Of a stretch of 38,632 nucleotides of DNA, positions 1-38,632 are shown in pieces. The notes below the pieces were generated by a model. The model worked only from the letters and a program-made list of their open reading frames with translations, was not told the DNA's origin and ran no database searches. The stretch comes from Bipalium vagum (taxonomy: Eukaryota). The stretch spans positions 1-38,632 of the forward strand of contig JBBMKC010086060.1 in assembly GCA_037834085.1 (NCBI GenBank), read 5' to 3'. A program made the position numbers and the translations under genes. Every line of letters starts with the position of its first letter. Positions within the stretch are counted from its first letter, which is position 1.

Positions 1-699
1 ACGTATTTAAGGCTACTAAAATAAATGCGCACAGCAGGCACAAAATCTCAAAACGAATTGCGCAGCGAAAAGGTTAAAAGAACGTGTACAAATACGTTTA
101 AATGTTAATCAAAGAAAAAGAAATAATGAAAATCTTTTATATATTTTTTTATAATCTTTTTAAATAAATTTACAATAATTAATCGTTAAATTTTTGAATT
201 TTAATAAATAAAATTGATTTTAATTATTTTTTTCAAATATTATTTAATATATTTTTAAGTAAGATATTTAATTGATTTTTTGTTGGAAATGTAACATTAA
301 AATCTATGGAAATTGGTAATCGTTGATGTTGGTCTCTTTTTTGCGAACGAAATAAAATTCTCATTAGTTTCAGTAATTTGAAGCATGTATAATTTTGGAT
401 AAAATTTTTCGTTCAATAAACTTAAGCTAATTTTAATTAATTATTTTTCTAAATATTTTATTTTTGATCGCGTTATGTACAGTCTAAGATCTCATTTTTA
501 AGATTATCAAATGCCAGATAAAATAATCTGTTTACGAAGATTTTTATAAATATTGCTTCCAAAGGTTTAGAGAATTTTCAAAAATATATATCAAAATTTA
601 TAGTATCTCTTTATCTTTATTGAGAGTAGTCCCTAGTCACAACAACACATATCATCGTTTTCTTCAATCGTCGATGTACCTTTTATATTCTAATAAATA

Positions 700-1650
700 A
701 CCCTTAGGACCTGTAATCAAATTTCTCGAATCTGTTTTATTGACTCAAATTCATAAACATGAAGGGGTGACTTCAGCCAAGGGAAAAGGAACAAATCACA
801 AAGAATCAAATTTGGTGAATATAGTGCTGGAGAATTGGTTTTGGTTTGATATTTGACCAAAAGATTAAAAATAATTAAGTTTGAGATGGTGCATTATTAT
901 GGTGTCAAATATATGAAATCTGTATCCATAAATCTTGTTGTTTTTTACGAATTGGTTCTATCAAACGGCTCATGTCTTGCTGATGATATTCCTTATCATC
1001 TGATTGACTTGTAGGAAAATGTTCGCTGAGAACTAAGCACAATAATAAAAAAATGGTTACATGATCTTAATTTTGGAATGGCTTTGACGAACTCCTTGGT
1101 TTCTGATCGTTTTTTGCACCTCATTTACTTGCTTATCAATTTGTTTCTGCATGATAATTATGTCTGGTCACCAGTGAAGTTTTCCAACAAAGAATCGTTC
1201 ATAGTAAGCATTTCTTGAATGACAAGAACACTTTGAAATTTTAGCAAAATTTTAAGAGTTCTGGCACAATTTGGGTCGCAGTATGTCTCATTTCTAACTT
1301 GTGTTTCAAATTTGATTTGTAAGAATCATTTGATATTCCACTTCAGATATTTCTCTAATTGTCACCAGATCATCATTTTGTACCATATTTTTATTTTTAT
1401 AAAGGTTTCAATAGTCGGTTTATGGGGAAGATAATCCGGATTTTTTTCATCTTACAAGAGTTTACTGTCTTCGTTAAAGAGGTTGTATCAGTGATAAATC
1501 CATGTTTGGGACATGTATTGAGCTCATAAATAATTCTACATCATTTCTAGAGTTCTGAAACACGAGATCTTGTTCCCTTGATAATATTTGTTAAAAATTC
1601 GTTGATCTTCAAACATTGATATTTGTAAAGGATACTGCTTGATTTTTTAA
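700..1650 (-). mobile_element. Decayed mariner (DD34D) transposon
   Basis: Minus-strand remnants: IVPELL (cf. WVPHEL), FTGDQT (ITGDETW), HHNNAPS (HHDNAP), YSPNLILCDLFLFPWLK (YSPDLAPCDFFLF). Contains stops and frameshifts. Boundaries approximate. Confidence 0.8.
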
Positions 1651-2501
1651 TTGATTACTCGAACAAGGAAGATATCTTAATAACGTAAAACTTTGATTTA
1701 TGTTAAGGAGAGTTCAATAAATCTATTCGAGAAAGAATTTTTTAAAATTCTGTTACCGGAATTTTTTTAATGAAATTTTTTCGGAGTTTCTCAGCACAGT
1801 AACGTATACAATCAATTATAAAAATTTCAGTGAAAGGTATAAAAGAATTTGAATAAGTCTAATTCGCTCAACTCTCAACTAACTCCTCTTAAATTACTGA
1901 AAAAACTGTACTAACACCCTGAATGAGACATTACCACATAAACTGTTAAACATACTGGTTTCTGACCAGTAATGAAGGGTTTTGATAATTACAGATCAAA
2001 TTACTGAAGTACATCATTTGTTTTCGGTAAAGATAATATTCAAATGTAAACACTTCACGCGACTCAGACATGGACAGCCATAAATAATATCTGTTTCACA
2101 TGGCTAAGAAAATATTATGATATTTCAGCGGAAAACTTATTCTTCTCTCAAAGAGAGACTAGAAATTTCTTGCAAAGGCCATTTTAATATTTCGTAACGT
2201 AACCCAATTTAGTATTAGGCCAGATTTAAAATCATTATGCGAGTTCCTATGAATCTGTCGTAAAATTTATGGGCTTGTCGAAATAATAACTAATGAATAT
2301 CAAATCTTTGGCATTCAAATAATGACAAAATCATAATTAAAAATGAAAAAAAGTTTGGGGGACAGTATTTATGCTTAATGGGTATCTCGGAAATATCAAA
2401 TAGTCTTTGTCAAGTCAAGCTGCAAGTGAGTTGGCAACGAAAGGCACAAAAGTATTAATATAATTCTAGCTTGGACTTGTCAGAAACCTCTAGTTTATAT
2501 A

Positions 2502-2639
2502 GAGGGGTCCATAAAAAATTTCGTTTTTGAAACAAAATAGTTAGCTACCTATTATTACAGGACACAAATATATCATTATTATGCACTTTTGTGTCGCTAA
2601 ATACTTTTTTAGACAAACGAAATTTTTTATGCATCCCTG
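2502..2639. mobile_element. Tc1/mariner-type MITE (short foldback)
   Basis: TA-flanked. The left end gaggggtccataaaaaatttcgttt matches the reverse complement of the right end, cagggatgcataaaaaatttcgttt. Imperfect arms of about 45 bp. Confidence 0.7.
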
Positions 2640-3093
2640 TATATTTGAAAGTGATAAGATTTTGTTTCTTCCTCTGAACACGCTGAATTCGGCTTTCAAC
2701 AAATTATCTTTGGGAATCTCCTGATTTTTTCGATAAACACTGGTTCCCATAGAGAATTTGACGAAACAGTTGGTTTTCACAATTTGCTTAGGGAATTATG
2801 AAAACAATATAATTAGGCTTTCTGAAGTTCTTAATTGAAAATTATCATTGTTAAAACACGAAAACAATCTTAAAACAACAAATTATTTGTAAACATGTTA
2901 TGGTAATCAATTTTTCTGAAAGAGTAAGAAGAAACACAAATCACACAGATTCTTTTGAAGACGATCTCGAACAAAACTTCAAATGAAAAATCTATAAAAG
3001 GGACGAGAATTTATCGTCTCCCTTTCTATATCTTGTATATATATATCTCGTTCGAGAAAGTTCAACTGAGAATATTATTCCTTTTTTCTTCAG

Positions 3094-3239
3094 GTATTTT
3101 GCAGGGAACTTCCACCGTGCTCGTAGTGTATGACATGTCCGAGGTGCGGAAAATTATCAGCGTTTGCAATAAAGTTAAGCTTTTCATGAATTTCATTGAG
3201 ACCATTTCCACTATGGATCAGTTGGCCATCTTTATAAAA
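3094..3239 (+). CDS. VCL: Vinculin exon (D1; [49 protein letters not shown])
   Basis: Acceptor ttttttcttcAG|gt, donor AAA|GTAAAT. Matches vinculin [22 protein letters not shown]. Confidence 0.93.
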
Positions 3240-6200
3240 GTAAATTGATTCAATTGATCAATGAATATATGTCCAATATTTATAAATTGATAATTTTATT
3301 TATTTTTTGTGATAATTTAAATATTTTTTATCGATTTTACTCTGTATTAATTTTATTGCATTATTTTTATCATGATGAATATTTTGAAATTAAATTTCGA
3401 TTTTATTATTATTTTATGTGAAATAATTTAATTAATTAATTTTTAATTAAATTAATTTTTATAAATTATTCAAAAATAACCAAAGTTATTTTTCTAACTT
3501 CACTAAATATGAGAAATAAGTTTCATTAAATACAAAAATATTTCACCTGTTTCTATTATAAAAGATTTTTACAGGCGTCTGTGTTTCTTAAATATATAGA
3601 ATAAACAACATGTGTTCTGTATATAAACTGGTTTGAGAGTCTTGATTATGATAATATATTGTTAGAGAGAGAGGGGGGAGAGAATGGGAAGATGGATAAG
3701 GAAAATACTTCGAAATCGTATGATAAGAATTACATGTGTAAAATTAATTAAAATATAATGGATTGACACCTCGGACGATATCCCGAAGAAATAAAATGTA
3801 AATTATATTGGAGAAAAATACTTGATAAAATTATTTTCTAAATTTTATCTGTTTAATTTTTTTTCTACAACACTTGTTTAAATTGTTTAAATTTATAAAA
3901 TTATTGATTTTTTCTCATTATATACATATTTTTTCTTAAATTATTTATGGAAATTATATTATAATTTTTGTCAAATTTTATAATAATTATTGACCAGTGT
4001 TAATTTTTAATCGAATAATTTTAATCTAATAAATTCAATTCAATATTTATGGCGGCGATTTTGTCCTTTCCTTCAATTGAATTTACCAGGGTTAATGAAA
4101 AAATTTTTTATAATATTTTATGAATTTTAAATGTACAATTTTTCTGGTAAATAATATGTTAATCTCAAAATATGATCCTTTTAATAAGTTTTTATTGATA
4201 AATACTCTGGTACATATTACTTGACAGATCATTGGAAATTGTCAATGTCTTTTTGGGCTGATTTTTGCATTCATAAATCTAAAAGGAAATTATTATAATG
4301 GAAGAAAAGCAGAAATAGTCTAATGATAAACTTTATCGAAAAATTATCTTACATTTTTATATTGAAAGAAAAAATATATATTAATAACGAAATGTAAATG
4401 CGTCAAATGTTGTACTTTTAAGTTTTAAGAATTCCAAGCTTTTTTGGAAATTGAATTGCACAAGGTAAAGTTATTAACGAAATTTTAAATATATTAAATT
4501 GTTGCATATGGAAGTTCTGATTTTTATGTTGATTTTCACGAACCCTTAACTTTGTCAAAAAAAATTTACTTAATCAAATATGCACAATTACAATCAATAA
4601 AAGTTGGCAACGTGAAACAAGGTAAAAATACTGTAAAAGTTGATATCTCGGGATTCTTTGAAACATCGAAAAGTATCTTTAACCATGGTTAATTAACCGA
4701 GATTCTAATGACGGAAGAATAAATAAAGGTTCTTGAAAATGAAAATCAATTGGTGATAAGTCTGAAGAATAAAGTGGATACGGTAGAACTTCATTTTGCA
4801 GCTGATTTAACTTTTACAGCAATATTCGTGAGGTGTGTAGTCTGGTATTGTCGTACAAAAAAATTGGACCTTTACTGCTGTCGAGTGTTGGCATCTTTTG
4901 AAAAAATTATTTCGCGCATTGTCTATTTTGCACAGCATTTATCACCTGATATTTTTCAACAATTTCAAAGAACCTGTAATTATTGTTTATCTTTGGATGC
5001 AAATTTTTTTTTGAATCTTGTTTTCATTGATTAATTTTTTATTTAGTCATTACGCAGATCTTTTACGATTATCGTATATCCTTCATTTTTCATCTCAAGT
5101 AATGATTCGCGATAAAAATACTCATATTTATTTCTTTGAATAAATGGAAAGCAAAGTTGATACCCATGGATTTTTTGAATTTATTAAGTTTATAAGACAC
5201 ATGTTGATTCTTTTTTCCAATAACTGATTCAATTGATTACCATTTTAAAGAATAATTAAAATTAATAATCAAAGGGATTTCATAAATTTTATTACGAGTT
5301 TTATGGGGAAAAAATATAATTCTTCTGAATAATAATAATAATAATGTACTGGGGCTCTAATCATTTTCTGCAAATCTTGCCTGTCTTATGCTACTTTCTA
5401 AAATTATATTCCTCAAATTTTCATTATTAATCAAAGTGATCTTCGATTTTTAAAGCTCCTGTCAATAACAGCTCAAATTGAGTTTAAACACTTTCATTCT
5501 GTAATTTGTGCTTAAATCTATGTACCGTGTGAATTCAGCTTATTTTTTCTTAAACACTTTATTTTAATGAGCTGAACAAAATGTTCCAATGTAATGTTTT
5601 TTGCAGACTTTACTTTTATTACGTTTTCTAAATTCCCACATCAGCGTAGTAGTATCAAAGAACTTTTTAAGAGACAAATATTTCCTTTTTAGATTTATGA
5701 GTTGTCCTTTCTCTGAAATAAATATCAGGAATTGTTCAATAAAAATTAAACTATTTTATGTTTCATTAAAAATTTTTTCGTCGCCTTGAAAATGGGCTCC
5801 ATGTGATGAGATACGCTTATTTCAACAAAAAATCTTCATGAATACCACAAGAGTATAGTATGATTATTATGATAGACGAAAATGTCACACAGGATCATGT
5901 TTGGTGAATATGGTATCTGGTCGATAACGTTATTTCACTCTTGGATCAAAAATTCCAGGACAGAGTCGATATAGACGACGCTGTATAATAGTGACATAAA
6001 GAATATTTTCTCTCAACGTCTCATCATATCTAGTGAGTATTGTCAATTAATTATTATTCTGCTCATAAAGGAACTTTAATTCATAAAACATCGATAATCA
6101 ATGGCAATAGTTAAACAAAACTGTGATATCTGAGCGACTGGTTATTTATCTTTCGTTTTGTTGACTTCCATATTATACAGATAAGCTCGTGTCTCGTCAC

Positions 6201-9200
6201 CGGTGTGTCTCTTCGTTGAAAAATTTTTTAAACAATTTTTTTCTAAAACGTAGGTAAATATCATTCCTAGAAGAATTATAGTCATTGTTCAATTTTCATC
6301 CATCTCTATGGATTGATGATTTTCAAATTATTTTTCACTTTATTAACATTTGACTCATTTAAAAATATTGAAAGTAGACTTAAGCGATGATGTTTACAGA
6401 ATCTCGTGAAGTTTTCGTATCACCTGTCTTCATGAAATGTCAGATTCATAAAAAAAATTGATAGAATGCTTCAAATAATTCGCGCAAAATAGTTTGAAAC
6501 AGATAATACTCTTTGGTCAATGGATATAAACCTATTCTGCTGCACAACAATGTCAGACCAAAATTTGGAAAAGTTAATTCGACAAAATTATGGGATCTTA
6601 GACCCGATTATCTGGATCTGTCACTTACCGATTTTAACCTTTTCAGAAGCTTTGTCAATTTTATGCAAATTTACTTCTACATCAATCGAGCCTCTGCCAT
6701 TTAGACTTTTCAGGACTTTTTAGTCAGTAAAATAGCGATTTTTAAAAAGAGGTTTGTAATTTACCTGACCATTGGCTGCAAACACTTGATTCAACCGGTG
6801 ACTATTTTATTGAATAAATGTTTACTGTCTGTTCATAATGCAGTTCTACTTTCATATCTCTGGGTCTGATATTTCATATGAAGACATTTATGTTCAAATT
6901 TTTGATACATATTAACAGTTGTTTCTTTTTTAAAATTTTAACCGAATCAATTCAAGAAATTCCATCCAAAATTTCGGGATAATTTTTTTCACTATATTTG
7001 TTTTTAAATTTAGGTAATTCAAACGTCACATAGAGTTGAATGAAACAATTAAAATATTTAAAAATAATATAATAATAATAAATGATAATAATAATGCTTT
7101 AAATTACAATCTGACATATCCATAGTAAATAAATCAGAAGATTTCATTTACATTTCTTCTCCTGCATTTATTTATTTTATGTATGTTTACTTTCGTAAAC
7201 AATCTGGTTCAATTTATTCGGTCAATCTACAGTTTAATAAAACTGAAATCATTTAATTTGGCCCTTTAACCCATTTCAATATAATTTGAAAATATTTTCA
7301 TGTCTAATTTTTCCTTGTAAAAGTAATTTTACTTCACTGAAACAAAATAATTCAATTATTTTTTTTGGGAAAATAATCAAGGCAATTAAGATTCGGCTCT
7401 TAACCGATGCTTGGCTGGCATTGTTTTAATTGCCCCATATATCTATTGATAAAATCATAGTGCAAATTCCTTCTCTTTTCAAAGTAAAATGTACGGAATT
7501 ATAGTCCAGAATTTTTTTAATAGTTGCTACTAAAGACAGTGTAATATATCTATATTTCTGAAGAAATTTTTTAAGGAAATCAATTATTTTTTAAATTGTA
7601 ATTCTTTTTATTTAACTCTAAAAATTTACTTTATTTTTCGTTCTAGCTCACCTAAATGACGTTGTTAATGACTGGAAAAAAGGATTTTTTACTGCCAAAC
7701 TATCTCAAGGATGACAGTGGAAAATTGTATTTGTCCCAAAATTTTAACCGTTTAATTGAATGTAAAATTAATTAAAATAGTCTGAGAAAAATTTCAATTC
7801 GATTTTAATTTAGAATTAGGATTTTTCTTTTCATTTTTTGAATATAATTAATATAAAAGTGAAGAACGCTTATTTTTCCATTCAGTAAAACAAAGAATTT
7901 CGTACAAAAAATATTCTATCAATGAATTATGACGATGGATATTTTTTCATTTGTAAAAGGGAATTCTTAAAGAAAAAAAATTTTAGTAAATTAATTGCTC
8001 CTAGAAATGTTCTTTGATTTTATAATACATGAAAAAAAATTTTTAATTTTTTTATGTTAGTTATCGATTTTATTGATTTTTTATTATAAATATATAAAAG
8101 TGCAAATGTAAAGATATTCATTTATGATTGTTTTTGTTATATTTGGATATCTTTCAAATCTTTCAGTAAAATATCCGGAATATTAATTGTAAAATATCAA
8201 AATATAATGATAATAATAATACTTTTGCAGGAAAACGCTCTGTTTCACATTGCAAATTTATCTGTACAAAAATTATAGGAAATGGGTTTCGAAACATTAA
8301 CTCATTTCTATACTCTCTAGATATATCTCCTATAGATTATCATCTATTCTTTTCACTTGACAATTTCATACGAAAAAGAAATTCAAAAATCAATATGACG
8401 TTCAACTCATATTTGCTACTTTTGTCGAATCCCGTGATCTGGAATTTTTAAAAGACTTCATTAATAAACTGTTAGAAAGTTAGTGGTGTCGTGAGTGATT
8501 ATTTTAATTAATAAAGTTTTTCACGGTGACTTATCGACTTTTGATTTGTGATATAAAAAGAAGCAACCTGATTTATAGTCACCCTTAAGTTGTGACTTAA
8601 ATCTTCTCGATTATTACCTATGGGGCGTAGTTGAATCACAATTTAACCTAAACCGCATAACTGAATCAAGTACTTACAGATTTCTGTCATGTAATTAATG
8701 ACTAAATCGGACATGGAAGAGGTCAAGCGAGCCAGCAGCACATTTTAATCTTAACTTGGGTCTGTTATGACCGGTAATAATAAAATAATCCTAGAATTTA
8801 CACTTTCATGTATTTTTGCTAATTTTATTATAATAAAGTTATTAATTTTCTTTACGTCTTTTTATTAAGATAATAAATTTTCCGGATTTATCTCAACGAC
8901 CCTGTATATTGATATCAATAATGTAATAATAATGATAATAATATAATTAATAGTATTATATCTCAATATTAATTATCATAATCAAAAATCGTTAAAAATT
9001 GAAATAACAATAATAATTATTCTATTAATAATCAAATTATAATGATTATTATTATGTATCGATAAAAATTGGTTACATTAACCTTCTGCAGTTGAGAGAC
9101 CTGTTTATCTGTATACATCTCTTAGAACCTGACTCCCCAGTTGACTTCAATGACCAAATTAACTGCCAGTCGAGCTGACGAACTGACTGTGAAAGATCAT

Positions 9201-11071
9201 GCTGATATATTGATTCAGTCTGTGGATCAGATCAAGACATATACGCCACTGCTTTTGTCGTCAATGAAAATGTTGATCATCAACAGCGACCATCCGGGTA
9301 GATGATTTTTTTTAGTCATGACATACCTTTACTAATTATTGATTAATTAATTGTAATTACTCTTTTACAATGTTTCACAATAGAAATCGATGAGGAATAA
9401 TAGTTTTATTTCTTCGTCTGATTTTTAGGCTGCCAGAATCTTGGTACTGTTCTGTCGGGACTGTGACTAAACTTTCCGACCTTGTTTCTGGGCACTGATT
9501 TATCATTTAAATGTTGCATTTTTCCCTTTTCTTCTCCATATTATCTTTTTCATCTGATTTGTGGGAAACTTTTTTCTTGTCGCTTTTTACCCAATAGACC
9601 GGTCTATCCTATTTTCTGGACACTTCGTTTATCTATACTGCGTGGTGTAATAATTTTCTTGTTGAAACGAATTGATTTTATCTGTCGTTTTTTCTTGTAA
9701 ATTTATAAAACAGCGACATTTGACTTGTTCGCTTGGATATTAAAACAAGTGAAAGGTGCTGTCGGCTTTTAGGCTTTTCTCTCTGATAAAACTTGAATTT
9801 ACTTTGATTCGAAAATTAATTGCTCGATCATTAATGGTTTTGGAAAACATTGATTTATTGATTTTTTTATGTTCGTTTCATAATATAGATTATTCTTTTG
9901 ACATTATCTTGAATTCATTTTTAAATATCAAGTTTGACAGAAGTGAATATTTCAATATATAAATCGTTGGACAGGAGTTAATCGATAATTAGAATTGGAA
10001 ACTAAATTCAGTCCGCAAAACATTTATTAAATAAAATATTATAAAACATCAGAAAACTTAATTTAAGGTTAATAATGTTATAAGTTTTGTCCGGAAATAA
10101 GTATAATTTCATTATCCTGTAATCTGATTGGTTATTAACTATGAAATCAATTATTTTGCTTGGATTTTTATTATTGAAATTTGTAATATCTTTTATTGTA
10201 GTAATAGAATGTACTAAAGAAGATTTACAAAAATTAATAAATTAATACGGTTCTTGAGGAGAAATTGTTAATGAACTAGCATGTAGAAGATGGATAGCAA
10301 GATTTATGAATAAGTTTGCGATGGATAAATTCAAAAGATAATATATTTCAATAAGCTGGTAACGATGTGTTGAATGTGGCAGCGATTATTTTGAAAATGA
10401 TCATCTAGACGATGACTTAATGTAACCAGTTGCAACATTATTTACATTATATAAAGTTTTCTGATGTTGTATAATATTTTTCTAATAAGTGTGTTGAGTC
10501 TTGACTGTTGTTTCTCAAACATTAATCACCATGCTCTATATATTGGGTTCTTCAAAAAACAGCTCTTTTTAATTTTAAGATTCTCAAAATATCGAACAGA
10601 ACAATAAATATATATTTGTACAATCATAAGCACTTTAATATAATTACCATGCTTCTTGATTACCTCATGAAGGTGACTTTTCAGATGTTCGAAGACAATA
10701 TGAATTTTCAGATTTCTAAGAAAATTTGGTGCTAAGTTTACTCTCTAGACCTTGTGATCATCTGCTCTACGATGTGGATACCTTGATTGGACGCACTATA
10801 ATAACAGTTTTTCAGACACGATTCAGTATACTGAACTAATACAAAGATTAGTAACAGCAGAGATTTCTCTGGTAGCGCATTCGAAGTAACAATTATTCTA
10901 GCGAATATTTTCACTTTTTGAAATTACTCAAAAACGCTGTTTTTTCGAAACCCCACATTTATAAATCTTGATGTTGAGTATATAATGATCATCGAAATAA
11001 TTCCAGATTTAATTATAACTATAATTTTGCCTACAAATTTTATTAGTTTTTAACCATGAGAAAATTCGCAC

Positions 11072-11125
<54 letters not shown>

Positions 11126-14100
11126 ACAATTCCTTCATTTAATATTTCTGCCAATATTAATCTGGGTTTGGAAATAATGAAAATTGATATTTTTTAATTG
11201 TTTTACAAAAAATATTGGTTTAGAAAGACTGTTAGATCGCATTTCATATTAATTTTTTGTCAGGTAATTGCGACCAAAATTCGATCAATGAATGTAAGAA
11301 AAACAGAAATTATTCCGTTTTCAAGCTTTTGGAGTATATTCAAGAAATAATACGCGTCTTACTATTGACTGGAGAGACAGAATCGCCTTGGTGGGAAAAC
11401 GATCAGTATAACATAATCCGACAATGTATAACGAAAATAGACAGCCATTCGGGACTGGTAGAGCAGTGGTTCTCGAACAATCAGGTTGGTATGGAATTCC
11501 ATTAGCTTTTGTATTGTATTGAATTGAGTCATCATTGACATTTTTGCTTTTTCTTAGTACAATAACAGCAGTCTCTATTCAGCTGCTGTGAGTGATTTAA
11601 TGGATAATGTACAAATGATACTCAACAATTGCTCGGATCCGATCATCTGCAACAAAATCAATTCAGAATTATCAAATTGGAAACAGTTACAAGCCAAAAT
11701 GTGCGATTTGCAAAGAAAAGGCGAGGTGAGCTTTATCAATTTTATTTTCTGGATACTTAATTTTTATAGACTTTTTTATGATTATGTCAGCACTGACAAA
11801 AATAACAATAATATTAACAATCAATAATAAAAAATCTAAACACCAAGTTGTGTATGAAGCCTTAAAGATATCGAGAAGTCTTCTAACAGGCACCGAAAAT
11901 ATAGATATCGAATTATTTCAGTCGCTAAACAAAATTAGAAAAGTTATTAGTTGTGAAAAAAAAGAATTCAAGCAAAACTGGAAAAATATGGATTTGTTGT
12001 AAAAGAAATCTTATTAATTTTTTTTAATTGAGTTTTTTTAAAATTTTTTGAATATTTTTGAAATCCCCACGTGTTCAAATAACCCAGGGCTCTCTGTAAT
12101 ACAATCAATTATTAATATTGATAATAATAATAATGATAATAATAATAAAAGTATTTTAAAATTTTTTATTATCACAAATCTGATATATTCAAAATTTAGT
12201 CAAACCATGGGAATCCTATATTAATATAAATAATACTTTAAACATGTTTTATATTATTAAGTAATTAAATTCTATTATTTAAATTATTAAATTTAAATGA
12301 TTTATTTATTATTATTTAAATAATAATAAATATTATAATATTATGTATAATATATTAGTATGGTTTTAAAATTAAATATTTCCGTGGTCTGCTTATCCTC
12401 ATAATAATTAATAATAATAAATCAATAATAATACTATTAATAATCAATAATTATATTAATATTAATGAATAACGATATTAATATGAATAATCAAAAATAA
12501 GATTACTAATTATAAATATTGATAATAATAATAATAATTATATTATTAATCAATAATTATGTTTATAAACAATAACAATAACAGAAAGATTAAAGCGCTG
12601 CTTTCAAAGTGATTCCTCTGGCATTGTTGGGAATATTTACAACTTGAATTTGTTTATCCACTTCTTTCATCAGACAAAACTGTCAAAATTGTTTATATTA
12701 AATTGAAATCAACAATTTTTGTGATATTTGCAAAATATAATCAATTCAGACATTGAATCATGGTTTGGCAAGCTGCTTTTCCCCTAAAATTGTGATATCT
12801 TAATTTCGCTGTCTGTAAGTGGGTGGAATTTCTGAAAATTACCAGAATCGACTTTGGCGTTCCAAAATATTGATCTTTCTCCTCTGGGAGAGCCGAGCGC
12901 CACATTTCCCTTCAATGACATTACTGAACCAAATGAACTATCAAAAAGTATTGGTGGTTATCACTTTTCCCATTGATTTTCCAGACTGATGTCTCCTGGA
13001 CTTTTTAAATCACAGAATGTCATTTTGGCTTTTCCTTTTTTTACTACATCACGTTTTGTTCATTGTTCCCGACCATTACCACCAATGACAAAGAGTCCTG
13101 AGCTTATGATCAAGTAGAAATGTTTTATAACTAAATTAACATATTGAAAATAAATCAAGACAAATAGAAATGAATGAAAAATTTGGCATATGGCCAGTAA
13201 ACCGCGTAAATTTATCATTGAAACGAATGCTATTCTACATAAGTGGTCTTCTGTTCACTTATGACATGAACTTTAATCTTCTCCTTTCAAAGCACGCTCG
13301 TGAGAAGAAGGGAAAACTGGATGGAATTAGGGCAAAATTGATTTCTCCATTCAATTTCCTAAATGTAACATTACCGAAATCTGATTTCTTCGACATACAT
13401 AACACGGGCGACTTTCCTTGGACTGCTTCTATCTAATTGCTTTCCACTGAACATTCTGCTGGTATGGATCGTTTAATTGGAAAATAATAATTGAAATTGT
13501 TTTGATATCATCACAAAATGATTCTATGAAGTCAATCTCATGTATCGTTTCCGTCCTTCAATCAATTCATATGTGTTCAGGGATTATTATTTCAGTTAAT
13601 AAAGCCAAATGAGAATCGACATTTCCACCTCCTAGTGAATGGGAAAAAACTGGTGAAACGGATGCAGAAATTCAGGCACCGTTTTTTAAGACTTATTCAA
13701 CTCATTTTCGCTGGCAATCGTAAATCAATTTGTGCTATTAAATTAATTATTTATTACTTTTATTGATTTATATTTTTTAAAAAACGTTACGTTTTTAACG
13801 AAACAAGAGATTAATATCCCAATAGATATATTTTGTTTTTATTTGTTCTATTTTATTATTATTTTAATGTAATAAATATTATTGGGTTGACAAGAAAGTA
13901 ATTGCAGACTTTTTGAAAAATCAAAATATATGAATTATGTAAAACAAAATATACCCTGTCTTGTCGAAAGTCTTCGGCCACCTAGTAAAAACATATTATA
14001 TAATAAACAAAACAAACTTCTAAGACCATTTATTTATTTATACAATTTTCCAAAGAGGATGCATAGAATAGTATATAAAATAATATTTAATATGGTGTAG

Positions 14101-17100
14101 AATAACCTTTCGTCTTAATGACAGCTTTTACTCTGTTAGGTATACTATCCACTTTATTTTTCAGAATGTTTGAGGGTAAATTTTTGTCATTTTTCCAAAA
14201 CTAATTGTTCCAAATCAACTAGAGAGGCAGACTTTCTAAGTTTTTGTCGAATCCGTCTTTCCACCTCATCCCAAACCCGTTCAATGAGATTAAGATCTTG
14301 ACTTTGCGGTATCCATTGAATGAATATTTAAATTAGATTACTTTAAATTTTCGAAATATTTACTAGGTGACTGAAGACTTTTTACAGGGCAGTGTATTTT
14401 TATTAAATTATGAAGTATCGACTTATTCCGGTAACATAAAACTTGGGTTTATCTGAAAAAAATTCTGATTTGACAGTCATCATTAGTTAAATTTTGACTA
14501 TTCAAGACATTTACCATAGAATGAAACAAATAGTAATCGGAAAGGGCAAGACCTGGTTTTTGTAGCATAATATTCCAACGCAGGTTCAATAATTTGTGCC
14601 GAGTGCCCAAAGCAGTGTATGGTTTAGCATTATCATGATGAAAAATATTACTTTTACGGTTTGTCAATTTTTGGTGTTTTGCATTTTCGTGTTCAATTTT
14701 GTCAATTGGTCAATGTCAAAATTAAATCTAAAATTAAATTTAAAATTAAATTTTAATTAATTAAATATCAAAATTAATCTTTTGTCTGTTAGACAAAAAT
14801 TCGAAGTATATAATTCCTGGATAATCTCACTAAACTCACTTTCTTTTGATAATTAGAAGACATATGTGTTGCTGACTTGCACAATGATCTTTTCCGATGA
14901 ATATTATTGTATCAAATACAGTTTTCATCACCAATTACGCATTTCTTCAAAAATAGTTTTTTATTGTGTTTGATAAGAAATTCAAAGATTTCAATTCTTT
15001 GTCTAATGTGACTTTCCTAAATTGCTAAGAAACCCATAAATTGAGTTTTTTACGTACTCCATAAGCTTGATATTACTTTCGATGATTACATGTGATACAC
15101 TGAACGTCCTTGTAATGTTTTCACATCTAGTGAATGGGCGGATCGTTACTTATACGTTAGTGAAAAACACATGTGGAATTTTTCAAACAAATTTTGACAT
15201 TGACGTTCTTTTAATTGGCACCATACATTACAAAATTCTTTTGCAATTTTGTGATGCATTTTTGATTTTCCGATAATAGAAAAGTGAAATATTCCTCAAC
15301 ATGTGCCTTCGATATTCGATACTGTTCTGTTTTGTCACTGTTTACGATTTGTGACAAATGAAATCAACCAATCTATGAAATTAACTTACTGGTTGAGATT
15401 TGAATCCATCGACTATCTTTTAAAATTACGTTTAATTAATTAATCAATGATTATCTTAATAAAATACAGTTAAATTAAACTCTACGTAAAATCGGCAATT
15501 AATTTCTTACTAATCTATATTATTCAAAACTGCAACGTCGTCTAAGGTGACATCGAAATGACTGTTGCTTTTCACCATTTCTCAAAATGGTAAACCCTGT
15601 GTAAAACATCAAACTACCATGATCTCAATACTCATTTTTATTAACTAATCATAAGAGAATATCTTTTATTAAAAAATTAAAAGAATTGAAATGAAAGACA
15701 GATTACAATCAAAATCATAGTTCATTATTAGGTTGCTTTAAATTAAAATGATCATGTGCAAATAAATGACTTGATGTTCTGATGTAGGGATTCAGTCCAT
15801 CCATGTCTATTTTGAAACAACAGTTCCAGAACAAGTTTGAAGAATTAAAAAGTCTTTGTGAAAACGCTTTGATGAGAACTGGTAGCGATTCAAGTATGAA
15901 AGTCGCTAGAACAATTGAAGGTCGTCTTGCTCAAGCCCAGTTATGGCTGGCCAATCCCGAGGGACCTGAAAGGACATTGGGTGTATTGGCGAGCAAATCT
16001 CTTGTAGAGGACGGTATCCATTTGATGGATATCTTGAAATCATCAAAACGGAACAACAAATTGCTCGATTCTCTAACCAAGTCTTGCAACGATGTCATTT
16101 CAAAAGTCGATACTCTTAATAATTTGGCAATGCAGTGTAAGATTTGGCTCACTTTCTTCTATAATTTATTGATAAATAATAATTTTTATATTGATATTAA
16201 GGTAATAATCATAATTTACAAATATATATAGTGATATTAATCGTTATGGCATGTATTTTTTCATGGTTAATGATATTATCCACCTTGATTTTCACTGTAA
16301 TCCCATCTTCCAAACTGAAGTTTGGATCAAATTATTATTATTATTATTATTAAAGTTTCAAAGAAACTTTAAAATCAGAAGGAGTATTATAATTATGGGC
16401 ATTTGTTCAAATTTTCTCCTTAATACATTTTCACGTTGTGTCATGGTCAGACGAAAAATTGAAAGAGGGGGGTTTACTAATGTCATGTTGAATATTATTT
16501 TGATAAGAAGCAAAAATCATCAATAATTATCGCATAAAATTTATCAGATGGAATTGTAAATTTTCATGGAAATTTTCCTTTAGCAATTTTCATTGATAAT
16601 TAAAAATTAAAATTTAGGACAGAGCTTTATTTAAAATACTAATTATTGTGAAAAAATATTTTTATTCAATTTTTAAATGTAACTATTGATTTTCTCTTAA
16701 AAATTTGAATGATTGTTTTTCTTAATAATAATGAATATTTTTTGTTTATTAATTTTAGAAATTTATTTGTGTTTTAATAAATATTTATGAGAAATTAATT
16801 ATAAAAAAATTACTAAATATTTTCTGGAAAGTAAAATTCAATATATATTATATTATTGATTTTTTGTCACAATATTTTTATAATTAATTAATTTAGAAAA
16901 TGACATTTTGAAATGTTTAATTAATCATTTAATTTTAAATCTCTTTGTTGCGTATAGATATGGCGGGGTTTATTTAAAGTTTTATTATTTAATTTTTTTA
17001 TTAATAAAGTTTTATTATTTTTTATATTATTATTTAAATTTTTATTAATAAAGTTTTAAAAAATCGAAATTTCCAGGTCTTGTTGTATTTTGGGTAACGA

Positions 17101-19022
17101 TGTTAAAAATATGTCTGTTGTAACATCAGAAATACAGATATCCGTTTTTTCTATTTATTTTAATTTTTTTAAAGACTTTTTTACAATGACTTTGTGTTCA
17201 ATGGATAATATTTGATTTTTATATTATTTTATTTGAATGAGTCGTGAATGAAAATATGTTTCGATTTGTTGCGGGCTGACACAAATGTTGTGTTACAAAT
17301 AAAAATTTTGTTGATGAAATTTACATAGTAATAAATGAAAAATATTTTTTTGGATTATGAATGGTCTTTCCATGTTAGACTTATTGGGAAAACCATGTCT
17401 GGAGATTCGATTTATCTTACTGGTGTTACTTATATTATCTGAACATAGAAAACATTAATTTGAAACTTAGTTCTGTGGAAATTTAAGTTACTTGAAAAGG
17501 TATTTATAAGAATATTTATTAATTGTCCATATTTTATCTTTCTTAACGAGTTATTTTCAATTATTCAATCTTCGTGGAAACTGGATCCTCTCTAATGCAA
17601 ACCATCTAACTTACCTTATTTACAGTTTCAATAACTTCATTTTAACTTTTCAGCTAAATGCAAATCAGGCGAAGGTTATCAGTTGACACACGATCTTTTG
17701 GGAGATCTCAACAGATTGAAGGAAAATCTTTTGGCCGGTCTTATTGATCAGGTCGCCGAGAATTTTATTGATTTAAAGGGACATATTCGAAAGGTTTCCG
17801 AAACAGCGAATGCTATGCCAGGAGACATAAATAGGGTGCAAAATTTCGATGATGCAGTCTCAGAATTCAATGTAATATTGTCTATTTATTTTTAATTTTG
17901 GTGTTTTTATTAATTTATGCAATAATTGAGACTTATCAATAATTAATTAAGAAAATAATTACGATTTTTAACCGAAAAATGTATTTTTAAAAGTCGGAGA
18001 AAGTGAGAGAGATGTTTAAAAAATGCTATTCAGTTGGCGATATATTCGTGAGTATGCTAAATGAGGTAGACTATCATATCCAATATCATAAGCTCTGTAG
18101 TGATGTTTTGCAACGACTGACTTTGTCGCGAAAAATTTTTGGATTTTGATCATTGGGTAATGCCTTCATTCGTAAATATTTTGAACCAATTTTGCACTTT
18201 TCTTGTATCCATACCGGATGCTTCATTGATTTTACAGATGGTCTCTACAGAATTATGTCTAAATCTGAACTCGTATAGTGCAATTGTAATTGGTATATAT
18301 CTAACATGACTTCTAAAAATAATTTAACTTAGAAAATAATAATGACAGTAAAGTTAAACCTATGGAAAACAATTTATATTTCTAAAATCTATTTTTAAGT
18401 TTAAATATATTGTCTTAGAGGATCGTCGCGCGATCACAATGCGATCGAGAAAGGGGTCGTTATTATTGTGCAGGATTAGTGCAGATGTCACGTCAAACTG
18501 ACAGAAAATAGCAATTTTTATCTTTCCCAATATAAATAAAGAAAATAGTGAATTTTGTTCCATAAAAAATATATAATTTTAAAATGATGTTTACTTTGTG
18601 ACTATTTTTGTTAACAGTTCTAACAGAATCTTCGGAATCAATATTTTGATATATTCTAAATATTATAAAACTGTTTGCATTTTACTTGTTTTTATCATAA
18701 AAAAAAAGACTTGTCACTTCATTTAATAAAAATCAGAAACTCTCTCTAATGACCCTTTCATTGACTAATATTTTAATTTAAAGATAATGATTTTAATTTA
18801 TTGATTTTTAATTTTTAAAAAAATTATCATTTATAAATCTATTTTTTTATATATTTATTGACTTAATTTTTAAATTTTGATTGATCTTTTTAATCATTCA
18901 ACAAAGTTTTTTGTGACTTTATAATAAATATAATTTGAAAAATGAATTTTATTTTTCTTTAAATTGATATATTTACTTAAAATGTGCCAACTAAATTTTT
19001 ATGTTTTCTGTCTTTTATTACA

Positions 19023-19060
<38 letters not shown>

Positions 19061-22000
19061 TCATATTTCCATCCCGCAGGTTTCAGCCCTGTTTCTTTTT
19101 GTCGATTCCAAAGAATTATATATCTTAGCAAATTCAACGGGTCTTCCCCAACCAAAGATTTTTAATTTGATAAAATTTATTACGATTTTATCGGTCCCCT
19201 GACACTTTACCAGAGAAATTAGAATTTCTTGGGTGACACTTTTTGATTTTTTCATCATACAGTTTTGGTAATTTTTCAGATCCCTTTCTCGTCATAGAAT
19301 TAATTAAGATTACTCTCATCAATTTATATTATACTTTCATATCATACATATATTGGTTCGCTTTCGATGATTTGGCTTTAAGTTGAAATGTACTATAAGT
19401 ATATTTATTGGAATTTGTCCAAATGTGAACATATCCCCCATGGGTTTTCTTTCTATCAAATAATTTTCCCATATAAATAATGAAATAAAACAGAAATATT
19501 GATTTTTTTAAGTATTTAGATTACAAGGACCGATTTTTTGTTAAATTTCAATTTATTTCTTTTAAAGAGTTAATAGTTGGAATATAAAATAAAAAATATT
19601 TAACATTGGTCCCATGTGACTCAAAGTAATTCTTTTTATTTTTCTGAATGACATTTTACATCAATATATTTGTTTATTAATGTCCTTGAATAAAATTATT
19701 TTGATTAAAACTGGAAATAATAAATGCCAGTCACTGAACCAACAAATTGGGATTTTCATTAAGAAAACTTCCTTTTCTTTTATAGATCAATCAAAGTTTG
19801 CTATTTTCCTGTGTTTCTTGGACTTGTGAAATTTCTTTTGTCATCTTTTTGTCAATGCTGTACACTTGAGTGACCTGGCCTCTTTGAGGTTAATGCTACA
19901 AAAACCTTTTGAATCACCAACATAAAATAATAGATCGACACATAAGTAATATCTTTGTTTTAGTGATTCATATTCAATCAATTAATAAATTAATTGATCT
20001 GGTCAATACAGCATTTCTTGATCGAGATAAATTTCGTTTCTTGTGAAACTGTAAATATTAACATTCAAGAATTTTTCGAGTCCATCCAGTAAATTCTTAT
20101 AAATTACTTTGTAAATGGAGTGACATTGTAGGAAACAGTGATACCTAGGTATTTAATTAATAAACCTGCTTTGTGTCATGTTTTGTTTTTAAAGTTTTCC
20201 GTAAATAACAACCTAATATTTCACGACTTGAGAGTCTCTAATGGAGGATGGCACAATCTTTTAATATTTTTTGATTTTAATTAATGAATTTTTAATTTTT
20301 CAGAAACAGAGTAAGGCAATTTGCTCTACTGCTAATCTTCTTCAACCGTTGATCTCTGATAATCAACAGATTACAAACTTAAGACGATTGAATGATGAGG
20401 TATGTCTTTTTTTAATATACGTTTTTTCCAATGTTCATCCAATATCATTGGAAGGGCGTTGGTCTTTGGGTCTTTTAGATATCAATCTCAATCATTACAA
20501 TTGTTATCTGTCTTCTTTCAACAAATTAGATCTCATATCTGAGTTCACAAGTCATCAGTGCAGGTCGCGTAGTTTTATATAACGATGGTGAGAATTGTCC
20601 TCAGCCAATTAAGGATCATTTTGACACATTGAAAATGGATTGGGAGTCCAAGGTTGAAAAGATTACCCAGGAAATTGATAAACTCACCGATACATTTGCA
20701 TTTGTTTCTGCACAAGGTATGGATATTGGTATTTCTTCTGTGGAAATTGTTACATAAACTATCCAGAAAATGCTATTGATATTGAATCGGAAAAGATGGA
20801 AGTTAGCATAAGAAATTGTTCGGCACCGGGGGTTGTAGAGGGAACATCGAGAATAGCTCGACGAGCAAATCGAATCGCTCAAAAGGTGGATGTTGAACTG
20901 TCACAGAACGAGGATCCGTTATATGTGGAAAATGTTGGAAAAACAGTCAACCAACTGAGACATAGTATTGATTAGTTATTGATTAATTAAGTCTTTTTGT
21001 TCTGTAAATTCAATTTGGAAATATTGATTGTTTTTTCAATAATTCCTCTGTCAGCAATCACTCCCATGGCTATGACTGCTAAAACATTGATGACAAATTT
21101 CAAAGATCCAAATATTGCTGAGGAGTGGCGAAAGCAAAACAACCTACTCCGCCAAGCGGTTCAATCGGTTAAGTACGCAGTTCGAGCGCCTGTCGTCACT
21201 GATTTGTCTCAAAGTCTTCAAAGTGTCAACTTATCATCTGGAGGTAAATTTTATGATAAAAAATGCTTGGTCTTTTTTCGAAAAACTTGTTTTTGTTACT
21301 TTTTAAGTCTTTTATTGCCTTGATTTTTTTCGTTATAATTATTCAGATTTTAAGAAATTTTAGAATGATGATTATTGAAAAAAATCTTGAACACTGGTCT
21401 GATTTCTGCCCACATATTTTGGTTCTAGTCTTTTCGACCACTCCTTATATTATTTCATATACATTATAATATCATATAATATTTATTTATCTTTTTGTTA
21501 ATCAATAATTTACCACAGAAAACCTAGATATTTAATATTATAATATTTAAACAGAATTTTAATATCAATAAAATTATCAATTGACATTTTTATTATTAGT
21601 TTATTAAAAATCAATTTTATATTTTTGATTTCTTTATTAATATTAGAAATCAATGTTTTTAAGATTAAAATTATATTAATTAATATTAAGTTAAATATAT
21701 TTTGAGATCATTATTCTTAATTAAATTTCAATTTTTAACCTATCTTTTAAATTAATAATAATAATAACAAATAATATTATTTTTATTATTCTTCTGGTTA
21801 TTAAAGGTTATTACCAAATAATATGGGACATATAATTATGTCAAAAAAGGTTAAATTTAGTCATATTAATGTGATAGTCACACTAAAATTATGTAATATA
21901 ATATTAAAAAACCTATGAAAATCATAAATATTTATTAAATGAACATCAAATTTATTTATTAGCCAAGTCATATATATCTGGTTCATCGTGAATTTCAATT

Positions 22001-25000
22001 AATTGGTTAACGTATTTTAACTAATCACTTAATAAAGATTTTTCTTTGTAGTAATGTCTAATAAGACATGGTCTTCTTCAAATACTCCATTGTGTCACCA
22101 GTTTTTAAATATGGGTTAGTACCAAGAATTACAAGTATTATATTCCTTTTTAGGCAATGTTAACTTTAAATTTAGTCATTTGACAGATATGTAACTAAAT
22201 ATTCACACTTTCAATCTAATCATTTTTATTAGGCAATATCCATTAGATAATTTCGTACTTTATTTATGGATAATCAATATTCATTTTTTCTGGATTTAAA
22301 AAATTCTCAAAGGATTGTGACATTATATTTCGGAATTTTTATTTTAATTTTCAACTAATATTTTTATTATCACTGAAATAATAACTGTGGCTGATTTTCG
22401 TACGCATTTATTGATTATTATTATTAATATCATAACGGTGAGTTCTAATATATCTACCCATTTTTGTGTAAAGTTATTTCAATTATTTGAGAATGGTTTG
22501 AGACTATACATACCTTTAAGCTTATCATGTTCCGCCTACAACTGAAACTTTATCCATGCTTGAATCGACATCAATGGACACGGGGGCTTTGATGTTTTCA
22601 TCCCAACGAAGTAGCGATGTCAGCTCCATATTGTCCGACAAGACTAATGTTGGGAACTTGTCAAGCACTTATTATCCCAATAAATCAACACTCACATCAA
22701 ATGTCGACTATTACTCTTCAAATAGTAATATCGTTACTACAGGTATTCCACTTACCCTCCCACATAGCGCATGCATATAGCACGTTAAATGTGACTTGTA
22801 GAACACGTAGGATGTTTGCTATGTTCAAGTGTTGCAGATCCGAATGTGTTTTTATGTTCTTTTATTTTGTGCTTGTTTTGTCATTTATGTCGTCAATTAC
22901 TTCAGTGGTTCGGTTTTTTGAAATCAATTGAGAAGAATATTTATTTCAATATCTTATAGCTATGAAACCGTTATATATTTCAAAACTATATTTTTAAATG
23001 TATAATATAAAAAAACCAAAAATAATAGTTAATAATAAAAAATATTATATAACATAAAGTATAAATCTATAATAAAAAAAATTAAAATATCACAATGATT
23101 GTGTATTTTTCAAGTATGCTTCTTAAGAAATCAATAACAATCTTTTATTTCTTAAAATCAAAATTAAATAATTAATTAAACAAATAATCATTCATTGGAA
23201 TGCCTAAATTCATGTTTTTTTTTGAAAAATCATTTCGTAATGATTTCCTTTTAGATATTGATTTACTAAGTAAATTTTATTATTGAAATGATTAAATTAT
23301 AATTAGTATTAAATAATAAAAAATATTTTTAAAGTACTATATTAAAATTTAATCCTTTATGTAAATTAAATAATTTTTAATAAATTTAAAATTTTCTTTT
23401 AAAAATTAATTAAAAGACAATTAATTGGTTTAAATAAATATTTATTTAATTATTTTCATCAAATAAACATTATACTCAATCTTGTCTTTATGAATTCCGA
23501 AAGTGTCGATAACGTAGCGGTGACTAACAATTATTATTGTTTTAGAAAATTGATAAATGTGAAAATTACACTATTTAATTAAAGTTCGTTTTTTTATAAA
23601 TGATCTAAATTTTATGAAAATATTTTTCATTCTGGAAATTTATTTGTAAATCAATAATTCACAAATAAATAATATCTTTCTCAAATAATGATCGTCTTTT
23701 ACTGTTCATAAATATTCAGTGAATCTAATTTACAAAATCTTCGTGAGCTGATGTGAAACACTACAGATAAAAAATAATTATTTATATTTAGATTTCTTAT
23801 GAATCGGTGAAAGAATCTGTAAAATGATCTCGCAATTTAAGTAGATCGTTTAACAAGCCGGGTTGGGCCCGGAAATTGTTTTAATTTTGCATAATAAATT
23901 TTTGTTTTATTAATAAACAGATTTTAATAATTCCCAATTTCGAGCTAGGTTATGATATAAAATAATCTGTGTTTTAAAAATTCATAATTATGCACACTTG
24001 TTTATTTGTAGGATTTCTGTTCATTTTTTCATAATTATTAATTCTCGATTTATTTTATTAATATTAAATGTATTTATCAAAAGGAAAATGGAAGGACATT
24101 TTATTATTATAAAAGTGCTTCATCTTAAACAAATTATACAATTATTTTTTCACACTCATCAATAAACCAGTTTTAATAATGACTCGACCTTTTCATTTTT
24201 ACCACATCCTTTTCTGTTTGACATTGTTATTATTTCTTGCGGTGTTCATGATGCGTTCTTTATTGTTAAGAATCTTACACAGCCACAACTCGTTGTTCCA
24301 TTACGGTAAATTAAGATAATTTTCTAAGATTTGAAGCTTTTCTTGGAAATTTAAGTCTTGTCTTGTCTTCATATCTGTTGTCATTTTAAAAAACTGATAA
24401 AAATTTTTATAAATTTCATTAACTCAGATTAGATTAAAGTGATTATAATGAATGAATTTTTATACAGTCTTTAAAAGAAGATGGTTTTGATAACATTGCG
24501 ATGATATTAATATTATTCAAATGATAACATTAACCGTGATTACAATAAGCAGTCTCTACTGGATTTCATTACTGTGAGTTACATTATTAATTAAACCTTT
24601 GTTTCGGTACTGTAGCAATATTTGACAATGTCGCTGTATCATAGCTTCCCTTTATTTACGTCTGCAAAAATAAGCGTTGGTCGATCAATACTGTCAAATA
24701 TTGTCACAATTGTTTTCTTTTTGCGAGATCACAACTCCTTTCTTATGACACGTAAAATAGGATTGTACTGTTTTATAAATGATATGATTTATACAAAGTA
24801 AACAAAAAGGAGAAAGTAAAACGACAGTTGTTAGCTTTAGAAAGTATACTTCTCTTAAAGGGGTCCGTCATTTTCTTTCTCAATTGTGTTCTTTTGATTT
24901 TTTTGTGTATACAAACAGAAATTTCGTTTTCCAATAATAATTCTGTCCTCAAATTTATTTTGTGGACAATTTTATATTTGTGACGTTGCTTTTGTTTGAA

Positions 25001-28000
25001 TGGATTTTTTTCGTGTATTGGCGATATTTCTTAGTTCTAAATGACCATTGAATCTATCTTGGTCTTGAAGGCATTTCTTCATTTTATATATTTTTATTGC
25101 ATGACTGAAAATATTTAAATTACCACACTTTAGATTAAAATAATTAACTTTAGTCCTTCGTGAAACCCCATTCTATTTTACAGATAAGTTATTTTATAAC
25201 TAAGATGACGTCTATTATTGACCCCGAAATGGATCATATGATAACGGTTTTCTTAATGTTTTCAGTTCATTTTGTAATGGATATTATTTTTACTAGATTT
25301 CAACAATAGTGGTCAGGTGAGAAACAAAAGTGAAAGTGATATGTTCAATTAATATTATATAAGCACACCATTTTGGTTTGATAAATACTAATGATTTGTT
25401 CCATTTGTTGTAAAGAGCTTTAGGTGCTTTGAAGGGTTTTGAGATTCATTTCATAATTGTCGAACTTTATGTAGAGATTAAAGAATATTAAATCGTTAAC
25501 TGGCAGGACGAGCACCGTTCGTCCGTATCTTTATAGTATCATTTATATGATTCAGTGTGCGAGAAAAATTTTTTTGGCCTCCTCACAATAATAGTTATAC
25601 GCGAATCTAGCGAATGGACATAAGGTTAGTTTCAGTCAAGGCAATAATGGGCCCGGCAGTCAATGTGTTAAAATATAATTCAACTATAAAGGAATGAAAA
25701 AACATGATATAAATCTATTCCATTTAGCATATGTTATCTTGATCTTGTATTATAAATCTTTTTAATGTCTTTCCACCATCTCAGAGACTGGTGAAATGAA
25801 AATCTTTTTTTTGCTAGATTAAATTTGAAGATCGTGTCACTTAAATTACTATTTAAAATGATTTATCTTATCTTTTCCCCTGTAGAACCGAGAAGTGATG
25901 GAGAGGCAGATGATCAATTCGATTTTCCAGCAGCTCAACCCAACCAGCCAATTTTGGTAAAGAGATTCTAGTTTCATTTGTCGATATTTATAATGGATAT
26001 TTTTGATTGGAACTCTGTTAGGCAGCTGCACATGTTCTACATTCAGAGGCCAAGCAGTGGTCCAGTAAGGATAATGAAATTATCACTGCTGCCAAGAGGA
26101 TGGCTAATTTGATGGCTAAACTAAGCCAATTAGTCAGGTTCTTGTTTTTTTTTCATTAATTGATGTGGATTTTTTTCATTATAAAATCTATTAAAAATCC
26201 AGCTGACTTTGATTTATTAATTATTTTCAACAGAAATATTTTTGGATTTGCGCTTTCTTTTACTTTTCCAGAAATTTTTTATTTGATGGAAGAGTTTCTC
26301 AATAAATCTGTAACGCTGAACTACTTAATTAAAACTAATTTAAAATAAAAATCTTAAAGATTATTGGATTGGGAAGAAAGTATTTGACGAATTTATTTTG
26401 AAGAAACAAAAGTCATGAAACTATATGAAAGTATATTTTTATTAATTTATGAATTGTCCACTGTTATCAAGGACCTGTTTTCATTTCCCAGGAAGCATAA
26501 AATTTCCTCATTCATAAATCCACTTTTTTCGATATTAGAAAAATAAAATATACCTCAAATAAGGGTTTCGATTTTCGATACTAAAACTGACAAATAAAGA
26601 GCGAAACAATTCAATTAGTAACTTAATTTACTGATCAAAATTTGAAACCGTCGAGTATATTCTAATATTAATTAATCAATGATTATTTTATTTATTACAG
26701 TTAAATTATAATTAAATCGATTAATCAATTTCTATATTATTATATGTAATTATTATGAATAATAATGTTTGACAAGCAAAAAATATCACATAGATGAATA
26801 AAATAAAATACATTTTTTAAAGAAATTTTATGAATGAAATATTTTTTCGTGTTTTCGGACCTCAATCGAAGTAGCTGTAGCATGTTGTTTTTGTTTTAAA
26901 TGAATAATTTAATCTCAAGGTAATATTTATTTTTAGCTTTACTTTTGTAACTATAAAGTATACTATTTAAATTTGACGAAAGTTGTCGCTATTAAGGTCG
27001 TTGCGTTCCCATAAAACGCTCCGCACTATGTAAGTCTGTATTCTAAAAAAATTGTGTAACATAAGAAATATTAAATTAACTTTGACAAAAGACATGTAGT
27101 GATATCAAAGATCAACCGTGTTTTCTAAAACCATTGAAAGTAAATATAAAATATATAAGAAAAGGCTATGTTATTTATTTAAACCATGTGCGCCTTCACG
27201 TCGATTATCTTTTGTCTGGTAACAGGTAACTTCTTGTCATCAATGTTTTTAATTACTTTTCGCTCAGACCAACCGCGTCTTTGATATTAGATTTTCCGGA
27301 CTTAAAACGATTAGACCAATATTGTCCTACCCTAACCGATACTGCATCATCTCCATAAACTTTACAAATTTTACATTCTTGTCCTAATTATAATAAAGAT
27401 TTGAATAATATACAATTTCTTCTTTTAATGTGGTCATTAATAATAAAGAAATTTACAAATCTGGAAAAGATACCAACTCTTACATACAAAAGGGAAATTT
27501 TTCAGTCAAAGATATTAAAATAGTCGGAGGACATTTCGTTTTCACAATGTCTGAAAATTTTATGAAAAGAATATTGAATCCGTACTTCATAAAACGAGAA
27601 TATTTAAGCAAATCATTTATTTTTATATTGTACCATCAAAGGTTAACATTTAATTAAATATAATATTCAATTTCATTGTTTGATAAAATATGGAAAAACT
27701 TTTCCGTCACCCAATATTTTTAATATCTTAATTTTGTCTCCTGACATTTCTATGATAAGGCTATTAATTCTGATTATTAGAAGTCCACAAAAGAGCTGAT
27801 TCTGTTATTTGTGGACTTAGTTTGTGAGCTCAATTTCTGAGGAGAATGGCAGAACCAATTACTCAATTTTTATCAGCAATTTCTTCCTGTGGCTTTCTGC
27901 AGTTTATGATGATAATAATGATAATAATAATACTAATAATGAAGTAAAGAATTATTAAATGGCTATAGAAAAAAGCAGACTGGTGTTTTGTGAAACTAGA

Positions 28001-31000
28001 CAATAGGATGTCGGAAATCTCTACGAACAATGGATACTATAATGCTCTGGTTTTTCAGACATTTTTTCATCAGCATTATTATCACAGTGAATGAAAGTGT
28101 CAATAATAATGGTGTATTAAAAAATAAACAGTCCTTGTTAACATTTAATCATTTTGTGCTTAGCATATTCCAAAATGTTTTTTTTTCTAAAAAAAAATAA
28201 TGTTCATTTTTAAAAAATTGCATTTAGTCAAAATTCCAAAAATAATAATAATTGTTCTTTTTATTTTTGAAATTGTAATTTTTGGATTTTCACTGAAATT
28301 GCTTCATTTAAACAACACTTAAACTTTACACTGTGAATGTATAATTTTATCTAAAAGAAAATATTTGGTTTTTACTTTCACGTGTTTTGATGTTCATCTC
28401 GTTATCGATGTTTTATTAATAATGATTAGAAAATCTTTCACTTTATCAATATTATCAAAATTCGTCATAAGCACTCTAGAGGTAAAAATCAATGGCTTGT
28501 CAGCCAATTTTCCGAAAGTATTAATTTTTAAAACAATGTAATTTTGACCAATCAAAATTTGATTAAATATTTTAATTATTTAATGTATAAATTATCGGTT
28601 ATCAGTTATTAATCGATTAATTTAATTCTAAACTTTGTATTGAGAAAAAATATTTTTTAAAAATAAGTTTTAGAAAATCATTTGTTTAAAAAAATTCCTT
28701 TTTTTATTACTGAAAATTTAATTTCTTATTTTAAAAAAATAACAGACATTATTGATTTTAAAGTTAAATTGTATTATTTATTTTTATTTTAGTATTATTC
28801 GTACATGGTAAAGGAAATAAAAAAACTGTTAGACAGAATTAATTAAGATGTGTTATAATTTTGAGCTTTAAAAGTTTTAAAATATCAAAGTCTGAGTTTT
28901 TTCATAATTTATAATTAAAATAATTGATTTTTTATACTACATTTGTCCCTTCTCAGTTATATAAAATATTCAATGATTTTTTCCTCCGAATTTCTTTTAT
29001 TAATTCTGAGTCCTTTCAAATTTGTAAAGTTTTTCTCGTTATTTTAATATTATCATTTTTAATACTTCTGAAATTTTCAATTATCTTTAAAAAAAATCAG
29101 AGGAGAAAATGGTTCCAAGAAAGATCTTATCGATGTGGCCAAAGCCATAGCTGAAGCTTCAGAAGAAGTAACTCGGTGCGCAAGAAAACTCGGTGAAGCA
29201 TGTACAGATATTAGAATTAAAAATGTTAAAAGAAATAATTAGTAAAGAAAATTAAGTTACTTTAACCTTCAGAATTTGTTGCAAATTTGCAACCGGATAC
29301 CTACCATAGGTACACAGCTGAGAATTCTATCTACTGTCAAAGCAACAATGTTGGGAACCCAAGGTAAGATAAACCGTTGTAACAAATCAATATTATTATT
29401 ATTGATATTGTAACATGAGCTGGTCTAAAGGATTAACACCTATATACCCCTAACCCTAACCCAAACTGAACTTGTAATGCTTAATATGTTAAAATCTTCA
29501 TCTATTCTGTGTGAAAGCGAATGGGAAATTTTGTGAATTTATCTGAATATATTTTCCAGAAATTGACAACGAAGAAAAGGTTTCGGTTAATGTTTTTGCA
29601 ATGATTTTTTGACAAAAATATTTTATGTTTTTGTTTTGTTCCAATTGTTTAACATTTTTTCTATTCCTCTTTTCACAATATTATTTATTTATTTTTATTA
29701 TTTTTAAAAATTATAAGTATTACATATAATTTTAATCCCATGTTTCATTGAAAATTGTACTTTATCAAAAGTTCAAAGTTAATGTGTGACATAAATTAAT
29801 GATTGAAAATTATACAAAATAACTTTGATGTTTTGTGGTTTATAATAAAGGTAATAAATAAATTATTAATAATAATAATAAATAATGATGATAATAATAA
29901 TAATAATAAAATAATAATAATAAATATATTAATAAAACTGTTTAATTATATTAATATCCTGAAGACCAAAATTATTGATCAACGTGCTTTACTCGGGAGA
30001 AATATTTAGTACCAATTTCAAATTTGAACACACGGTTACATCTTATACTTGTACTGATGGAGGGCATATTGAGCAATTCCTGTAACATACATATTAAAAA
30101 GCTTCCACTCCTCTAATTTTATTTCATTTGAATGTTCAGTGTTGTACTTATAATAAAAAATATAAACAATATTTGTAATCGTTCCAGATTTTTGAAACAC
30201 CCGGTGTAGATTGTCTTTAATTTGGATCTTTGTAAGAAAACTATTGAGAAAAACAATGAGAATTTCTTTGAAGACAATGAGATCTTTATTATTATAAAAA
30301 AATTCAAAAATTATTCTTTGTTCTGATAAATGGAACAAATTGAAATTTTCTGTTTAATTACTTTATCTATATATTTTTTTTAATTCTTAACTTTTTTTTA
30401 ATATTTTGATAAATTTCATTTGATTATCGAAACGAATTTATAATCAATATTTTAGTTTTAATGAAATTTTTTTCGTATTGATTAACTTTCAAATTCATCT
30501 TTGATTTTCGTAAACTTAAGGTTTCAAACGTCCTGACTCTGAAATCGTATTACAAAAGATGGTCGTCTTCATCAAATCGTTGAATACATTTAGTTGATAT
30601 TTTAATTCAGCACGTTATTATTAAATAATTAATTTATAATAAATTAAAATTAATCGATACAGCCTCCCCCCATTCGTCCCCGTTTAGAATGTGTTGGTTT
30701 ATTTGTTTTAAATGATGCATAAACTGAATATTTTAATAGCAAAAAGCATAGAAAGCTTTTGCTTTATGAGAATAAATGTGTAACAAACTTTATTGTTGGT
30801 ACGTATTCATCTAATTTCTTATGTAATATTTTGAAATCATATCTTGTAAGGGAGCTCTGAAAAGTTGAGATTATTATTTTAATTTTCTGAAATAGATTGT
30901 GATTCCATTCAACGAATCAGAATTTTGTTTTAATCATTTACTGTGTAATATTTTTTTATTATCAGAAGATATTGATGATCAATCAGAGGTTGTGACGACC

Positions 31001-33731
31001 TTTACACAAGATGAATCTGAACTTAACTGTGGTAAAAATATTGAGCATGTCATTGATGTTTTTTATTGAATGAAATTGCAAAAGCTTGCTCTTTGTTGCT
31101 TTGGTACACTGCTTTCCAAAGAATATAAATATTCACTAGAATTTCTTCCAAATTATGACCCGATATTTTCGTTTCACTTTCTCACTTGCTTTACACCTTT
31201 TTTACTTCACTCATCAAAGTCACCGGTCAGAGTAAATATTTTGTCAATTTGACTATGCGATTTGTGGAGCTGCAAATGCAAAATGAAAAGAAATGTTCAT
31301 TTATATCTCCTTGGTCTTGGTTCCTTGGAATATTTTAATTTTATATTTTTTTAATTGCGAAATAATATTATGTTGTCAAGAATAAAAAAGACGAATAAAA
31401 TTTTTTGTTTTACCAACAATAAATAGATGATCATTTATGTATCTACCATCTTTACCCGTAATTTCTCCCTCAAGTGTTTTACGTTGTAGTGAAAGAATTC
31501 GGTTCGATCTATTCGAACCGAGTTCTGGTCTGTGTTATATATCAAATTTCTCTTTTTATTTGATTTATCTCTTCTGAAGTTTTCAAACCACCTTCGACAT
31601 TGTTAATGTCTAATAACTTCCTTTACATCTTTGAAGTTTTTTAGGTGTCTGATGTACTGAAGTTTTTTCTAAAACTATACATAAATCATTTGACCCGATT
31701 AATTTGTAAAATTATTATCGTACTTTGTTCCTTTTAAAGTTGTGCTGTCAAATAAATGAATTTGATAAGCATAACATAAAAATATTATTTCTTGACAGCC
31801 TAATATGTAAAGTAAGTTAATGCTGCATGTTTTTTATATTTTATCATTATTACTATTTTTATTAACATCATCAAATTTATTCCTTAATAAATTTTACACA
31901 TTTTTCTGCTATCATAAATCTGAATATTAAAACAAATTTTAATTGACAAACCATCGGAATGCTTTATTATTGTTAGTTTACATTTAAATTCCAAGTTTAT
32001 AATATTTATTTAAACTATATTATTATGAATTTATAATATTTATTTAGATTTTTTTATTATCAAAACTTTTGGTTTGTGCAGGGTGTGTATTAAGTAAGTA
32101 TAGGAATTCTTAACTCAGGATATATATCACAGTTAAATACATTCAATTTACATTTTTCTATTTCTTAGATGTTTAATTGTTTTAATATATCGATTTTATC
32201 CAATTTAATTACAGTAAATTCAAATTTCGATAATGTTCAATATTAAAGAAAGAGTACAAGTTGTTTTCCTGATAACTAAGATAAAATCAGTCATATGAAT
32301 CAGCTGGCATTTAGAAAATTTGAAATGGAAAAAGATACCTACAGCGTTGACAATGAAGAACATATTTTCAATTTTCAAATAGACTGAGGGTGTTTGTGAT
32401 CTTTAGAAGTCTGGAAGACCATCGATTGAAGATGAAACAATATGCGAAATAAATCAGATTTGTGAAGAATTATCTGAGAATTCGCAGTGAACTTCTATTA
32501 AACAACTTTGATGTAATTTTAAAACTGTACGCAATGTAGTACGAAAAGATCTTCAACTTTATTTATTATAAAACTTGACGATGACTATGATCAAAGAATT
32601 GCAATGTTCAAAAGCCTGATTAATGAAAATGACAATAATTCATCTTTATTTAAAAACATGATTTTCACTGATGAAGCGACCTTTTCCTTAAATGGATATG
32701 TCAATAGGCACAATTGCCGAATTAAGGACATTGAACCTCCTAAAGAAATTATATCACAGTCCCACTCAAGTTCAAAAGTTAATATTTGGATGGGTATTTC
32801 AATGTCCCGTGTTTATGATCGCTTCTTCTTTCATGAGAATGTAAACTAATACAACTAATTAAACATGTTTAATTCTGGCTTCATTTCACAACTTTATCAC
32901 AGAATTAAATTTAAAATAGTTCTTCAACAAGTTGAAGTACCTGCTCACTATTCACGTCTTACAAGAGATTTTTTAAACATCAATTTTCAAGGAAGATGGA
33001 TTTTCAAGGCTGGACCGTTTCAGTGGGCTTCCAGATCACTGGACCTAACATCTTTTAATTTCTTCATTTGGAACATCTGAAGACACAGTTATATAGAAGA
33101 AAAAGAAAAGTTATCCAAGACCTGAAAGATAAAATTCAAATGGAGGCAGCTGGAATAACACCAGAAATATGACAAAATGTAATGAATGACTTCTATAACC
33201 GCTTATATATGTGTATTAGAGTTAGCGTCATTCTGAAGAAAAATGTTAAATTTGAAAAAATAAAGGTTTGTGTCAAAAATTTGCAGTCTCATGTCGTATA
33301 TACTTTACGGTATCGCATTTTAAAATCGAATGCTTACTTTATGCACACCCTGCAATTTAAATGTAATTTTAAAATAAAAATTCAGATGATTAATTATTAA
33401 TATTTATCATTATTACTGTTTAGTAATTTTCAATAAATTCCAAAAGATAATATATAATTATATAATAATAATAATACTTTTGAATAAGTGTACTCATTTG
33501 AAGTCAAAAACAGATTTATTCTGAAATCAGTGTGTCATTCTTAATTTGAACTATCCATCAACTACTTTTCTGACATTTGTTGATCAAGATCAGTTTTGAT
33601 TAAGATCACATTCTAATAAACAAATTGTACGTGAGAAATGATATATTTTACACATAAAAATCGACTGTGGCAACCATATCCACATGGCTTGATTTTCACA
33701 TCAGTAGAAAATATTTTAACCACCATTTGTA

Positions 33732-33783
<52 letters not shown>

Positions 33784-34069
33784 CGATAATAAATATAAAA
33801 ACTGTGTCAATTCATAAATTTCAAGAACCGCATGATTGATTCTGAGTGGAAAATATTGATCGTAGCAAGATTTATGAAATGTGTCTTTAGGGTCTGATGA
33901 GGATCACGAGGCCACGGAAATGTTGGTTGGCAACGCTCAGAATTTAATGCAAAGTGTAATCGATACGGTACATGCTGCTGAGGCGGCTAGCATAAAATCG
34001 AGGGTAGACAGCGGTTATACGGTACGTTGGTGCAAAAGGAAACCTTGGTATCAATCAAAGCTGGCATAA
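3094..34069 (+). CDS. VCL: Vinculin, multi-exon gene, 5'-partial. Core exons: 3094-3239, 9126-9297, 11264-11484, 11558-11725, 15788-16136, 17654-17871, 20304-20399, 20530-20716, 20767-20964, 21055-21243, 25886-25956, 26022-26137, 29101-29224, 29273-29363, 33891-34069. Candidate cassettes: 22521-22742 and 30966-31031
   Basis: The spliced translation is collinear with vinculin: [22 protein letters not shown]..., [112 protein letters not shown]...[10 protein letters not shown]. All introns are GT-AG with matching phases. Confidence 0.97.
4570..5250 (-). mobile_element. Decayed mariner transposon
   Basis: Minus strand [12 protein letters not shown] (LLHDNARPH) and [18 protein letters not shown]. 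Boundaries approximate. Confidence 0.75.
6330..6830 (+). mobile_element. Decayed mariner transposon
   Basis: [24 protein letters not shown], and C-terminal DSTGDYFIE*. Confidence 0.75.
8220..8520 (+). mobile_element. Mariner transposase 3' fragment
   Basis: LLQENALFH...MGFETLTH...[19 protein letters not shown]. Confidence 0.75.
8570..8906 (+). mobile_element. Tc1/maT-like transposon 3' fragment
   Basis: [16 protein letters not shown] (cf. SPDLNPLDYYLWG), ending in TIR-like ...gaccctgTA. Confidence 0.6.
9126..9297 (+). CDS. VCL: Vinculin exon (D1; [57 protein letters not shown])
   Basis: Acceptor cttAG, donor G|GTAGAT, phase 0 to 1. Matches [25 protein letters not shown]...LPVLISAMK. Not in the ORF track. 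Confidence 0.92.
10020..10492 (+). mobile_element. Internally deleted mariner-like element with long inverted arms
   Basis: Inverted repeats of about 60 bp (10020-10080 and 10433-10492) enclose transposase remnants ACRRWIARF and [12 protein letters not shown]. Confidence 0.6.
11073..11123. repeat. (TTA)n microsatellite
   Basis: Perfect trinucleotide run. Confidence 0.95.
11264..11484 (+). CDS. VCL: Vinculin exon (D1/D2; GNCDQ...[24 protein letters not shown]...QWFSNNQ)
   Basis: Acceptor tgtcAG, donor CAG|GTTGGT. KNRN..EIIRVL motif. Confidence 0.92.
11558..11725 (+). CDS. VCL: Vinculin exon (D2; [22 protein letters not shown]...MCDLQRKGE)
   Basis: Acceptor ttcttAG after a 73-nt intron, donor GAG|[13 protein letters not shown] resembles DLRARGQ. 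Confidence 0.88.
12600..13730 (-). mobile_element. Probable decayed Helitron (Rep/PIF1-helicase) fragment
   Basis: Collinear degenerate motifs on the minus strand: NGA*ISAS (GRYISASEA), ARVMYV...FSLLLTSV (GRMYYV..FYLRLLL), GLFVIGGNG (FFIDGPGGTGKT), SGNFQKFHP (GDFRQILP). Confidence 0.45.
13882..15518 (-). mobile_element. Decayed near-full-length mariner
   Basis: TIR pair ttgggttgacaagaaagtaattgc and gcaattaatttcttactaatctat. ORF remnant [17 protein letters not shown]...[12 protein letters not shown]. Confidence 0.85.
13954..14394 (-). mobile_element. Tc1 (DD34E) deletion derivative nested in the mariner
   Basis: TA-flanked TIRs (...aaagtcttcggccacctagtaa and ttactaggtgactgaagacttt...cagtg). 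Motif [18 protein letters not shown]. Confidence 0.8.
15788..16136 (+). CDS. VCL: Vinculin exon ([12 protein letters not shown]...[19 protein letters not shown]...NNLAMQ)
   Basis: Acceptor tgtAG, donor T|GTAAGA. Matches HLEGKIEQAQRWIDNP. Confidence 0.92.
17654..17871 (+). CDS. VCL: Vinculin exon (D3; [16 protein letters not shown]...DQVAENFID...[14 protein letters not shown])
   Basis: Acceptor ttttcAG, donor AAT|GTAATA. Resembles QEVSDVFSD...NREEVFDERAANFE. Confidence 0.9.
18000..18560 (-). mobile_element. Mariner transposase fragments
   Basis: N-terminal YEFRF..INEASG-like remnant and [11 protein letters not shown] (cf. PFLDRIVTCDE). Confidence 0.6.
19023..19060. repeat. (TA)n(TG)n compound microsatellite
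   Basis: Directly visible. Confidence 0.95.
19065..19400 (-). mobile_element. Possible Merlin (IS1595-like) transposase remnant
   Basis: Collinear remnants II*IDESNL (VQIDES), [11 protein letters not shown] (GPWVFG), KRNRAET (RRDAATL). Confidence 0.4.
20304..20399 (+). CDS. VCL: Vinculin exon ([32 protein letters not shown])
   Basis: Acceptor tttttcAG, donor GAG|GTATGT, phase 0-0. Confidence 0.85.
20530..20716 (+). CDS. VCL: Vinculin exon ([17 protein letters not shown]...[34 protein letters not shown])
   Basis: Resembles LTPQVVSAARILL...EHFETMKNQWIDNVEKMT. AG/GT boundaries. Confidence 0.92.
20767..20964 (+). CDS. VCL: Vinculin exon (D4; [10 protein letters not shown]...[28 protein letters not shown]...)
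   Basis: Follows a 50-nt intron. IARRANRI and EDP motifs. Confidence 0.93.
21055..21243 (+). CDS. VCL: Vinculin exon (end of D4 and start of hinge; [10 protein letters not shown]...[29 protein letters not shown])
   Basis: Resembles TISPMVMDAK...AVAKVREA. Donor G|GTAAAT. Confidence 0.92.
22521..22742 (+). CDS. VCL: Candidate Ser/Thr-rich hinge exon of vinculin (74 aa, phase 1-1, skippable)
   Basis: Acceptor tacctttaAG with an in-frame stop just upstream, 222-bp open frame, donor ACAG|GTATTC. In frame with both neighbours and GC-richer than its flanks. I recognise no homology. Confidence 0.65.
23850..25671 (-). mobile_element. Decayed piggyBac-like transposon
   Basis: End ...ggcagtcaatgtgTTAA, a typical piggyBac terminus. 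Minus-strand remnants IDSMVI (IDESMV), YRQYTKK, KQRHKYK (KRHKYG), KTIFF. Left boundary uncertain. Confidence 0.5.
25886..25956 (+). CDS. VCL: Vinculin exon (strap; [24 protein letters not shown])
   Basis: Acceptor cttttcccctgtAG, donor TTG|GTAAAG. FP...NQP motif. Confidence 0.88.
26022..26137 (+). CDS. VCL: Vinculin tail exon (H1-H2; [39 protein letters not shown])
   Basis: Strong match to [38 protein letters not shown]. Confidence 0.96.
26364..27714 (-). mobile_element. Decayed, internally deleted mariner
   Basis: TIR-like ends tattggattgggaagaaagt and acttttccgtcacccaata. HTH remnant [26 protein letters not shown] at about 27280-27370. Confidence 0.7.
29101..29224 (+). CDS. VCL: Vinculin tail exon (H3; [41 protein letters not shown])
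   Basis: Resembles [38 protein letters not shown]. Phase 2 to 0. Confidence 0.95.
29273..29363 (+). CDS. VCL: Vinculin tail exon (H4; [30 protein letters not shown])
   Basis: Near-identical to [28 protein letters not shown]. Preceded by a 48-nt intron, donor G|GTAAGA. Confidence 0.97.
29955..30207 (+). mobile_element. Tc1/rosa-like transposon 3' end
   Basis: C-terminal DGGHIEQFL* followed by TIR-like tttgaaacacccgg. Confidence 0.6.
30966..31031 (+). CDS. VCL: Candidate 66-bp acidic cassette exon in the vinculin tail H4-H5 loop ([22 protein letters not shown])
   Basis: Acceptor tttttttattatcAG, 66 bp open in the required phase, donor TGTG|GTAAAA. Phase 1-1 matches the host intron. Confidence 0.65.
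32079..33352 (+). mobile_element. Full-length but inactivated DD41D (rosa/Visitor) Tc1-mariner element
   Basis: TIRs cagggtgtgtattaagtaag and cttactttatgcacaccctg. ATG at 32233. Motifs [30 protein letters not shown][V]EVPAH...GRWI...[11 protein letters not shown][N]FFIW, with 41 residues between the two mutated catalytic positions. Confidence 0.9.
33733..33783. repeat. (TTA)n microsatellite
   Basis: Directly visible, with one interruption. Confidence 0.9.
33891..34069 (+). CDS. VCL: Vinculin last exon (H5 and C-terminus; [23 protein letters not shown]...[14 protein letters not shown])
   Basis: Acceptor tctttAG, canonical vinculin C-terminal motif, TAA stop. Confidence 0.97.
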
Positions 34070-34224
34070 TTACTTTGGAAAGCAGTTCATTTTCACAATT
34101 CCTGAAAATTTTCTGAAACAAATATTCTGTGGAATCACACTTCGTCTCAAAACGACATTTCTATGGTTATTAATGTTTGATTGGCGTATTATGTGTATTT
34201 TATCTCAGTAACGTTTTTTCTATA

Positions 34225-34230
34225 AATAAA
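34225..34230 (+). promoter_or_regulatory. Putative polyadenylation signal of vinculin
   Basis: AATAAA about 155 nt after the stop, followed by T/GT-rich sequence. Confidence 0.5.
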
Positions 34231-36088
34231 TATGCTTTATTGTCTTTGGCTCTGAACTCCTTTGTTGAGAATGGATCTTCCCACTAACTGTAAGTAGTGT
34301 TTGATTTTTTGGTTATGGTTAAATATAAGGCATAATAATAAATTGGAAATGTTTCAACCTCATCCACAAATTTTAAATAAAAATTTAAAACTACAAAGTT
34401 TTCTTTATCGGGAAAAATGTTCTGGTATGCTCGCCATCCATCAGTCATAAAAAAGTATCATTTTGAATATGATGGATAAGTGCATGTCGCATACTAATTC
34501 GATATCGTTTTGAAACATTTAATTACCGAATCTTTTGATATAGTATCAATCATTATTACAACCAATTTCTCTGGATTGTACTTTTGCTTATTTATTAGCC
34601 TGAACAATATGACTAGATCCACCTAAAGTGATATTTAGTCCATCCATATGCTTCATAATGGAAATTTATATAAAGATTTACTATTTAAACAAACTAAAGT
34701 AACTTATATTTAACCATAACTGATTTTCTGATATTCTCTTGTTTTTTTTTATAATTTAAAATTAAACTCAGAAAAGAAAATTTTATTTCCATTATCAAAC
34801 GCCCTCGAAACAGTTTCAGCAACATTGCATAATTGTATTTTTTCGATTTATTATTCTGTGCGATAATTTAATTAATCAACAAAATAATTATGTCCGTCCA
34901 CTAGTTTCCCTTTTGCCAGCCCTAATCTGATTGGTTAAAAATCTTAATATTTCATACGCTGAAAGAGTACTTCAATATTTGATGGTTTTAGGAATATTGT
35001 TTTGGCAATTTATGCGATATTTTTGTAAGATCTTGGGAAAGCAGAAAGGTTGTCGAATATTTGTTTTAATTTAAGCCTAGAGTATTTTAGTGAAATTATT
35101 ATGTTTTTAGTCAAAAAATATTACGATCGAAATTTTAATTGACATGTCAGTGGGAAATTGAAATGTGATCTTCTTAAAACTTGAAAGATTTGAACATTTT
35201 TTTATAACAATATGCATTTTTTGTTTAAAAAATAAGGATCTTTTACCTTTTTTCCCCACGTGGGATTTTTATGGGGGGGGAACGGAAAAGGCTATTTTGA
35301 CAATGTTAAATTCTATTTTGGCAAAATTTTAATTACAACAAACTTAATATTGTCAAAATAGACCTTTACAATTTCAAAATAGAGGTGAAAACGGTGTATA
35401 TAAATATGTTAATAATTTGCATTATATACATAAAAACATGCATGATCATTATTATCAGAAAAATCTGTACTGGTACAACAGATGTAATTGTTAATTACCT
35501 TTTTCCAAAAGTGTTTTTAAACAGTGTTTACCATGTCAATGCTGTGTCAATGCAATGCAAGCCATATACAAGAAATGAGGATGGCGTAGCATTTAGGTGA
35601 ACGGAAACAACATGTGCCAATTATAAAAAATAAATTAACATACGGACAAGTTTTATTTTCCAGAGATATCGATTTTATTTAAGTACTGGTTTGAAGTTGC
35701 TGTGGAAATAGACAATAAATGAAAAGTTCGATTTTTATCTGAAAGAATGGATGTGGAAGGATAATGTTTTCAATGATGATTGGAACAATGTATTGAATCT
35801 AATAAAAGTTTAATTGTTTTTTATATATTGGTTTAATTTAATTTTTTTATTAGGGGAAAAAAGGAAAAGATTTTTAATGAGGGTAAAAAGGGGAAAGATA
35901 ATTAATTGGGGGAAAAAATCAAAAAATAAAATTTAAATTTAATATCCGAAAAAATGGAGAACATTGTGATTTTTTATATTGTTAGTCGTTATAAATATGG
36001 CGGCTTTGACGGATTAAATTTCGTCTCGTTTTTAGGGCAGTTAAAGTAATCGCATGATTTATTAGAAAATGGACTAGCTGCATATGAT

Positions 36089-36580
36089 ATTAGGTCGTTC
36101 CAAAAGTCTATGGAAAAGATAATTAGAACAAAAAAGTATTTTATAAAAACACACAAATATTTTTATCAGTTATATGGTGCCTATCGACATCAAATATGGT
36201 CTGTCAGCCTTTAGGTTTACGTTTGAAGAAATTTTGGTTTTTTCGGAGAAATACGTGTAGTTGACATTTTTGATCTCACATTTTTCACTGAAAACATGTT
36301 TCCCTTCAAAAAGTGATACAGTGATATGAACAGATGATAATCTTTCTGTGCCATATCTGGAGGCAGGAGTTCCCAACAAAATTCTTTCAGTTTAATGGTG
36401 GCAGTTGCCTTCTGGCTGTCTAATGGAATCACGCCTTTTCGGTTGAGTAGAGATGGTTTCGTACTTGTAAACCTATCACATAGTCGATTTAATTGACTAC
36501 TTTACACATCACTGGTAATAGTTTTGCCCATATCGAGAATTTCCAAATATATTATACCTTTCATACCCCACTATACAGAG
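36089..36580 (-). mobile_element. Mariner 3' fragment
   Basis: WELLPPDMAQKDYHLFISLYHFL. TIR-like tattaggtcgttccaaaagt. Confidence 0.75.
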
Positions 36581-36826
36581 AAAAAAACTTTTATCTCTTT
36601 AATTGAAAAAAATTAAAATAAACATACATAGAACTTCTAAAAATATATTTATTAATTATTAATAATTATACAGATATAGGTAGTAGATACGGTTCTCCTT
36701 GGGTTATTATTGTATTTTTGAATATTTGCAATAATATATTTTATTTGATATTTGATATTATTCTATTATAATCTTGAATATTTAAAAAATAATAAAAATA
36801 AATAAATAATGGTAATAATATTAATA

Positions 36827-37550
36827 CAGTATAACCTGCTTAAACAGAACAAAAATGAAACTACAAAAGTTTATTCTGCTTAAACGATATAATCATTAAA
36901 ATAAAATACGATGTTGTAATTAAATTTTATTTCAAGTTAAAATATTTCGAAATTTTTCTCTGGATCAATTTTTTCTTGAAAAGTCTATCTCTGAGATCAT
37001 TCTCAACGTTAAGTAAGTTGATTTAAATAACTCCATTGTAATTTTCTGTAAAATATTAGTATTCGTTAACTATTTTTAAAGCTTTTCAAACCTCACCAAT
37101 TTCAATTTCATTCGTTTTATCCAATGGTTCTAATTACAGCAATTTCGGATGAACCATGAATATTCTCAGTTTCTTCTTTAATCCTTTAAATCTCGTCTTG
37201 ATTCAAAAAATTCGGCTAAAACATTAGATTCATCTTTAAGTTTTTTCTCAATCAGAGCATTTACATCTTTAGAAGTCTCAAGAATGTTTACTTGTTGCGA
37301 TAAAATTGAATGATGAAATCCATTATAAATTGTTCCTGAGGATATTCTTTCCCAAGCATCCGATATCATTTGAATTGCATCAAAAACATTATTATTGTAT
37401 TCTTGATTTTTGTCAATACAGTTTATTAACTGAACAACCAGACTTTTTCGGTAATTCACTTTAAAATTTTTTATTATTCCTGTATCCATAAGTTGCAACA
37501 CACTTATTGTATTTGATGACAAGAATATCATTTTTATGTTTGTTAAAATA
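36827..37550 (-). mobile_element. pogo/Tigger transposon 3' half (DDE_1 remnant)
   Basis: NIKMIFLSSNTISVLQLMDTGIIKNFKVNYRK...DAIQMISDAWERIS (cf. FLPPNTTSVLQPMDQGII). TA-CAGT terminal repeat at 36825-36830. Confidence 0.85.
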
Positions 37551-38632
37551 CTGTGGAGGCTACGAGGATCAGAGCCGACAGCGACAACAACAACATCACC
37601 AAGCACAGTCTCAACCAATCCCGATAACCAACAGTTATCATAAACTATTCCTTTATTGTGCTTAACAATTCTCCTTTATTGTGTCTCACAATTCTCCTCT
37701 ATGATATTGTGAAATTTTAATTGTTTTATTGTGTTTTTATTTAAAAAGAAAAAAATATATGTATATATCTATTAAATGTATTTTGAAATAATGTAAACCA
37801 ATTTTGACCGAAATGAAGTGAGAAACTGAATAATAATTAAATGATAATTAAATAATATAAAATAAATAAATAAATAAATAAGATGTAATGTAGAATAATG
37901 GATTAATATATAAAATTATTATTAGGAAGGAATTTATATCATTATTATTATTATTATTAGATTCATACAAGAAAATTTTAAAAGGTAACACTAGGTTACT
38001 AAAAATAGAGATTTCGATAGAAATTTTAGAGGCAATTGTTAAAAATAGGGGAAAAATTAATTAGTAAAATTATTTAAGGAAAAAGAAACTTACTAAAAAT
38101 AGAAAAGATGAAAAAAAGAATTATATAAAAGGAAGTAAAATTTTTAAAACAAGGACAACAAAAATATATAATAAAACAAAAAACACTATTATTATTATAA
38201 ATCAAAAAACTCAATTTGGCAATTTCACGCTACGACAACTCAATCCCCACAATAAATCATTGCATATATAACTTCGACGGGCAATTCAATCAGATTCATT
38301 AGAGCGTTAGACAACCATATTAATTTTTAGACATTTCAGGATTTGCAGCGTAACTAAGACAGTATAAATAAGAATCGCAAACTTAATTGAAGACGACAAA
38401 AGAAAAGAGTAAAGTTTAAAAGTCAATCAGACTAAATTCAGTGCAAAATTACAACATAAGTTATTCAGGTTTACTAAAAGAAATCATCATACCAATTCAA
38501 TCAACCAGTCGCCAATTCCATCCGTTTCCATTTATAGGCGCAAGACCCCTAGGATCAATTCAAGTCGTGAGAGTGATTACACTTCCAATTAGTCATCCGC
38601 ACTACCTTCGATTTTACGCCATTCCAATCGAC

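Follow-up and report, generated by a model that had tools for sequence, protein, structure and literature searches.

The head and the tail of vinculin are a solved textbook pair, and the hallmarks of the variant metavinculin are muscle-restricted expression and a loss of actin bundling; in the field of force sensing, the activation of vinculin and the role of metavinculin, its only well-studied splice form, are under active investigation. The tail of human vinculin is anchored on D1 by K944, R945, I997, T1000, T1004, R1008, and E1015, with positive residues of the tail set against negative residues of D1 (PMC5807537), and the combined change K944A/R945A/D1013A/E1015A perturbs this head-tail lock and induces bundling (PMC10354202). 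On actin, R1008 and Q1018 form bonds and E1015 and E1021 make force-dependent bonds, while changes of E1015/E1021 barely alter unloaded binding or bundling (PMC10721916). The basic ladder that binds lipid includes K944, R945, and R1008, and the site for the PIP2 head group consists of H1-H2 and the C-terminus, not of the H4-H5 loop (PMC12180986). A report on alpha-catenin, the sole match for "H4-H5 loop" in our literature searches, places this loop on actin near the C-terminal extension of the neighboring molecule (PMC7588232). For alternative splicing in flatworms, GCUUGC is described as the top MBNL-1 motif of Schmidtea, with an enrichment downstream of those exons that stem cells leave out, and a 216-nt vcl exon is assigned to this class in the supplement (event SmeEX0005650; PMC4978528).

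The locus compared with these systems lies in a 38,632-nt stretch of Bipalium vagum DNA (contig JBBMKC010086060.1, called the window below). Its gene belongs to the vinculin family, as judged from a match to the Pfam family Vinculin (PF01044, E 1.6e-19) and from exons matching residues ~110-970 of homologs. The Pfam match falls in the last coding exon (33891..34069, + strand), which codes for helix H5 and the C-terminus and has one match in the genome. The preceding tail exons, likewise on the + strand, encode helices H1-H2 (26022..26137), helix H3 (29101..29224, with basic residues kept at the K944/R945 positions), and helix H4 (29273..29363, a constitutive exon). The tail shares 110 of 165 residues with a vertebrate representative, and identity with homologs falls to 25-50% in the head exons; a search for the nearest relative using one head exon gave no match. 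In a quick tree of 30 rows, a setting in which long branches can attract each other, the protein stands on a long branch beside those of trematodes and cestodes (SH-aLRT 100), and its origin from a flatworm that belongs to neither group is thus likely.

Between the H4 and H5 exons lies a phase-1 intron of 4527 nt (29364..33890, + strand), in which the original prediction had placed a hidden 66-bp cassette exon coding for an acidic insert of 22 residues in the H4-H5 loop. Each of the signals claimed for it was recovered: a T-rich tract closing in CAG (30945..30965, + strand) is followed by 66 nt (30966..31031, + strand, phase 1-1) that keep the frame into the last exon and end in G|GTAAAA (5' splice site at 31032..31037, + strand), and inclusion would add 22 residues, eight acidic and none basic, to this loop. 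Scored with a splice-site matrix trained on 12 acceptors and 11 donors from the gene itself, which is a small training set, the segment ranks first among 46 in-frame AG..GT candidates of the last intron and second among 319 across nine introns of the gene. Both of its sites score within the range of constitutive ones, the donor with 6.0 in a span of 2.0-9.5 and the acceptor with 7.3, the best of four in-frame acceptors; the others are found at 30921 (score 6.5, yielding a 111-nt exon), 30987 (4.1, 45 nt), and 30969 (3.1, 63 nt). The 5' end of the cassette is a best guess because of these three further acceptors, whereas the position of its donor is fixed by peptide homology. We regard the segment 30966-31031 as very probably a real exon.

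The concern, raised along with the original prediction, that the segment could belong to a dispersed repeat was dismissed, together with an origin from a transposon, since a 301-nt region around it finds only itself in the 441-Mb assembly (with a search that skips very common words) and its frame (30896-31066) matches no Pfam family; tandem repeats overlapping the cassette were not found either. One public contig spans 30600-31400 unbroken and departs from the window by a single base, which lies outside the exon; it is probably the source of the window and hence not independent. One sequencing run aligned across the cassette shows no splice joint there, but the run resembles DNA and does not bear on splicing.

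Inserts at the same site are widespread in other animals, as judged from three protein surveys that left out the vinculins of C. elegans and Drosophila. The first, using the insert-free last exon as query, found 815 proteins, of which 120, mostly from molluscs, were listed and 117 parsed; among these matches listed, 82 of 117 carry a 13-residue insert, 33 skip it, and two contain a different insert. The second covered representatives at 50% identity (150 listed, 42 of 149 new ones parsed) and added Tachypleus, Trichinella nativa, and Schistosoma haematobium as carriers among the matches listed. A 7-residue insert of uncertain homology to the cassette was seen in Helicoverpa among these representatives. 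The third used a schistosome tail as query and is biased to inclusion (120 listed, 98 examined, 96 parsed); among the matches listed, 22 flatworm records include and 17 skip the insert, and all 57 records from other phyla include it, e.g., those from ticks, Scolopendra, Ramazzottius, Capitella, and Owenia. The named carriers in molluscs and annelids are bivalves, gastropods, Octopus, Capitella, Owenia, Lamellibrachia, and Dimorphilus, joined by Tachypleus, ticks, Scolopendra, Ramazzottius, Trichinella, schistosomes, Opisthorchis, and Spirometra. Inserts of 13-15 residues at the H4-H5 site therefore occur in molluscs, annelids, trematodes, one cestode, chelicerates, a centipede, a tardigrade, and Trichinella. 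Examples of model entries are Ostrea edulis X17/X18, Octopus vulgaris, Tachypleus XP_076353431.1, S. haematobium CAH8533870.1, and T. nativa KRZ51242.1. The few deuterostome representatives sampled, a thin set of amphioxus, urchin, sea star, sea cucumber, and vertebrates, have no insert.

The cassette of B. vagum immediately follows the H4 exon and precedes G[ST][DE]E, as the protostome inserts do, and it ends in SE[IL]xC, which is their usual ending. This agrees with the suggestion attached to the original prediction that some invertebrate vinculins carry inserts ending in SE[IL]xC before G[ST][DE]ED; homologous inserts are now found in molluscs, annelids, flatworms, arthropods, and Trichinella. 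With three motif matrices built without the window (from all inserts, non-flatworm inserts only, or flatworm inserts only), the last seven residues of the cassette rank first among 203 in-frame donor positions of the gene each time, and their score is reached by 1, 11, and 4 of 20000 shuffles, respectively. The remainder of the insert is different. Conservation is confined to the last 6-7 residues, the ancestral Pro-rich part is lost, and the front 15 residues resemble no homolog; compared to the usual 13-15 residues with a Pro-containing front, the cassette encodes 22 residues without Pro, although the weaker acceptor at 30987 (45 nt) would yield a 15-residue form equal to the trematode insert length. 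A derivation of the extra 21 nt from a duplicated acceptor was rejected, as the 8 of 18 matches obtained are reached by 19% of background positions. The acidity is mostly lineage-specific, since inserts of most phyla contain two or three acidic residues, and none of 16 tabulated inserts has a net positive charge; the B. vagum insert is the longest and most acidic form among those compared. On the strength of shared position and ending, the cassette is the B. vagum copy of an old protostome cassette exon, inherited from the protostome ancestor.

These comparisons bear on the reading of the segment as a silent relic or a chance pseudo-exon. The insert is present in none of the seven cyclophyllidean tapeworm records listed, so its loss may happen in flatworms, and the front residues without any counterpart would also fit a decaying or accidental sequence. 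Still, frame and splice sites are intact, the segment has the top rank in its intron, and its motif match stands far above those of the 202 other donor positions, despite the strong divergence of the gene in its head exons, which leaves this reading very improbable.

Optional use of the exon is on record in relatives. Protein pairs differing in the tail by the insert alone (13 or 15 residues) were found in 11 named species, hand-picked from listings and mostly represented by automatic gene models, namely five molluscs (Ostrea edulis, Octopus vulgaris, Dreissena, and two Crassostrea/Magallana oysters) and six trematodes (four Schistosoma species, Heterobilharzia, and Opisthorchis). A pair from Logan also differs solely by the insert, with the skip form on 13 contigs and the long form on one; it probably represents spliced mRNA because the contigs are 3-4 kb long. 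Among the Logan-only records of the first survey's listed matches, 4 of 21 include and 17 of 21 skip the insert. From these relatives, the cassette is predicted to be optional in B. vagum as well, which we consider likely. It might instead be constitutive in this species, or be spliced from another acceptor to give 45, 63, or 111 nt. The strength of its splice sites, which is like that of constitutive ones and thus gives no indication of regulated skipping, would agree with this, as would the three further in-frame acceptors, the 45-nt form among them having the 15-residue trematode length, and the tick records, which include the insert in 17 of 17 cases among the matches listed for a query biased to inclusion. 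We judge this alternative decidedly improbable in view of the skipping recorded in the six trematodes and five molluscs checked, the superior T-tract and score of the acceptor used for 30966, and the MBNL-type motifs downstream.

Two elements in the downstream intron may take part in controlling such a choice. A GCATG, presumably an Rbfox-type core, lies 14 nt after the donor (31045..31049, + strand), but is a weak indication, as it occurs in 5.8% of 200-nt windows of the gene. A candidate MBNL-type enhancer follows at 53-82 nt after the donor (31084..31113, + strand) and consists of a GCTTGC, the single copy on the + strand of the window (two on the - strand), and a cluster of three YGCY in 30 nt, which is also single on the + strand (three on the - strand). 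The cassette thereby shows the YGCY/GCUUGC motifs in the proximal downstream intron that are expected of MBNL-enhanced exons, in one instance recognized after the fact; since the cluster was noticed post hoc among seven motifs and corresponds to about 1.5% of windows before correction, it is treated as a lead only.

The insert falls between human-equivalent positions 1009 and 1012 of the tail. The tail was modeled with AlphaFold2 for a relative that has the 13-residue form (mean pLDDT 82.9, from a 56-row alignment). In this model, H4 ends at residue 900 and H5 starts at 920, both being intact, while residues 904-918 have pLDDT values below 50. The modeled tail of this relative corresponds to solved tails with TM 0.88-0.93, and its modeled long isoform to 1TR2 with TM 0.75 and rmsd 11.8. 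The five-helix bundle is hence predicted to stay intact and the insert to form a disordered loop, as modeled for the 13-residue form of the relative and not for the 22-residue form. An extension of helix H5 by the conserved motif finds no support, because H5 begins after the insert in this model. The motif could alternatively be the purpose of the exon, SE[IL]xC with its Cys being displayed to a partner or a modifying activity and the acidic front serving as spacer. This would explain why conservation from flatworms to arthropods is limited to the 3' end, with a variable length (13-22) and front, and the predicted disorder is frequent in motif-bearing alternative exons. We consider it improbable, however, as another residue takes the place of the Cys in Dimorphilus, Trichinella, and Gordionus, the last codons adjoin the donor, so that their conservation may partly reflect demands of splicing, and no partner is known, an Atlas look-up having given matches under 0.9 only.

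As to the function of the loop, we favor a loosened head-tail lock because the residues around the insert attach the tail to the head and adjoin actin. The lock had been absent from the original prediction, although its anchor residues flank the insertion site (PMC5807537, PMC10354202). The optionally spliced cassette would equip the tail, on the end that faces the head, with a flexible acidic loop, which might crowd the D1 docking surface and repel acidic D1 residues by its charge, such that less talin or force would be needed to open the long isoform; binding to the acidic surfaces of actin and lipid may be weakened along with this loosening. More weakly, we infer that MBNL binding downstream could promote inclusion in differentiated cells such as muscle. 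Inclusion shifts the charge count of the B. vagum tail from +5 to -3, and the tail keeps I997, T1000, V1001, T1004, E1021, M1022, and the basic residues at 944/945, yet is without R1008. The human interface map transfers imperfectly, because A or T replaces R at the 1008 position in the invertebrates examined. A flexible loop can also bulge out without harm, which runs counter to an effect on the lock. Judging from position and charge, the question whether the lock is the main target appears nearly evenly balanced, and the whole chain, from optional exon to a lock loosened by bulk and charge, is plausible but somewhat more doubtful.

Position alone cannot choose the lock over actin, because the H4-H5 loop also borders the actin site. 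The same optional exon might mainly affect the open tail, in line with the original prediction, by weakening or reshaping F-actin binding, catch bonding, filament packing, or membrane association. The actin bonds of R1008/Q1018 and the force-dependent ones of E1015/E1021 (PMC10721916), the closeness of the alpha-catenin loop to the neighboring molecule's extension (PMC7588232), the lipid-binding ladder with K944, R945, and R1008 (PMC12180986), and the charge shift are all consistent with such a role. However, B. vagum retains the core actin residues I997, V1001, M1022, and E1021, the bundle is predicted to be intact, the PIP2 head-group site is at H1-H2 and the C-terminus (PMC12180986), and changes of E1015/E1021 barely affect unloaded binding or bundling (PMC10721916), which makes the open tail an unlikely main target.

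A paper describing an H4-H5 cassette exon was not found in our literature searches, while subscription journals and splicing-atlas tables may list it; in one supplement file of a fly microexon paper (PMC8797185), the term vinculin is absent. The suggestion of an old, little-studied isoform therefore holds: the exon is real, old, already present in public isoform catalogs through automatic models from across protostomes, and apparently unstudied. Its independent evolution, as originally proposed, is correct relative to metavinculin, but not as an invention of its own, since the exon was inherited from a protostome ancestor. With optional use in both molluscs and flatworms, and with further copies in arthropods and one nematode, the cassette is unusually old. 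It lies among residues already charted for self-inhibition and catch bonding and provides a natural experiment with two states on how this loop tunes vinculin. The interest is limited by the automatic annotation of the exon in many species, the B. vagum copy mainly being a longer and more acidic version.

Compared with the known systems, the protostome isoform models are closest, sharing with B. vagum the insertion after the KATML segment, the lack of a net basic charge, include and skip forms on record, and in most cases the 3' motif; they differ by 13-15 residues with 1-3 Pro and 2-5 acidic ones versus 22 residues with no Pro and eight acidic ones. The MBNL/CELF-regulated exons of Schmidtea are similar in keeping the frame, in belonging to a cytoskeletal gene, and in the MBNL motifs of the downstream intron, and vcl itself is part of that program, but the vcl exon reported there (PMC4978528) is 216 nt long versus 66 nt in B. 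vagum, too long to be the cassette. Vertebrate metavinculin, with its 68-residue insert in VCL, also uses an alternative exon inside the tail and retains the five-helix bundle (PMC2873289, PMC12180986), and to this extent the cassette was rightly called metavinculin-like. The likeness was overstated beyond that point: as foreseen, the sites differ (H1-H2 versus H4-H5), the lengths are 68 and 22 residues, and metavinculin swaps helix H1 for H1' (PMC2873289), whereas the 13-residue insert of the relative is predicted as a low-confidence loop. An assignment to the metavinculin type was thus rejected by site, length, and helix replacement. We put forward only tentatively that the exon is an undescribed protostome splice switch, kept across at least seven phyla, whose acidic loop at the head-tail/actin interface would give a looser vinculin that is easier to activate, in differentiated cells (muscle) and under MBNL control. 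If so, it would be a functional counterpart of metavinculin at another site and by another mechanism, with B. vagum carrying its most extreme form.

The loop between helices H4 and H5 of the vinculin tail, into which the 66-nt cassette (30966..31031) would place 22 residues, looks like a splicing hot spot, as judged from the sequence variants carried by homologous vinculin records from the protein database searches (P0005, P0007-P0010, P0042, P0094, P0113, P0118, and P0126). Among the matches listed, the Helicoverpa protein has 7 extra residues in this loop, that of Gordionus has 11, and Haliotis rufescens carries a second insert of 14 residues; in several molluscs, the start of the last exon is longer by two residues. 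The cassette itself also has in-frame acceptors weaker than that at 30966, two of which would yield a 63-nt tandem-acceptor form starting at 30969 and a 45-nt exon (30987-31031) coding for 15 residues, the latter being equal in length to the trematode insert.

The tail exon at 29101-29224 encodes Ile at the position of human K975, which belongs to the second head-tail contact (with D4), and the self-inhibitory head-tail lock may therefore already be weaker in both isoforms.

Near the start of the last intron (29364-33890), at 29447-29462, the telomere-like unit CCCTAA is repeated roughly two and a half times. The same intron has a stretch of higher GC content (about 32520-33370), whose frames resemble a broken Tc1/mariner transposase by eye; a Pfam search of this stretch at E 0.1 returned no match. 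Downstream of the gene, a DDE_1 (PF03184) transposase fragment is found on the minus strand (37181-37675, E 2e-14). In the rough exon map, the short introns near 20717-20764 and 20964-21055 each have one end without a clear canonical boundary.

A second candidate exon is located in the hinge intron (22521-22742; phase 1-1, Ser/Thr-rich, 40% GC). At 222 nt, it is close in length to the 216-nt vcl cassette of Schmidtea, which is listed as event SmeEX0005650 in the supplement of PMC4978528 as excluded in stem cells.
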